A stretch of DNA of 64,000 nucleotides from Candidatus Krumholzibacteriota bacterium (GTDB lineage: Bacteria; Krumholzibacteriota; Krumholzibacteriia; JAJRXK01), in assembly GCA_963727455.1 (NCBI GenBank), contig CAVSGG010000006.1, positions 96,001 through 160,000 of the forward strand. Direction: 5' to 3'. The notes below the pieces were generated by a model. The model was given only the letters and a program-made list of their open reading frames with translations. It was not told where the DNA came from and searched no databases. Below, in pieces: positions 1 through 64,000 of this stretch; within the stretch, counting starts at the first letter, position 1, and each line of letters begins with the position of its first letter. Position numbers and translations under genes: made by a program.

Positions 1-114
1 CGGAGCCAAGACTCTCGAGCAGATTCACGAAGAGGAAGAGGCGAAGGGCTGGGATATCGCCGACCCCGCCTGAGGTAGCTACCCCGGCCGCCTCGCTTCC
101 ACCGCTTCGACCAT

Positions 115-1587
115 TCAGTCACTCAGCGGAAAATCCCGCAGTGTGCCGCGTACGGGGTCTCCGATGCGCAGGCGGTGGTTGTTCGTATCGCATATCAACA
201 GCTCCTCGCCCCAAAGATCCACTCCCTGCGGCTCGTAAAGATCGCTCGCGTCACCGCTCCCCAGGACGGTCCGCACCTCGAGACTTTCCAGATCGATGGA
301 TTTGATCTTGTTGTTGAAGGTATCTGCCAGGTAGACCCGAGGCCGGCCCTGATCAAAGCCGACGCAGACATGCATGGGGTGCTGGAGCCGCGCCTCCAGC
401 GCGGTTCCGTCCCGATCGCCAAAGTCGAAGAGGCCCTGGCCGGTGAGGGTCTCCACTTTCTGGCTCTCCAGATCGATCGCGCGAATGCTTGAGACCTCGC
501 TGTCGGCGACGAAGAGATAGCGCCCCAACAGAGCCAGGCCGCTGGGTTGGGCGAAGGAGGCCTCGCGCAGCGGGCCGTCTCGGTGATCCTCCAGTCCGTT
601 GCCGGCGAAAGGACCGAAGATCTCCCGCTTGGGATCGTAGAGCCAAATCTGATGACTCCCGGCCATGGCCAAGAGCGCGATTCCGTCGCTCGTGCACACA
701 TCCCAGGGAGAACGAAGCGCCATGTCGCCGGGCGCGGGGGAGACCCCGAGCGGCTCTCCGAGCCACAGCTTGCCCGATCCGGCCAGGGCCGTAATGCTGC
801 CCGAGTCCAGGTTCACGCTCAGGAGCATGTGCTGGCCAGGATCGGCTACGAGCAGCTGATCTACGAGAACGGCCATGCCCTCAGGCGCAACGAACCGCAG
901 GGGGCCGCTTTCCCCGAAGGCGCGCAGAATGCGCCCGTCCAAGCTGACTTGCAGCACCCGATGGTTGCCGGTATCGGCGATGTACAAATGTTCTTCGTGG
1001 ACCAGTACCTTTCCGGGGAAGCGCAGGGTGTCGCCCCCAGAAGAGGAACTCGGCTCGCGCCCCGATCCGCCTTCGGCCAACTCAGGTCGCGGCCGGTAGG
1101 GCTCGCTCGCAAGCGAGCCGTCTTTCACTCCCTCGGCCAGCAGCTCATCGATCTTGGTTGCGAGTTCCTCGGCACCGATTTCGCCCGGGAGGGTCTCCCG
1201 CAGTCGCCCTTTGCTGTCGATCAATGCCAGAGTGGGCCAGCCCTTCACTCCGTAAGCTCGCCACAGCGCGTGCTCGTTGTCGACCAGCACGGGATGTTGG
1301 ATGTGGTGACGCTCGATCGCGGCGCGCAGATTATCGAGTTCGCGTTCCGAATCGAACTTGGCGGCATGCACCCCGACCACGGCAACTGCTCGCTTCGCAT
1401 AGCGCCGCTCGATCGCGTCCAGAACCGGCAGGATGTGCATGCAGTTGACACAGCAGTATGTCCAGAAATCCAGAATGACGACGTGTCCGCGCAACTCCTC
1501 TTCCCTGCGGAGCGCTTGCGCTGTGTTGAGCCAGACCGCAGGGCTCGGAAATAAGGGTGCAGTTTCAAAATCTTTCGGCATGCTCAT
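115..1587 (-). CDS. Thioredoxin-like (redoxin) domain + NHL-repeat beta-propeller protein (NHLRC2/SOQ1-like)
   Basis: N-terminal DFWTYCCVNCMH motif and VVGVHAAKF; C-terminal NHL repeats (LYIADTGNHRV, LFVADSEVSSIR, VYLADTFNNKIK, LLICDTNNHRL). No signal peptide. Start could be 1581. Confidence 0.9.
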   Translation of the reverse strand: MSMPKDFETAPLFPSPAVWLNTAQALRREEELRGHVVILDFWTYCCVNCMHILPVLDAIERRYAKRAVAVVGVHAAKFDSERELDNLRAAIERHHIQHPVLVDNEHALWRAYGVKGWPTLALIDSKGRLRETLPGEIGAEELATKIDELLAEGVKDGSLASEPYRPRPELAEGGSGREPSSSSGGDTLRFPGKVLVHEEHLYIADTGNHRVLQVSLDGRILRAFGESGPLRFVAPEGMAVLVDQLLVADPGQHMLLSVNLDSGSITALAGSGKLWLGEPLGVSPAPGDMALRSPWDVCTSDGIALLAMAGSHQIWLYDPKREIFGPFAGNGLEDHRDGPLREASFAQPSGLALLGRYLFVADSEVSSIRAIDLESQKVETLTGQGLFDFGDRDGTALEARLQHPMHVCVGFDQGRPRVYLADTFNNKIKSIDLESLEVRTVLGSGDASDLYEPQGVDLWGEELLICDTNNHRLRIGDPVRGTLRDFPLSD

Positions 1588-1707
1588 CCTCTGACTTGAT
1601 CTGAGACTCGGTCTGGCGTTCGCGTTTCCGATTCGGTATCCTGCCCCTAACTTGGCCCTTCGAAGCGATCAGATTCTCATCCCTGCGACCCAGTGGAGGT
1701 TCGTACT

Positions 1708-1971
1708 ATGTCCAAGGGCGGTGTTCTGGGTCTAGCCTTCACTCTCGCGGTGATCTTGTTGGCGGTTTTCGCCGTGCGCGGGGTGCGACGAGTAAATTGT
1801 AAGGTCTGCGTGACCTACGAGCAGCATACTGTCTGCCGCAGCGGCTCCGGACGCAACCGGGAGGACGCGGTAAAGTCGGCGCAGCGCTCCTGTTGCGCCG
1901 AATTGGCCTCGGGAATGACCGAGAGCATCAAATGCGAGAATCTGAAGCCGGACAGCATCGACTGCGACTGA
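1708..1971 (+). CDS. Small Cys-rich membrane-anchored hypothetical protein (87 aa)
   Basis: GGAGGT SD at 1695-1700 before ATG 1708; one N-terminal hydrophobic helix, then a ~60-aa domain with 7 Cys. Confidence 0.8.
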   Translation: MSKGGVLGLAFTLAVILLAVFAVRGVRRVNCKVCVTYEQHTVCRSGSGRNREDAVKSAQRSCCAELASGMTESIKCENLKPDSIDCD

Positions 1972-2004
1972 AGCGCGGGGAAATCTCGCGCGCAAGAGAG
2001 AGGC

Positions 2005-2664
2005 TCAGAGTTTGGTTCCGAAGCCGAGTCCGACGTTCACCCCCGCCGGAAACGTTCCGATCCCCAAGCTGAACGCGAACCCGCTTTCCGTGTAGAGAAC
2101 CGCGCCGATCTCCACCACGAACTTCATCGTATCGCGATCCGGCGCGTCGATCCACAGCCTGCCGTCGGGTCCGGCCGTTGGCCTCAGGGCGTCCTTGTAC
2201 TGCGTGAAATTGTGCGAGCGCATGAAACCGAGGCCGCCGTAGGTGTAGAATTCGCGGCTGATACGACGGGTGAGGCCTGCGCGTCCCCCGCCCCAATCAC
2301 GCACGGTCTTCTCGGGCACTCCGCCCAACAGACCCTCCACCGTCTCGCGGTCGAGATCATTGTAATAATAGGTTTCGTCGGAGATGCTACTGGTGGCGAT
2401 CCAGAGGGATCCGTACCCACCCCAGCCCTGCGCCGGAACGTAGTGGACGGCGGCGCCGATCAGGGGCTCCGGAGCCGAGAACATGATGTGCAGGGCCCAG
2501 ATGTGTTTCGGTCCCTCTTGCACGGGAGGGTGGCGCAAGGGCATGGGACGACTCTGGGCACGGGCCGGCTTCTGAGCGGCTGCGAGCAACGCTAGAGCAG
2601 AGATGAGGAGCGCGAGTACGCGGCGCGCGAGGAGAGGACGAAAGCTGAAAAATGCTGTTCGCAT
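2005..2664 (-). CDS. Exported protein, probable small outer-membrane beta-barrel
   Basis: Signal peptide (ALLAAAQKPARA); alternating hydrophobic/Gly/aromatic strands; ends VNVGLGFGTKL. Confidence 0.65.
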   Translation of the reverse strand: MRTAFFSFRPLLARRVLALLISALALLAAAQKPARAQSRPMPLRHPPVQEGPKHIWALHIMFSAPEPLIGAAVHYVPAQGWGGYGSLWIATSSISDETYYYNDLDRETVEGLLGGVPEKTVRDWGGGRAGLTRRISREFYTYGGLGFMRSHNFTQYKDALRPTAGPDGRLWIDAPDRDTMKFVVEIGAVLYTESGFAFSLGIGTFPAGVNVGLGFGTKL

Positions 2665-2670
2665 ACCGGA

Positions 2671-3333
2671 TCAACTACTGAGGAGCCGTACTCCTACCAA
2701 GATGCAGAAGCCTCGTTGCCGAATGGAATTGAGGCGGATGTCAGGACCGAGATCGTCCCCGCCGTAGGCATTCATCACGTTTTGGATGTACCGAAACTCC
2801 ACGAGCCCGCCGATGTGCCGCGTGAATGCGTTGTCCAATCCCATGCCCACCTGAGCCGAGATCACCGTATTATGGAACTTGTCGAAAACGAGAATGTCAT
2901 CGCGGCTGAGCACGAAATCGGCGCTGAAACCCACCAGAAAATAGAGATTCGAAGCTTGGTCAGCGGTTTGAAGTTTGGCTAGCACCGGTACGCTGAGGTA
3001 GTCGAGTCCTCCGTGCTGGGTGATCGTCTCTCCGGTGGGTTGGCCGCCATCGTCCACCACGAGGATCTCCTGCTGGATGTCCTTGGGCATGTAGATCGCC
3101 TCGGTGAGAAGCCGAAAATTGCTGCGGCGGCCAAACTTCCATTCCAGGGAGAGCCCCCCGGTCCCGGTCCAGCGAGCGTCGGGAGAGAAGAGCCGCTGTC
3201 CGCCGAAGTCGTAGTCCTGATTGCCGTTATAGACGCCACCCTTCAATGCGATCGCTCGAAACGGGCTGGCCAGGGCCGAGGTGGCCGTGAGGAGAGCGGC
3301 CAGAAGCACACAACTGATCTTGAGCATTCGCAT
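2671..3333 (-). CDS. Outer-membrane beta-barrel / porin-family (PorT-like) protein
   Basis: Start moved to ATG 3333 (GGAGG upstream on minus strand); signal peptide ending ALA; LKGG, LDYLSVPVLAK, VEFRY and terminal LVGVRL strands typical of OMP_b-brl_2-type proteins. Confidence 0.75.
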   Translation of the reverse strand: MRMLKISCVLLAALLTATSALASPFRAIALKGGVYNGNQDYDFGGQRLFSPDARWTGTGGLSLEWKFGRRSNFRLLTEAIYMPKDIQQEILVVDDGGQPTGETITQHGGLDYLSVPVLAKLQTADQASNLYFLVGFSADFVLSRDDILVFDKFHNTVISAQVGMGLDNAFTRHIGGLVEFRYIQNVMNAYGGDDLGPDIRLNSIRQRGFCILVGVRLLSS

Positions 3334-3472
3334 GAGAGACCTCCCGTGGGCCGAGGCGCTGTGACTTGACGCGGCGGAGCGGACTTTGGACATTCTACGG
3401 GAGGTGATCATCTCTCCCCACCAGATTCTTGACTCGGATCACCCATTCGCCATCCCCTGGGAGTTTTGTTCC

Positions 3473-5185
3473 ATGTTCAATCTACGGTTTCGAGGCAGCT
3501 TCGGACTAGGCCTGCTGACAACTTTGGCCTTCGCTGCCTTTTTGAGTTCGTGTTCTTCGGACAATGGGGGGAACGGTGGATTGGTTCAGCCGGGTGAGGC
3601 CAATTTGGCCATGCACTTCTCGGTCTACCAACTCACGGGAACTTCCGGCAAGAGCGCGCCCACGGGACTTTTGCTGTGGAAAGGAACCTCCGACGGACCT
3701 GACGCCGATTCCCCGCAGCAAACCGCGAACGCCCGGATTCCCGGAGCCGAGCCCTTCCGCATCGACTGGGAGCTGGTGGATCCCTCCACTACGATTCGCG
3801 GGTATCAGTTTCGCGCCACCCAGGTTCCCGAGGAGGGAGATCGACGCATGCCGCGGGATGCGAGCGACACACCTTATTGGGGCGACCAGCAGTCTTTCGT
3901 CTGCGAAAATTCCACGCCGATTGAAGACATTACATCTCGCTGTCCCACCGGTGGGGATTGTCCGGAGGTTCTGCTCTTTGGCTCCGACAAGGTTCACTCG
4001 TTTTGGGCCTTCGCCTCCACCGAGGACGGTCAGGAAACTCCTCTCGACCAGGCGCTCTTACAATTTGAAATCGTGAATGCGGTGCCCACCACGGAGCTTG
4101 TCGTAGATGGGACCTATCCCTACTACAACATGGCTGACGGTTCGGGTGGGGAGCTGAGGGCCACAATCGCCAACGGTGATACCATTCCCGCCGGGGCCAA
4201 AGTCGTATTCAAGCTCAGCGGCGAAGATCCCGATCCAGTCGTGCTGAAGACGGAATCGTTGCCGCGCGTGCGCTACCAGGGCCGTTACGAGATGGACTCG
4301 CGCAGCGGGCCGACCCGCCAACTTCAGACCAACTACAGTTCTCCCGCTGCGAGCGATACCATTGCCTTCACGGTGGGACCCTTCGAGTATCGCTTCTACG
4401 GGCGGGCCGTCGATCGCCTGCGCGCAGTCGATCCCACGCCCGTCGAATTTTCTTTCGTCGCAGGATACGCTCCCAGCCTCACCGCCATCCAACCCACTTC
4501 GAGTGACCAATTGCTACTCCGCAAGCCCAGCGATGGTACCTGGCCCGAGAACACGGTCGACTATCAAGTCACTTCAGGAGTCACGCGGTACTGGACGGGC
4601 AACCGCTTCCTGGACACCGAGGTGAGTGGATCGGAACAGTGGCAGGGGGATCTCTTTCGCATCCCACTGAAACTCGAGGGAATCGGCGATCCGCGAGAGC
4701 CGGCTACCGGTGGATTCGGTGCCGCCCGATCTTTCTCCTACGAGTGGCACTGCGACAACGATCCCGGAAACTTGATTCTCGATGGCGGCCGCAACGACGA
4801 TCTCTCGAGCTTCAACGACGCCACTTCAGCGGGAGAACTGTTGCTGTCGGGACAGACTGGGATCGAAGTCTTCGTGCCCGCAATCTTCTGGAGCAATCCG
4901 AGCATCTTCGAGCCTGGCAATTGCGAGGGCGTTTCCAGCTTGGACTACTGCGGAGTCGGCGAGTATCTACGCCGTCGATTGGGGCAAGTGACTCTGCTCG
5001 CGCAGGCTCGCAACACGCAGCACTTCCAGAGCTTCGAATATTTCTTCCGCGTCATCGATGAACCAAGTCAGTCGATCATCACCGATATCGGGGAGTCGGG
5101 TCTCGTGAGCGCGGCGGACTCGACGAGCTTCCCGATCCACCTCGGATTGGACGACGGCGGAGGGGGAGTGCTGACCTGGCCCTAA
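3473..5185 (+). CDS. Large lipoprotein of unknown function (beta-rich, Ig/Fn3-like segments)
   Basis: Start at ATG 3473; lipobox FLSS-C; segments such as YRFYGRAVDRLRAVDPTPVEFSF resemble Ig-like/Y_Y_Y modules. Confidence 0.7.
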   Translation: MFNLRFRGSFGLGLLTTLAFAAFLSSCSSDNGGNGGLVQPGEANLAMHFSVYQLTGTSGKSAPTGLLLWKGTSDGPDADSPQQTANARIPGAEPFRIDWELVDPSTTIRGYQFRATQVPEEGDRRMPRDASDTPYWGDQQSFVCENSTPIEDITSRCPTGGDCPEVLLFGSDKVHSFWAFASTEDGQETPLDQALLQFEIVNAVPTTELVVDGTYPYYNMADGSGGELRATIANGDTIPAGAKVVFKLSGEDPDPVVLKTESLPRVRYQGRYEMDSRSGPTRQLQTNYSSPAASDTIAFTVGPFEYRFYGRAVDRLRAVDPTPVEFSFVAGYAPSLTAIQPTSSDQLLLRKPSDGTWPENTVDYQVTSGVTRYWTGNRFLDTEVSGSEQWQGDLFRIPLKLEGIGDPREPATGGFGAARSFSYEWHCDNDPGNLILDGGRNDDLSSFNDATSAGELLLSGQTGIEVFVPAIFWSNPSIFEPGNCEGVSSLDYCGVGEYLRRRLGQVTLLAQARNTQHFQSFEYFFRVIDEPSQSIITDIGESGLVSAADSTSFPIHLGLDDGGGGVLTWP

Positions 5186-5194
5186 TTCCAGCGC

Positions 5195-7057
5195 TCAGGA
5201 GCGGGGAAGCTGCGCGAATTCCCCTTCCAATCGCCCCACGAGTTCCTCGAGCTGATCCACCACGGCTTGCACCGGTTCGGCCTGGCTCAGGTCGACACCC
5301 GCCCGTTTCAACAGTTCCATGGGATCGTCGCTGCCGCCGGCGCGCAGGAGTTCGAGATACCGTGCCGTTGCCTTCTCTCGTTCGGAGGGTTCTTCGGACT
5401 TGATCGTTGCGAAGATCTGCGCCGACGAGGCGAAGCAGGTCGCGTATTGGTACACGTAGAACGGGCTGCGGTAGAGATGGGGAATGCGGGCCCAGGTGGT
5501 GGCATAGAGTTCGTCGAGAGTGACCCCGCTTCCGTACCATTCCGATTGCAAACCGGAATACAGCGCGTTCAAAACCTCGGCCGTCACCGGCTCACCGCGT
5601 TCGACGATGCGGTGGGCTTCGAGCTCGAAGGCAGCAAAGAGAACTTGGCTGTAGAAGGTCCCCACGATTGAATCGATTGCATGCTGCAGCAGAAGGATCC
5701 TTTCGCGCGAGTCCTCGGTGTGCCGCAGCATGTGATCCAAGAGGAGACGTTCGTTGAGGGTGGATGCGACTTCCGCCACGAAGATGGTGTAATCGGAGTA
5801 ACAGAAGGGCTGGCTCTCGTTGGCCAACACGGTGTGCATGGTGTGACCCATCTCGTGCGCGATGGTGAAGACGTTGTCCAGAGTCTGATTGAAGTTCAGG
5901 AGCACGTAGGGATGAACTCCGTAGACGCCGGCGGAGTACGCGCCAGTACGCTTGCCTTCGTTCTCGAAGACGTCAATCCAACGGTTGGAGAACGCCTCCT
6001 TCATACGCTTGTGATAGCTCTCACCCAGGGGCTGGACCGATTCCAGGACCTCATGCACCGCGTCCTCATACTCGTAGTGCTTGTCGATCTCGAGCAGGGG
6101 TAGGGTGCCGTCGTAGAGATGCATTTCCTTCAGGTTCAGAACGCGCCGGCGCAACTCGTAGTAACGGTGCAAAGGCGCGGTTCCCCTTCGCGTGGTCTCG
6201 ATGAGATTGGTCACTACCGTGGCGGGAATTGCGTCCGCGTGCAGAACGGCGTCCAAGCAAGAGGGGTACTTTCGTGCCTGCGCGCGCGCCCAGTCGCGTT
6301 GGCAAATTGCGCTGTAAATGGCGGCGTAGGTGTTGCTGTTCGCGGCGAAGGTCTCGTACAGCCCACGGAAGGCCATGGCGCGATCCTCCTGGTTGCGCTC
6401 CTTGGAGAGGATGGCGTAGTAGCGCCCGTAGGTCAGTTGAACCTCCTCACCGGTCGAAAGGGTGAGAAGCGGATAGCGGATATCGGCCGTGGAGAGCATC
6501 GAATAGATCTCCGAGGGCGAACCGTTGAACGAAGAACTATAGCTGAGCAGGGTTTCGCTCGTTTCGTCCAACACGTGCTCCTGTTGACGGAAGAGCTGAC
6601 GCATCGTGTAGCGGTACAAGCCGAGGCCCTCGTTCTCCTCCATCCAACGGTCCACGGTCTCTTGGCCGAGGGAGAGCAGCTCCGGATTGAACCAGGCGGT
6701 GGCGGTGGCGCTGCGCGCGAAGAGTAGACTCACCTCCTGGCGCATCGCGTCGATCTCGTTGCGCCGAACGTCTTCGTCAGCCTTGAGCGAGGCGAAGTAG
6801 TAGACACGATAGGCCAACTGATCGATCTCGTCGTTGAGCCGGAGGGCCTTCAGGAGAGCATCCGGGCCCTGTCCAAGGCTGCCCTTGAGGGCGATCATCT
6901 CGTCGATCTTTCCCTCGAGCTTCTTGAAGTCCGCTCGCCACTTGTCGAAGTCCGCGTAGATGTCCTCGAGACGCCATTTGTAACGCGGCTCGATATCCTC
7001 TCGCTTGAGCGTGCCGCCCCCAGTCTTGGGGTGCTGCGGAGTGATCATCATCGTCAT
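5195..7057 (-). CDS. pepF: Oligoendopeptidase F (M3B)
   Basis: REDIEPRYKWRLEDIY N-terminus, WIDVFENEGKRTGAYS, HEMGHTMH zinc motif, AEVAST, WARIPHLY, YVYQYAT. Confidence 0.95.
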   Translation of the reverse strand: MTMMITPQHPKTGGGTLKREDIEPRYKWRLEDIYADFDKWRADFKKLEGKIDEMIALKGSLGQGPDALLKALRLNDEIDQLAYRVYYFASLKADEDVRRNEIDAMRQEVSLLFARSATATAWFNPELLSLGQETVDRWMEENEGLGLYRYTMRQLFRQQEHVLDETSETLLSYSSSFNGSPSEIYSMLSTADIRYPLLTLSTGEEVQLTYGRYYAILSKERNQEDRAMAFRGLYETFAANSNTYAAIYSAICQRDWARAQARKYPSCLDAVLHADAIPATVVTNLIETTRRGTAPLHRYYELRRRVLNLKEMHLYDGTLPLLEIDKHYEYEDAVHEVLESVQPLGESYHKRMKEAFSNRWIDVFENEGKRTGAYSAGVYGVHPYVLLNFNQTLDNVFTIAHEMGHTMHTVLANESQPFCYSDYTIFVAEVASTLNERLLLDHMLRHTEDSRERILLLQHAIDSIVGTFYSQVLFAAFELEAHRIVERGEPVTAEVLNALYSGLQSEWYGSGVTLDELYATTWARIPHLYRSPFYVYQYATCFASSAQIFATIKSEEPSEREKATARYLELLRAGGSDDPMELLKRAGVDLSQAEPVQAVVDQLEELVGRLEGEFAQLPRS

Positions 7058-7072
7058 GTATCCTTCCGGGGG

Positions 7073-8053
7073 TCAGTCGCCAATCACCTCGAGCTGGAGA
7101 ACGCCGAAGTACTGGTGGCGGTCGGTCCAGTGGGCCACCAATTGGAATCCCGCGTCACGTGCCAACTCGGCAAACGAAGCCGGGTCGTACTTGTAGGAGT
7201 ACTCGGTTCGTATGCTCTCTCCGCGGCCAAAATGGATCCGTTCGCCCTGCACCGTCACAGTCTGTTCACGAGTGGAGACGAGGTGCATTTCGATGCGGCT
7301 CTGGGGGGGATTGTAAAAAGCGTAGTGTCGGAAGCAGTCGAGCTGAAAATCCGCTCCGAGTTCCCGGTTGAGACGGGCCAGCAGATTCAAATTGAACGCG
7401 GCGGTGACGCCGCAGGCATCGTTGTATGCGCGATGGAGCACGCGCGGGTCCTTCTTGAGATCGATTCCCAGGATCAGCGCTCCGCCCTCTCCCAGCACGC
7501 TCACCATGATCTCCAGAAGCGGGACGACCTGCTTCGGCGTGAAATTCCCGATCGTCGAGCCGGGGAAGTAGATCACGTTGCGGCGCGGCTCGACGCTGGG
7601 AGTGGGCAAAGGGAAGGGCTTGGTGAAATCCACGCAGACCGGAAGGAGCTCGAGCCGGGAATATTCCTCGTGGAGGCGGGTGCACGATTGGCGCAGGGCG
7701 TTGGAGCTGATGTCGACCGGCACGTAGGCGGCCGGGGCCCTGAGCTTGTCCAGCAAGCAGCGGGTCTTCAAGCTGCTGCCGCTGCCGAGTTCGACCACCA
7801 TGCAACCGGGACCCAGGCGTTCGGCGATGGAACCGGAATGCTCCCTCATGACCTCCAGTTCGCTGCGCGTGGGGTAGTATTCGGGAAGCTCGCAGATCTG
7901 CTCGAAGAGCTGGCTCCCGCGCCGATCGTAGAAATACTTGCTCGGCAAGTACTTGGGAGTGGAGGTGAGTCCGGTGAGCGCGTCTTCGAGCAAGTCGGAC
8001 GGTTGTGGCTCAAAATCGAGGATTTCGAACGCTTCTTGAGAACTCGGTTCCAT
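7073..8053 (-). CDS. egtD: L-histidine N(alpha)-methyltransferase
   Basis: KYLPSKYFYDRRGSQLFEQICELPEYYPTRSE, ELGSGSSLKT, FPGSTIGNF, AYNDACGVTAAFNLN, RIEMHL, TEYSYKY: hallmark EgtD motifs. Confidence 0.95.
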   Translation of the reverse strand: MEPSSQEAFEILDFEPQPSDLLEDALTGLTSTPKYLPSKYFYDRRGSQLFEQICELPEYYPTRSELEVMREHSGSIAERLGPGCMVVELGSGSSLKTRCLLDKLRAPAAYVPVDISSNALRQSCTRLHEEYSRLELLPVCVDFTKPFPLPTPSVEPRRNVIYFPGSTIGNFTPKQVVPLLEIMVSVLGEGGALILGIDLKKDPRVLHRAYNDACGVTAAFNLNLLARLNRELGADFQLDCFRHYAFYNPPQSRIEMHLVSTREQTVTVQGERIHFGRGESIRTEYSYKYDPASFAELARDAGFQLVAHWTDRHQYFGVLQLEVIGD

Positions 8054-8201
8054 GCTTTCCCGTATTCGTGAGATTGGACCTGACGCGCGGGCCAGAGCGA
8101 GGAGCGCCTCGAGGGCGCTGATGACAGGCCGTCCTTCGCCGTGGATATGGTACCAGAGCCCGCCTTTGCGGCAAAGCCCGGTTCTGGGCCCCGATCCCCC
8201 C

Positions 8202-8230
8202 TGTAACTCCCGTGCGGGCTGGCGCGTCTA
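8202..8230 (+). promoter_or_regulatory. ECF-type promoter TGTAAC-N17-CGTCTA, probably autoregulatory
   Basis: TGTAAC 8202-8207 and CGTCTA 8225-8230, 17-nt spacer, 16 nt upstream of the ECF sigma ATG; matches the AAC/CGT ECF consensus. Confidence 0.75.
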
Positions 8231-8246
8231 GCAGAAAGAATGGCAG

Positions 8247-8822
8247 ATGAAGATGGATCGACCTGCATTCAACCGCCTCCTGCTCGAGCAGAAGGACGCC
8301 GTCTATGGACTGGCGGTGCATCTGCTCAATTCGAGGGAAGAGGCGCAGGACGTGGTGCAGGACGTTTTCCTGAAGCTCTGGCGGAAAGGCGGCGCGGTCG
8401 AGGTCCAGTCGCGGCCGGCCTGGCTGCTCCGGGTTTGTCGAAACGCCTGCCTGGACCGGCTGCGGCGGCGCAAGGTTCGCCGCCACCATCGGGCCGACCC
8501 CAGCCAGATCAAACTGGGCGTCGGCTCACCCCGCGAGTTCGATGGGGACTCTGGGCGAGAGCTTTCCTTCGACCTCAGTGACGAGGGAGCCGGCGCCCAA
8601 CAGGTCGAGGATCGAAGCGAGGTACGGAGGATCGTGGCTGCGATGCAAAGACTGAGCGAGCCTCAGCGTTCGATCATCATGATGCGGGAGCTGCAGGGTT
8701 TCAGCTACGAGGAAATTGCCTCGACGACGGAACTCTCGCTCTCAGCAGTGAAGGTGAGTCTGCACCGCGCGCGCAAGAAAGTGCGACGGATCTTCGAGGA
8801 GGCAAAGGAGGTGCAAGCGTGA
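8247..8822 (+). CDS. ECF RNA polymerase sigma factor
   Basis: Region 2 (EAQDVVQDVFLKLW, WLLRVCRNACLDRLRR) and region 4 (LSEPQRSIIMMRELQGFSYEEIA...AVKVSLHRARKK). Confidence 0.93.
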   Translation: MKMDRPAFNRLLLEQKDAVYGLAVHLLNSREEAQDVVQDVFLKLWRKGGAVEVQSRPAWLLRVCRNACLDRLRRRKVRRHHRADPSQIKLGVGSPREFDGDSGRELSFDLSDEGAGAQQVEDRSEVRRIVAAMQRLSEPQRSIIMMRELQGFSYEEIASTTELSLSAVKVSLHRARKKVRRIFEEAKEVQA

Positions 8823-9373
8823 ACGGCGACGAAAAATTCTTCGAAGAGAAGATGCGCGACTACCAGGCCCCCCGTTGCCCCGAGGAACTCGTCGATCGCA
8901 TCATGGCGCGAGTCGATGCCGAACCGCACCGCAAGTCTTTCGGCTCCTGGTGGGCGCTCTTCCGTTTCAAGTACGCTCTGGTGCCTGCCGCTGCGCTCGT
9001 GGTATTGCTCTTCGTGCTACTGCGCCCCGCGCCTCAGCCGCCCTCGACTCCATTGCCCGAGCACGAAACACCACAAGTGGCGATCGCCCCGCCCGAAACC
9101 ACTTCGACTCCGTGTGAGCTCGATCTACAGGAAATTCTTCGCCGCCTGGGAGCCAAGGATCGCGCGGAACTGGCGTACGACGACACGACTCTCTGCGAGG
9201 CGGCCGAGGATGTGCGCATGGCCCTGAACCTCATGGGCAAGGCCATGCATTCGACGGAACGCGTGTTGCGGAATGAAACCCGCAGACGCGTTGCCGATAC
9301 CGTGAGAATGGGGCTCGAAGCGTCGGGTGTATCGCCCGCGTCCGATGCCGCGAATCCCAAAAACGGCGGCTGA
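8819..9373 (+). CDS. Putative single-TM anti-sigma factor
   Basis: 4-nt overlap with the sigma stop; short cytoplasmic N-domain (APRCPEELVDRIMARV), one TM helix, Pro-rich linker, helical C-domain. Confidence 0.65.
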   Translation: MNGDEKFFEEKMRDYQAPRCPEELVDRIMARVDAEPHRKSFGSWWALFRFKYALVPAAALVVLLFVLLRPAPQPPSTPLPEHETPQVAIAPPETTSTPCELDLQEILRRLGAKDRAELAYDDTTLCEAAEDVRMALNLMGKAMHSTERVLRNETRRRVADTVRMGLEASGVSPASDAANPKNGG

Positions 9374-9405
9374 GATCAGCCGCCACAACCATCGGAGACC
9401 ATGTC

Positions 9406-10041
9406 ATGCGTAAATCTCTTCTCGCTCTGGCGATCGTGGTGTTTCTCGCCCCCGTGGCGTTGGCCCGCGCGGACCAGAACAACCTTTCGGGCGAACCCGG
9501 ATACATCGACCTCAACAGCCTCAAGACTTTCGACCGCGGCAAGAGCGTGGTGGAAATCTCGTTGACGCAACCCTTGCTGAGTCTGGCCCGCTGGGCCGTC
9601 GTGGATGACGATCCGGAGATGGCCGAGATGTTGGGCGGCCTGAAGCTTTTGCAGGTCAACGTCTTCTCCTACCCCCTGAGCGAGGGAAAGAGCCTCTCCG
9701 CGAGTCTGGAGGACGTCGCGGGAAAGCTCGCCACACAGGGTTGGAATTCGGTGGTGAAGGTGAAACAGAAGAACGAAACCTGGCACATCATGGTGAAGAT
9801 GGACGAGAAGGGCGGAACCAAGGGTGCGCCCCTGCTCAACGGGGTGGCGATCCTGGGAATGGGCGACGAGAACAGCGACATTCACTATGAGGAAGGCGAC
9901 GGGTTGGAAGCGGTGTTCGTGAACGTGGTGGGCAATCTCGACTTCGCCCAGCTCAGCAAGCTCGGCAAGCATTTTGATCTGCCGATGCTGGAGAAGCTGG
10001 ACGCCAAGGACGCGGGCAAGGCCCAGGGCAGCGCTCAGTAG
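9406..10041 (+). CDS. DUF4252-family exported protein
   Basis: Signal peptide; PGYID, VVEISLTQPLL, GLKLLQV, GWNSVVKVK, VFVNVVGNLDFAQLSKLG; ECF-antisigma-DUF4252 is a familiar arrangement. Confidence 0.8.
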   Translation: MRKSLLALAIVVFLAPVALARADQNNLSGEPGYIDLNSLKTFDRGKSVVEISLTQPLLSLARWAVVDDDPEMAEMLGGLKLLQVNVFSYPLSEGKSLSASLEDVAGKLATQGWNSVVKVKQKNETWHIMVKMDEKGGTKGAPLLNGVAILGMGDENSDIHYEEGDGLEAVFVNVVGNLDFAQLSKLGKHFDLPMLEKLDAKDAGKAQGSAQ

Positions 10042-10098
10042 GGCCGAATTCGACCAAAACAGGCCCGGATTTTTTGCCGCTGGGGCGCTCTTCCGGCC

Positions 10099-10127
10099 TG
10101 GAAAAAGAACTTTGAAAGTACTAAACT
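10099..10127 (+). promoter_or_regulatory. Putative sigma70 promoter TGGAAA-N17-TAAACT
   Basis: AT-rich patch in a GC-rich context; -35 at 10099-10104, -10 at 10122-10127; faces a region with no convincing CDS. Confidence 0.45.
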
Positions 10128-10129
10128 AA

Positions 10130-10164
10130 GGAGGCCGGCATTCTGAATCAGGATGCCGGCCTTC
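10130..10164 (+). terminator. 16-bp hairpin (terminator of the ECF operon, or 5' domain of the downstream RNA)
   Basis: GGAGGCCGGCATTCTG-AAT-CAGGATGCCGGCCTTC; two G-U pairs on + strand; weak U-tract. Confidence 0.45.
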
Positions 10165-10200
10165 TCATGTCAGCTACGGCAAGTTCGGTCCTTCAGCCCC

Positions 10201-10392
10201 GAGGGGATGTGAGTTCGCGACATCGAGACAGGAGCAGGCTGGCACACGGGCGCCGCCAGTGCTCGCCTGGGTGAACTCGCTGGGCGTGGTGAGTACCTGG
10301 GTTGGACTCGATGAGGTTCCGCTGGTCGAATTGGGGACTGGGACCTCCCCGTCGACCGCGAAGGCGGATCCCAAGGCGACTCACGTCCCCTC
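10201..10392 (+). ncRNA. Candidate structured ncRNA of unknown family (~190 nt)
   Basis: Nested helices: 10201-10214/10379-10392 (14 bp, one G-U), 10221-10227/10307-10313, 10315-10322/10364-10371, 10324-10329/10352-10357, 10333-10337/10346-10350; lies between convergent genes. Confidence 0.55.
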
Positions 10393-10398
10393 ATCCTT

Positions 10399-10998
10399 CT
10401 ACTGGCGGATCAGATCTTCCTTGGACAACAGACGCGCGTGGAGATCGGTGAGGCTCGCGCTGCCCGAGAGGTTCGTCAGCGCAGGTCCGCCGGGAGTCCG
10501 CGCGTAGATATCCACGCGGAGCCAGACCTCGTTTCCACTGAAGAGTTCCAGGGTGTCCTGGTCGAGCTGGGTGCTCCCGTTCACCGGGGTCACGGTCGCG
10601 TCCTGTACGGAGACCGGAATGCTCATGATCGGGGTCGTGCTGGCGGTGGCGTCAGCGGCAGTCGCTCCCAGGAAGAGATCGAAACGCAGCTCGGCTTCAC
10701 CGCTCTGGTTGTCGAACTCTCCCTTGAGGTAGAGGGTTCCTTCCTCCATGAGAGACGCAGTGCCCAGACCCTCAAGAAGATCGATCTTCGTGGGTGGGAT
10801 GAGGTCTACCACTGGCACCCAGGTGCCGGTGGGCGGGACCTCGGCCGCGTAGTCCGTGCTCAAATCCTCTTCGTTGATGAAACTCAGGAAGTCGAGATTC
10901 AGAATGATGGTTCCACCGGCACAGGCCAAGAGCAGAAGGAAGGTCACGGCGACGAGCGAGCGCGAAGTCTTCAGGCGTTGGAAAATCGATTTCTTCAT
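10399..10998 (-). CDS. Hypothetical lipoprotein/exported beta-sandwich protein
   Basis: Basic N-terminus, hydrophobic stretch, LLA-C; beta-rich acidic body; 11 nt downstream of the barrel gene. Confidence 0.7.
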   Translation of the reverse strand: MKKSIFQRLKTSRSLVAVTFLLLLACAGGTIILNLDFLSFINEEDLSTDYAAEVPPTGTWVPVVDLIPPTKIDLLEGLGTASLMEEGTLYLKGEFDNQSGEAELRFDLFLGATAADATASTTPIMSIPVSVQDATVTPVNGSTQLDQDTLELFSGNEVWLRVDIYARTPGGPALTNLSGSASLTDLHARLLSKEDLIRQ

Positions 10999-11009
10999 GA
11001 CGCGCGTCC

Positions 11010-12383
11010 CTAGTAAAGCGTGACCGCGAGGCCCATCGAAACTCCCCGGTTCTGGGTTAAACCGAGGTTGTGAGTCTGGAATCCCGCATCGATTCCCCAG
11101 GGGCCCAGACGGAAGCCCGCGCCCCAGCTACCCTGCATGCGGCTGCGCTGATCGCGGAGAAACCCGCCGCGCACGGCCAGCCACCGGTTCAGCCAGAACT
11201 CGCCCCCTCCGTGAACGCTCAGCCCACCGGGTTGCTCCACCACGCTCGCCGCCAGCAAGTAGCGATCGCCCAGCCAGCTCGCATTGGTCATCCAGCTCAC
11301 AGGAATCTCCGTGCAGCTTACGAAATGTTGGGCGACGTTCTCGGTGATGACCTCGTTAAAATCCGGATCGAGATACGAGTGGTCCAGTTGCGTGTTCTTC
11401 CAGGTGAGGTCGGCGAAGATGTCGGCCACTCCCGCTCCGATTTCCAGTCTTCCCGAGCGCCACACTGCGCCCAGATCGATGGCATTTCCGTATCCCACGC
11501 TGCTGACGCTGTTGGGCCAGGCGCGCTGGTAGTCGGCCTGGAAGCTGGCGTCGAAGGTGTCGGTGTCCGAGGTGGAGAAAATCGGATCGCCGCTGTGCAA
11601 TCCCAGATCTCCGTCGAGACGCACGTAGCCGCCGCCGAAGTAGTGCCGGTATCCCGCGCCGAACCAGAGACCGCCGCCCTCACCATCGGTGCCGCCGTTT
11701 CCCTCCTCGCTCAAGGGCACCGCCCAGGCGAGGCCGCTCGAGAATCCGGCCTGCATGAGCGCGCTGGCGCTCGCAGTGTAGTCGGTGGATGGAGTGACCG
11801 GCTCCGCGTCGGCCAGCACCTTCACCAACTCCTCATCCAGATTGAAGTCGACCTGGGTCTGGATGAAGGGCCGCATGAGACTCAAATGGAGAAGCCCCGC
11901 GCCATCTCCCAGTCCGAAGTTCAGTCCGAGATCGGCGGGGCTGCCCATGCTCCCCATGGTGAAGCCGTCGCGCGGTATGACCTCGCGCGCATCCTTCAGA
12001 TCGAACACGAGCTGGTCCTGTCCCAGCCAGATCTCGAGTCCCTGGTCGGGGTCGTGGGGTTGCTTGAACTCCCAGGCCCAGGGAACGTTCGTGATGAAAT
12101 TGACGATGCCGATGGCGCTGAAGTCCTCGCTGTCGGGATCGAGCTCGGGGAAGTACTTGAGGAATTGAATGACCCCGATGGGTACGGGGATCGAGGTGGT
12201 CTTCTTGGAAACGCGCGGCGGAACCGCGCGGTAGGCCGGATTGATGCGGGCGAGACTGCCCGAGCCCTGATCGAGACTGACGCCACCCATGGCCATGCCG
12301 CGCGCATCGTAGCCCTGTGCAACGGCGCTGCCCGGCGCGAGCAGAAACAGCACAGCTACGGCGATCAGCAGGCTTTGGCGCAT
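11010..12383 (-). CDS. Outer-membrane beta-barrel (FadL/TraF/DUF5723-like)
   Basis: Start moved to ATG 12383 (MRQSLLIAVAV signal peptide); ARGMAMGG plug-like motif; GYGNAIDLGAVW, HGGGEFW...LAVRGG; C-terminal aromatic (LAVTLY). Confidence 0.75.
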   Translation of the reverse strand: MRQSLLIAVAVLFLLAPGSAVAQGYDARGMAMGGVSLDQGSGSLARINPAYRAVPPRVSKKTTSIPVPIGVIQFLKYFPELDPDSEDFSAIGIVNFITNVPWAWEFKQPHDPDQGLEIWLGQDQLVFDLKDAREVIPRDGFTMGSMGSPADLGLNFGLGDGAGLLHLSLMRPFIQTQVDFNLDEELVKVLADAEPVTPSTDYTASASALMQAGFSSGLAWAVPLSEEGNGGTDGEGGGLWFGAGYRHYFGGGYVRLDGDLGLHSGDPIFSTSDTDTFDASFQADYQRAWPNSVSSVGYGNAIDLGAVWRSGRLEIGAGVADIFADLTWKNTQLDHSYLDPDFNEVITENVAQHFVSCTEIPVSWMTNASWLGDRYLLAASVVEQPGGLSVHGGGEFWLNRWLAVRGGFLRDQRSRMQGSWGAGFRLGPWGIDAGFQTHNLGLTQNRGVSMGLAVTLY

Positions 12384-12629
12384 GGTGAGCCACTTTCGGG
12401 GTTGAGCGATCCGAGTCGGATCAAGCAAGTAGCTCGCCGCTTTCTTGCCCGCGTCGAAAGAGGCGCGCTCGGGCGGCAAACCGAGCCGCCGCGAGCGCTT
12501 CGTCCGCAATCGGAGTTTCCTTCCTTCGATGGAGAGAGATGGCCATCTGGAGTATGATTTTCCACCGCAGGATTCTGTGGGAGCTGCGCCGGGTCCTGCC
12601 GCGCGGCCGGCATAGAGGAGCGAAAGTTC

Positions 12630-13640
12630 ATGGATGCAGTGACGATTGCCCGCGGCTCGCGGCGCTGGTTCCGAGCGCCCCAGCTTCTGGCCCTTCTGGC
12701 CCTGTGCCTCATTGCGTGTAAGGCCGAGCCCGGGGGAAAACAGCACCGCCCCGGCTCGAGCGCGTCGGTGGATGAGGGGTTTTCGCTTCTCTCCCATGCG
12801 ATGGTCGACAGTGTGGAGCAGGCCTACCTGGGCTATGCCAGCGACGATCTGCGGGTGACAGGTTATCTCTTCATCGCGCCCTACAGCCAGCTCGAAGTCG
12901 AACCCTGCCTGATCTTCAACCACGGGGGAGTCAACGGAGTCTCCGAGGCGGTGAAGGCCAAGTGCCGCTGGCTCGCCAAGCAGGGATACCTGGTGTTCGC
13001 GCCCAGCTACCGGGGAGAGGACGACAGCCAAGGCCGCGTGGAGGTTGCCGCCGGCGAGGTGGACGACGTCCTGGCCGCCATGGCTCTCTTGGAGAAGCAC
13101 CCCGGCGTGGATCCGAGTCGCTTCGTCATGCTGGGGACCAGCCACGGAGCGTTGATCTCGGTGAAGGCAGCGACCCGTCCGCTCGGCAAACGGCTTCTAC
13201 GTGGTGTGGTTGCGGCCTACGGCGTGATGGACATCTATGCGTGGTATCAGTATCTGCTCGACAACGACTTCGACACCACCGACTCCCTCAGCGTCCGCGT
13301 CTACGGAACCGGTCCGAAGGACAAGCCAGAAGCCTTTGCCAAGCGGCAGGTGTTGACTCTCCTCGACAAGCTCGGTCCCGCCCCCATCCTGTTGGTCCAG
13401 GGAGCCAAGGACCGAATCGTCCCGGTGGAGCAGGCCAGGATCATGGCCGCGGCCCTGAAAAAGGCGGGCAGGACACAGGATCTGTTGCGCGTGTATCCTG
13501 AGGGAGCCCATGGATTCCTCTTCTGGGATGATCCCGCGCTTCATTCCAAGGAGGAACTGGCGGCATCGGAGAAGGCGTGGCGCGACATCCTCCAGTTCTT
13601 CAGAGCCACAGTCGGCACCAAGGCATCGGGTCCGAACTGA
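12630..13640 (+). CDS. Alpha/beta hydrolase, S9 (prolyl oligopeptidase-like) family lipoprotein
   Basis: Lipobox LIA-C; FNHGG, APSYRG, GTSHG nucleophile elbow, QGAKDRIVP, YPEGAHGF. Confidence 0.88.
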   Translation: MDAVTIARGSRRWFRAPQLLALLALCLIACKAEPGGKQHRPGSSASVDEGFSLLSHAMVDSVEQAYLGYASDDLRVTGYLFIAPYSQLEVEPCLIFNHGGVNGVSEAVKAKCRWLAKQGYLVFAPSYRGEDDSQGRVEVAAGEVDDVLAAMALLEKHPGVDPSRFVMLGTSHGALISVKAATRPLGKRLLRGVVAAYGVMDIYAWYQYLLDNDFDTTDSLSVRVYGTGPKDKPEAFAKRQVLTLLDKLGPAPILLVQGAKDRIVPVEQARIMAAALKKAGRTQDLLRVYPEGAHGFLFWDDPALHSKEELAASEKAWRDILQFFRATVGTKASGPN

Positions 13641-14584
13641 GGCGGATCTTCGGCACGCTCGCGCTGCTCGCTCTAGGAGTGGCCTGCACCGTGGGGGCGA
13701 AGGCCGACCCGACCCCGGTGCACCGGAGCGGTGGACCTCCACCGCTTCAGATTCGCGCCGAAGAGGGCCTGGGCAAGATGGCGGACGGAATCCTCGCACT
13801 CTGGCCAGAGATTGCGCCTTCCATTGCGAAGGGTCTGGGGCTGCAAGCGCCGCGTCCGGTGGAGATCGTTTTGCTGAGCGGGAAGACCTTTCGTCCCTGG
13901 GCACGCGGTCTGATTCCGGAGTGGGGAGCGGGATTCACGAATTGGCCCACCGGCCCCATCGTGCTGGATGCGGACGCGGTCAGCGGCGGCAGCAAGAGCC
14001 TTCCCGAAATTCTGCGCCACGAGCTCTCCCATGCCTATCTGGGGCAAAGGGTGGGACGCAACGCGGGGCTGCCGCGCTGGTTCGTCGAAGGAGTCGCGCA
14101 GGCTCAGTCCGGGGAATGGCGCTGGGTCGATACCTTCGCCCTGGTTCGCGGAGCTGCGGCGAACGATCTGCCTGCGTTGGAGCGCATTCAGTTTGCGTTT
14201 CCCAGCGGTGGATTGGCCGCGCGCCAGGCCTACGCATTGAGTCTCTCGGCCGTGCTCAATCTGCAGGATCGTCTGCGCGAGGTGGGGGGATGGCTTGCGC
14301 TGGTGGACGCTGTCGCCCAAGGAGAGCGCTTCGACTCGGCCTTTCTCCGCCTTACTGGAACCACGGTACATTCCTTCGCGCTGTCCTTCGATGAGAGCTT
14401 GAAATCTCGTTACGGCTGGATCGCCGCCGTCACGCAGGTGGCATCGGTGTTCTTGTTGATGACGCTGCTCTTCCTCGCGGGATACGCGCGGACGGTGTAC
14501 CGCAATCGACGCCGGCTGGCGGAGATGGAGGAGGAGGAGAACTCGACAGCGGATGGCCCCGGGAATTTTCCGACGCCTCTTTAG
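13577..14584 (+). CDS. Peptidase MA-like zinc metallopeptidase with C-terminal TM anchor
   Basis: LRHELSHAYL plus LPRWFVEGVAQ gluzincin motifs; N-terminal signal and C-terminal TM followed by basic residues. True start probably near the upstream stop (~13636). Confidence 0.8.
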   Translation: MARHPPVLQSHSRHQGIGSELRRIFGTLALLALGVACTVGAKADPTPVHRSGGPPPLQIRAEEGLGKMADGILALWPEIAPSIAKGLGLQAPRPVEIVLLSGKTFRPWARGLIPEWGAGFTNWPTGPIVLDADAVSGGSKSLPEILRHELSHAYLGQRVGRNAGLPRWFVEGVAQAQSGEWRWVDTFALVRGAAANDLPALERIQFAFPSGGLAARQAYALSLSAVLNLQDRLREVGGWLALVDAVAQGERFDSAFLRLTGTTVHSFALSFDESLKSRYGWIAAVTQVASVFLLMTLLFLAGYARTVYRNRRRLAEMEEEENSTADGPGNFPTPL

Positions 14585-15492
14585 CGGACGGGTGGTGCCC
14601 GCAAGTCTGCGTCGAGGACCTTCATGGCGATGGGATCGGTCAGGGCGGGAACGAAAGTCGGGACCAGCGAAGTGGCGCCGTCAGTCGCGATCCCCCACCA
14701 GTCGACTTGGGGGTCATAGATCCCGTCGCCGCTAGTGTCCAGGATGATCCCCATCGCGTAGTACTTGCCCGCGGTGAGACCATCCACCACCTCGAGGTAG
14801 CTCTCTCGCTCGGCGTCGCGATTCTTGGTGATGGCGAGGTCCACGGTGTGCGCCGGTAGAGCAAAGAGCTGCGCGGGGGAATTGACGTAACCCGCGGTTT
14901 CGTAATCGTAGAAGAGAAGCAAGGTGTACTCAGGAGAAGGCCCTCCCACAGTGCGCTGTCCGGCGATGGCCAGGATGCTGCCGGAAACTGCACTCTGCGC
15001 TTTCGTCAGGAACTCCCACAGCCAGGGATGCGCGAAGCGGGGTCCGTCGATCAGGATGCGTTGTAACTCGGTGTCTGGCTGAGGTGCGAAGCCGTCGATC
15101 CAGAAGATGGCCGAAGTGGTGCTGACGCGTCGCGTCCAACCGTCCTCCACGGGCGGCCAGAAGCCCAGCGTGAGCTCGTCGGGACTCGCCATCTGATTCA
15201 GATCGAGTCGCAGAGAGGTCGGATAGTTCACATCGTACAAGACGTAATCGTTGGGCTTGTCTGCGGTGGGAAAGGCGGGCAGGGCATTCTGGATCTTCAG
15301 GCCGGCGGGGACGATGGCATCCTCGCTGGTGGGATGGGTGCACGAGGAAGCGCTCAACAGGGGCAAGAGGACCCCCAAGAGGAGAAGCCCCACTCCTCCT
15401 CGCCAGGAATCCGCGGCACGAGGCAAAAAGGAGCCAAGGTGCACGCGCGCGGGGATTTTCGGGCGTTCGCGGAGCATGATGGTGGTGCGCAT
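14581..15492 (-). CDS. Hypothetical lipoprotein
   Basis: Hydrophobic stretch then SASS-C; C-terminal GLTAGKYYAMGIILDTSGDGIYD (DUF2141-like beta-sandwich with a DxxGDG loop). Start uncertain. Confidence 0.65.
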   Translation of the reverse strand: MRTTIMLRERPKIPARVHLGSFLPRAADSWRGGVGLLLLGVLLPLLSASSCTHPTSEDAIVPAGLKIQNALPAFPTADKPNDYVLYDVNYPTSLRLDLNQMASPDELTLGFWPPVEDGWTRRVSTTSAIFWIDGFAPQPDTELQRILIDGPRFAHPWLWEFLTKAQSAVSGSILAIAGQRTVGGPSPEYTLLLFYDYETAGYVNSPAQLFALPAHTVDLAITKNRDAERESYLEVVDGLTAGKYYAMGIILDTSGDGIYDPQVDWWGIATDGATSLVPTFVPALTDPIAMKVLDADLRAPPVR

Positions 15493-15594
15493 GACACCAA
15501 GATAAGCAGGAGGGCAGTTCCGGGGCCAGGGGGGAGCGAAAGGCCCCGGATTGCCTGCTTTCCCCCTGGGGGCACGCACAGATCGAGCAGCGCC

Positions 15595-16020
15595 CTAGGC
15601 GCCCAAGTTCCAGAGTTTCATTCCGATGCTCGCGTCGTGCGCGCGGCGCAGCTCGTATTCCCCGGGCCAGATCGAAAGCTCTGCGGTCGCGGTGATTGTG
15701 GCCGCGAAGAGGTGACCACCGACCAATGAGAATTCGGGATTGGCGAGAATGGCATGGACGTGGAGAAAGGACGCGCCGTCCTTCCAGGAGAGGTTCCCCG
15801 AGAGGCTCAGGAGTTCGTGGGGGCCGGGGAACTGGCGTCGAGTGTACTCCTCGCGCTCCAGATTCCAGTACCCCAGGTCGAGCTTGTCGACGGCTCCGAT
15901 ACCGATCACCGTGGCGTTGGGGATCTTCTGCTCCTTGGCGAATTGCTGGACGGTCTGGATGAGCTCCTCGCCGCGTTGCAAACGCATGAGGAGGCGGTTT
16001 CCGTCTTTCTTGAACTCCAT
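15595..16020 (-). CDS. PPC/DUF296 domain protein
   Basis: RLQRGEELI, GIGAV, ELLSLSGN, HVHAIL, GGHLF motifs; start at ATG 16020 with GGAGAGG upstream. Confidence 0.9.
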   Translation of the reverse strand: MEFKKDGNRLLMRLQRGEELIQTVQQFAKEQKIPNATVIGIGAVDKLDLGYWNLEREEYTRRQFPGPHELLSLSGNLSWKDGASFLHVHAILANPEFSLVGGHLFAATITATAELSIWPGEYELRRAHDASIGMKLWNLGA

Positions 16021-16086
16021 GACTGATTCCTCTCCGGTGCTGAATGACGATGATGGGTGGTGCATCCCGAACGGAAATACCACCGG

Positions 16087-16115
16087 TTGTTAAGGGGAAC
16101 AGCAACGCATACACT
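16087..16115 (+). promoter_or_regulatory. Putative sigma70 promoter TTGTTA-N17-TACACT
   Basis: -35 at 16087-16092, -10 at 16110-16115, upstream of the epimerase SD (GAGGAG). Confidence 0.5.
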
Positions 16116-16148
16116 GCCAAACCACGACGGTGTCGCAAAGAGGAGAAG

Positions 16149-17147
16149 ATGACTTTGGCGCACGAATTCTACCAGGGGAAAAATGTCCTGGTTACCGGTG
16201 GCTTGGGATTCTTGGGCAGCTCGCTCACGATCGCTCTAGTGAAGGCGGGTGCACGAGTGACCATAGCGGACGCCATGATTCCCCTCTTCGGCGGCAACCG
16301 ATTCAACGTGGAAGCGGTAAAGGACGAGATAGAGGTCCGGATTCAGGACATCAGGGACCCCGAGCCGACGAAGGCTGCGGTAGTGGGCAAGGACATTCTC
16401 TTTCACATTGGAATGCAAACCAGCCACGTCGATTCGATGACCAGGCCGCTATGGGACGTGGACATCAATTGTCGCGGAAACCTCGTTGTCTACGAGGCGG
16501 TCCGTCATCATGCTCCGCAATGCCATGTGATCTATGCGGGAACTCGGGGTCAGTATGGAACGGTAGGAAAGACGCCGATCACCGAGGAACATCCCATGCA
16601 TCCCACCGACATCTACGGGGCGAACAAGGTAGCGGCGGAACTCTACGGCTTCGTCTACGGGAAAGCCCACGGGATGCGATTTACCAGTCTGCGCGTGAAC
16701 AACACCTACGGACCCAGGCATCAGATGAAGCATGGGAAATACGGCATTCTGAACTGGTTCCTGCGACTGGCCCTCGATGGTGATACCATCTCCATCTACG
16801 GAGATGGACTGCAGAAGCGCGACTACAACTATGTCGACGACGTCACCGAGGCCTTCCTGTTGTGCGGAGAGAATGCCGAGAAGACAGTGGGGGAGGCCTA
16901 CCACTTGGGCGGTGACGAACCGCGCGCGTTCAGGGAAGTGGCGGAGATGGTCATCGAAGCCGCGGGCAGCGGCCACCTGGAACTCACTCCCTGGCCCAAG
17001 GAACGCAAGGCGATCGAGACGGGCGATTTCGTGGCGGACCACTCGAAGTTCAGCAAAACGACGGGTTGGCAGCCGAAAACCAAGCTGGCGCAGGGGCTGC
17101 CCCTGGCCGTCGAATACTACCGACGCTTCAAAGAACGTTATTGGTGA
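16149..17147 (+). CDS. NAD-dependent nucleotide-sugar epimerase/dehydratase (extended SDR)
   Basis: VTGGLGFLGS, YGANK (YxxxK), NTYGPR, YGDGLQKRDYNYVDD; SD GAGGAG before ATG 16149. Confidence 0.92.
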   Translation: MTLAHEFYQGKNVLVTGGLGFLGSSLTIALVKAGARVTIADAMIPLFGGNRFNVEAVKDEIEVRIQDIRDPEPTKAAVVGKDILFHIGMQTSHVDSMTRPLWDVDINCRGNLVVYEAVRHHAPQCHVIYAGTRGQYGTVGKTPITEEHPMHPTDIYGANKVAAELYGFVYGKAHGMRFTSLRVNNTYGPRHQMKHGKYGILNWFLRLALDGDTISIYGDGLQKRDYNYVDDVTEAFLLCGENAEKTVGEAYHLGGDEPRAFREVAEMVIEAAGSGHLELTPWPKERKAIETGDFVADHSKFSKTTGWQPKTKLAQGLPLAVEYYRRFKERYW

Positions 17148-17218
17148 AAGGGAGCGCTCGATCCCGGCGCTGAGCGCGCGCAGGAAGGACCCTCACCCCC
17201 GAAGAGCAGAGAGGTAAC

Positions 17219-17869
17219 ATGCAGTTCATCCTGGTCGTTGATCGTAAGCACATCTTCCCCCATCTTGCGCCACAAGGATTTCTCCCCCTGGATGCCGTCG
17301 ATCTTCCCTCCGTCGAAGATTACGTGTTTTTCGCCGAGCGTGGCTTCATGGAGCGATGCAGTCACTTCAAGCAGATCATCCCCTACATGGTGATCACCTT
17401 TGGCGACGACGTGCTCTGCTATCAACGGCGCGCCAAACATACCGAGTCCCGGCTCGGAGGACTTTGGACCCTGGGTTTCGGCGGGCACATCGAACCGATG
17501 GACCGCGAAGAGTCGAATCGCAGCGGTTTCATTCACGCAGCGGCCCTGCGCGAACTCAGAGAGGAAACCGGGTTGATCGTCGAGGCCTCGGCGCTCAAGC
17601 CACTGGGGTACATCAACTCTGAGCGTGAAGAAGTCAGCCAGGTGCACTTCGGCGTGTTCTTCGAGCTCGATCTGCTCGAAGACGGACGCAGCAAGGAAGA
17701 GATCGCCGAACTCGTGAGCGCGCAATCCGAACCGCATCGCGTGGCCTGGCGTTCGCGTTCCCAGCTGCGGCCGGCCCAGGGTGCCCCATCCGCGCCCGAC
17801 GAGGGCCGCTGGGAGGACTGGACGCTCTATGTCCTGCAGAGCGGCGTGCTCCACCGCGCAGAGGGCTGA
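17219..17869 (+). CDS. Predicted NUDIX-family phosphoesterase
   Basis: FKQIIPY, ESRLGG, LGFGGHIEP...RELREETG, GYIN, VSQVHFG: the YmaB/COG4112-like pattern. Confidence 0.85.
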   Translation: MQFILVVDRKHIFPHLAPQGFLPLDAVDLPSVEDYVFFAERGFMERCSHFKQIIPYMVITFGDDVLCYQRRAKHTESRLGGLWTLGFGGHIEPMDREESNRSGFIHAAALRELREETGLIVEASALKPLGYINSEREEVSQVHFGVFFELDLLEDGRSKEEIAELVSAQSEPHRVAWRSRSQLRPAQGAPSAPDEGRWEDWTLYVLQSGVLHRAEG

Positions 17870-17944
17870 TCGCGGACAAACAGCGTGGATCTGGCCACCA
17901 TCTGCCGCGGTATGAGGAGCATTCGAGGGGCGCGATCCCCCGGC

Positions 17945-18283
17945 TCAAGTCAGAAGCAGTTGCGGAAACTCGCGGAGAAATTGGGTCTGCGGGATAATGC
18001 GGTCGGCTCCGGCCAGCTTGGCCCGAATGGGGAGATCCCCCACGAAGTGATCGAGGAACGCGATGATGGCCGGATCGCAGGGGCCAGCCTTGAGGGCGGC
18101 GATGAATTCGAGGGCCTCCTCGCCCACGTTGAGATCGATGAAGACGCGGCGCAGCGGCTCACCCTGCGAGCAGCGCTGCAGGGTCTCCTGGCGGGGCACG
18201 TGCAGAAGCTGTACGCCGTGCCCTTTGGCCTGCAGCAGAAGCTGCGCCACTAGCGTTTCGTCACGGCTCACGAGGATCAACAC
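17945..18283 (-). CDS. Stand-alone atypical receiver (CheY-like) domain protein
   Basis: AGGAG then GTG 18283; (beta-alpha)5 pattern with VFIDLN, IIAFLDH, AKLAGADRII. Confidence 0.7.
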   Translation of the reverse strand: MLILVSRDETLVAQLLLQAKGHGVQLLHVPRQETLQRCSQGEPLRRVFIDLNVGEEALEFIAALKAGPCDPAIIAFLDHFVGDLPIRAKLAGADRIIPQTQFLREFPQLLLT

Positions 18284-18326
18284 GGTGCTTCTCCTGCTCT
18301 GTGCGTTCCGCCGCACACGGAAGGGT

Positions 18327-19391
18327 TCAGGCCAGAAAGCGGCGCGGGTCCAGAATGGCCGCCATGCCCCCGGGAAGTCCCCTGTCCTGGACCCATTGTA
18401 CGAGAAGGTGGGCCGCTGTGGGAGCAAGATCGAAATCACGCGCCCCGAAGCCGGCAGCGACGAGCAGCCGTTGCCGTTGGGGTGCTGGCCCCACCAGAGG
18501 TCTCTTGTCCTTGCCCTGCTTGGTCTCCCAGAGCCCCGAACTCCACACGGTTGCACGATCCAGCGCGGGTAGGAGCGGGTCATGCGAGGGGACATCCGCC
18601 GGGGGTAATCCGTTCCGACGGATCCAGCCGCCGGCCAGGGGCCGCCAACTCACACCGAGCCGCTCGTGCCACAGGATAGTGATGGAAGCGCCGAAATCGG
18701 CCTCGGGTTGCAGGAGCTGAAAGGGACGCAGCAGCGGATTCAGCGTGCGCTCTGCAAGTTCGGGTGCTAGAAGCTGCAGCGCGGAGTCACTGGCCAGCAC
18801 CGTCCACTCGGCCTCGATCTCGCCATGACTGGTGGTGACTCCGGTCACGCGATCCCCCTGCAGCACCAACCCTAGCGGGGTCTCTCCCTGGATGACCCGA
18901 ACGCCTCGGCGGGCAGCCAGCCTCGCCAGTACATCGATTGTCCGCCGTGGATCGACCAGAGCGGCTCCGGGCAACCACAGTCCGGCCCCCTTGGCGGGAA
19001 ATGTGCCGCGTGGTTCGTGTTGTGCCAGATGGTCCTCGTCGACTTCCTCCGCCGCCAGACCGCGCGGCCTGAGCCGCAATCCCCGTCCCAGTATCCGCGG
19101 CGCGAGCGCTTCATCCGCGACCACCAGCATGCCGCAGCGCGCGAGCCCGAGATCCTCTTCGGCTTCTTCGGCCCAATTCTGGTAGGCTTGCGGCGCGGGG
19201 GCGGAGAGGTCCGCCAGGGAAGCCAGCTCGTGGTAGCCGTGCAAGAGAGCCGGTGATCGGGCGGAACTGTCGTCGCCGAAGAAGCTGGGAGCGAGCAGCC
19301 AGACCTCGTTGTGGCCCGTCTCCTGCATGGAAAGGGCCGCGGCGCAGGCGCTGATGCCTCCGCCCAAGATGAGGATTTCACAGTTTCGCAT
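18327..19391 (-). CDS. FAD-dependent oxidoreductase (DAO/sarcosine oxidase beta-like)
   Basis: ILILGGGISA Rossmann motif, SSARSPA, VDP, VTGVTTSHGEI, DKRPLVG, VAAGF; several motifs divergent. Confidence 0.8.
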   Translation of the reverse strand: MRNCEILILGGGISACAAALSMQETGHNEVWLLAPSFFGDDSSARSPALLHGYHELASLADLSAPAPQAYQNWAEEAEEDLGLARCGMLVVADEALAPRILGRGLRLRPRGLAAEEVDEDHLAQHEPRGTFPAKGAGLWLPGAALVDPRRTIDVLARLAARRGVRVIQGETPLGLVLQGDRVTGVTTSHGEIEAEWTVLASDSALQLLAPELAERTLNPLLRPFQLLQPEADFGASITILWHERLGVSWRPLAGGWIRRNGLPPADVPSHDPLLPALDRATVWSSGLWETKQGKDKRPLVGPAPQRQRLLVAAGFGARDFDLAPTAAHLLVQWVQDRGLPGGMAAILDPRRFLA

Positions 19392-19535
19392 GGGATCCTC
19401 TTTTGAAATCGAAGCCTAGCCGGGCTCGGCGGGCCGTGCAACGATCTGAATGAGCGCGGTCCAAAGCGTGAAGAGAATGCCTCGATTCCCACACGGCCCC
19501 TGTGGGATGGTCCCAGGTCTCCAAGGCGGTCGACA

Positions 19536-21173
19536 TTGCGAACTCCACTGAATACTGGTCTGAGCCTCGATTCTCTTCTTGATCGCTACGAAGAGCGCAC
19601 GCATCTCTTCCGGCCCGACGAGGCCAGAGAGCTGGGCCTCCACCAGTACGACGGCCATTTGGCGCAGATCGGCCGCGACGCGCGGCGAAGCCGTCTTCTC
19701 TTCCTTCAGGAGTTGTTGGATGGATTGGGACCCAACCCGGTGGGTCTCGACGCCCGGCTCTTCCACCATGCCTTGAGGAGCGAGATCTGGCGGCTGACCG
19801 TACAGCGCAAGGACGAGACCGATCCGATGCACGCGGCCGACCTCGTGGATCCCTCATGCTATCTGCGCTGGGACTATGCTCCTTGGAAAGATCGCGCGCG
19901 CGCGTTGCAAAATCATCTCAAACAGATCCCCGACTTTCTTCCTGTGGTGCGTGAAGGACTCGAAGAGGAACTCTCCGGTCCGGCGGTCAACACCGCTCTC
20001 TCCGTATTCAAGGGTCTCGAAAGCTTTGTGCGCACCGGACTTCTGCAGGCAGCTCGCAAGGCAGGCCCGCTTCCTCGCGGTTTTGAATCCAGCGTTCAGG
20101 CGGCGGCGAACGCAATCAAGAGTCATCTTTCGTTCTTGGAACGAGAGGCGCTTCCGCGTACCCACCAAAATTTCGCCATGGGCAGCGCGGGCCTGGAGGG
20201 AATGCTGCGCGAGCAAGAGGGGCTGGATCTCGAATTGGACGAAGTCGTGCGAGCGGGTGAGGAAGAACTAGATCGTAATCGTCTGGAGCTGGAAGAACTC
20301 TGCCAAGAGTACCGCCCGCGGGCGAAGCCCAAAGAGGTTCTCGAGTCCATCGCCAAGGGAGTCTCCTGGCCCATGGATCTTCCACAGCGGGGATCTGAGA
20401 TCCTGAATGAGCTATACGAGTTCGTGCGCGGGCGCGAGCTGGTGAGCATCCCCAACGACAGCCGACCGGGGATCGACGTAACTCCTCCCTGGATGCGCTG
20501 GGCCATCGCATCCCTGGAGGATCCGGGTCCCTTTGCCCCGGCGCAGCTGCGCGCCTGGTACTACGTGACTCCTCCTGAGGAGTCTTGGCCGGCCGCGCGC
20601 AAGGAACGCTGGCTCTCGATGTTCAACGATTCGCGCCTGCGCGTGATCACCGGGCATGAGGTCATGCCGGGGCATTTTCTCCATGCACTGCACGTGCGTC
20701 GCGCTCCCAGCCGGGCCACTCGGCTTTTCGCGGTCTGCTATCACTTCTGGGAGGGGTGGGCACACTACGGTGAGCAGTTGTTGGCCGAGGAATCGTTCCG
20801 CAAGGGCGATCTCGAGTTCGCAATCATCCAGCGGCATGCGGCTCTGGAGAGAAGTGGCCGATTGATGTGCAGCGTAGGCCTGCACACCCGCTCCTGGGAC
20901 CTCGCCGAAGCCAAGCGCTTCTTGACCGGCCACTGCTATGTGAACGAGGTTTTGGCGCAGTGCGAAGCCGAGCGAGGGTGCTTCGATCCACAGTACCTGG
21001 GTTACACCCTGGGGAAACTACTCCTGCTCAAGTTGCGCAAGGACGTCCACCAGATCGAGAAGGGCCACTTCTCCTTGAAGTCCTTTCACGACCGGGTGCT
21101 TTCGGCCGGGGCTCCGCCGCTTTCACTCCTGCGCGAGGAAGTTTTCGGACTGCGCGACCGCAAGCTCCTCTGA
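19536..21173 (+). CDS. DUF885 family protein (predicted metallopeptidase)
   Basis: LGLHQYDG, HEVMPGHFLH, FWEGWAHYGE, YLGYTLGKL, FHDRVLSAGAPP. Confidence 0.9.
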   Translation: MRTPLNTGLSLDSLLDRYEERTHLFRPDEARELGLHQYDGHLAQIGRDARRSRLLFLQELLDGLGPNPVGLDARLFHHALRSEIWRLTVQRKDETDPMHAADLVDPSCYLRWDYAPWKDRARALQNHLKQIPDFLPVVREGLEEELSGPAVNTALSVFKGLESFVRTGLLQAARKAGPLPRGFESSVQAAANAIKSHLSFLEREALPRTHQNFAMGSAGLEGMLREQEGLDLELDEVVRAGEEELDRNRLELEELCQEYRPRAKPKEVLESIAKGVSWPMDLPQRGSEILNELYEFVRGRELVSIPNDSRPGIDVTPPWMRWAIASLEDPGPFAPAQLRAWYYVTPPEESWPAARKERWLSMFNDSRLRVITGHEVMPGHFLHALHVRRAPSRATRLFAVCYHFWEGWAHYGEQLLAEESFRKGDLEFAIIQRHAALERSGRLMCSVGLHTRSWDLAEAKRFLTGHCYVNEVLAQCEAERGCFDPQYLGYTLGKLLLLKLRKDVHQIEKGHFSLKSFHDRVLSAGAPPLSLLREEVFGLRDRKLL

Positions 21174-21201
21174 GCGCATCCACTCGCCGGTGTGATTTTC
21201 T

Positions 21202-22521
21202 TCACTCAGACTTCTTTGTCTCGAGCTTCTCGTAAGGTGAATCCTCGGGCTCGTCCCTATCGTAGCTCTCGCGATAGCGCGGCCTGTGCGCTGCGGCAAA
21301 GGTCTCCGTGAAGGCAGCCGTGAGCGGGGTCCCGTCGAGATCGTCACCGATCGGTGTATTCTCCATCGCCAAGAGCGTGGGAGCGAGGTCGTACACTTTG
21401 GTGAAGCTCAGTGTCTTTCCCTTTGCGATCCCGTGCCCGTAGAGGATCAACACTCCATGGGGCTCGGGTTGGGAAACGGGCACCATTTTTCCCTCCGCAT
21501 TCTCTATCTCCTCGATTCCGAAGCCGCGCTCGCTCATCACGATCAGAGTAGCGTTCTCGTCGAGAGCGTCGAGGACCTTGCCCAGCTGCTCGTCTACCCA
21601 GGCGTAGGTCTCGTTCACCGTATCGCGGAAGCGCCGGGTGTTGGGGTTCTTGGCGATGATTCCCTCCGGATGGATGAAATACCAGTACACCGGAGAGACC
21701 ACAGCTGGGAGCTCCAAGAAGCAGGCCGTGATCTCGGGCTCGTAGTGCTTTTTCAGATAGAGCGCCATGTCCAGATAACTGAGATCGGTCTGATGGGTGA
21801 GGGCGAAGTCGCGCATGGGATTTTCCAAACTCCGAATCGACCCCAGAGCTTGGTCGTAGGCCATGGAGAACTCCTTCTCGTTCAGAACGAAGAATCGCGT
21901 AAGCTCTTCCCTGGTGATGGAGTCGGCGGGGCGATAGAGCCCCTTCACTTCCTCAGCCAGCGCATTGGGGTAAGTCTGCCGCTGCCCCGCTTTCGGGTGG
22001 AAGGTCACCTCACTCGTCTCCGACCAGCGATTGGGAAATGCCATGTTGCTGATGACGTAGCCTTCGACGGCTTCGGCCGGAAAGCTGATGGGCAGGCCCA
22101 CCACCGCGACACTATGCTCGTTGCGCGAGAACATTTGCCAGATATCGGTGGTCTTGCGGGAATCCGTGCGAGAGGGGCAGACGAGTCCGCCGGACGAGGT
22201 CTCGAAACTCCCGTAGATATGGTGCTTCGCATCCTCTTTCCCGGTCTGGATGCTGGCCCAGAGAGCACCGACGGCCAGTGGATCCTCTCCCTGGGGGTCG
22301 GCCCGCGTTCCTCCCTCCACGATCTTGCGGAAATTGGGGAGCTTCCCCTGATCCATGAGCGCATCCAGACGGCTCCACTCCAAGGAGGAGACGCCGAGGA
22401 GGAAGATCTCCGAGGGATCGCTGGCCGGATCGTTTCCTCGGCTGCACGACACGAGAAAACCCGCGCACAAGCTCAGGCAGAGGCCAAAAACGAAGAGTCG
22501 AAGGGGCTTTTTCGTGAACAT
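21202..22521 (-). CDS. Alkaline-phosphatase-superfamily (type I phosphodiesterase-like) lipoprotein, apparently catalytically degenerate
   Basis: Lipobox LVS-C; scaffold motifs GKLPNF, WASIQTGK, TYP, Y-WVDEQLGKVL, DLAPTLL, DLDG present but metal ligands substituted (see findings). Confidence 0.8.
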   Translation of the reverse strand: MFTKKPLRLFVFGLCLSLCAGFLVSCSRGNDPASDPSEIFLLGVSSLEWSRLDALMDQGKLPNFRKIVEGGTRADPQGEDPLAVGALWASIQTGKEDAKHHIYGSFETSSGGLVCPSRTDSRKTTDIWQMFSRNEHSVAVVGLPISFPAEAVEGYVISNMAFPNRWSETSEVTFHPKAGQRQTYPNALAEEVKGLYRPADSITREELTRFFVLNEKEFSMAYDQALGSIRSLENPMRDFALTHQTDLSYLDMALYLKKHYEPEITACFLELPAVVSPVYWYFIHPEGIIAKNPNTRRFRDTVNETYAWVDEQLGKVLDALDENATLIVMSERGFGIEEIENAEGKMVPVSQPEPHGVLILYGHGIAKGKTLSFTKVYDLAPTLLAMENTPIGDDLDGTPLTAAFTETFAAAHRPRYRESYDRDEPEDSPYEKLETKKSE

Positions 22522-22651
22522 GATCTCCCATTCACCATCTTCGAAGTAAAATTGGTTGCCACCCAGGCCTTGGCGAGAAGGGCCCAAGCGCTTTCCTTAT
22601 CATCTGCGGCCCCGTCCGGGTCGCAGTCTCTTTATTCTAAAGGAGAGAGAA

Positions 22652-23644
22652 TTGGTCGGCGACTTGGAAAAACTGGAAAAGCTGGGCGCTCTTCGAGAAG
22701 CTCTGTGTGCCGAGATCGGCAAACGAATCGTGGGACAGCACGCCGTCATCGACGAGCTGCTCATCACGCTCTTCGCGGGCGGCCACGTCCTGCTCGAGGG
22801 AGTTCCTGGTCTGGCGAAGACTCTGCTCATCAGCACCGTCGCTCACGCCATGGACCTCGAGTTCCGGCGCATTCAATTCACTCCCGACCTCATGCCCAGC
22901 GATATCACGGGCTCGGAGATCCTGGAAGAGGACCAGTCGACCGGTCAGCGGGTCTTCCGCTTTGTGAAGGGGCCAGTGTTCGCCAACATCGTGCTCGCGG
23001 ACGAGATCAACCGTACTCCCCCCAAGACTCAATCGGCACTCCTGCAGGCGATGCAGGAGCGTCAGGTGACTGCGGCCGGGCAGACCCACGATTTGGGCCG
23101 GCCCTTTTTCGTGCTCGCCACCCAGAATCCCATCGAACAAGAGGGCACCTATCCGCTACCGGAAGCTCAGCTCGATCGTTTCATGCTGAACATCAAGATC
23201 GACTATCCCGATCTGAATGAGGAAATGCAGGTGGTCACACGCACCACCGGACCCATGGAGGAGGAGCTGCACACGGTTGTGCGCTCGGAGGAGATCCAGG
23301 AGTACCAGACTTTGGTGCGCAGCGTGCCGGTGGCCGAGAACGTGGTGGAGTTCGCGGTGCGTCTGGTTCGCCTCAGCCGTCCGGGAACGCATCAGGCGCA
23401 TCAGAAAGCCGAGGAATTTCTCGCCTGGGGAGCGGGTCCGCGAGCCGCGCAGTTCTTGGTGCTCGGCGCCAAGGCGCGGGCGGCGCTGCAGGGGCGACCC
23501 ACCCCGAGCCTGGACGACGTGCGTGCGGTCGCCCTGCCCGTTCTTCGTCACCGCCTGGTCACGAACTTCCGCGCCGAGGCGGAGGGACTGAGCAGGGACG
23601 ATCTCATCGTGACTTTTCTGAATTCCGTTCCCGGCGATCTCTAG
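22652..23644 (+). CDS. MoxR-family AAA+ ATPase
   Basis: IVGQ, LLEGVPGLAKT, RIQFTPDLMPSDITG, LADEINR, ATQNPIEQEGTYPLPEAQLDRF; start placed at TTG after AGGAG. Confidence 0.95.
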   Translation: MVGDLEKLEKLGALREALCAEIGKRIVGQHAVIDELLITLFAGGHVLLEGVPGLAKTLLISTVAHAMDLEFRRIQFTPDLMPSDITGSEILEEDQSTGQRVFRFVKGPVFANIVLADEINRTPPKTQSALLQAMQERQVTAAGQTHDLGRPFFVLATQNPIEQEGTYPLPEAQLDRFMLNIKIDYPDLNEEMQVVTRTTGPMEEELHTVVRSEEIQEYQTLVRSVPVAENVVEFAVRLVRLSRPGTHQAHQKAEEFLAWGAGPRAAQFLVLGAKARAALQGRPTPSLDDVRAVALPVLRHRLVTNFRAEAEGLSRDDLIVTFLNSVPGDL

Positions 23645-23653
23645 GAGAGAGCC

Positions 23654-24559
23654 TTGGCCACTCCGCGTGACATGCTGCTGGACCCCGAACTTCTGGGTCG
23701 TCTGAAAAGCCTGGATCTCATCGCCCGCAGTTTGGTCGAGGGGTTCCTGGTAGGTCTGCACCGCAGTCCCTACCACGGTTTTTCCGTGGAGTTCGCGGAA
23801 TACCGGCAGTACATCCCCGGCGAGAGCACTCAGAACATCGACTGGAGGGTCTTCGCCAAGACCGATCGTCACTACGTGAAGGTCTTTCAGGAGGAGACCA
23901 ATCTAATGGCAAGAGTGCTCCTGGACGTCTCCGCTTCGATGGACACTCCGCCGGCCGAGGGGCTGCCATCCAAGTTGCTCTACGCCAAGTTGCTCGCGGC
24001 CGCGCTGTCCTATCTGCTCTTGAAGCAGAACGATGCGGTGGGGCTCGTGACCTTCGACACGAAAGCGCTGGAGATGATTCCTCCGCGCAGCTCACGCAAG
24101 CAGCTGATGCATCTGATGGCTCGCTTGCAGAACGCAAGCGTGGGCCGACGCACCCACGTGGGCCAGGTGCTGAGCGAGATGGCGGACCGCATGTGGCGGC
24201 GAGGGCTCGTCATCGTCATCAGCGATCTCATCGACGATCCCGAGACCGTACTGCGTGGTCTGAAGCATTTTCGCCACCGTCAGCACGAAGTCCTCGTCTT
24301 TCACGTCCTCGATCCCCGCGAGCTGGACCTGGACTTCGCCCGGCAAGCGCGCTTCGTCGATCCCGAAGGCGACTTCGATCCCATCAGCGCACAGCCGTGG
24401 CACTTGAAGGAGAGCTATGCCGCGGAGGTGAGCGCCTGGCGCAAGCACCTGGGTCGAGAGTGCGGGATGCACCAGATCGACTATGTACCGCTCACGACGG
24501 AGACTCCATTCGACGTTGCGCTCATGGCATATCTGGCCAAGCGTGCGCGCCTGGGCTAG
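23654..24559 (+). CDS. DUF58 family protein (vWA-like MoxR partner)
   Basis: GLHRSPYHGFSVEFAEYRQY, IDWRVFAKTDR, LDVSASM, VISDL. Confidence 0.93.
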   Translation: MATPRDMLLDPELLGRLKSLDLIARSLVEGFLVGLHRSPYHGFSVEFAEYRQYIPGESTQNIDWRVFAKTDRHYVKVFQEETNLMARVLLDVSASMDTPPAEGLPSKLLYAKLLAAALSYLLLKQNDAVGLVTFDTKALEMIPPRSSRKQLMHLMARLQNASVGRRTHVGQVLSEMADRMWRRGLVIVISDLIDDPETVLRGLKHFRHRQHEVLVFHVLDPRELDLDFARQARFVDPEGDFDPISAQPWHLKESYAAEVSAWRKHLGRECGMHQIDYVPLTTETPFDVALMAYLAKRARLG

Positions 24560-24568
24560 GAGCTGGCG

Positions 24569-26692
24569 TTGAATTTTCTCCATCCCGCATTTCTCTTCGG
24601 ACTCCTCGCGGCGGGCATTCCGATTCTGCTGCACTTTCTGCGTCGCAGGGAAGTTCAGGAAATTCGCTTCGCTCCCATGCGCTTTCTCAAGCCCTCGCAG
24701 GAGCAGCAGAGCCATCGCCTGAGGCTGCGGCGCCTGCTCCTTCTGGCCCTACGCGTGGCGGCGCTGATCTGCGTGGTCTTGGCCCTGGCGCAGCCGACGG
24801 TCACCGGCGGTCTGTCCTGGCTCGCTCCGGCTGGCAGGGGAGTGAGTGTTTTGGTGATGGTGGACGACAGCGCATCGATGCGCGCGCAGGCCTCCGGCGG
24901 ATCGCTCTTCGACCTCGCGCGAGAAGAGGCAGGCGAGATCGCGACTGGGCTTTCCGCCAGCGACGAGTTCGCCCTCGCCGTGTTCGACAACAGTCTCCAT
25001 CCCTTGCTCGAAGACTTCGTGCGCGATCCGAATCTGGCGCTGGCCCAGCTGAGGTCGCGGGAGTGCGGCTTCTCCGCCACTTCCTACGCCGCCTCCCTCG
25101 ACAAGGCTCTCGATTTCCTGGAGCGGGCCGCTCATCCGCACCGGGAAATCTATTTGGTGAGTGACTTTCAGCGCGCGCCCGCAGATTCCGTGGCGCGTGG
25201 GACTCTGGCGAAACGCCTGGCCCAGCATCCCGACACCCACGTCTTTTTGCGCCAGGCGGCGGCAGAGCCGTTCGTGAACCGGCAGGTGGAGCAGGTGCGA
25301 CGCCCCGCGTCGCTCTTGCACCCAGGGGAAACGGCCGAGATTTCGGTGAGTGTGCGGCAAGATGGAAAGAAGCCGCTGCCGGTCCAGGTATTCCTGACGG
25401 TGCAGGGGGAAGCGATGGGAGAGACCGAGATCCAGCTGAACGAGGGGGAGAGCGGGAGTCACTCGTTTCCGGTAACTCTGCCCGAGGCCGGAGACTTGTC
25501 CGGCTCGGTACGCTTGCGGCCAGATCGTTTTCCCCCCGATGACCAGCGCTTCTTCGTGGTGGAGGTCACCGACCGCGTCCCGGTCCTGGTCCTGCGCGGC
25601 TTCCCCCAGACCGAAGCGCGTCGCGACCCGCTACTCTTTTTAGCTGCGGCCTTGGATCCTGATGCGAGCGCCGCGGGAGACTTTGCGCTCACGAGCGTGG
25701 ACTGCTCCCGTCTCGACGTGGAAACGCTCTCTTCCTACCGAGTCGTTCTCGCCGCGGATCCGGAGGGTTTCGGGGCGGCGCGCTTGGCCGCACTCACCGA
25801 CTACTTGCGCAGTGGCGGCACCATGCTCCTCTTCTGCGGCGACCCTCGCGAACGGGAGTACGCCAACGAGAAGTTGCTGCCAACCTGGACGACCGCACGC
25901 CTGAGCTCCTTCCGCGGGGGCGAGGAGAGCATCGAGCATCTGGAAGTGGTGGCTCGCAATCACCCCATATTCCAGGGCTTCTCACGCGAGGAGATCGAAA
26001 CGCTGGAGGAGGCCAAACTGCGCGATTTCTACCGGATCGAAGGACAGGATGGGCAGCCGTTGGTCGAATATCGCGGGGGAGGGGTAGCGGTCAGCGAACT
26101 CCCGGTGGGCGAGGGGAGGCTTCTGCTCTGTGGTTTCCATCCCTCCGCCACTTCGGGTGATCTGCCTTTCTCGCCCATGTTCCTTCCCTTCGCTCAACGG
26201 GCAAGCGCCTATCTGGCCACGACCGCCGGCGGAGCTTTGCACCGAGAGGTCGAAGTGGGTCATGAGCTTTCGTGCGAAGCGCCCGGCGGCCTGAAGGCCG
26301 AGTCGCGGGTGGAGCTCCGTACTCCGAACGCGCAGCTGTTGCCAGTGGAGATCGATGCCACCGCTGCTCCGCCCCGGCTGCGCCTGGGGATGATCGCCCA
26401 ACCGGGTCTCTACGAAGTCCAGATCGACGGCTCGGCGTGGGCGCAGTTCGCGGCCAACGTTCCTTCCTCGGAATCCGAGCGCAGATTCACGGCCCCCGAG
26501 GACTTCTCCCGTGCCGTCTTCGGTCCCTCGGCTCGCGGCGTCCGCGCCCTGAAAGGCGAAGATGTGGCGCAAGATCTCCAACGCGCGCGCACTGGCCGGC
26601 CCATCCACCGTCTATTTCTGCTTTTGGCGGGGCTCCTTCTGCTCGCCGAAAGTCTTTTGGGGAGGCGCGTTTCGCTCGGGAGCGAAGGCTGA
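24569..26692 (+). CDS. BatA N-terminal + vWA domain membrane protein
   Basis: MNFLHPAFLFGLLAAGIPILLHFL, LALAQP, MIDAS DDSASM, YLVSDFQ, GATase-like middle domain, C-terminal TM LLLAESLL. Confidence 0.88.
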   Translation: MNFLHPAFLFGLLAAGIPILLHFLRRREVQEIRFAPMRFLKPSQEQQSHRLRLRRLLLLALRVAALICVVLALAQPTVTGGLSWLAPAGRGVSVLVMVDDSASMRAQASGGSLFDLAREEAGEIATGLSASDEFALAVFDNSLHPLLEDFVRDPNLALAQLRSRECGFSATSYAASLDKALDFLERAAHPHREIYLVSDFQRAPADSVARGTLAKRLAQHPDTHVFLRQAAAEPFVNRQVEQVRRPASLLHPGETAEISVSVRQDGKKPLPVQVFLTVQGEAMGETEIQLNEGESGSHSFPVTLPEAGDLSGSVRLRPDRFPPDDQRFFVVEVTDRVPVLVLRGFPQTEARRDPLLFLAAALDPDASAAGDFALTSVDCSRLDVETLSSYRVVLAADPEGFGAARLAALTDYLRSGGTMLLFCGDPREREYANEKLLPTWTTARLSSFRGGEESIEHLEVVARNHPIFQGFSREEIETLEEAKLRDFYRIEGQDGQPLVEYRGGGVAVSELPVGEGRLLLCGFHPSATSGDLPFSPMFLPFAQRASAYLATTAGGALHREVEVGHELSCEAPGGLKAESRVELRTPNAQLLPVEIDATAAPPRLRLGMIAQPGLYEVQIDGSAWAQFAANVPSSESERRFTAPEDFSRAVFGPSARGVRALKGEDVAQDLQRARTGRPIHRLFLLLAGLLLLAESLLGRRVSLGSEG

Positions 26693-26932
26693 GGGAACGC
26701 GCGAAATTCGGGATTCCTCACGCCATCCTTGCAATTCGGGCCCCAAGCGCGCTATTCTCAGCTGGGCTCCAAAAACGCTCGATTCGTGTCCCCAAAGTCC
26801 TCGGGCTTGAGTACAACATACTGTGAATGCTCGTACTTCCTGGACTTATGAGCCGTCTCGACTCAACTACGCTCTGGTGAACGCGAAGTCCTAGGTCGCG
26901 GAACACCAGCAGGTCAATCTAGGGAGGCACAC

Positions 26933-27622
26933 ATGCGATTTTTGCGCACGATGCTCGTTGCCGTGTTCGTGCTGGGGGCTCTGGTCCCCGCAACGATTGC
27001 ACAAGGCATCGAGATCTCTGATTACATTGGTTACGCTTGGGAGACCGGCGGATTTCCGCCGAGCGATCCGGGAGACGTTCTGCAGTTCGTCGGGGTGGCC
27101 GATTTCATGGACCCCATCGCGGGCGTCGATCTGTCCACTGAAGAAGTCACCTATTACGTCTACGGGCTCACCAGTTTGGGCGCGTCCGCGGACGATCCGT
27201 ATACGGGCTATACCACCTATTACTACAGCGGCGGCATCCTCGAGATGTATCGAGACGCTGCGAAGAACGCGGACTACGGGATCAATCCTCCCAACGGAAC
27301 CGTGCCCTCGACCTTCACCGATGGCACCCTGTTGCTGAAGGGTGCCTTCACCAGTTTCGCCATCACCTTCAATCAATTTGGTGCTGCGAGCTACGGTGGT
27401 CAGGCCGACGGTCTGGCCGGAACACTCATCACCAGCTGCAGCGGTTGCATCTACTCCTGGGGCGGCGCCTACACCGCCGATGTGGGAGCGCAGTTTCCCG
27501 ATGGCGATAGTGGATACGACATGCAGCTCGACGGGATTCTCCAAATCGACTCCGCCGTGCCCACAACGGACGCGAGCTGGGGTACCATCAAGTCTCAATA
27601 CGGCAACGGCAGCCAACGCTAA
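26933..27622 (+). CDS. Secreted acidic beta-rich protein with C-terminal SWGTIKSQY motif
   Basis: GGGAGG SD; signal peptide; NADYG...TFTDGTLLLKG core shared with the next gene. Confidence 0.85.
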   Translation: MRFLRTMLVAVFVLGALVPATIAQGIEISDYIGYAWETGGFPPSDPGDVLQFVGVADFMDPIAGVDLSTEEVTYYVYGLTSLGASADDPYTGYTTYYYSGGILEMYRDAAKNADYGINPPNGTVPSTFTDGTLLLKGAFTSFAITFNQFGAASYGGQADGLAGTLITSCSGCIYSWGGAYTADVGAQFPDGDSGYDMQLDGILQIDSAVPTTDASWGTIKSQYGNGSQR

Positions 27623-27634
27623 GGAGGACAACTG

Positions 27635-28276
27635 ATGAAGAAGATGCTCCTTGCCCTCTGCTGCGTGCTCCTGATTGGCGTGCCGCAGATCGCTTTTGCG
27701 CAACAGGCCTTCGACTTTCTGGGTCAGGCCAACATCCCCACGACCCTGGGAGACCCCCTGTCCATGTACGGGGTAATACAGGAGGGATCCAGCCTGGTCG
27801 TGCCGCCGCTTCCGTTGGATTTTGCGAACTATGACTACACAATCGTAGTCACGGGGGCCAATCTCCTGACGGATAACGGCAATGCCCAGACCTTCGCGTC
27901 TGGCGTCATCACCATTTATGAGGACAACGCGACAGTTGCGGACTATGCCAATACCGGCACATTCACCGATGGCACCGCAATTCTCTCCGGGGTTATCTCC
28001 GGGATGTCCCGTACGGATGTCACTCTCACCATTCCACCGTTCGCGCGCCAGATCACCATTCTGGGCACGGTGGACTGGACCGGGGGAACGCATCTAGACG
28101 ATCTCGCCCCGGCCGATCAGACCAACTGGCCGTTCTTCGCCGCCGGGAATCGTGAGGCCGGCAACGTCGAGCCCGGTTTCGACGAGCAGTGGGACGGCAA
28201 GGTCGAGCCGCAGGAGCCGGTGGTGGGTTCTCCGTCCACCAGCTTCGGTGGGCTCAAGGCAGGGTTCGACAACTAG
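27635..28276 (+). CDS. Paralogous secreted protein with C-terminal SFGGLKAGF motif
   Basis: AAGGAGG SD; signal peptide ending AFA; VADY...TFTDGTAILSG core. Confidence 0.85.
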   Translation: MKKMLLALCCVLLIGVPQIAFAQQAFDFLGQANIPTTLGDPLSMYGVIQEGSSLVVPPLPLDFANYDYTIVVTGANLLTDNGNAQTFASGVITIYEDNATVADYANTGTFTDGTAILSGVISGMSRTDVTLTIPPFARQITILGTVDWTGGTHLDDLAPADQTNWPFFAAGNREAGNVEPGFDEQWDGKVEPQEPVVGSPSTSFGGLKAGFDN

Positions 28277-28331
28277 GAACTCCATGCGCCGCGTCCTGAA
28301 GCGGCGTGGATTCGAGTTCGAGCAGTGTAGG

Positions 28332-28362
28332 GGCCAGCCCAGGAGGGCTGGCCTTCTCCTTT
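28332..28362 (+). terminator. Rho-independent terminator
   Basis: GGCCAGCCC-AGGA-GGGCTGGCC followed by TTCTCCTTT. Confidence 0.65.
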
Positions 28363-28383
28363 GAAATCTTTTCTACTGTAAGT

Positions 28384-29646
28384 ATGAAACGGCGCGATAC
28401 CTCATCCTCCTTTCTGTGGCGCGAAGGACGCGTACTTCTTCTGCACCGAAAAGAGAGTATGCGCTCGTATCCCGGGCTGTGGTCCGTCATCAGCGGCAGG
28501 GTCGAGGACGGAGAGACTCCCTTGCAGACGGCGCGGCGCGAAATCCGGGAGGAGACGGGCTACGCGGGAGAGGGGCTGCGTCCTCTGGCCGCCGCCGCGC
28601 CCTTCGAGGTCTACGAAGAAAAGCGCGACACAGAGTGGAGAGTGCATTCCTTTCTCTGGTTGCTCCACTCGGATGGTCCTCCGCAGCTCAACGAGGAGAA
28701 CGACGAGTTCCGTTGGCAGAAAGACCCGCGGATGCCGGAGTTGAAGACGGTGCCCCATCTCACGGAGGCGCTGCTCTCGCTTCTGCCAGAATCCCCTCAG
28801 CAGTTGCTCGAGGCCGTCCGCAGGCTGCGCGCCGATCGCGAGCACGGGGCGGCGCAACTCGCGGCGCAGCTCTTGGACGAGTTCGAAGATCTGGTGTCCG
28901 TCCTTCACGACTGGCCGCAGCTCGTGGTCGCGGCAAGAGCGTTCGCGAATGCTCGACCGGCCATGACACCCCTGGCGCGCATGAGCTGGCGTTGGCTTGC
29001 CGGAATGGGGCCCCTCGAACTCGCAGAGAGCTCTCTGCCTCATAGTGCGCCGCTGCTTGCTCAGGACCGAGAGAGTCTGCGTACGCGTGCGCACGATCTG
29101 CGCGTGGCCTACCAACGAGCGCTCGCGCTCAGCGCGTCCGCCGGAGCACGCCGCATGCAAGATATCCGGACAGTTGCGACCTTCTCTTATTCCAGTACGG
29201 TGGGTGACGCTTTTCGTTTGGCCAGAGAATCCGGACATGGACCCGCGCGCGTGTTTGTCTCTCGTTCCTTGCCCGGTGGGGAGGGGGTCGCCTTCGCCGA
29301 ACAGCTCGCCGCGTTGGGTTACGAGCCCACGCTTCTTTCCGACGAAGAGCTGGTGATGAGGATCGCCGAAGCCGAACTCCTCTTGCTGGGTGCGGATTCA
29401 GTTTTTCCGGACGGAAGCTTCGCCAACAAGATCGGCACCGCGCGTCTTGCGAAAGCGGCCAAGGCCAAGGGAGTCGAGGTCGTGGTGTGTGCGGACTCCT
29501 TCAAGAGGGCCGTCTCGCGCGAGGAATTCGTGGCGGAAACCATCGCCGACAAAAGGGGGCAGAGCCCGCTCTTCGAAATCGTAGAATCCTCCGCGGTGGA
29601 TGCGGTGCTCGACGAGTCGGCGCTGGGCGCAGATCGCGCGATTTGA
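28384..29646 (+). CDS. NUDIX hydrolase fused to an eIF2B/ribose-phosphate-isomerase-like (IF-2B) domain
   Basis: Intact Nudix box GRVEDGETPLQTARREIREETG; C-domain DREHGAAQLA, ARPAM, TFSYSSTV, SLPGGEG, LLGADSV, NKIGT. Confidence 0.88.
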   Translation: MKRRDTSSSFLWREGRVLLLHRKESMRSYPGLWSVISGRVEDGETPLQTARREIREETGYAGEGLRPLAAAAPFEVYEEKRDTEWRVHSFLWLLHSDGPPQLNEENDEFRWQKDPRMPELKTVPHLTEALLSLLPESPQQLLEAVRRLRADREHGAAQLAAQLLDEFEDLVSVLHDWPQLVVAARAFANARPAMTPLARMSWRWLAGMGPLELAESSLPHSAPLLAQDRESLRTRAHDLRVAYQRALALSASAGARRMQDIRTVATFSYSSTVGDAFRLARESGHGPARVFVSRSLPGGEGVAFAEQLAALGYEPTLLSDEELVMRIAEAELLLLGADSVFPDGSFANKIGTARLAKAAKAKGVEVVVCADSFKRAVSREEFVAETIADKRGQSPLFEIVESSAVDAVLDESALGADRAI

Positions 29647-29662
29647 ACCGGGGGACTACCTT

Positions 29663-30841
29663 ATGCCCGTCATGAATGACGCCGAGCTGATCTATCTCGA
29701 CAACAACGCCACCACGCGCCCCGACCCGAGAGTCATCGAGGCGATGATCCCTCTCTACCGGGAGAATTGGGGCAATCCGGGCAGCCATCATCGCCGCGGG
29801 GACCAGGTCGCAGCGCTGTTGCGCAAGGCGCGCCGTCAAGTGGCCGCGGCTTTCGGATTCTCCCCCCGAGAAGTGGTGTTCACTGCGGGCGGGACCGAGG
29901 CGGACGTCCTGGCCCTGCGTGGGGTAGTCCTCGCAGCGGATGAGCCACGCCATCTCGTGGTCTCCGCCATCGAACATCCCGCGGTCCTCACCACTGCCGA
30001 ACAACTCGAGAGCGAAGGGGCTTGCGAACTCTCGCGGCTCGATGTCGATGGTGAAGGACGCGTGGATCCCGCGCAATTGAGGGAGCTGCTGCAGCCGCAT
30101 ACGGTCTTGGTGAGCGTCATGACCGCGAACAACGAAACTGGCGTCATTCAGCCCATCGAGGAACTGGCTATGCTCGCGCACGGAGCGGGCGTTCTCTTTC
30201 ACACCGACGCAGTCCAGGCCGTGGGGAAGATCCCGCTGGGCGAGATCGCGGCCCAGGTAGATCTGCTCTCGTTCTCCGCGCACAAGTTCCACGGACCGAA
30301 GGGCGCCGGAGCTCTCCTGGTGCGGGATGGCGTCCCATTCTACTCGCAGATTCAGGCCGGAGGACAGGAGGGTGGTCGAAGGGGAGGCACCGAGAACCCG
30401 GCCGGAATCATCGGTCTGAGCACCGCGCTGCAACTCGCGCTCTCTCTCATGGATGAGGCGGCGAGCCGGATGAAGGCCCTGCGCGAACATTTGGAATCCG
30501 GTCTCGAGAAGAGCATCGAGAGTCTGAAAATCACCTCGAAGGCTTCCGAGCGAAGCTGCAACACGACGCACTTCACGGTGGAGAATATGGAAGCGGGAGC
30601 CCTGCTGACACTCCTGGACGAGGCGGGGATCGCCTGTTCGGCCGGCTCCGCATGCAGCACTGGCAGCCTCAAACCCAGTCACGTCTTGCTGGCACAGGGT
30701 CTGGTTCCCGCGCGGTTGCATGGTGCGTTGCGGCTCTCGCTCAGCCGCGAGACGACCCCAGAAGAAATCGACCGCGTGCTGGAGCTTCTGCCGCCCCTGG
30801 CGACGCGACTTCGCAGCTTGAGCATGGGGGGCAGGGGATGA
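29663..30841 (+). CDS. Class I cysteine desulfurase (IscS/NifS-like)
   Basis: IYLDNNATT, HTDAVQ, SAHKFHGPKG (PLP Lys), GGQEGGRRGGTEN, SAGSACSTG. Confidence 0.93.
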   Translation: MPVMNDAELIYLDNNATTRPDPRVIEAMIPLYRENWGNPGSHHRRGDQVAALLRKARRQVAAAFGFSPREVVFTAGGTEADVLALRGVVLAADEPRHLVVSAIEHPAVLTTAEQLESEGACELSRLDVDGEGRVDPAQLRELLQPHTVLVSVMTANNETGVIQPIEELAMLAHGAGVLFHTDAVQAVGKIPLGEIAAQVDLLSFSAHKFHGPKGAGALLVRDGVPFYSQIQAGGQEGGRRGGTENPAGIIGLSTALQLALSLMDEAASRMKALREHLESGLEKSIESLKITSKASERSCNTTHFTVENMEAGALLTLLDEAGIACSAGSACSTGSLKPSHVLLAQGLVPARLHGALRLSLSRETTPEEIDRVLELLPPLATRLRSLSMGGRG

Positions 30842-33800
30842 ACGCGGGCGCTCCGGCCGCCAACCAGCTCTCTCTGGACTCTCTCGATCGCATCCTCTCG
30901 ATTGGCGATCTAAGTTCCTGGTTCGCAGGAAAATGGCAGGAAACCGGTCCGGAAAGCTGGGCGGCTAGTGGGCTGCGAGGCAGCGCCCTCTCGTGTCTAC
31001 TGAGCGCGCTTTACTCGCGCCGCGAGAGCCAATGGTTGATCGTCGCATCCGGACTGGAGGAAGCGGAGGCGATCTGTGACGACCTGGAAATCCTGAGCCG
31101 CGCCCCGGTCACTTACCTTCCGGAATTGGAAATCTTGCCCTTCGATCGCCGCTCTCCCACGCGCGAGATTCTCGCCACCGTACAGTCCGGCCTGCACACT
31201 TTGGAAACGGGGGTTCCGGGCTTCTTCGTGACTACGATCTACGGCCTCAGGCACAAAGTGATGTCCCCCGCTCGGCTCCGCCGGCATCGCCTCGTTCTAA
31301 GCCGCGGTGAGAGCGTGGACACCGATGCCTTGCAGGAGAAACTGGTCGCGTTGGGTTACCGGCCTGCCGGTCTGGTGGAAGCTCCCGGCGACATGGCGCT
31401 ACGCGGAGGGATTATCGACGTCTTCAGCCCGGGCCAGGAATTTCCCGTGCGCATGGAATTCTTCGGCGACGAGTTGGAGAGTATTCGGAGTTTCGAAACG
31501 GCCGACCAGCGCTCGACCGGCGAGCTAGAGCGCGCCACGATTCTTCCCGCGGGGCCCTTCGTAGTGGACGACGACACGCTGCTCGAGGCTCTCGCGCGCG
31601 TGGAATCGATGGAGGAGTTTTCCCAAGACGATCGAACCCACCTCATCGAGAAACTACAGGATAGATTGCACTTCGCGGGAATGGAGAGTCTCGCTCCCTT
31701 CTTCCACGAGCAGTCCACGCTTCTCTCGTACCTTCAGCCCGATGCGCCCGTCGTCTTCGTTTCGCCGGACGACCTGGGCAAGCGAAGCGAAGAGCTGGAT
31801 CGCGAGACCCAGAGGGTGCGCGGCGACCGGCTCGCCCACGGCGATCCGGTTCCCGCGGCAAGGGAGCTCATGGCCACGCTCGAAGTGCTCGAGAGCGAAC
31901 TCGAGGGGCGCTCCCGGCTGTGGTTGGGCGAGATCGTGCTTCCCGGCAGCACGAAAGGCCCTCTCTCACCACCCGCCGGCAGCCGGACGCTCCAGCTGCA
32001 CACGCGCACCCAGGAGCGCGGCAAAGGGGAGGTGGGGAAGCTGCTCGAGGAGAGCTCGGCGCTCGCGAAGAGCGGTCAGGGAGTGTTCCTATTCTGCGGA
32101 AATCGGGGCCAGACAGAGCGCATGAGCGAACTCTTCGAGGAATTTGATCCCGAGCGGAGCTTCCTGCGACCACAGCTGCGGGTGGGCAGCCTACACGCGG
32201 GCTTCAGCTGGCCAGAGGCAGAGCTGGCCATCTTCACCGATCACGAATTTTTCGATCGCTACCGGAGGCCCGTGCGCCGACCCCGCTTTCACGGGACCGC
32301 GCGCGTCAAGGATCCCAAGACTCTCCACTCAGGCGACTTCGTGGTGCACGCCGAGCACGGGATCGGTCGCTATCTTGGCTTGCGTAAGATCATGGTCGAG
32401 GGTGTCGAGAACGAGTTCTTGTTACTCGAGTACGCGGAGAAGGACCGGCTCTATCTTCCCACGGACAAGCTCTTGCTCCTGGAGCGATACGAGGTTGGCG
32501 AGAGCGGCGATCCCAACCTTCACAAGCTCGGATCCGGCCAGTGGGAGCGCACTCGTAAGCGGGCGCGCAAGGCGATTCGCGCCATGGCGCAGGAACTACT
32601 GTCGCTCTACGCGGCGCGTAGCGCGCTTCCCGGTCACGCCTTCCGAGAGGACACACATCTGCAACAGGAGATGGAAGCCTCCTTTCTCCACGAGGAGACC
32701 AGGGATCAACTCAGCGCTGTCGAGGCGGTGAAGAAGGACATGGAGTCCCCACGCCCCATGGATCGACTCGTCTGTGGCGACGTCGGATTTGGGAAGACCG
32801 AAGTTGCGATGCGAGCCGCCTTCAAGGCGGTGATGGACGGCATGCAGGTAGCGTTGCTGTGTCCCACCACCATTTTGGCCGAACAGCATGGAGAGACCTT
32901 TGCGCAGAGAATGCGCGAATTTCCCGTGCGCATCGAGGTTCTGAGTCGGTTCAAATCGCGCAAGGAGCAGAAGGAGACCCTGAAGAGACTGCTCAAGGGC
33001 GAGATCGACATCCTGGTGGGGACGCATCGTCTCCTGGGCCGCGACGTGAAGTTCGCCAAGCTCGGGCTCTTGGTGGTGGACGAGGAGCAGAGATTCGGGG
33101 TGCGGCATAAGGAGAGACTCAAGGAGATGCGTAAGCAGGTGGACGTGATGGCTCTCTCCGCCACGCCCATCCCCCGTACTCTCTACTTATCTCTCATGGG
33201 AGCCCGCGACATGTCCATCATCGCGACTCCGCCGCGCGATCGTCTCCCCATTCATACCGAAGTGGTGCCCTATCGTGAAGACGTCATCGAGGAGGCCATT
33301 CTGCGAGAAATGCACCGCGGCGGGCAGGTCTTCTTCGTGCACAACCGGGTGGAAACGATCGATGCCATGGCGGAAGTCGTGGGACGCATCGTTCCTCACG
33401 CTCGCATCGCGATCGCACACGGTCAGATGAAAGAGGCTCAGCTCGAACAGATCATGCGTGATTTCCTGGCGCGCAAGTACGACGTCCTGGTGACCACGAT
33501 GATCATCGAGAGCGGTCTGGACATGCCGAACGTGAATACGATTCTCATCGATCGTGCCGATCGCCTGGGATTGAGTCAACTGTACCAGTTACGGGGACGC
33601 GTAGGTCGCAGCCGGCATCTGGCCTACGCGCATCTCATGACTCCCTCCGGGACGACCCTCGCCCCAGACGCGCGCAAACGGCTGGCCGCGATCCAGGAGT
33701 ATACTGATCTTGGCAGCGGTTATCGCGTTGCTATGCGGGACCTGGAGATCAGGGGGGCGGGCAACATTCTGGGAGAGGCCCAGCACGGCCACATCGCGAC

Positions 33801-34320
33801 CATCGGTTTCGATCTTTACTGCAAGCTCCTCGAGGAGGAAATTCTGGATCTCAAGGGCGAGGGTCTACCCCGTCTGCACGACATCAAGGTGGAGCTGCAA
33901 GTGGGGGCCTATCTGCCCGACGAGTACCTGCCCGAACCGGAAGAGAGGATTCGCTGGTATCGCGATCTGGGCCGCGTCTCCGACGAGGAGGAGCTGGATC
34001 TCTTGGCTGAGGAACTGCGCGATCGATTCGGCCCTCCGCCCCAGCCCACCAAGAACTTGCTGGATATCACGCGAATCAAGCTCCGGGCGCTCCGCGCAGG
34101 GATCGAGGACGTGAGACGCGTTCGACGGGGCGTGCGCATGCTTTTTGGTGGCGGAACCAAGCCGAACGCCTCTATTCTTAACAACTTGGCCGGAACCCAA
34201 ATGCCGCGATTGGCGTTCAACGCCGTGGATCGCCTGGAAATGACCGTTGAGGCGTCGCGGGAAGATTCCTTGGTGGCATCCTTGGTGGTGCTGGAAAAGC
34301 TCGCCGAATCCGAAAATTGA
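30838..34320 (+). CDS. mfd: Transcription-repair coupling factor
   Basis: UvrB-homology (RGGIIDVF), RID (GDFVVHAEHGIG), MDRLVCGDVGFGKT, DEEQRFGV, SATPIPRT, QLRGRVGRS, RDLEIRGAGN; ATGA overlap with upstream gene. Confidence 0.97.
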   Translation: MNAGAPAANQLSLDSLDRILSIGDLSSWFAGKWQETGPESWAASGLRGSALSCLLSALYSRRESQWLIVASGLEEAEAICDDLEILSRAPVTYLPELEILPFDRRSPTREILATVQSGLHTLETGVPGFFVTTIYGLRHKVMSPARLRRHRLVLSRGESVDTDALQEKLVALGYRPAGLVEAPGDMALRGGIIDVFSPGQEFPVRMEFFGDELESIRSFETADQRSTGELERATILPAGPFVVDDDTLLEALARVESMEEFSQDDRTHLIEKLQDRLHFAGMESLAPFFHEQSTLLSYLQPDAPVVFVSPDDLGKRSEELDRETQRVRGDRLAHGDPVPAARELMATLEVLESELEGRSRLWLGEIVLPGSTKGPLSPPAGSRTLQLHTRTQERGKGEVGKLLEESSALAKSGQGVFLFCGNRGQTERMSELFEEFDPERSFLRPQLRVGSLHAGFSWPEAELAIFTDHEFFDRYRRPVRRPRFHGTARVKDPKTLHSGDFVVHAEHGIGRYLGLRKIMVEGVENEFLLLEYAEKDRLYLPTDKLLLLERYEVGESGDPNLHKLGSGQWERTRKRARKAIRAMAQELLSLYAARSALPGHAFREDTHLQQEMEASFLHEETRDQLSAVEAVKKDMESPRPMDRLVCGDVGFGKTEVAMRAAFKAVMDGMQVALLCPTTILAEQHGETFAQRMREFPVRIEVLSRFKSRKEQKETLKRLLKGEIDILVGTHRLLGRDVKFAKLGLLVVDEEQRFGVRHKERLKEMRKQVDVMALSATPIPRTLYLSLMGARDMSIIATPPRDRLPIHTEVVPYREDVIEEAILREMHRGGQVFFVHNRVETIDAMAEVVGRIVPHARIAIAHGQMKEAQLEQIMRDFLARKYDVLVTTMIIESGLDMPNVNTILIDRADRLGLSQLYQLRGRVGRSRHLAYAHLMTPSGTTLAPDARKRLAAIQEYTDLGSGYRVAMRDLEIRGAGNILGEAQHGHIATIGFDLYCKLLEEEILDLKGEGLPRLHDIKVELQVGAYLPDEYLPEPEERIRWYRDLGRVSDEEELDLLAEELRDRFGPPPQPTKNLLDITRIKLRALRAGIEDVRRVRRGVRMLFGGGTKPNASILNNLAGTQMPRLAFNAVDRLEMTVEASREDSLVASLVVLEKLAESEN

Positions 34321-34358
34321 CCTCAGACATTCACGGGGACTTCCTCGAGGAGATGGAA

Positions 34359-36128
34359 ATGGTTTCTCTCGTATCACACACCTCGCGTCGAGGCAGACTT
34401 GCGCTCCTTCTACCGATTCTCTTGACCCTCTTTCTCCCAGCCTGCGGAAGTGGTGATCACGAGAAGATCCCCTTGGCGAAGATCGGGGATGACACGATCA
34501 CGCTCGCACAGTTCGAGAGAAAAGTATCCGAGGTAAATCCCAAGTATCTGCCCGACGACATCATGACCAAACAGGGTAAGCTCGATTTTCTCGACGCCAT
34601 GATCAACCGGCGTGTGATGGAGAGGAAGGGCGAGGAGCTGGGATACGCAGAGAATCCAGGCATGAAGCAAACTCTGGAGCTCATCAGAGCGAACGCGGCA
34701 ATGCGACTCATGAGGTTGGAGCTGGTGAAGGGCAAGAGCGAGATTACCCCCGAAGAGATGCGGGCGTATTACAAGAACTTCTGCCGCATCCTGCGTATCT
34801 CCTACATGGTCTTCGATACCAAGGAAGAGGCCGAGAAGGCGAGGAACCTGGTTCTGGGTGGCGAGATGTGGGAGAACGTCGCCGCAGGCATGGAATCGGG
34901 AGACCCCGGCCCCGGCGGGAATTGGACTGCGTCCTTGCGCTACGGAACGGTTCCGGATGATGTCGAACAGGCCGCCTTCGCGTTGAAGCCCCACGAACTC
35001 AGCCAACCGATCCGCAACGCAGCCGGATATTTCCTGATCAGACTGGATGGGGAGGAGAAAGACGACAAGGTACTTCCTTTCGATCAGATGAAGGACAAGA
35101 TTCGCCAGAGCGTTCACGACCAAGCTCTGAATCTCGCGTCGATGAAGTTCAACGATGAAGTACTCGATAAGCACAAGTTCAAGCTGAACGAAGACGTGTT
35201 GAAGATCCTCTTCGACGCTCTGCCCATGGACAAGCCGTTGCTCCCGGTTCCTCCCAAGGAGGAGTGGCCGGACTTGAAGATCAAGCCCGGCGACATGAAC
35301 AAAGTTCTGATGAGTTGGGATACTGATAGCTGGGATCTGCGGCGCTACTACGATTACTACAAGGCAACGGCATGGCTGGGCCGTCCCCGACGCGACAAAC
35401 GCCTGGGTGGCTTGCGGAGTTCCCTGATTGACATTGCGAGCAAGGCGATCATGCCGATCGAGGCCAAGGAGCGAGGCTATTACGACCGGCCCAAAGTCAA
35501 CGATCTCGTGCGAGTCCGAAAGCAGCAGATGATCGTCAACAAACTCCACGAGGATCTCATCTCGCCCGACGTGAAGCCCACCGATGAGCAGTATCAAAAC
35601 TACTGGGAGGAGCACAAGAAGGAGTTCCAGAAGCCCCCCAGCCATGAGGGAGTCGTGATCGTGAATCACGACGAGGCCAAGATTCGCGCTGCGCGCAAAG
35701 AGGCCACCAAGACGGGCGATTGGAGCGATCTCGTAGAGAAGTATGGCGAGGCATCCCTGATGCCCAAGGATCAAGGCGCCCATTGCGGACCGTTCACCGA
35801 GGCCAACAGTGATCCTCGCACTCCCCTGCTCTGGCAGCAGAAGGAAGTCGGAGAGATCTGCGATCCCATGCAATTGAGCGACGGCACCTGGGGAATCGGA
35901 CGTCTCGACAAGATCCGGCCGGCTGAGGACGTTTCTTTCAAGGACGCGTTCGCCCAAGTGCGTGCGAAGGTCGAATCCCAGGTCTCCGAGAAGATCTTCC
36001 AGGAAAAGGTGGGGGCGTGGCGCAAGGAGTATGGGGTCGAGACCTTCCCGGAAAACCTGAAGAAAGCGGTACTCAAGCCGCAAACCGCTGAAGGGGCAGC
36101 GTCGAAGGAAACGGAAGAGGTTTCATGA
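34359..36128 (+). CDS. PpiC/parvulin-type peptidyl-prolyl isomerase / SurA-PrsA-like lipoprotein with two rotamase-like domains
   Basis: Lipobox LPA-C; AAFALKPHELSQPI...GYFLIRL; second degenerate rotamase domain; SD GAGGAG. Confidence 0.8.
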   Translation: MVSLVSHTSRRGRLALLLPILLTLFLPACGSGDHEKIPLAKIGDDTITLAQFERKVSEVNPKYLPDDIMTKQGKLDFLDAMINRRVMERKGEELGYAENPGMKQTLELIRANAAMRLMRLELVKGKSEITPEEMRAYYKNFCRILRISYMVFDTKEEAEKARNLVLGGEMWENVAAGMESGDPGPGGNWTASLRYGTVPDDVEQAAFALKPHELSQPIRNAAGYFLIRLDGEEKDDKVLPFDQMKDKIRQSVHDQALNLASMKFNDEVLDKHKFKLNEDVLKILFDALPMDKPLLPVPPKEEWPDLKIKPGDMNKVLMSWDTDSWDLRRYYDYYKATAWLGRPRRDKRLGGLRSSLIDIASKAIMPIEAKERGYYDRPKVNDLVRVRKQQMIVNKLHEDLISPDVKPTDEQYQNYWEEHKKEFQKPPSHEGVVIVNHDEAKIRAARKEATKTGDWSDLVEKYGEASLMPKDQGAHCGPFTEANSDPRTPLLWQQKEVGEICDPMQLSDGTWGIGRLDKIRPAEDVSFKDAFAQVRAKVESQVSEKIFQEKVGAWRKEYGVETFPENLKKAVLKPQTAEGAASKETEEVS

Positions 36129-37456
36129 TCTGCGATCCGCAACGAGCTCTGCGCCGTTGGGGCCTCGTGTCGTGCCTACTGCTGACACTGGGTCTTGGCC
36201 TGCGGGTGATTCCCGCGCACGCCCAGGGGCCCGAGTTGGTGGATCGTATCGTGGCGGTGGTCGACGACGAGTCCATCCTGGCCAGCGACCTGCAACGCGA
36301 GGTTGAATCGTACAAGTTCGATCAGTCGCAGCAGGGCCAGTCCACGAAAGAAGACGACGCCACCATTCGCAAGGAGATGCTAGATCGGCTCATCGATGTG
36401 AAGCTGCTGGTGGCGCAGGCCAAATTGGATGGCATCGAGGTGAAAGACGAGGAAGTCGACCAGGCGGTGGCGCGCAGCCTGGATGACATCATCTCGCGCT
36501 TCGGTACCAAAGCAGAGCTGGTCAAGGAGCTGGCCCGCAATGGAATGACCTTCGACGATCTGCAGGCTCGCAACCGCGATCTCATTCGTAACCGGCTCTA
36601 CACCAGCCGCATGATCTCGACGCACATTCGTCCGCTCATCGAGGTACGCGAAGACGAAGTGCGAGAGTTCTACAAGGACCACCTCGATGAAGTGCCCCAC
36701 TCTCCAGAGACCATCACGGTTTCCAACGTCTTGGTCGTGCCTCAGCCCGAAGAGAAAGCCCAGAAAGCACTGACAGCCAAGCTGGACGCCATTCACTCCG
36801 CCTTCGACGCCGGCAAGAGTTTTGACGACATCGCGAAGCAGTACTCCGAGGGGCCCAATGCGAAGAACGGTGGGCTTCTGGGTTCCTTCAACAAGGGAGA
36901 CCTCTTCCATCCCGTGCTCGAGGAGATGGCCTGGTCGCTCCCGGTGGGGAAAGTCTCCGATCCGGTGACCACCGAACTTGGAGTGCACATTCTGAAGGTC
37001 GTGGATCGTACTGACACCAAAGTGACTCTGCGGCAGATCCTCCTGCGGGTTCCCATCACCGACGCGGACTGGGCGAGGGCAAAGGATCGGGCGGAGGAGG
37101 TTTACCAGAAGGCCGCGGGAGGCCAGGATTTCACCACGCTGGTCAAGAATTATTCGGACGATCCCAACAGCCGGGAGAAGAACGGGCTCTTGGGTACCTT
37201 TCCTTTGGAGAAGCTGACACCCGCCTTCCGCAACGCCCTGAAGGGACTCAAGCCGGGCGAAGTAGGCAAGCCGGTGAAGGGTACCGCAGGGTACTTCGTG
37301 CTACACCTGGATTCCAAGCAACCCGCCCACGTGATGTCCTTCGAAGAGGTGAAGGACCAGGTTCACTCCGCGGTCGAGGATCAGAAAATCCAGGCCGAAC
37401 TGGACAAGTTCTTGAAGGGTCTGCGCAAGAAATTCTACATCGACGTCAAGTTGTGA
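36125..37456 (+). CDS. surA: SurA-like periplasmic chaperone/PPIase
   Basis: VDRIVAVVDDESILASD N-domain; two parvulin domains (AKQYSEG..GGLLG, LGVHILK; KNYSDD..GLLG, AGYFVL); ends YIDVKL. Confidence 0.85.
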   Translation: MICDPQRALRRWGLVSCLLLTLGLGLRVIPAHAQGPELVDRIVAVVDDESILASDLQREVESYKFDQSQQGQSTKEDDATIRKEMLDRLIDVKLLVAQAKLDGIEVKDEEVDQAVARSLDDIISRFGTKAELVKELARNGMTFDDLQARNRDLIRNRLYTSRMISTHIRPLIEVREDEVREFYKDHLDEVPHSPETITVSNVLVVPQPEEKAQKALTAKLDAIHSAFDAGKSFDDIAKQYSEGPNAKNGGLLGSFNKGDLFHPVLEEMAWSLPVGKVSDPVTTELGVHILKVVDRTDTKVTLRQILLRVPITDADWARAKDRAEEVYQKAAGGQDFTTLVKNYSDDPNSREKNGLLGTFPLEKLTPAFRNALKGLKPGEVGKPVKGTAGYFVLHLDSKQPAHVMSFEEVKDQVHSAVEDQKIQAELDKFLKGLRKKFYIDVKL

Positions 37457-37518
37457 TAGCTGGCCTTCTTGTTGCAATGCTGGCCGACAAGGTGTCACTT
37501 TGTCGCCAGTAGGACCTC

Positions 37519-38385
37519 ATGAGTGAAATGCCCGAACAGCCCCAGACGGAACTCGATTCCGTACGCATTGCCCAGGATCCCCGGGTCATCATATCCCTCT
37601 ATCATGCCGATCTCCGCTACGGCGAGCACTACGCGCTGCGCGACGTCAATCTTCAGGTCGCCAACGGGGAGTTCCTCTTCTTGGTGGGGCCCTCGGGGGC
37701 GGGGAAGAGCAGTCTGTTGCGGTTGCTCACCATGGACGAGTTTCCCACTTCGGGGCGTGTGGTGGTGGGATCCTTCGTATCCAGCCGCATGAAGCGCTCT
37801 CGAATCCCCAAGCTACGGCGTGAAATCGGAGTCATATTCCAGGATTTCCGTCTCCTCGACGATCGCAACGTTTTCGACAACATCGCATTTGCCCAAATGG
37901 TCATCGGAGTGAATAGCGCGGAGATCAAGCGAAACGTCTCGCGTGTTCTCAACTGGGTAGGACTGCACCACAAGCGCAACCAGGATGTCCGCACTCTCAG
38001 CGGGGGAGAGCGCCAGCGCGTTGCAATCGCCCGCGCCATCGTCAACAGCCCCAGAATTCTGTTGGCCGACGAACCCACGGGTAACCTCGATCCCGAAGTC
38101 AGCCAAGAAGTCATCGACCTCCTTTTCAGGATCAATTCCGCGGGAACCGCGGTGGTGATGTGTACCCACGATCACATCATGGTTCGTCAGTATGGCGAGC
38201 GCATCGTGAAGCTGGATGAAGGACGGGTCGTAGCAGACGTCGAGCGTTACCGCCCTCAGATTTCGCGCGAGGAACGCGCCGTGGCAAACAAGGCCTATCA
38301 GCCGCTGAAGGAAGGCGAACAACGACGCGCTCCCGAAAGCTGGAGCGAAAATCTCATCGAGATCAAGGGCAAGGAGAACGGCTGA
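37519..38385 (+). CDS. ftsE: Cell-division ABC ATPase
   Basis: GPSGAGKS, IFQDFRLL, LSGGERQRVAIARA, LLADEPTGNLD; upstream of ftsX. Confidence 0.93.
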   Translation: MSEMPEQPQTELDSVRIAQDPRVIISLYHADLRYGEHYALRDVNLQVANGEFLFLVGPSGAGKSSLLRLLTMDEFPTSGRVVVGSFVSSRMKRSRIPKLRREIGVIFQDFRLLDDRNVFDNIAFAQMVIGVNSAEIKRNVSRVLNWVGLHHKRNQDVRTLSGGERQRVAIARAIVNSPRILLADEPTGNLDPEVSQEVIDLLFRINSAGTAVVMCTHDHIMVRQYGERIVKLDEGRVVADVERYRPQISREERAVANKAYQPLKEGEQRRAPESWSENLIEIKGKENG

Positions 38386-39260
38386 TGTATGGCACGACGC
38401 AGATGAAGCACTTCGTGCGCGAGGCGCTTTTGGGTCTGGCGCGCCGGCGTGTCAGCGGCACCGTTGCCGTGCTCATCATGGGCTCGGCACTTCTGATGCT
38501 GGCCCTCTTCAGCTTGATCACCATCAATCTCGATCGGGTTTTGCAATCGGTGCGGGGGGACATCGACGCCGAGGTGTTTCTGCAGCCAAACGTCTCGGCC
38601 GATCAGCAGCAGACCCTGCAACATGAGATTCTTTCGGTGTACGGGGTGAAATCCGTCTTCTACGTGAGCAAAGCCAAGGCGCTGCAGGAATTTCGGGCCG
38701 ATCTCGGCAACGACGCTTCTCTCTTGGACGGATTCACGGAAAATCCGCTTCCCGCCTCGTTCCGTCTGCAGTTCGATGAGGAGATGACCCGCGACGCCGC
38801 CAAGATGGACGATCTGGTCCGGGTTCTGAAACAGTTCCCGTGGGTCGAGGAAGTCGTGTCGCAGGTGGAAACCGTGCACCGGCTCGATCGACTGGCGCGT
38901 ATCTTCAAGGTGGTCGACCTGATCGTCGGGCTTTTGGTCTTGGTTTCGGCCATCTTCGTGATTTCGAATACGGTGCGACTCACTGTCGAGGAACGCGCGC
39001 GCAGCATCGACATCATGAAGCAAGTCGGCGCCACCAATTGGTTCATTCGCACTCCCTTCCTGCTCGGAGGGGCGCTGCAAGGCGCCGCCGCCGGCACTCT
39101 GGCCATGATTCTGCTCCTGATCGCCCATCGCCTGCTCGAGCAAGAAATCAGCGGCGTCTACTTTTTCGCGAGTGGACAAATCGTCGGCTTCGTTCTTCTG
39201 AGCACGCTTCTGGGCGTCGTGGGCAGTGGAGCAGCACTGCGGCGCCATCTCCGCCTGTGA
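38385..39260 (+). CDS. ftsX: Cell-division permease
   Basis: 4-TM layout, YVSKAKAL, ENPLPAS, ISNTVRL, IMKQVGATNWFIRTPF. Confidence 0.93.
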   Translation: MYGTTQMKHFVREALLGLARRRVSGTVAVLIMGSALLMLALFSLITINLDRVLQSVRGDIDAEVFLQPNVSADQQQTLQHEILSVYGVKSVFYVSKAKALQEFRADLGNDASLLDGFTENPLPASFRLQFDEEMTRDAAKMDDLVRVLKQFPWVEEVVSQVETVHRLDRLARIFKVVDLIVGLLVLVSAIFVISNTVRLTVEERARSIDIMKQVGATNWFIRTPFLLGGALQGAAAGTLAMILLLIAHRLLEQEISGVYFFASGQIVGFVLLSTLLGVVGSGAALRRHLRL

Positions 39261-39265
39261 CCGTC

Positions 39266-40465
39266 ATGTGCAGAATCGCTTCATTCCACCGCTGCGCAGG
39301 AAGTCTCGCTCTCTGGCTGTTCGCCATGCTTGCGGTTGGCGTCTTGGCGGCGGCGACGGCGTTCGCCCAATCCGAGAGCGGATCGACTCTAGACCAAAAA
39401 CAACAGCAGCTCGAACAACTGCGGTCCGAGATCAAGAACTCTAGAAACAAGGCCAATGCGCTGGCGCAGGACGAGGGGAAGCAGTTGAAGCGCTTGCAGG
39501 CCTTGGAGCAGGAAGCGGCTGATACCAAGAAACTGCTGGATGGCCTCAACGCGCGCCAAGACGAACTCCTGCAAGAGGTGAACGCGCTCCGAAGCGAAAT
39601 TGCGCACAGTGATTCGAGTGCCGCCTTGCGGCGCGCGAGACTGGCCTCACAATTGCGCCACATGTACATGTACCGCAGCCAGAGCACCTTCGCCGTGCTC
39701 GCGACCAGCGGCGAGTTGAATCAGTTGGGGCGAAAGATGCGCGCCATGACCTCGATTGCTCGTGCCGAGCGCAACTTCATCGATGACATTCAACAGGACC
39801 GTTCTATCCTGCAGGACAAGAAAGCACAGTTGGACGAGCGTTTGGCGCAGCTCGAACAGACCCGTGGACAGGTGGAACGGCAGCGGGCACGGGTGAACTC
39901 GCTCAAACAGGAGAGGCGGACCCAGCTCGATCAGATCAAGAAAGAACGCAAGCGCTGGGATTCCTCCCTGAAAGAACTGCAACAATCAGCCGCGCAGCTC
40001 GAAGACCTGATGGCGCAGTTGGAGAAGAAGGGACAGAAGTCCGGAGCGCAGCTCAGCGCTGATTTTCCCGCGCTGAAGGGACATCTGATCATGCCGGTAG
40101 CCGGAACCGTAACCCAAGGCTTCGGGCGCTCGGTCCATCCCCGATTCAAGACGGTGGTCGTGAATCGCGGGATCAACATCGCGGCCGCCATCGGCGCTCC
40201 CATCCGTGTAGTTGCGCCTGGAGTCGTCGATTACGTGAACTGGTTGCCCGGCTATGGCAAGTGCATTATCGTCAACCACGGCAACGGTTGGTACACCCTT
40301 TACGCTCATTGCTCGCAGATCTTCCCCGCGGTATCGGCAACGGTACAATCCGGCGAGGTGATTGCGGAAGTGGGAGATACGGGCTCACTCGATGGCAGTC
40401 AACTCTACTTCGAAATTCGACACGGAAAATCTCCCGTCGATCCCACCCCGTGGTTCCGCCACTGA
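39266..40465 (+). CDS. envC: Murein hydrolase activator EnvC-like (coiled coil + degenerate M23/LytM)
   Basis: Signal peptide, long coiled coil, LIMPVAG, NRGINI (HxxxD lost), GYGKCIIVNHG, LYFEIR; follows ftsEX. Confidence 0.85.
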   Translation: MCRIASFHRCAGSLALWLFAMLAVGVLAAATAFAQSESGSTLDQKQQQLEQLRSEIKNSRNKANALAQDEGKQLKRLQALEQEAADTKKLLDGLNARQDELLQEVNALRSEIAHSDSSAALRRARLASQLRHMYMYRSQSTFAVLATSGELNQLGRKMRAMTSIARAERNFIDDIQQDRSILQDKKAQLDERLAQLEQTRGQVERQRARVNSLKQERRTQLDQIKKERKRWDSSLKELQQSAAQLEDLMAQLEKKGQKSGAQLSADFPALKGHLIMPVAGTVTQGFGRSVHPRFKTVVVNRGINIAAAIGAPIRVVAPGVVDYVNWLPGYGKCIIVNHGNGWYTLYAHCSQIFPAVSATVQSGEVIAEVGDTGSLDGSQLYFEIRHGKSPVDPTPWFRH

Positions 40466-40516
40466 TCCTCACGTTTCACAGAACGCGCCGAGTTTTTTCT
40501 CGTCATCGTTGGCGGA

Positions 40517-41656
40517 GTGGTCGTGAGCGGCGTGGCCACACCTCTACAGCGTAGCCCGGCACTCGCCAGTCTCGCCCGGGCCGCCCAAAACGGCCAACTG
40601 CCCAACAGCGTACTCTTGGAAGGACCGGAAGGCTGCGGCAAGCAGGAAATTGCGCTCGCGCTGGCCGAAATTCTGTTGGAGAAAGACGCGGGAGAATCCC
40701 GCGGACGGGTAGCTCGACTCTCGCACCCCGATTTACTCTTCGTGTTTCCGGCGCAGGCCAACCTGAAGCTGGAGACCTATCGCGAGATTCTGGATGCCAA
40801 AGCGGAAGAACCACTGGCGCGCATCCGTCAGGCGAGCACCGCGATCATCGCGATCGGGGAGGTGGACAACCCGGGCTTCTGCACCATCCGCCGAGTGCGC
40901 CGCTTCGCAGAGGCCGTGCCGTTCGAAGCACCCTACAAAGTGGTGATTCTAGCCGACGCCCATCGCATGAATCGAGCGGCGGCGAACGCGCTGCTCAAGA
41001 CACTGGAGGAGCCGCCTGCGACCGCCGTGCTTCTTCTCTGTTCCCATCAGACGCATCTCATGCCGGCCACGGTGCGCAGCCGCTGCGCGCGGGTGCGGGT
41101 TCCCGCCTTCAGTGAGGAGGAGCTCCGAGAACGCCTCAGCGAGAGACACGGTCTCGACGAGGATTCGGCCGAGCAGATCGCCGCGGTCAGCGGCGGCAAC
41201 GGCCGGCGCGCGCTCGATCTCATCGACCCCCAGTCACTCATGGTGGCCTCTTGGGCGCGCACCCTGCTGACGCGACTGCTCGCCGCTGAGCGGGCCGACC
41301 TTCTAGCGGGAGCCGAACGAGTTTCGAAGGGACAGGACCCCAAGGGCGGCAAGGGCAGCAAGCTCACCGATGCCAGCTTGAGCGCTTCGCGTGATGTCGC
41401 GCTGCGGACGATGGACTTTCTCGTTGCCGATCTCCTCTCGCTGGTCCGTTTGCGTGAGGGCATACGAGAGAATCGCGCGTTGACGGAACGTCTCTCCAAG
41501 TGGCTGCGAGAGGAACCTGCCGTCGATCCGAGCCGCGCCGCCAAGATCCTGCTCACAGCACGCGATGATCTGGCGTTGAACGTGAACGTGGGCTTGGTAC
41601 TCACACATGCGTTCATGGATGCCGTCGACTCCGTCGCGGCAAAAGGTAGCATTTAG
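40517..41656 (+). CDS. holB: DNA polymerase III delta' subunit
   Basis: LLEGPEGCGK, HPDL, AHRMNRAAANALLKTLEEPP, TVRSRC. Confidence 0.88.
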   Translation: MVVSGVATPLQRSPALASLARAAQNGQLPNSVLLEGPEGCGKQEIALALAEILLEKDAGESRGRVARLSHPDLLFVFPAQANLKLETYREILDAKAEEPLARIRQASTAIIAIGEVDNPGFCTIRRVRRFAEAVPFEAPYKVVILADAHRMNRAAANALLKTLEEPPATAVLLLCSHQTHLMPATVRSRCARVRVPAFSEEELRERLSERHGLDEDSAEQIAAVSGGNGRRALDLIDPQSLMVASWARTLLTRLLAAERADLLAGAERVSKGQDPKGGKGSKLTDASLSASRDVALRTMDFLVADLLSLVRLREGIRENRALTERLSKWLREEPAVDPSRAAKILLTARDDLALNVNVGLVLTHAFMDAVDSVAAKGSI

Positions 41657-41659
41657 CTC

Positions 41660-42493
41660 ATGGCGGGACTCATCGACAGCCATCTCCATTTGGGTCGGGA
41701 GGAGTTCGAATCCGACCGCGAGCTCGTGCGCCAGAGGGCGAAGGAAGCCGGTGTGTGTGCATTTCTCCACGTCGGCTTCGATCCTCCTTCCATCGAGGCG
41801 GCCCTGCGGCAGGCGGAGGGACGGCAGGACGAGTGGGTGGCCGCCGGCATTCATCCCCACGACGCGCGCGAGTGGAGTGCTTCGTCCGAGAAACTTCTCG
41901 AAGAGCTCGCAAGCGAAGGTAGGATCGTGGCGGTGGGTGAGTGCGGTTTGGACTTCTATCGCGAGCTTTCACCCAGGCCGCTGCAGGAGCGCGCCTTCCG
42001 CGCCCAGATCGCGCTGGCCAAGAGTCTCGACCTTCCCATGATCTACCACGTACGCGACGCGTACCCCGAGGCGAAGAGAATCCTGGTAGAGGAGGGTTTG
42101 CCGCCGCGCCGCGGGATCTTCCACGCCTTCGCCGGCGACGCGGAGTTCGCGAGCTGGGCGCGCAAGGAGGGCTTCCAATTGGGCGTGGGTGGTCCGCTCA
42201 CCTATCCCAAGTCCAAGCTGCCGGCGGCGATCGAAGCGATCCCGCGCGAGAGCTTGATCCTGGAGACGGATGCTCCCTGGCTTCCGCCCCAGCCCTTCCG
42301 CGGCCGGCGCAACGAACCCGCCTATCTGCGCATCACCGCTGAGCATCTCGCGCTGGCCAAGGGGGTTTCGGTGGACGAGTTAGCGCGCGGGATGGCGGAG
42401 AGCTTCGCCTCCCTCTTTGCCGTGGAATTTTCCAACGTTTTTGCCGCTTTCGTCCCTTCCCGCTGCGCGGTACCCGGGAAGCGGGCGCGTTGA
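41660..42493 (+). CDS. tatD: TatD-family deoxyribonuclease
   Basis: DSHLHL, GIHPH, GECGLDF, IYHVRDA, IFHAF, LETDAPWL, RNEP. Confidence 0.93.
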   Translation: MAGLIDSHLHLGREEFESDRELVRQRAKEAGVCAFLHVGFDPPSIEAALRQAEGRQDEWVAAGIHPHDAREWSASSEKLLEELASEGRIVAVGECGLDFYRELSPRPLQERAFRAQIALAKSLDLPMIYHVRDAYPEAKRILVEEGLPPRRGIFHAFAGDAEFASWARKEGFQLGVGGPLTYPKSKLPAAIEAIPRESLILETDAPWLPPQPFRGRRNEPAYLRITAEHLALAKGVSVDELARGMAESFASLFAVEFSNVFAAFVPSRCAVPGKRAR

Positions 42494-42519
42494 CAGGCCG
42501 GCCGATGGGGTGCTATCCT
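42490..42519 (+). promoter_or_regulatory. Sigma70 promoter TTGACA-N18-TATCCT with extended -10 TG
   Basis: Perfect TTGACA 42490-42495 overlapping the tatD stop; TG-C-TATCCT 42511-42519; an additional TATAAT at 42522-42527. Confidence 0.65.
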
Positions 42520-42529
42520 CTTATAATCA

Positions 42530-42718
42530 AAACAGGACCGGAGTTCGACCGGTCTCCCCTGCCAACTCGCCTCTCCTCTCCGGAGGTCTTGCCACCGTAT
42601 CTGTGCTACGGTTCGCGCTCGTATCGAGCGTGTTCCCGAGTTCTCGGAACTCGGGTATCGTGGGGACCTCGTCCCCCAGTGGTTCAAGGCCGGCTTCGTG
42701 ACGGCGCACTCCCTTTTT
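42530..42718 (+). ncRNA. Candidate structured ncRNA or rsmA 5' leader (multi-hairpin)
   Basis: Hairpins at 42536-42554, 42594-42612, 42614-42632, 42635-42655, 42662-42676, enclosing helix 42586-42595/42679-42690, T-run 42714-42718. Confidence 0.5.
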
Positions 42719-42723
42719 GGTGT

Positions 42724-43566
42724 ATGACTCCGCACGAATCCCAAGTAGCGCTTCTGAGGAAATATGGTTTGCGCCTGAACAAACGTCTGGGCCAGCATTT
42801 CCTCATCGATCAACGGGTTCTGGCACGAATCGTGGATTCCATCCTCGATTTGGACGTGCATCGCGTGGTCGAATTGGGCGCCGGAGCGGGAGCCCTCAGT
42901 GGCGCCCTCTTGCACGCGAGTCTTGAAGTGGAAGCGCTCGAGCTCGACGAGAGGATGCTCGAGCTTCTGAAAACCGAATACGCGTCCGACGGTCTGATAG
43001 TTCGCCGGGCGGACATCGCGCGGGAGGATCTGGCCGAGACGGTGGGCGCTGAGCCCATGTGCTTCGCGGGAAATCTCCCCTACCAGGTGACGAGCCCGGT
43101 GCTGTTCGCCCTGAGGGAAGCGCTTCTGCGACCTGCATGCAGGGGAGCGATCCTCATGATGCAGGCAGAGGTGGCAACCCGCTTGTGCGCGAAGCCGGGA
43201 ACCAAGGACTACGGCGTGCTCACAGTGCTCCTTCAAGCGCGTTGCCGGGTACGCAGAATCTTGCGCGTGCGTCCCGGGTCGTTCCTCCCTCCGCCCAAAG
43301 TGCATTCGGCGGTGGTGGAGCTTCTGCCACGAGAGGAGATCGTGGAGTTTGGCGATCACGGAACGAGGCTGGTCAAAGAGCTGTTTCGCGAACGGCGCAA
43401 GCAGATCGGCGGACTGTTGAAGCGCCGCTATGGCGTAGGCGACGCGCGACTGACGCAACTCAGGGAATCGACGGGAATCGACCCCCGACTTCGTCCTGAG
43501 GATTTGAGTATTGAGGATTTCAGAACTCTGGATCTCTACCTGGAAGAGTCACGGAACGAATCATGA
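42724..43566 (+). CDS. rsmA: 16S rRNA adenine dimethyltransferase (KsgA)
   Basis: KRLGQHFLID, VELGAGAGAL, GNLPYQ, MMQAEVATRL, FLPPPKVHSAVV, RRKQI, RPEDLS. Confidence 0.95.
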   Translation: MTPHESQVALLRKYGLRLNKRLGQHFLIDQRVLARIVDSILDLDVHRVVELGAGAGALSGALLHASLEVEALELDERMLELLKTEYASDGLIVRRADIAREDLAETVGAEPMCFAGNLPYQVTSPVLFALREALLRPACRGAILMMQAEVATRLCAKPGTKDYGVLTVLLQARCRVRRILRVRPGSFLPPPKVHSAVVELLPREEIVEFGDHGTRLVKELFRERRKQIGGLLKRRYGVGDARLTQLRESTGIDPRLRPEDLSIEDFRTLDLYLEESRNES

Positions 43567-45731
43567 CCAGAAGCCAGAGGGGGTGGAGGGCCAGAGCTTG
43601 GGGAGTCGCGGCGGCGACTCTCGCGGCGACGCTTCTATGTGCCAGCAGCGGCACATGGGCGCAGAGTGAAGCGGACGCCGACAGTTCGGGTACGGAGGCA
43701 CGGAGTTTGTCCGATTTATCAAAGCAGAGCAGCCAGGCCGGCGCGGACTCCACGTCCGGCGGGAACACCGCGGCCAAGAGCGATTCCACCGGGATTCAGG
43801 CTCTGCGCGAACAAATGCAGGCCCTGCATGGAATGACCTGGCTCGACTTCGCGGGGCCCGATACGAGGAATCGGCCCACGCTCAAGGGCGGATACAATTC
43901 CGGACAATCCAACTATGGACCCTACTTCGACATCAACGTCCCGTTGTTGGTGGCCGGCGGATTCTCCACCACGAGCAGCTATCACCGCGAGAGTTTCCGG
44001 GAACCCGCTACCCAGCAGAAGAAGGTGGGCCGCGAGATCCACAGCGGCTGGAAGCGTCCCATGAGCGATTGGGGGAGCTTCAACTTGGAATTCCGGCGCA
44101 GGAGCAACGAAACGGAGCGCGTCGGATTCGCCAAGAGCACCTCGGAGAACACCACCCTGAGTTCCAGCCTCACGGGCAACGCGGATCTCGGAGACACCGG
44201 AATCGACAGCAAGTGGTCGGTCCAGGGAAACATTCAGGACGACAAGGTCAGTTCGGGTTCGCGCGCGGGCGCGACGAACCAGACCCTCAACACGGGCACC
44301 TTCTCCTTGGGAACCGGTCGCAAGTTGAGCGGAGTGAACGTGGTTCTGAACGCCGGACTGGACGTCTCGGCCGGACCGCAGACCCTCTCCGCCGCGACCG
44401 ACGGAAGCAATGCGCAACAGGACACCAAGACCAGCGTGAGCGACACCTTGGGCGTGAATCTCGTCTGGCAGCCGGCGAAAACACGCAGTTTCAGCGCTCA
44501 GCTCAGCCGGCAGGTCTTCAACGAGGACCGTTTGGACTATCTGAAGGACTTCCGCGGAGTCTCGCTCTTCGACCCCGACACCCGGCTCAAGATCGTGGGG
44601 AAAGAGAGCGAGAGCAGGAACATCACGAGCATCCAGCTCGCGGCCAAGACCCCCATCTACCGCTCGCTGTCCACCAATCTGAGCTACAACCTCGAGCGCA
44701 AGGAAACCCACTACACTCTGAGCGAGCAGGGCTTCATTCCCGAACACACGCAGAACTTCAGCGGAGACGTCACCTTCCGCTACGCGCAGGCGGGAAGCCT
44801 GAAAGTGAGCCTAGGTCTCAGCCAGCTCTGGGACGATCGGCGTTCGAGAGGATCCAGCGAGCTGCGTGGCAAGCACTTCAGCAATTCGAACAGCGTGAGC
44901 TTCACCATCAACCAACACCTCTTGGGCGCCACCGATCTCAAGGTGCTGTACGCGGAGGACCTGGCCCAGCAGGTCTACGACTACAAGCTGGAGACGGGAA
45001 CGCTGGACATCGACGTTCTCTCGAAGCGCGTGGACGCCAAGTTGAGTTCGGACGCGTTCAGCAAGATCAAGGTGACCCTGACCGGGTCGTACAAGACATC
45101 GGCCAACATCTCTCTGGACGCCAAGCAAGTGGCCAACAACAACCGCGATCAGAATACCTGGAAAGTCAGCGGAGATTACGCCTGGCAGCTCACGCAGGCC
45201 CTGAGTTTCTCGCAGAGCTACCAGCTCGGAATCGACTACACCGACTACTACTATTCCTACGTGCCCCAAGTGAACCAGCGGGACAAGTTCTACAAACGCA
45301 CGCAGCTCAAGACCGACCTCAACTTGATGCTTCCCGGCGCGGCCAGCTTCTCCTTGAGCCACAGCGTGGATCGAACCCGCGGGGGCAACAAGCTGCTCCA
45401 AAACGACGTGGAGCTCGGCAGCTATACCGACGATCTGGCCCGCCGTCAGGACGAGCAGAGATTGCGGGCCGCGGTCGCCTTTCCCCTCGTGATGGGCTAC
45501 AAGGTGTCGGTGGAGACCAATCGCACCTGGCGCACCCTGCAGGGTACGAGCGACGAGTTTCAGGGGAACATCCGGACCGGTCTGAAGGGAACGCAGTCCT
45601 TCTTGCACAATCGCATGACCCTCTCCTTGGATTTGGGTTACGTGTGGGCCTATGGCCCTCCGCGCGTCATTCGCATCCAGCGCGACCGGCGCTACTTCGC
45701 CTCCTCCACCTACGTGTCCTGGGCATTCTGA
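43563..45731 (+). CDS. Large outer-membrane beta-barrel protein of unknown function (722 aa)
   Basis: Signal peptide (TWA-Q), Ser/Ala linker, many amphipathic strands, C-terminal YVSWAF beta-signal; ATGA overlap with rsmA. Confidence 0.8.
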   Translation: MTRSQRGWRARAWGVAAATLAATLLCASSGTWAQSEADADSSGTEARSLSDLSKQSSQAGADSTSGGNTAAKSDSTGIQALREQMQALHGMTWLDFAGPDTRNRPTLKGGYNSGQSNYGPYFDINVPLLVAGGFSTTSSYHRESFREPATQQKKVGREIHSGWKRPMSDWGSFNLEFRRRSNETERVGFAKSTSENTTLSSSLTGNADLGDTGIDSKWSVQGNIQDDKVSSGSRAGATNQTLNTGTFSLGTGRKLSGVNVVLNAGLDVSAGPQTLSAATDGSNAQQDTKTSVSDTLGVNLVWQPAKTRSFSAQLSRQVFNEDRLDYLKDFRGVSLFDPDTRLKIVGKESESRNITSIQLAAKTPIYRSLSTNLSYNLERKETHYTLSEQGFIPEHTQNFSGDVTFRYAQAGSLKVSLGLSQLWDDRRSRGSSELRGKHFSNSNSVSFTINQHLLGATDLKVLYAEDLAQQVYDYKLETGTLDIDVLSKRVDAKLSSDAFSKIKVTLTGSYKTSANISLDAKQVANNNRDQNTWKVSGDYAWQLTQALSFSQSYQLGIDYTDYYYSYVPQVNQRDKFYKRTQLKTDLNLMLPGAASFSLSHSVDRTRGGNKLLQNDVELGSYTDDLARRQDEQRLRAAVAFPLVMGYKVSVETNRTWRTLQGTSDEFQGNIRTGLKGTQSFLHNRMTLSLDLGYVWAYGPPRVIRIQRDRRYFASSTYVSWAF

Positions 45732-45741
45732 AAGGGTCTCG

Positions 45742-46314
45742 ATGTCGCGTCTGCTCTTCATCACCGTACTCGTCGCATTGCTCCTGGGGGGATGCTTCTT
45801 CAAGACGCGTACGCCCGCGCAACCCGACTTCGGCGGAGGCTGCGACGTCCAGTTCCGCTTCAACGACCGATGGGAAAACGTGCTCTTCAACATGGAAGGG
45901 GCATTGAAGTGCGGGGATGCCACCGAGTATCTTGATGTCATCGGCACCGATTTCGTCTACGAACCGACGGCGAATCTGATGGCCCAGTATCCCTCTGTGT
46001 TTGGCAGCGTGTGGGACAAGAACCGGGAGGGCACCTTCATTCAGAACGCCTTTGCCGGCTCACTTTTCGAGGCCTCGCTGGCCGACAGCATCCTCTCCGG
46101 GCCCACCGACAGCGGAGACATCACGCGGCTCACCGCGCGCTACGTGGTCAACGAAGTGGACGGCTCGGGAACCCCCACCGGCCGCAGCTGGGATGGCATC
46201 GCCGACTACGAATTTCTGCGCGGGAGTCTGGTCACCCTGGTCCTCTGGAGGGACAATGACAGCTCGGGATTGCCCTTCGGGGAGCTGAGAGCCGAATTGG
46301 CGGGAGGTAACTGA
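45742..46314 (+). CDS. Lipoprotein, predicted NTF2/SnoaL-like fold
   Basis: Lipobox LGG-C; VLFNMEGAL...EYLDVIGTDFVY...WDKNRE...F...LWRD pattern shared with the next gene. Confidence 0.8.
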   Translation: MSRLLFITVLVALLLGGCFFKTRTPAQPDFGGGCDVQFRFNDRWENVLFNMEGALKCGDATEYLDVIGTDFVYEPTANLMAQYPSVFGSVWDKNREGTFIQNAFAGSLFEASLADSILSGPTDSGDITRLTARYVVNEVDGSGTPTGRSWDGIADYEFLRGSLVTLVLWRDNDSSGLPFGELRAELAGGN

Positions 46315-46349
46315 AAACTCAATTGCTAAACCAATTTTCCTAAAAACTC

Positions 46350-46385
46350 GGGACGATGGCATCGTCCCCGCGGATTTGCTACAAT
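46350..46385 (+). promoter_or_regulatory. Internal sigma70 promoter TGGCAT-N17-TACAAT (extended TG) overlapped by a 19-bp palindrome
   Basis: -35 at 46357-46362, TG-C-TACAAT at 46377-46385; GGGACGATG-G-CATCGTCCC at 46350-46368. Confidence 0.55.
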
Positions 46386-46421
46386 TCTGTCCACAAGGAC
46401 GCACCATTGGAGGTTTTGCCC

Positions 46422-47048
46422 ATGTTTGCCCCAACTCGGCTCAAGCGCCGGCTGACTCCCGTCTTGCTGCTGTTTCTCATTGCAGTTCTCGCGGCGGGCT
46501 GCGGCGTCTTTTCCCCCGACGAGAGTAAGAATATAGTAGACCCCCCAGGCCCCATCGATGCCGCCACGACCCCCGACAAACTCATGGCCAATTTCAAGTA
46601 CGCCTGGGAGAACCGCTCGCTCGTCGAATACCAGAAGCTTCTGGATGATCAATTTCAGTTCTTCTTCGATCCCAATGACGGCCTCGAGCAGTTCGTGGGT
46701 CCCAGTTGGGGACGCACCGAAGAGCTGGCCTCGGCAAAGTCGATCTTCGAGGGTGACGCGGGCTACGATCTCATCAAGAAAGAGGATATCCCGCCCGTCC
46801 TGAGCATCGAGTTCACCACTTTCTCCAAGGTCTTCGAGTGGCAGGATCCCGGGACGGATCCGCTCTATGAGGGCACGCTCAAGGCGCGCTACACCGTGGG
46901 AATCAAGGTCAGCTTCCAGGGGATCGAACAGACCACCCTGGTCACCGGCAACAACGATTTCTACGTGAAGGGTTACCCGCAGGACGACGGGACCACCCTC
47001 TACAAGATCAAGGTCTGGGAGGACCAGGGGCAGAATCTGGGCAGCTGA
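46422..47048 (+). CDS. Lipoprotein, predicted NTF2/SnoaL-like fold (paralogue of upstream gene)
   Basis: GGAGG SD; lipobox AAG-C; TPDKLMANFKYAWENRSLVEYQKLLDDQFQFFF...WGRTEE...IF...IKVWED. Confidence 0.82.
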   Translation: MFAPTRLKRRLTPVLLLFLIAVLAAGCGVFSPDESKNIVDPPGPIDAATTPDKLMANFKYAWENRSLVEYQKLLDDQFQFFFDPNDGLEQFVGPSWGRTEELASAKSIFEGDAGYDLIKKEDIPPVLSIEFTTFSKVFEWQDPGTDPLYEGTLKARYTVGIKVSFQGIEQTTLVTGNNDFYVKGYPQDDGTTLYKIKVWEDQGQNLGS

Positions 47049-47084
47049 GTCGCTCCCCGTCCCTTCCTTCTCCCTTAGAATCAT

Positions 47085-47118
47085 GATGCCTCCGCCCTCG
47101 GGCGGGGGCATCTTCGTT
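47085..47118 (+). terminator. Probable intrinsic terminator
   Basis: GATGCCTCCGCC-CTCG-GGCGGGGGCATC followed by TTCGTT. Confidence 0.55.
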
Positions 47119-47219
47119 CATGGACGCTGGGGTGCGCCCTGTGCTAAGACAACGCGAAGCACGAGCGCCCCACCTCTCGGCCGGGCGCGCGGTAGGACTA
47201 CAGCGGAGAACCACCATCG

Positions 47220-48398
47220 ATGTTCGCACGCTCTAAGGGACGCCGGCGCGGCCGGTCCAGAAAGTCGCCGCGCGGCGCTCGCTTCGCTCTCGGCCTTCTC
47301 ATTTCGATCCTGGTGGCCGGCAGTGCCGCCGTGGGCTGGCTGAAGAGCGAGCGGGGCGAGATCTGGCTGGCCGAGCGCGGGGTGGCGAGCGCGCAGGAGC
47401 ACTGCGCGCGCATCTGGCAAAGCAGTTTGCTGGACGGCCTTACGGACGCCGGCATTCCCCAGGATAGCGTGGTGGTGCGTCCCGGGCATCCGGTCAGCGT
47501 GAAGGTCGGGGCCAGCTGCGATCTCTTCGCCCTCAATCTGGCCGTGACCCGGCGGATCGAGGCGGCCGGAGGCGAGGTAGCCAGGGGAGAGCGTTTCGAG
47601 GATCACGGCTCCTCGGTGTTGGAACTCTGGTTGGGGGGAAAGGGTTACGTGAGCCACCGCCTACTGGCCCGGCGCGGTCCCAAGGCCTCGGCCCTCGAGC
47701 CGCCCCCTCCGCCCAAAGGCCTCTTGGCCATCGTGGTGGACGACTTCGGGCACAATTTGAATGCGACCGTACGTCAATTGCTCTCCCTTCCGGTACCCAT
47801 CACGGTGGCCATTCTTCCCGAGCGCCCGGCCAGTCTGCGCGTGCTCAGCGAGGCCCGCCGCGCGGGGAAGGAGACGATTCTCCACATGCCGATGGAGCCG
47901 GTGGCCGGGAGCACTCCCGGTCCGGGAAAGCTTGCCCTGATGGTGGACATGAGCCACCAGGAACTCCGACGCCGTCTCGAGCGCGCCCTGGACGAACTCT
48001 CAGGAGTGCAGGGTCTCAACAACCACATGGGCAGCGAGTTCACCCAGCATCCAGAGGGGATGGAAGTGGTGGCCCAGGTGCTCGCCGAGCGGGGCCTGTA
48101 TTTCCTGGACAGTCTCACCACCCCCCATTCGGTGGCCTACGAGACGGCCCGGCGCTCCCACGTGCCCGCTCTACGCAACGATCTCTTCCTGGATCTGGAC
48201 GTCCAGAACCCGGCCCTCATCGAGCAGAGGCTGGAGCGGCTCATCGAGCGGGCGCGCCGCAAAGGCACGGCCATCGGAATCGGTCATCCCGAGCCGGCCA
48301 CGGCCCGCGTGCTGCAGGAAATTCTGCCCCAATTGGACCCGCGAGACGTCAAACCGGTCTTTCTCAGCGAGATTCTGCGCAGTTTTCCGCAGTCCTGA
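47220..48398 (+). CDS. Divergent polysaccharide deacetylase (YibQ family) with N-terminal TM and extra domain
   Basis: LAIVVDDFG, ILHMPMEP, GLNNHMGSEFT, YFLDSLT, NDLFLD, AIGIGHP. Confidence 0.9.
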   Translation: MFARSKGRRRGRSRKSPRGARFALGLLISILVAGSAAVGWLKSERGEIWLAERGVASAQEHCARIWQSSLLDGLTDAGIPQDSVVVRPGHPVSVKVGASCDLFALNLAVTRRIEAAGGEVARGERFEDHGSSVLELWLGGKGYVSHRLLARRGPKASALEPPPPPKGLLAIVVDDFGHNLNATVRQLLSLPVPITVAILPERPASLRVLSEARRAGKETILHMPMEPVAGSTPGPGKLALMVDMSHQELRRRLERALDELSGVQGLNNHMGSEFTQHPEGMEVVAQVLAERGLYFLDSLTTPHSVAYETARRSHVPALRNDLFLDLDVQNPALIEQRLERLIERARRKGTAIGIGHPEPATARVLQEILPQLDPRDVKPVFLSEILRSFPQS

Positions 48399-48413
48399 TT
48401 CCCGGTGCCCTCG

Positions 48414-48441
48414 TTGACAGGCTGAGTGCCCCGGCTATACT
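48414..48441 (+). promoter_or_regulatory. Sigma70 promoter TTGACA-N16-TATACT for secDF
   Basis: -35 at 48414-48419, -10 at 48436-48441; near consensus. Confidence 0.75.
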
Positions 48442-48595
48442 TGTTGGGTTTCGGTCGCAGACGGAACTCCTTGCCGAAAGGCCGCCTCCGCCCGAATCCC
48501 GCCGAGGCCGGGATGCGCCCGGCTGAACCTCACGGCACCAACCAAACCCCCGGAGCGCGGGCTTCTCGCTTTTGCGCCAGTTGGGTGAAAACGGA

Positions 48596-50344
48596 ATGAA
48601 ACGATCATTACAGATCAAGGCCGCCCTCATCGTGGTGCTGGCGATCTGGGCTGGAATCAATCTCTGGCCCACGCTGCAACTCAGCCGCATGAGCGCCGCA
48701 AAAGAGAAGGCCCTGTCCTCCACTCCCGAAGGGCTGGCCAAGCTCGACAAGTTGCACTCCCGCGCGATCAAGCGGGGTCTCGACCTGCAGGGCGGGATGT
48801 ACCTGGTGCTCGACGTGGATCAGAGCACGGTGGAAAAGGGCACCTCCGAGGATGCGATCAAACGGACCTTGGAGATCCTTCGCAACCGCATCGACCAGTT
48901 CGGTGTCTCCGAGCCCGACGTCCGTCGCGAAGGGACTTCGAGGATCATCGTCCAGCTGCCAGGCTTGCAGGACGCCGAACGCGCGAAGCGCCTCATCGGC
49001 AAGACCGCGCGTCTGGAGTTTCGCATGGTTCGAGAAGGCGCGGACGTGACCAGCCTCTTGGCCCGTCTGGATCGTGTCTTGGCCGCGAGCGGATCGCTGC
49101 CCGATTCCGTCGAGAGCGCCCTGGACAAAGAGAGTGAACTCAGCGCCAGTGATTCCACCGCCGCCGATTCGAGCTCCACGCAAACGGCACAAGCTGCCGC
49201 CTCCGACAGCTCACAGGGCGATCTTCTGAGTGACCTGGGAGGAGCAGAGGAGGACTCGACGACCGAGGTCGGAGACTGGGAGAAGCAACATCCACTCACC
49301 TCGCTCATGGGGCCCTTCCTGAAGAACCGCGGCGCGCTCCCGGTGAGTGAGGCGAACAAGCCCCGCGTGGAGGCCCTGCTCAAGACGCCGGAGGCGCAAC
49401 GCGTCATGCCGCGCGAAGTGGAATGGCTGTGGGGTAGTGAGCAGCTCACCGGCAACGACGGACGTCCGGCGTATTTGCTGTATCTGGTGGACAAGAAGAT
49501 CGAGCTCACCGGGGGTGAGGTGCGCAATGCCGGAGTATCCCCCGATCCCGACCGGCCGCCTTTGCTCATGGTCAACCTGGGCTTCAGCCGGCGCGGTGGC
49601 ATCAAGTTCGCGAACGTGACCGGCGCCAACGTCGGTCGCAAGTTGGGCATCGTGCTCGACGATGTGGTGATCAGCGCGCCCAACATTCGCCAGCGGATTC
49701 CCAACGGTTCGGCCGTGATTTCCGGTGGCTTCGAGAGCGATACGGAAGCGCGCGATCTGGCCCTGATGCTCAGAGCTGGTGCCCTTCCCGCCGACGTCAG
49801 CATCGCCGAGGAGCGCACCGTGGGACCAAGTCTGGGACGCGACTCCATCAAGCAGGGAGTGAACGCGGCCATTCTGGGCTTCATCGTGGTCGTCCTCTTC
49901 ATCATCCTCTACTACCGGATGGCGGGAGTGCTGGCCACCTTCGGTCTGTTCGTGACCTTGCTGCTGTTGATGGGACTCTTGGCACAGCTGCACCTCACGC
50001 TGACTCTTCCGGGCATCGCCGGGATCATCTTGACGGTGGGTATGGCGGTCGACGCCAACGTTCTCATCTTCGAGCGAATACGTGAAGAACTGCGCGTGGG
50101 GAAGACGGTAAGGGCTTCGATCGATGCCGGCTATGCAAATGCCACGCGTACCATCGTCGACGCCAACCTCACCACCTTCATCGCCGCGGTCGTGCTGTAC
50201 TACTTCGGGACCGGCCCCATCAAGGGCTTCGCCGTCACCCTGAGCATCGGGATTCTGACCAGCATGTTCTCCGCATTGATCTTCACGCGAACGGTCTATG
50301 ACTTCTGGCTGCAGGGACGCACGCCCCGCAAGCTGAGCATATAG
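48596..50344 (+). CDS. secD: Protein translocase subunit SecD
   Basis: GLDLQGG, RNRIDQFGVSEP, LRAGALP, VGPSLG, LTLPGIAGIILTVGMAVDANVLIFERIREE, IVDANLTT. Confidence 0.97.
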   Translation: MKRSLQIKAALIVVLAIWAGINLWPTLQLSRMSAAKEKALSSTPEGLAKLDKLHSRAIKRGLDLQGGMYLVLDVDQSTVEKGTSEDAIKRTLEILRNRIDQFGVSEPDVRREGTSRIIVQLPGLQDAERAKRLIGKTARLEFRMVREGADVTSLLARLDRVLAASGSLPDSVESALDKESELSASDSTAADSSSTQTAQAAASDSSQGDLLSDLGGAEEDSTTEVGDWEKQHPLTSLMGPFLKNRGALPVSEANKPRVEALLKTPEAQRVMPREVEWLWGSEQLTGNDGRPAYLLYLVDKKIELTGGEVRNAGVSPDPDRPPLLMVNLGFSRRGGIKFANVTGANVGRKLGIVLDDVVISAPNIRQRIPNGSAVISGGFESDTEARDLALMLRAGALPADVSIAEERTVGPSLGRDSIKQGVNAAILGFIVVVLFIILYYRMAGVLATFGLFVTLLLLMGLLAQLHLTLTLPGIAGIILTVGMAVDANVLIFERIREELRVGKTVRASIDAGYANATRTIVDANLTTFIAAVVLYYFGTGPIKGFAVTLSIGILTSMFSALIFTRTVYDFWLQGRTPRKLSI

Positions 50345-50357
50345 GGGGACGGTCACC

Positions 50358-51290
50358 ATGCAGTTCTTGACTGACAAGCACATCGATTTTCTGGGAAAGA
50401 AGAAGATTGCGGCCATGATCTCCCTGGCGCTCATCCTGGCGGGTGTCGTCTCGTTGATCGTCAAGCACGGACCACTGCTCTCCATCGACTTTCGGGGCGG
50501 GTCCATCGTGGAGCTGCGCATTTCGCCCGCACCGGAAGTTTCGCAAGTTCGCAGTGCGCTCGCCGATGGCGGGATCAAGGTCTCTCAGGTAACGACCTTC
50601 GGCGGACCTGAGGAAGTTCTCATCTACGTTGACAAGTTGGATGAGGCCGAAACGGTGACGGGTAAGCACCAGACGGTGCAGGGTGTCGTTGCGAAGGCGC
50701 TGCCCGATCATCAAGTAGAGTTGCGGCGCGAAGAGACGGTGGGACCGAAGATTGGTGAGGAGCTTCGAAAGGGCGCGACCAACGCAATTTTCGTATCGCT
50801 CGTGCTCATCGTGCTCTACATCACCTTCCGCTTCGTCTTCCATTTCGGATTGGCCGCCGTGCTCACCCTGGTGCACGACGTCTTGATCACGCTGGGACTC
50901 TTCTCGCTGATGAACAAGGAGATCAGCCTCAGCATCGTGGCTGCATTTTTGACGATCATCGGGTATTCCCTGAACGACACCATTGTCGTTTTCGACCGCA
51001 TTCGCGAGAACATGCGGCTGCGGCGCAAGGAGAGCTACGAAGAGGTCGTCAACCGCAGCATCAACGAGACTCTCAGCCGCACGATCATCACCTCGCTGAC
51101 CACGGTCTTCGTGGCATTTATCCTGTACTTGATCGGTGGGGCGGTGATCCATGATTTCGCCTTCGCCCTGACGGTCGGGGTGGTCGTGGGTACCTATTCC
51201 TCGATCTACGTGGCGAGCCCGCTGGTCATCCTGTGGTACAAGTGGCGTTCTTCGGATCGAAAGCGTGGAAAGCGCGGCGCGCTGGCCTGA
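50358..51290 (+). CDS. secF: Protein translocase subunit SecF
   Basis: IDFRGG, VGPKIGEEL, LVHDV, GYSLNDTIVVFDRIREN, TLSRTIITS, GTYSSIYVA. Confidence 0.97.
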   Translation: MQFLTDKHIDFLGKKKIAAMISLALILAGVVSLIVKHGPLLSIDFRGGSIVELRISPAPEVSQVRSALADGGIKVSQVTTFGGPEEVLIYVDKLDEAETVTGKHQTVQGVVAKALPDHQVELRREETVGPKIGEELRKGATNAIFVSLVLIVLYITFRFVFHFGLAAVLTLVHDVLITLGLFSLMNKEISLSIVAAFLTIIGYSLNDTIVVFDRIRENMRLRRKESYEEVVNRSINETLSRTIITSLTTVFVAFILYLIGGAVIHDFAFALTVGVVVGTYSSIYVASPLVILWYKWRSSDRKRGKRGALA

Positions 51291-51313
51291 GAAGCTGCTT
51301 TTTTGCTCTGCCG

Positions 51314-51345
51314 GGCCGTCTCGAGATCCTCGGGGCGGCCTTTTT
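51314..51345 (+). terminator. Rho-independent terminator after secF
   Basis: GGCCGTCTCGAG-ATC-CTCGGGGCGGCC followed by TTTTT. Confidence 0.8.
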
Positions 51346-51435
51346 CGCGCCCGAAAACGGGCGAGCGGTGTCCAGGATGAGGCGCAAATGCTATTCTCTA
51401 GGAGTCGCCCCGTCACATTCACCCGTGGAGGGCTC

Positions 51436-51978
51436 ATGCTTCGCTCCCTCGCACCGACATTCTTGCTCACCCTCTTGGCTCTGGGCATCCTCAGTGAGGT
51501 ATCCGCCGCGCAGGACAAGGCGGCGAAAGTGACACGACACGACACGGCCAGGATCGAGAGCGTGGCCGCTCCCGGCCGGAACTTGGCTCCCGGTCTGCGC
51601 CCTTTGGCGGTTTCCGCCGAGAGGACTTTTCTCATGCTGAGTGCTGCGTTCCGCAAAGGCGATGCGGAGAAGGCCACCGCACTCATGGACGAGGGAGAAA
51701 TCCTGTTTCAACTCGAACCTCCGCAGAGAGACGAGTCCCTGAAAAACGAGGAACCGCTCCGCAGCCATCAGCAGGTGTTCTATCTGCTGAAGGCCTTCCT
51801 CGCACAGCATTCCATCGAAGAGTCTCGCTGTCCGTGCCCGCAGGATTTCGACGATCCTGACAACGCTCACGGCGTCCTCGAGCTAGAGTTGGACGATTCG
51901 AGTTTGCGCCGGTTCTACGTGAGACTCCGCCGGGTAGAACACGATTGGCGTGTGAGCGAATTGCGTGCTCTTCCCTGA
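51436..51978 (+). CDS. Exported protein, DUF4783-like (NTF2-like)
   Basis: GGAGG SD; signal peptide; AAFRKGDA...SHQQVFYLLKAFL...FYVRLRR..WRVSELR. Confidence 0.6.
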   Translation: MLRSLAPTFLLTLLALGILSEVSAAQDKAAKVTRHDTARIESVAAPGRNLAPGLRPLAVSAERTFLMLSAAFRKGDAEKATALMDEGEILFQLEPPQRDESLKNEEPLRSHQQVFYLLKAFLAQHSIEESRCPCPQDFDDPDNAHGVLELELDDSSLRRFYVRLRRVEHDWRVSELRALP

Positions 51979-52009
51979 TGGAAATCAAGCGCCGCCGGAT
52001 GGACTGCTA

Positions 52010-55000
52010 ATGGTGCGAAACTTTCCCCTTTGGGTCGTTCTCGCTCTGGGTGCACTGCTTCTCTCCACTACTGGCGAGGCAGTGGTTTGGCCTTCCGCCG
52101 CCCTCATCCTGACTACATGTGCGCTTCTCTCGTGGATGCGGACGAGAAAACTGGTGTCGAAAGGGACCACGCTATTCCGGCTTGCGCTGGTCGTGCTCTT
52201 GGTAGCTGCCTCACTCATGGGTTTGCGGCTGTCGAAGGTCGCGTCCCGCCAAGACGGAGTCTGGCTGCGACTCGCGCGGACCCGGCTGGATGGTGGGGCG
52301 GAGAAAGTACGTTCGTCTCTTCTGCTTCTGGAACAGAACGCCCGCCAGCGCGCTCATGAAGCGCTGCTTCCCAATGCCGATCTCGAACTCTTGTCCCGCC
52401 CCTTGCGCCTGGCCTCATCCGATTTGGAAATCGGAATCTCGCGCTGGGAGAACGGCCAAATTATCGACTGGGCAGGACAGGTTCCGGGCCCGGAGCGAGT
52501 GGCTCCCGGACCTCGACCCCTTCTCGTCGACCATGGTTTCCGGCGCTATCTGACGGTATCCGCACAGGACGACGAAGGCCGAGTCGCCTACGTGGACGTG
52601 AGTCTGGGGATCACCCGCGAGCTTTTTCCGCGCCTCGGCGTGGGCGTCGATCCGGGGCAAGTTCTCTCGGGAAAGACCGGGCTCAAGGTCAGCTTGCGGG
52701 CTGTTCGCCCCAAACCCGAGGAGATCACCGGCTCCTTGGAGCGCGTGGTCGCCGTTCCCGAGAAGGATCCCTGGGCGTGGGTCATTCTCACCGCCCCAGG
52801 CGCGCGCGAGGAGAGGCGGATGGTGCTGGAGCGCGAAGGCCGCTTGCTCGCGCTCTTGCTTCTGGCCGCGTTCCTGCTCGCGACCACTCTGGCCTGGCGG
52901 GGTTGGAGCGGAAGACGGGTGAATCGCCGCAGCGTCGCGACCGCCGCCCTGCTCGCGCTCTTGGTCGTCATGTTCCGCTTCGGAATCGAACGAGCGCAAG
53001 TGCTGCCCCTCGCGTTCACCAGCGAGCACGGTCTCATGCACTGGCTGCTCGAGCCGGCCTATTTCGCTACCACCTGGGGCTTCGGTTTTCTGCGCAGCGT
53101 ACTCGATTTCTTTCTGACCTCCATGGCGCTGGCCCTCGTACTCTTGCTTCTTTTGCCTTCCTGGCTGTATTTCCTGCGGGAAGGTGAAGCCCGGGCACGA
53201 CGGTGGGCGGGAGCGATTCTCCTGCTACTCTTCAGCGGTGGCGCCATGGCCTGGGTGTTCACTCTCCAGCGAGTGGTGGCCCAGAACGCGAATCCCAAGC
53301 TCATAGGTTTGGACGCGCCCTTCTTCACCCTCCCCTTTCAAGTGCTCCACTGGGCCATGTTGCTCGCGCTCTTGGCACCCGTGGGCTTCGTATTCCTCGG
53401 ATGGGAGCGCTGGCTGCGATCTCTGAGATCCCGTCAGCTCTTGGCCCTCGGCGCGGGTTTACTCCTGGGGGTGGCCGTTCTTCTCTTCGGCGGTGGCAGC
53501 TCGCGCGCCTTCTGGGCCTTCCTCTTGCCCATCGTGGCGGTCTCGGTCTCTCGCGCGATGCAGCATCCCTCGTTCTCGGTGCGTGTGGTGGCAGCCCTGG
53601 CCCTCATCCTGTGGCTGAGCGCTACTCAGGCCGAAGGACTGCGCCAGGTTTACCGGGGACTAAAGGAGAGCGTGGCCACCGAGCGGGCGCTGGACCGACT
53701 CCATCCACGCGACAACTGGCGGCGGGTGCTGGTGGAAGAACTCCTCCGTGAACTCTCGCAGAATATGGCTCAGCTGCGCCAGCTGGCCGATCCGAATCTC
53801 GATCGTAGCAACGCTGCCTTCGAGTTGTGGGCGAGCAGCAGCAGTCTGAGTGCTCTTGGCTACGGCTCACACATCGTCTTGCTCGACGCCGCGGGGAAAG
53901 TCCTCAGCGACTTCGACCTGGGGCTCCCCTACCAGGCCCAGCCGGTGGTGATGCCCACCACACGACCAACGGGCGCCGAACCTTTCGGAGTGAAGACAGT
54001 CCAGGTGCAGAGCGCCCGCGGAACCTTTCTCGTCTACCGCGGGTGGCTGGACCTGAAGTACTACATACCCAATGGTGACGCCAGCTGGCTGCGCGTGGAC
54101 CTGCCCTACGGCACCACCGATCCGGCGGCGCCCATCGACTTCAAGCCGACCGGCGGTCCCAGCGCTCTGGGTTTCGCCACCGGCCGGGACCTGCTCTCTC
54201 CGCGGCAGGAATTCGAGCAGCCGGTCATCATGGGAAGAATGGGGGAGAAGACCGTGATTGCCGCCACCGACCCGGTGTTGGTCGGGTTGCCTGTGTCCTC
54301 ATTGGCTCAGGACGGCTCGTGGCATCGGGTGTGGCGCAAGGGAACTCCCTACCAGGCAAAAATCGTGGGCGAGGGTGGAGAGCAGCTGGTTGTGGCATTC
54401 GCGCTGCCCACCGCCAACGAACGTCTACTCGATGCCACCCGTCTCGTGGCGCTCTATCTGGTGGCCGGTGCGCTGGGACTTATGTGTCTGCTCTTCTTGG
54501 TAGCGCTGCGTCCGGGATCCTCGCGCTGGCCCGCATCCCTGGGACGACTGGGTTACCAGGAGCGGTTGCTGGGAGCCATGGTCGTGTTGGTGCTCTTGCC
54601 AGTAATCGTATTCGGGGTATTCCAGAGCCGACGCGCCTCCGCGAACTTGCGGCGCTCCAACATGGAGGAGGTAACGCGTCGACTGGACACTGCTCTGCGC
54701 CTGCTCGCCAACGGATTGGACGACGCGCTGAGAATTCGCTTGGATACCGGGCCCGTCCACGACCTTTTGACCACGGGCAAGTTGGGGGAAGAGAACGAGA
54801 CGGCCGGGGACGAGCGCGATCAGGTCACGGTCTTCGACCCCAGCGGAGAGATGATCTACGACGAGAGTCACCGGGAACTCGCGCCTACCCAAAAGCATCG
54901 TCTCTTGCAACTTCTGTCGGGCGCGGTCCTGGTGTTGGAGGACGATTCCACCGGCTGGTACCTGGGCCGTCTCTATCATGAACCGGGAGCCGAGAGCCAA

Positions 55001-56569
55001 AGCTACTCTATCTATCTAAGGCGGCGAATCGAAGACGAGGACTTGGGTAGAGTGGCGCACACGGTCGGAGTCGACCTCACTCTTTTCGACGGGGCATGGG
55101 CCGTGGTCAGCAGCCGCGACGACCTCTTCAAGGCAGGCTTGATCGTGCCGGTTCTTCCCGCCGACGCGCAGCGTCTTTTGCGGCGAGGGGGAAGTCCTCG
55201 ATATGTTACCACCGAGCCGGGCCAAGGTTTGGTCGTGGCGCGGGCCTACACCATCGTACCCGGGCCGGGAGAGCAACGCCGTGGAGTTCTGGCGGGGCGC
55301 CTCTTCACCCAGGCCACAGTGGCCGCCCTGGAACAGCGGCGCAGCTATCTCTTTCTCTTCGGGCTCTCCTCTTTGGCCTTTCTTTTGGCAACCGCGGCCG
55401 GTCTTTACCTGGCCGCGCGTACCGTCAATCCGATTTTGGTGCTCCTGGGAGCGACGCGCAGAGTGGGTGCGGGAGAACTCGACGTGCGCCTACCGGAGAA
55501 GGGCGACGACGAGATCGGGGAACTCACTCATTCTTTCAATCTGATGACCCGCGATCTCGAGCAGAGCCAGCGCAGTCTGGCCGCGCGCCGGTCCTTCCTC
55601 GAAGCCATGCTGGGAGGTTTGAGCGCAGGAGTGCTCGTTCTCGACCCCGAGTTCGAAGTGGTCGAATCCAATCCAGCCGCGCGCAAGCTCGGGGAAAACG
55701 AGACTCACGAGCTTCTGACCCAACTCAAGGCGCAGGATCTCTCTCAGCAGACGAATAGCACCGAGGTCGTTCTCACCGGCGAAGAAACTCCGCGGACCTT
55801 GCGGGCTGTCATTTCGCCCATCCAGCTCGAAGCGGACAAACCCGGATGGCTGCTACTCTTCGATGATGTGACCGAGTTGCTCTCGAGCCGCCGTCTCGCG
55901 CTCTACGCGGAAATGGCGCGCCAAGTGGCGCACGAGGTAAAGAACCCCCTGACCCCCATTCAGCTCGCGGCGCAGATGGTGCGTCAGGCGTGTCACGACG
56001 AGCACCCCAGGAAAGAACAGATTGTCGACGACAGCGTCGAACAAATCGAGAGGCAGGTGCAACGCCTGCGCGAGATTGCTTCGGAATTCAGTTTGCTCGG
56101 TCGCCCCGATTTGCCCGAACTGGTGGCGGTCGAGCTCGGCGAGCTCCTCCAAGAGGTACAACTTCTCTATCCCTCGCCAGACCGGCGCCTCGAGCTGCGC
56201 ATTCACGGGGGCGAGGGGGTCCATGTGCTCGCGAACCGAGAGGCAATGCTGAAAATCCTCACGAACCTGGTGGAGAACGCCTGGCAGGCCATGGGAGGGA
56301 CCGGAACGGTCGAGATCACCGCCTCGGTGGAGGGGGAAAGAGTGCAGCTGAGAGTGGTGGACGAGGGCCCCGGCATCTCTCCCGAGGCCGAGGGGCGCCT
56401 CTTCGAAGCCTATTTTTCCACCAAGAGTTACGGCACGGGTCTGGGGCTGGTCATCTGCCGGAATCTCACCGAAAAGATGGGTGGACGCATCCATCTGGCC
56501 AATCGGAGCGATCATCGCGGCGCGAGCGCGGTGGTGGAGCTGCCACGCTACCATCCCACGAATTCGTAG
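52010..56569 (+). CDS. Very large multi-TM sensor histidine kinase (NtrY-like HAMP-PAS-HisKA-HATPase C-terminus)
   Basis: DEIGELTHSFNLMT (HAMP), NPAARK (PAS), AHEVKNPLTPIQL (H box), NLVENA, DEGPGI, YFSTK, GTGLGL; >1100-aa N-terminal membrane/periplasmic region. Confidence 0.9.
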   Translation: MVRNFPLWVVLALGALLLSTTGEAVVWPSAALILTTCALLSWMRTRKLVSKGTTLFRLALVVLLVAASLMGLRLSKVASRQDGVWLRLARTRLDGGAEKVRSSLLLLEQNARQRAHEALLPNADLELLSRPLRLASSDLEIGISRWENGQIIDWAGQVPGPERVAPGPRPLLVDHGFRRYLTVSAQDDEGRVAYVDVSLGITRELFPRLGVGVDPGQVLSGKTGLKVSLRAVRPKPEEITGSLERVVAVPEKDPWAWVILTAPGAREERRMVLEREGRLLALLLLAAFLLATTLAWRGWSGRRVNRRSVATAALLALLVVMFRFGIERAQVLPLAFTSEHGLMHWLLEPAYFATTWGFGFLRSVLDFFLTSMALALVLLLLLPSWLYFLREGEARARRWAGAILLLLFSGGAMAWVFTLQRVVAQNANPKLIGLDAPFFTLPFQVLHWAMLLALLAPVGFVFLGWERWLRSLRSRQLLALGAGLLLGVAVLLFGGGSSRAFWAFLLPIVAVSVSRAMQHPSFSVRVVAALALILWLSATQAEGLRQVYRGLKESVATERALDRLHPRDNWRRVLVEELLRELSQNMAQLRQLADPNLDRSNAAFELWASSSSLSALGYGSHIVLLDAAGKVLSDFDLGLPYQAQPVVMPTTRPTGAEPFGVKTVQVQSARGTFLVYRGWLDLKYYIPNGDASWLRVDLPYGTTDPAAPIDFKPTGGPSALGFATGRDLLSPRQEFEQPVIMGRMGEKTVIAATDPVLVGLPVSSLAQDGSWHRVWRKGTPYQAKIVGEGGEQLVVAFALPTANERLLDATRLVALYLVAGALGLMCLLFLVALRPGSSRWPASLGRLGYQERLLGAMVVLVLLPVIVFGVFQSRRASANLRRSNMEEVTRRLDTALRLLANGLDDALRIRLDTGPVHDLLTTGKLGEENETAGDERDQVTVFDPSGEMIYDESHRELAPTQKHRLLQLLSGAVLVLEDDSTGWYLGRLYHEPGAESQSYSIYLRRRIEDEDLGRVAHTVGVDLTLFDGAWAVVSSRDDLFKAGLIVPVLPADAQRLLRRGGSPRYVTTEPGQGLVVARAYTIVPGPGEQRRGVLAGRLFTQATVAALEQRRSYLFLFGLSSLAFLLATAAGLYLAARTVNPILVLLGATRRVGAGELDVRLPEKGDDEIGELTHSFNLMTRDLEQSQRSLAARRSFLEAMLGGLSAGVLVLDPEFEVVESNPAARKLGENETHELLTQLKAQDLSQQTNSTEVVLTGEETPRTLRAVISPIQLEADKPGWLLLFDDVTELLSSRRLALYAEMARQVAHEVKNPLTPIQLAAQMVRQACHDEHPRKEQIVDDSVEQIERQVQRLREIASEFSLLGRPDLPELVAVELGELLQEVQLLYPSPDRRLELRIHGGEGVHVLANREAMLKILTNLVENAWQAMGGTGTVEITASVEGERVQLRVVDEGPGISPEAEGRLFEAYFSTKSYGTGLGLVICRNLTEKMGGRIHLANRSDHRGASAVVELPRYHPTNS

Positions 56570-56670
56570 GGGTTGGCCGGAACAGGCGGTCCTTCGTAAG
56601 GGTATGGAGAGGGGATGTCCCCTCACATCGACCCAAATCCCCTGAGTTCGGCGCCCCCCGGGAGTCCACG

Positions 56671-57384
56671 ATGTCTCGAATCTCCGCTTCGCGAGCGCTC
56701 TTTTTGCCGGCGATCGCCTGCCTGCTCGGGCTGCTCTTGGCCTCCACCCGGGCCGAAGCCAGTAGCGATCCCTCGGCCCCGGAGCATCTGGGAGAGTTTA
56801 CCGTGGCGCGCCTGCACTACACCGGGGGAGGAGATTGGTACTCCGATCCCAGTTCGCTGCCGAATCTGCTGGAGCAACTGCAGCTGCGCACGGGTCTGCC
56901 GACAGCCCGCGAGGACGTGGCAGTCACCCTGGATGACGAGCGGCTCTACTCGCATCCTTTCCTCTACGCCACCGGCCACGGCACCATCGCGCTCTCCCCA
57001 CAGGACCTCGCCCGTCTCCGCCGCTATCTGGATGCGGGAGGTTTTTGGTGGGTCGACGACAACTACGGTTTCGATCGCTCTTTTCGCCGGACGGTGTCTC
57101 AGCTCTATCCTGACGACGAGCTGGTGCCTTTGAGCAGCAACCATCCTATCTATCGCGCCTATTACTCACTGCCTGGTTTGCCGAAGATCCACTATCACGA
57201 CGGCGATCCGGCACAGGGCTTCGGCCTCTTTCGCAACGGGAGAATGGTGATCTTCTACAGCTGGAGCAGCGACATCGGAGATGGTCTGGAAGATCCCAGC
57301 GTGCATGGAGATCCCGCGAACCTGCGCGAAGCCGCGATGAAGATGGCCATCAACGTCTGCATCTACGCCTTGACCCAGCCCTAG
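56671..57384 (+). CDS. DUF4159 family exported protein
   Basis: ARLHYTGGGDWYSDPSSLPNL, PFLYATGHG, GGFWWVDDNYG, GLPKIH, DIGDGLED, MAINVCIYALT. Confidence 0.9.
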   Translation: MSRISASRALFLPAIACLLGLLLASTRAEASSDPSAPEHLGEFTVARLHYTGGGDWYSDPSSLPNLLEQLQLRTGLPTAREDVAVTLDDERLYSHPFLYATGHGTIALSPQDLARLRRYLDAGGFWWVDDNYGFDRSFRRTVSQLYPDDELVPLSSNHPIYRAYYSLPGLPKIHYHDGDPAQGFGLFRNGRMVIFYSWSSDIGDGLEDPSVHGDPANLREAAMKMAINVCIYALTQP

Positions 57385-57390
57385 GAGCGC

Positions 57391-60300
57391 ATGTTTGCGA
57401 TGAAGACGACGACCGCACAGAGTGTCAGCTCCACCCGTCTCAAGGCCCGCCTTCGAGCCGAGCTGAAGCGACTACGCCTGCGCATCCTCGGCAACGGCTT
57501 CTTGATGCTGCTGGGAAGCGCGGGGCTGGTCTTGGCGGCCACGGTCTTGGCCTTTCCCCTCTGGTCGAAAGCGGGGCCCGGGGCCGCGGGTATCTGGTGG
57601 ACAGTGCTGCTCCTCGCCCTGATCTGGGTGGCAGTAGTTGGAGTCCTCGCTCCGCTGCGCCGCCTCGCCAACTTACGCGCGTTCAGCCGACAGCTCGAGC
57701 ACCACGGGAGCTACGCAAACCTGCTGGAGACGGCTACCCAATTCAGTTCCTCGCGGGCGGAGGATCCCCTCGCAAGCGGCGCTTCTTCGGAACTGGTCGA
57801 GGAAATCTTGCGGCGCGCGTGCCTCAAGGCGGAGGCGACAGCGCTCGCACCGCAGATTCCATTGCTCGGCGTGGGCAGGCACACCCTGCTCGCTCTCTTG
57901 GCCCTGGGCCTTTGGTTCGTTCTGGCCATCACCTCCCCGGCGCGCATCGCTGATTCCATGCGAGCACTCACTCAGCCGGAGCGCCTGGCGAAGCGTCCTC
58001 CGGAAAGCGGACTCTACACCGTGTCCGGCGACCTCGCTCTGCCGGTGGGCGCCACTGCGGACCTGCGCGCGCGCGACCTCATCGGCGGCAAGGAGCCGGT
58101 GGTCCTGCAGGTTTCCTACACGGGTGATTACTGGCAGGACTTGCCCACCAAGGACCTCACGCCCGATCCAACGCGAAGCCCGTACCTGGAGATTCACGCC
58201 GCAGTGCAGCAGGTGGAGGATCCCTTCCGCTATCGCTTCCGCAAGGGGACCCTCTTCACGAGAGCGCACGAAGTGCGCATCGTGGAGCGCCCTGTGGTGC
58301 GCAATCTCGCCGCGCGCATGATTCCCCCGGCGTATACCGGCTTGGCCACGACGCAGCAGGACGATCTGGGGGGCACCACCACCGTGCTCAGCGGCACTAC
58401 CGTGATTCTGGAGGGGCGGGCGAGTGTAGCTCTGGGCAGCGCGACTCGCATCATGGAAGGCAAGGGCGGAGAAATTCCCTTTGCGCTCAACGGCGCCGAG
58501 TTCAGCGATACCCTGCGGGTGGACCAAGACCTCGCCTTCTCAATCGCGTTGAAGGGGAAGGAGGGCATCGCCGGAGATTCGGCGATCCTCTACCGCTTCA
58601 ATGCCATCGCGGATGAACCGCCCAGCGTGCGTCTGACTGCTCCCGCTCCCGAATATTCTCTCGACCGGGACCTCATGGTGCAAGTCGAGGGTTTGGCGGC
58701 CGACGACGTCGGACTGCACCAGGTCGATCTCCTCTACAAGACCCCCGAGGACCAGGACTGGCGGCGCGCGCATCTGGTGGAGGATGCTCAACCGAAAGTA
58801 AGCAACGATGCGATCACCGATCTGCAAATCGACGCGGGAGAGAAGGAGCTCGCTCTGGCATTCACCTGGCACCTGGGTGACGTGCACCTCTTTCCCGGTG
58901 ATTTTCTGAGTTACTGTCTCGAGGCCGTCGATAACGACGCGCTGGTGGGTGGACAGCGAACGAAGAGCCTGGTGCAGCACCTGCGCCTGCCCACCGTGTC
59001 CGAGGTTCTCAAGAACCAACGGGGTGAGCGTAGCCAGCAAAACGACCAGCTGAAGGGAATGCTGGATGAGGGCGAGCAACTGCAACAGAACCTGGACCGG
59101 CTTCGCCGCGAGCTTCTGAAGAACCCCAAACCCGATTGGACCAAACAGCAGGAGATCGAGAAGGCGCTCGAGGACCAGAAGGCGTTCCAGGAGAAGGCGC
59201 TGAAGGCGGCCGAGCGCATGAACGCCATGCTCGAGGAGTTTCAGAAGAACAACTCGGGAAGTCTCGAGATGTTGCAGAAGATGGAGACCATTCAGGAGTT
59301 GCTGGAGAAACTGAAGGACGCCAACCTCGACAGCTATTTGAAGGCGATGAAGGAAGCGATGGACAAGCTTTCGCCTTCACAGATGCAACAGGCGATGGAG
59401 GATGCCGCCACCGCGCAAGAGGAGTGGAACCGTCGACTGGACCGCAGCATCGAATTGCTGCGCAAACTCGAACGTGAACACACGATGGACGAATTGATGG
59501 AGGAGACGGCCGAGGCGCTCTCCCGTCAGGAGGAACTCCAGCGCGCGCTGGACAAGAAGGCCGATTCAAAGGAGCAGGGCAAATCCTCCCGGCAAGATTC
59601 GCTCGGCACGAAAACCGCCCCTCCGAAGTCGGAATCCGAATCCGAGAACGACAAGTCCGCGCAGATGAGCCCGGAGGAGGTCGCGCGTCTGCAGAAGAAG
59701 CTCGCCGAACAGACCGAGGCTCTGGAAAAGAGACTCCAAGAGGAACTGCAAAAGCTGGAAGAACAGAGAGAGTCGGGAAAGGCAGACGATCCCTCGTCCA
59801 AGGAGATGCAGGACGCGCTGCAGGACGCTCAGAAGCAGATGAATCAGGAGGGTAAGGCTTCCGACTCCATGAAGGACGCCGGCGATCAGCTCCAAGAGCA
59901 GGACTCCCAGAAGGTCACGAAGGAGATGCAGGAGGCGATGGATCGACTCATCAGCCTCTACAAGGTCCTGTCCGAGGGCAAAGGCAATATGACGATAGCG
60001 AACAAGAGTTTCGCGATCGAGAAACTACAACAGACCGCCTACGACCTGCTCCGCGTCAGTTTCGAGGAAGAGCAAGTGGTAAGGCTGCTGGACGGTGGAG
60101 TCAGGGACCAACGCGTGCGCCCCATCACTCGCCAACAGGCGCGCCTCACGCGCGGAACTTCCAAACTCTCGGACGACCTGAACGAGCTTGGCAAAAAGAA
60201 CTTCCTCATCGGCGAGAAGCTTCTGCAAAGCATGCGCGACCTGGTGGAGACCATGGAAGCTTCGACCCACCAGCTGGAGTATTCGAGGCCGCAACGCGCC

Positions 60301-60954
60301 CACCAAGAAGCCGAAACTTCGATGGGAATGATGAACAAGATCGTAATCGGTCTATTAACCGCGGCCGAGCAGCAGGGAAAGGGCTCTGGTAGCGGGTCCA
60401 GCCAGTCTCAGCAGATGAAGCAGATGGCGGGCGATCAATCGCGTCTCAACTCCATTACGAAGGAGCTTCAGGAGCGGATGGGACAGGGGGGACTCAGCCC
60501 GGAGGAGATAGGCCGTCTCGCCCAGCTGCGTGCCATGCAGGAGCAGATTCGGCGACAGCTCGACGAGCTGCGCAAGTCACTCGACGACAAACGCCGCGTG
60601 CTGGGAGACCTCGATCAGCTCTCGGACGAGATGGAGCGCTCCGCACGGGATCTACAGTCCGGACGGCTCGATGCGAACACCCGGCAACGCCAGGATCGAA
60701 TTCTTTCCCGGCTCTTGGACGCCGAGCGCTCGGTGCGTGAAAGGGACTTTGCGAAGCGCCGCGAATCGAAATCGGCGGAGCAGCTCTATCAACAGCAGGA
60801 AGGCACTCAGTTCTCCGAAGGACGTGAGGATCGCAAGCGCGAGCTGCGGCGCTGGCTCGCGCCTGACGCGGCGCCCCGCGAGTACCAGGACGAAGTGCGG
60901 CGTTATTTCCGGCGCATCCAGGACGAACTCTCGGCCAAGGAAGAAACGAAATGA
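57391..60954 (+). CDS. DUF4175-like membrane protein: N-terminal TMs, Ig-like domains, long Q/E/K-rich coiled coil
   Basis: PPAYTG, DEPPSVRL, DDVGL, EAVDND, RQDRILSRLLDAERSVRERD, EYQDEVRRYF. Confidence 0.82.
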   Translation: MFAMKTTTAQSVSSTRLKARLRAELKRLRLRILGNGFLMLLGSAGLVLAATVLAFPLWSKAGPGAAGIWWTVLLLALIWVAVVGVLAPLRRLANLRAFSRQLEHHGSYANLLETATQFSSSRAEDPLASGASSELVEEILRRACLKAEATALAPQIPLLGVGRHTLLALLALGLWFVLAITSPARIADSMRALTQPERLAKRPPESGLYTVSGDLALPVGATADLRARDLIGGKEPVVLQVSYTGDYWQDLPTKDLTPDPTRSPYLEIHAAVQQVEDPFRYRFRKGTLFTRAHEVRIVERPVVRNLAARMIPPAYTGLATTQQDDLGGTTTVLSGTTVILEGRASVALGSATRIMEGKGGEIPFALNGAEFSDTLRVDQDLAFSIALKGKEGIAGDSAILYRFNAIADEPPSVRLTAPAPEYSLDRDLMVQVEGLAADDVGLHQVDLLYKTPEDQDWRRAHLVEDAQPKVSNDAITDLQIDAGEKELALAFTWHLGDVHLFPGDFLSYCLEAVDNDALVGGQRTKSLVQHLRLPTVSEVLKNQRGERSQQNDQLKGMLDEGEQLQQNLDRLRRELLKNPKPDWTKQQEIEKALEDQKAFQEKALKAAERMNAMLEEFQKNNSGSLEMLQKMETIQELLEKLKDANLDSYLKAMKEAMDKLSPSQMQQAMEDAATAQEEWNRRLDRSIELLRKLEREHTMDELMEETAEALSRQEELQRALDKKADSKEQGKSSRQDSLGTKTAPPKSESESENDKSAQMSPEEVARLQKKLAEQTEALEKRLQEELQKLEEQRESGKADDPSSKEMQDALQDAQKQMNQEGKASDSMKDAGDQLQEQDSQKVTKEMQEAMDRLISLYKVLSEGKGNMTIANKSFAIEKLQQTAYDLLRVSFEEEQVVRLLDGGVRDQRVRPITRQQARLTRGTSKLSDDLNELGKKNFLIGEKLLQSMRDLVETMEASTHQLEYSRPQRAHQEAETSMGMMNKIVIGLLTAAEQQGKGSGSGSSQSQQMKQMAGDQSRLNSITKELQERMGQGGLSPEEIGRLAQLRAMQEQIRRQLDELRKSLDDKRRVLGDLDQLSDEMERSARDLQSGRLDANTRQRQDRILSRLLDAERSVRERDFAKRRESKSAEQLYQQQEGTQFSEGREDRKRELRRWLAPDAAPREYQDEVRRYFRRIQDELSAKEETK

Positions 60955-62921
60955 GATTCCCGAACGCAGTTTTCTTCCTCGGGGTCTGTTTCTTTGCCGC
61001 ACCCGTCGCTGCCGCTCGAGCCCAGGACGACGCTCGCAGCGCTCCCCAAATTCTGCAGGAGGCGCCCGCCGACAGCAGTGGAAGCTCGATTCGACAGCTG
61101 AGAGCTCTCCAGAACGCGAAGTTACTCGCGGCCCGTGGTCGCTCCGATGAAGCGATTGCACAGTTGGAGAGCTACCTCAAACAGAACGGGGACGATCCTA
61201 CCATCGTGCGCGAGTTGGTCGGCCTGTACCAAGATGCGCGTCGCTTCAGTGAGCTGGAAAAGCTCCTGAAAAGTCAGCTCGCTCAGAGCGGGGGGGTGGA
61301 CGTCGGCACGCTGCGGCTCTTGGCACAGGCTCAGTTCGAATTGGGCAAGGACGACGAGGGGATCGCCAACCTGCGGAAAATCCTGAAGGCCCACGAGGGC
61401 GAGCCCTCCTACGCGCGCATGGTGGCGACGGTACTCGGTCGCTACAAGCACGACGATGACGCGCTCGCAGTGCTGCTTCAGGCCCGCAAACAGTCGCACG
61501 ATCCCAATGCTCTCGCGCAACAGCTCGGGTCGACCTACCTCCGCATGGGGAAGCCGGTGGAGGCGGTGGGCGAATATCTGCGAGTAATCCTGGACACTCC
61601 GATGAACGTGGAATTGATGCGCGCACAGATTCTAGACGTCAGAGACGCCCACCCGAAGGCGGCTCCCGCCATTCGCGCCACCTGCGAGAAGATCTACCAG
61701 GAGCATCCGGCCGTCCCGGAACTGGGTTTAGTGCTGGGAGAGTTGCGACAGCTAGACGGCGAGAGTCAGGCCGCATGGGAAGTGATCGAGCCTCTCTTGG
61801 ACATGAATCAGTTGAAGAGCGACCTCTTGCAAATGGCCCTCGCGGGCTTGGCCGAGAGCAGGCTACCTGCCAGTGATTCTAGCTCGAATTTGAAGCGGCT
61901 CCGTCTCAGCCAGAGAATTCTGGCCGGGCTTTTGTCGAAGGAGCGGCTACCCAGGACTTTGCAGCCGCGCGCGTTCGATGCCTTGACCCGTACCTGGATC
62001 GCGCTCTTGGCCAACTCCTCCTTCGACGAGCTGTCCAAGGCGGACCAGAAGCAGATCTTGAACGGAGCCAGGACAACGTTGCTCACGATGATGGAGCGCT
62101 TTCCCAACGACAAGCACACCACCGACTCACTCCTGCGCCTCGCGAGGGCCTACGTGGAACTTCTACACCAACCCGAGGATGCCATCGCCCTCTATCGACG
62201 CATCCAGATGAACCCCAACGTGAACGTCGACGACATGGAGACGGCGCGCGTCGGATTGGGACAGGCCTACATGGCGGCGGGCGACACCACCCAGGCACGC
62301 ACACTGTTCGAGACGATGGGTCGGGACATGAACTTCGTCGACGGCCAGGGTCGCGCTCACTTCCATCTGGGTCAGCTCGATTTCATGGGCGGGGAATTCG
62401 AGCGCGCCAAGGATCGCTTGCGCGCGGTGGCCTTCGAGGCGCCTTCGGCCTCCTATACCAATGACGCGCTCGACCTTGCGCTGCTCTTGGCCGAGGAGTC
62501 CATGGGGGACAATGACCAGGCCGGACTCAGGCGCTACGGACGCGCTCTTTACTTCAAAACGGTGGGGGAGAACGATTCGCTGCTGACTCAGTTGAAGATT
62601 CTCAGCGAGAAGAAGTCGCCTGTACTGAGGGCGCGAGCGCAGCTCGATCTGGCGCAGTACTGGTCGGATGCCGGCAAGACCGCGCGCGCCTTGGCCCAGG
62701 TCGACAGCCTTTTGTCTCAAGCACCGGATAGCCGTCTGGCACCTCGGGCGCTCGAACTCCAAGGCGATCTCCTTCTGCGCCAAGGCAAGAGCTCGCAGGC
62801 GCGAGCCGCTTACGCGCGTCTGCTCGAGAACTACGAGGACTACATCTTCATCGAAACGGTCCGCGACAAGATTCGCGGGATCGACGCCGCCAAGACAAAA
62901 GAAAAAGGGAATCTGCCATGA
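60951..62921 (+). CDS. Exported tetratricopeptide-repeat protein
   Basis: Signal peptide; repeated helical TPR-like pairs; NDALDL motif; ATGA overlaps at both ends. Confidence 0.85.
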   Translation: MRFPNAVFFLGVCFFAAPVAAARAQDDARSAPQILQEAPADSSGSSIRQLRALQNAKLLAARGRSDEAIAQLESYLKQNGDDPTIVRELVGLYQDARRFSELEKLLKSQLAQSGGVDVGTLRLLAQAQFELGKDDEGIANLRKILKAHEGEPSYARMVATVLGRYKHDDDALAVLLQARKQSHDPNALAQQLGSTYLRMGKPVEAVGEYLRVILDTPMNVELMRAQILDVRDAHPKAAPAIRATCEKIYQEHPAVPELGLVLGELRQLDGESQAAWEVIEPLLDMNQLKSDLLQMALAGLAESRLPASDSSSNLKRLRLSQRILAGLLSKERLPRTLQPRAFDALTRTWIALLANSSFDELSKADQKQILNGARTTLLTMMERFPNDKHTTDSLLRLARAYVELLHQPEDAIALYRRIQMNPNVNVDDMETARVGLGQAYMAAGDTTQARTLFETMGRDMNFVDGQGRAHFHLGQLDFMGGEFERAKDRLRAVAFEAPSASYTNDALDLALLLAEESMGDNDQAGLRRYGRALYFKTVGENDSLLTQLKILSEKKSPVLRARAQLDLAQYWSDAGKTARALAQVDSLLSQAPDSRLAPRALELQGDLLLRQGKSSQARAAYARLLENYEDYIFIETVRDKIRGIDAAKTKEKGNLP

Positions 62922-64000
62922 TCTCCAAGCTTCCGAGAGTTCGTTTCGTGCCAATGCTCGTGCTGGTGTTGTTGGTGTTGGCGATCGGCGTATCCGTCCG
63001 CGGAGTCGCTATCGCAAGCGACATACTCGTCCCCATGGATATGAAGCAGGAGAACCACCTCAAGGCCTACGGCTTGGCCTTCAAGGCGCTCAAGAAGCAT
63101 ATGCCGGTGAGCTGGCTGCTCAACTACCGTGGCGGCAGCTTCCTCATACCGAATGGCTCCGTATTGGAGCCACAAGCCCGACTCATGGGAGTCACCACCA
63201 CGCGAGTGAGCGCCGGCGAGGTGGCGCGTATCCGCGCGATCATCGCCAAGGAGAACATGGATGAAGTGCTGCTGGAAGTTCCACCGCGGATCGCGATCTA
63301 TGCGCCGCCCAACTTCCAGCCCTGGGATGACGCCGTAACCCTGGCCTTGAGCTACGCTGAAATCGACTTCGACACGGTGTTCGATTCGGAGGTTCTGGCG
63401 GGCAAGCTGAGCAACTATGACTGGTTGCATCTTCACCATGAGGACTTCACCGGGCAGTACGGCAAGTTCTACGGGTCTTTCAAGGATCAACCCTGGTACA
63501 AGCAACAGAAGAAGCTCTTCGAGACCATCGCTACCGCGCACGGTTTCAAGAGCGTGAGAGAGCTCAAGGGAGCAGTAGCTCTCACCATCAAGCAATTCGT
63601 GGTCAACGGCGGCTTTCTCTTCGCCATGTGTTCCGCCACCGACACCTTCGACATTGCCCTGGCCGGTCTCGGAGTGGATTTTGTCGATCGGCCCTTCGAC
63701 GGAACTCCGGTCGACCCGGATTACCGGAGTAAGCTCGACTTTTCTCGCTGCCTCGCCTTCGAGAATTTTACTCTTTACACCAACCCCCTGGAGTATGAAT
63801 TCAGCAACATCGACACTTCGAACTACGCGCGTCTGAGGGGGCCGGAGGCCGATTACTTCACCCTCTTCAATTTTGCCGCCAAGTACGATCCGGTGCCGAC
63901 CATGCTGACCCAGGACCACGTGAACGTGATCAACGGCTTCATGGGACAGACCACGGGTTTCAAAAAGGAACTGCTCAAGAAAAACGTGGTGATCCTGGCC
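62918..64000 (+). CDS. Exported class I glutamine-amidotransferase-like protein of the family often annotated 'asparagine synthetase B' (3'-partial)
   Basis: Absent from the ORF track because it runs off the window; my translation gives a signal peptide, ILVPMDMKQENHLKAYG, WLLNYRGGSF, QPWDDAVTLAL, DWLHLHHEDFTGQYGKF, GGFLFAMCSATD. Confidence 0.85.
   Translation, partial: MISKLPRVRFVPMLVLVLLVLAIGVSVRGVAIASDILVPMDMKQENHLKAYGLAFKALKKHMPVSWLLNYRGGSFLIPNGSVLEPQARLMGVTTTRVSAGEVARIRAIIAKENMDEVLLEVPPRIAIYAPPNFQPWDDAVTLALSYAEIDFDTVFDSEVLAGKLSNYDWLHLHHEDFTGQYGKFYGSFKDQPWYKQQKKLFETIATAHGFKSVRELKGAVALTIKQFVVNGGFLFAMCSATDTFDIALAGLGVDFVDRPFDGTPVDPDYRSKLDFSRCLAFENFTLYTNPLEYEFSNIDTSNYARLRGPEADYFTLFNFAAKYDPVPTMLTQDHVNVINGFMGQTTGFKKELLKKNVVILA

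Follow-up and report, generated by a model that had tools for sequence, protein, structure and literature searches.

Genes and features at the locus

The element described here lies in a 64-kb stretch of DNA from a genome of Candidatus Krumholzibacteriota, hereafter the window, where two convergent genes are separated by a stop-to-stop gap of 357 bp (TAG at 10039-10041 on the + strand; stop codon of the - strand gene at 10399-10401). A first-pass annotation of the window had placed in this gap an RNA that is the 5' leader of neither flanking gene, and both the positions of the stop codons and the convergent orientation of the downstream gene agree with that description. The upstream gene (9406..10041, +), which lies outside the RNA, encodes a DUF4252 protein (Pfam PF14060, E 9.4e-12) and closes a row of ECF sigma, anti-sigma-like and DUF4252 genes, with the ECF sigma domains in 8247-8822. 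It is followed by a weak hairpin (fold -11.6 kcal/mol) and a T6 run (10070-10075), together spanning 10041..10075 on the + strand. This arrangement was missed by a generic terminator scan; judging from its layout, it is likely the terminator of the DUF4252 gene and would separate that transcript from the RNA. The homologous locus in genome G001 also has a T6 run, after a different hairpin. The convergent gene (10399..10998, -) encodes a 199-aa product with a lipoprotein-like N-terminus, as read from its translation, and no match to a Pfam or NCBIfam family. Among the sequencing runs listed as containing parts of the stretch, 10 are DNA-type runs from wetland, salt-marsh and soil metagenomes, and none is an RNA run.

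Fold and anatomy of the RNA

The interval 10099-10392 folds on the + strand to -145.5 kcal/mol, compared with -114.2 +/- 6.1 kcal/mol in 200 dinucleotide shuffles (z -5.12), none of which was as stable (0/200). The - strand also folds better than its shuffles (-128.1 kcal/mol, z -4.71), at an energy 17 kcal/mol weaker than that of the + strand. The proposal that this region folds better than chance is thus upheld. We take the locus to encode a stand-alone structured RNA of ~260-270 nt at ~10132-10400 (+), both ends of which are predicted.

From 5' to 3', the RNA comprises a hairpin, a linker, a core domain and a short tail. The 5' hairpin (10129..10165, +) has 17 pairs and a 3-nt loop, one pair more than the 16-bp hairpin at 10130-10164 that had been annotated. 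It is seen in the fold energies and in the alignment of short forms, where two compensatory pair changes separate the window genome (G000) from G001, and it comes after the -10 element in 6/6 short-form loci. It is probably the 5' end structure of the RNA. Because of its G-U pairs it is weaker on the - strand (-25.5 kcal/mol) than on the + strand (-31.1 kcal/mol); on the - strand it could double as a terminator of the convergent gene. The linker between hairpin and core (10166..10200, +) is poorly conserved in the alignment.

The core domain (10201..10392, +; ~190 nt) is common to the whole family and is matched in the window by two covariance models, R1 and R2, over 10196-10400 (237 and 200.7 bits). 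It is closed by helix P1 (10201-10218 / 10376-10392; 17 pairs, of which 13 have changes on both sides), which surrounds a junction with two arms, P2 (splitting into P2a and P2b) and P3. The 14-bp closing helix proposed at the outset, GAGGGGATGTGAGT/ACTCACGTCCCCTC, is present in the fold at 10201-10214 / 10379-10392 and is extended to 17 pairs by CGC/GCG. Arm P2 (10221-10227 / 10307-10313, spanning 10221..10313), P2a (10232-10243 / 10255-10264) and P2b (10265-10282 / 10287-10302) make up helices 2-6, which are 85-99% paired across the family with 25/32 pairs changed on both sides. Arm P3 (10315-10337 / 10346-10371, spanning 10315..10371) carries loop L3 and contains helices 7-10, with 18/20 pairs changed on both sides. 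All of these arms are on the + strand and rest on both the fold and covariation. Most of the pairings drawn within the arms by the first-pass annotation recur in the fold of minimum free energy as well as in the consensus supported by covariation, namely CATCGAG/CTCGATG (10221-10227 / 10307-10313), CTGGC/GCCAG, GGTTCCGC/GCGGATCC, GGTCGA/TCGACC and GGGGA/TCCCC. The pairing of TGCTCGCC with GGTGAGTA does not recur: the helices supported in that region are GAGC/GCTC, GCCTGGGT/ACCTGGGT and CTCGCTG/TGGTGAG.

Downstream of P1, a pyrimidine-rich tail, ATCCTTCT (10393..10400, +), reaches the stop codon of the convergent gene. Every family member has a comparable C/U-rich stretch after P1, which is T-rich in G004. 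A generic terminator scan found no canonical terminator 3' of P1 in the window. The RNA may extend antisense into the convergent 199-aa gene.

Candidate promoter and strand

A promoter candidate precedes the hairpin at 10099..10127 (+), with a -35 element TGGAAA (10099-10104), a 17-nt spacer and a -10 element TAAACT (10122-10127), and from it the transcript is predicted to start near 10132-10134, at the base of the 5' hairpin. The hexamers of this sigma70-like candidate match the consensus at 8/12 positions, and a generic sigma-70 scan with a threshold of 9/12 reported no promoter at the locus; on the other hand, TGGAAA-17-TAAACT is conserved in five other short-form loci while the spacer diverges. 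Hexamers and spacer length are identical in G003, G001 and locus L174, where the spacer sequence differs at two positions (G001) and three positions (L174). G004 has TGGAAA-17-TAATCT with a largely different spacer, and locus L181 has TTGGAA-17-TATACT. The promoters of tmRNA and RNase P RNA in these genomes, TTGCGC-16-TAGAAT and TGGACG-18-TAGACT, resemble the candidate hexamers.

The polarity of the RNA was read from the family alignment, which in the + orientation contains 142 G-U and 17 A-C cells. This identifies the + strand as the RNA, as had been argued from the G-U excess in the window sequence, and its fold is the more stable of the two.

The element is not a catalogued RNA

Comparison of the 64-kb window with the 4227 families of Rfam 15 gave no match at gathering score. 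At E <= 10, only chance matches of microRNA families to hairpins appeared (MIR7991, MIR1846 and mir-133; 15-22 bits against cut-offs of 55-78), and nine homologous loci, long forms included, had no match at E <= 0.1. 6S RNA (RF00013), RNase P RNA (RF00010), tmRNA (RF00023) and SRP RNA (RF00169) did not match at the locus, in line with the earlier statement that the element has no RNase P, tmRNA, SRP, tRNA or common riboswitch signature. 6S, tmRNA and SRP RNA are present elsewhere in the assembly, the 6S RNA at G000:C5:583654-583833 (60.2 bits). RNase P RNA was considered as an identity for the element since the long paralogues measure ~420 nt and RF00010 was not found in the window's assembly (88.85% complete). 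This candidate was rejected: 9/9 relatives that also carry the structured RNA have a normal RNase P RNA (273-302 bits) at unrelated loci, and its absence here is for the same reason attributed to an assembly gap.

Nor does the element behave as a repeat. In a BLAST search with 10090-10400 against the whole assembly we found a single full-length copy and a 58-nt match to the loop region of a paralogue. No repeat family in the window contains the element, and no direct repeat flanks P1 in the window sequence. We also considered a small protein gene, an ATG-started 74-aa open reading frame at 10170-10394 (-), and rejected it. It would encode a low-complexity string rich in Pro, Arg and Ser that matches no Pfam family, and its frame is broken by single-base indels in homologues, whose cores measure 205, 206, 211 and 203 nt and whose helix substitutions are compensatory. 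A conserved small open reading frame thus does not account for the region.

Homologues and covariation

BLAST detected the element in three other genomes of the window's genus, at 98%, 83% and 73% identity. These four short-form sequences alone contain compensatory double changes at 11/69 predicted pairs. The covariance model R1, built from them, gave full-length matches in 9/10 genomes of the family; each genome of the window's genus had two or three. A second model built from 13 sequences, R2, found the RNA in 10/10 genomes of the order under normal filters. Under the stricter filters used for large sets it matched 9/151 genomes of the phylum and 6/41 of the class, all within one family, and no homologue was found in the other sampled families of the phylum Krumholzibacteriota; these filters miss the weak copy of genome G006, so weak relatives elsewhere could be missed too. 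As far as these sequence searches reach, the RNA family is confined to one order of Candidatus Krumholzibacteriota.

Pattern searches extended this set. A strict three-block pattern returned 8/8 true matches on genome contigs, all from genomes already found, and 13 matches on metagenome contigs, 11 of which were confirmed by the covariance model; the remaining two, L179 and L182, are identical to each other and are chance matches inside a coding region. The metagenome scan added five new variants. A looser DNA pattern yielded at least 120 stretches, and among 80 loci examined R1 recognised only two, besides one chance-level match (E 0.42, where covariance-model E-values are rough owing to short calibration). 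A search with a four-sequence CYTH alignment returned two loci, apparently from genomes already found in the order. The homologue set thus comprises about 10 related genomes and the five metagenome variants.

In the alignment of 18 distinct sequences, standard pairs fill 91.3% of the 1197 pair cells, compared with 38-45% when the partners are slid by 1-3 columns. Changes on both sides occur in 56/69 base pairs, all ten helices are supported, and 0/500 shuffles reach any of these measures, although fitting to the model biases the alignments used (A5 and A7) towards its structure. An independent MAFFT/RNAalifold analysis of 19 sequences recovered 29 pairs, 24 of them with double changes. Covariation among homologues, together with the failure to match Rfam, the G-U polarity and the phylogenetically conserved promoter, bears out the central claim of the first-pass annotation, an unrecognised structured RNA on the + strand.

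Conservation is concentrated in the apical loops

The stems of the core are freely rewritten between homologues and its junctions are unconserved, and only the apical loops stay fixed. L2a, which together with its closing pair reads CACACGGGCGCCG (10243..10255, +), is invariant in 18/18 distinct sequences of alignment A7 and carries the palindrome GGCGCC. L3, GGGACC (10340-10345, +), is likewise invariant in 18/18. L2b, GGGCGTGG (10282..10289, +), is present in 17/18, its motif being missing from the G007 copy (L137) and also from the G006 copy. The latter, a weak match of 54 bits, reads CAGTCGGGCGCCG in L2a and keeps CGGGCGCC and GGGACC. Predicted loop-loop energies are -11.7 kcal/mol for an L2a self-duplex, -7.8 kcal/mol for L2a with L2b and -4.8 kcal/mol for L2a with L3, and all bases involved are invariant. 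The loss of L2b in both L137 and G006 speaks against an essential L2a-L2b contact and shows that the full set of three loops is not required. A pairing between L3 and a GGTCC of the linker was also considered and was rejected, being unconserved (GGGCC in G003).

Leaders of CYTH genes and free-standing copies

The RNA occurs in three settings. In genera g2, g3 and g4 (5/5 genomes), a single copy lies between a large M14-peptidase-like gene, which it follows, and the only CYTH gene, which it directly precedes on the same strand. The RNA stands before CYTH in the same way on L173 and L176, both of them metagenome contigs. Across these seven loci the distance from the RNA end to the CYTH start codon is 18-89 nt. 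A hairpin resembling a terminator, with a T run, precedes the start codon in L173, while the other six have only a pyrimidine-rich spacer.

The second and third settings are found in the window's own genus, g1, in which CYTH (PF01928) occurs in 0/5 genomes (89-98% complete) and the RNA is kept in all five. One copy is syntenic and forms a long RNA of ~420 nt, in which the core is flanked by a 5' domain and a covarying 3' domain. It has a promoter-like element, GGTAGAAT, and its next gene encodes a hexapeptide acetyltransferase; in G002 and G004 a GC hairpin and then a T run follow the 3' domain. The other copy is the short form, present in 4/5 g1 genomes and absent from G002 (97% complete), with no downstream gene on its strand. 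In the window, the gene that comes next (10399-10998) is encoded on the other strand, and this copy hence differs from its homologues upstream of CYTH (5/5 genomes), which are placed as leaders. The short form is always convergent with the 199-aa gene (six short-form loci), with about 6 to 78 nt between the end of P1 and the stop codon. This gene adjoins all short-form copies: in G004 its homologue is 59% identical and lies on the same side of the RNA, the upstream gene there being a different one, and locus L181 has the same arrangement as the window.

In a tree of the 18 core sequences, the short forms are one clade (support 0.92), apart from the g1 long forms (0.99), which implies that the short copy is old and maintained. 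The tree sets apart short, long and most CYTH-linked forms, with a deep-node support of only 0.31, and it does not place the donor of the duplication. Based on these sequence comparisons, the window RNA is a short, genus-specific paralogue; the family to which it belongs is larger, and its older copies form the 5' leader of a CYTH (triphosphate-tunnel) gene. By the same reasoning, the window's genus has lost CYTH, has kept the syntenic copy as the long form and has gained a short second copy.

Interpretation and alternatives

We conclude that the window copy encodes a genuine RNA, that it has been maintained and that it cannot serve as a 5' leader. We propose, with a probability of roughly 60%, that it is a stand-alone, probably trans-acting paralogue of the CYTH-leader RNA, with a core that serves as a recognition module and uses its invariant loops to bind a partner. 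The apical loops would be the working parts, with L2a (ACACGGGCGCC) and L3 (GGGACC) fixed in all copies and L2b (GGGCGUGG) in most. Through them the core would bind one partner, whether a protein, an RNA or a small ligand, and the window copy may act on that partner in trans, whether as a binder, a decoy or a scaffold. Our case for a recognition module, and for trans action of the window copy, is that selection has acted on loop sequence and helix geometry and that the RNA has outlived CYTH; trans action is further suggested by the window copy having no gene to control in cis.

A related view, which we regard as unlikely, is that the family is a new class of sensing RNAs tied to CYTH chemistry, the aptamer-like core of which escaped its gene and persists in g1 as free-standing, trans-acting RNAs, either as a sink for a ligand or partner or by pairing through the GGCGCC of L2a. 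In the case of loop-loop pairing through GGCGCC, long-short or homodimeric assemblies made only of RNA would result.

The main rival, action in cis, seems to us unlikely, to a degree close to that of the sensing class. Here the core would be aptamer-like and, ancestrally, a riboswitch or protein-binding leader of CYTH, and in the window it would gate a stop after P1 against antisense read-through into the operon of the 199-aa and 711-aa genes. The ancestral setting, directly upstream of a single CYTH gene in 5/5 genomes outside the genus, is that of a cis-regulator, so that cis action may be the rule in the family and the window copy an exception. The short gaps of 18-89 nt in the seven CYTH-linked loci, six without an intervening terminator, point the same way, as do the convergence with the 199-aa gene close behind P1 in 6/6 short-form loci and the pyrimidine-rich tail, T-rich in G004. 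However, the conserved bases are in the apical loops, whereas pockets for small ligands are usually found in junctions. In the spacers of the seven CYTH-linked copies no expression platform with alternative pairing was apparent, the single terminator-like hairpin being that of L173 (1/7), and a 17-bp helix around a 160-nt insert is a poor intrinsic terminator. Moreover, the linkage to the 199-aa gene holds within one genus only and so may be inherited synteny, and that genus lost CYTH yet kept two copies of the RNA.

It is improbable that the short form is a decaying relic, that is, a functionless duplicated fragment of the long RNA. It does lack both the 5' domain and the 3' domain seen in the long form and is missing from the nearly complete G002 genome. 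Against decay, the short forms of four lineages keep the three loop motifs, with helices kept by compensatory changes, the promoter hexamers are retained across a diverged spacer, and the 0.92 clade indicates an old, maintained copy.

Still less probable is that the structure belongs to the 3' UTR or terminator region of the - strand 199-aa gene, with the hairpin at 10164-10130 and a T-rich stretch as terminator. On that strand the hairpin is indeed followed by TTAGTTTAGTACTTTC, and the - strand fold beats its shuffles (z -4.71). Yet the hairpin is 5.6 kcal/mol weaker on the - strand and the whole fold 17 kcal/mol weaker, the 142 G-U against 17 A-C cells favour the + orientation, and homologues elsewhere are transcribed with their neighbours and have promoters on the strand of the fold. 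Termination of the - strand gene could still be a second role of the 5' hairpin.

We give almost no credence to a miniature non-autonomous mobile element with the P1 arms as terminal inverted repeats, as the first-pass annotation had alternatively suggested, or to a small protein gene: P1 does form a 14-17 bp inverted repeat and the ATG-started 74-aa frame does span the region, but the genome holds one full-length copy, the window no repeat family and the frame a low-complexity product without Pfam match, homologous cores measure 205, 206, 211 and 203 nt with single-base indels inside the frame, paralogues share loops and not ends (54-55 bits of structure), and the P1 arms covary between species (13/17 pairs changed on both sides), which is the behaviour of an RNA helix and not of a transposase-binding end.

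Based on our results, we favour the stand-alone, trans-acting paralogue. The family is an uncatalogued, well-supported one from a phylum without cultured members, for which the literature listings and abstract openings searched describe no noncoding RNA. It also constitutes a natural experiment, in which one core is a CYTH leader in three genera and a free-standing RNA with its own candidate promoter in a fourth that lacks CYTH. If the core binds a ligand, it would be a riboswitch-type sensor for CYTH/triphosphate metabolism, a pathway for which no RNA regulator is known; binding to a protein or to itself would mean a new ribonucleoprotein or RNA-only assembly. The three invariant loops are precise targets for mutation and probing.

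Comparison with known systems

Among the listings and abstract openings surveyed, there was no paper on a structured or noncoding RNA of Krumholzibacteriota or on a CYTH riboswitch or motif RNA. The combination of CYTH domain and riboswitch returned one review, on archaeal second messengers. Within the reach of those listings, the kind of RNA is familiar, an orphan structured noncoding RNA or riboswitch candidate, while novelty seems to lie in the family itself and in its division between leaders and free-standing RNAs.

Comparative genomics has revealed a number of large structured bacterial RNAs of this orphan kind, including the raiA motif, OLE, ROOL, GOLLD and HEARO, all of which are Rfam families. 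The present RNA resembles them in size (200-420 nt), in its multi-branched architecture of covarying stems with short, highly conserved single-stranded patches, in having a promoter of its own (a candidate here) and in a function that cannot be deduced from its neighbours. Unlike them, it matches none of the 4227 Rfam families, is found in one order of Krumholzibacteriota only and occurs in two size classes within one genome.

With riboswitches and orphan riboswitch candidates it shares a compact, P1-closed domain and homologues directly upstream of a single gene family, CYTH. It differs from them in that no gene follows the window copy on its own strand, conservation is in the apical loops, no expression platform is apparent in the spacers before CYTH and the RNA survives in a genus without CYTH. 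Riboswitch-derived RNAs that act in trans or control antisense transcripts are known, such as SreA/SreB and the B12-controlled AspocR and EutX/Rli55. In these, too, a leader-type sensing domain lies outside a simple leader context, which would fit a free-standing paralogue facing a convergent gene; the resemblance is one of arrangement only.

6S RNA is of similar length and, as the candidate promoter suggests for the present RNA, independently transcribed; it is however a rod with a central bubble, and the genome's own 6S RNA lies elsewhere. Protein-sequestering small RNAs of the CsrB/RsmZ type carry a repeated loop motif, ANGGA. The window RNA likewise presents several hairpin loops with related G-rich motifs (GGGCG, GGGCG and GGGAC), though it has three such loops only, with GGA only in L3, and displays them on a closed junction domain and not on a string of hairpins.

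Sequence elements shared by the forms of the RNA family

In all members of the family, whether short, long or CYTH-linked, the helix that closes the RNA core (P1) is followed directly on its 3' side by a single-stranded, C/U-rich tail (CCTTCT, CCTCC and similar sequences). This tail occupies positions 10393-10400 of the window in the short-form RNA, after P1. In the CYTH-linked forms, which lie upstream of a CYTH gene in other genera, it stands at the expected position of the ribosome-binding site.

Long-form copies and the G000 assembly

The assembly to which the window belongs (G000) carries two copies of the long form (~420 nt), both on the minus strand, at C8:481957-482390 (locus L139) and C9:212182-212616 (locus L141). 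In each case a gene for an M14-peptidase-like protein lies on one side of the RNA and one for a hexapeptide acetyltransferase on the other. Both copies carry a promoter-like GGTAGAAT element, and both have a hairpin domain at the 3' end that covaries. The two copies are non-sisters in the tree of 18 distinct core sequences. The stretches C8:474000-490000 (L169) and C9:204000-220000 (L170) are collinear over their full 16 kb at ~84% identity, which reflects either a large old duplication or a bin that mixes contigs from two related populations; contamination of the bin is 6.68%. RNase P RNA (RF00010) gave no match across the whole assembly, which is 88.85% complete, and matched in all nine of nine relatives at 273-302 bits. 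We consider an assembly gap the most likely cause of its absence from G000.

Surroundings of the short form

A three-gene row on the plus strand (8247-10041) stops shortly 5' of the putative short-form promoter. Its first gene (8247-8822) encodes an ECF sigma factor. The product of the second (8819-9373) is 184 aa long and matches DUF2275 weakly, under that family's cut-off; the third (9406-10041) codes for a DUF4252 protein. The minus strand (10399-13145) encodes a protein of 711 aa, whose sole match, PorV/PorQ-like and at the C-terminus, is weak and below threshold (20 bits, where the cut-off is 90), and then a lipoprotein-like protein of 199 aa that matches no family.

The linkage of the ECF sigma/DUF4252 row to the short form is not kept in the related genome G004. 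At the short-form locus of that genome (L132), two related hairpins, both centred on TCGAAATGCC, lie between promoter and core (1360-1470), whereas the window copy has a single 5' hairpin in this region.
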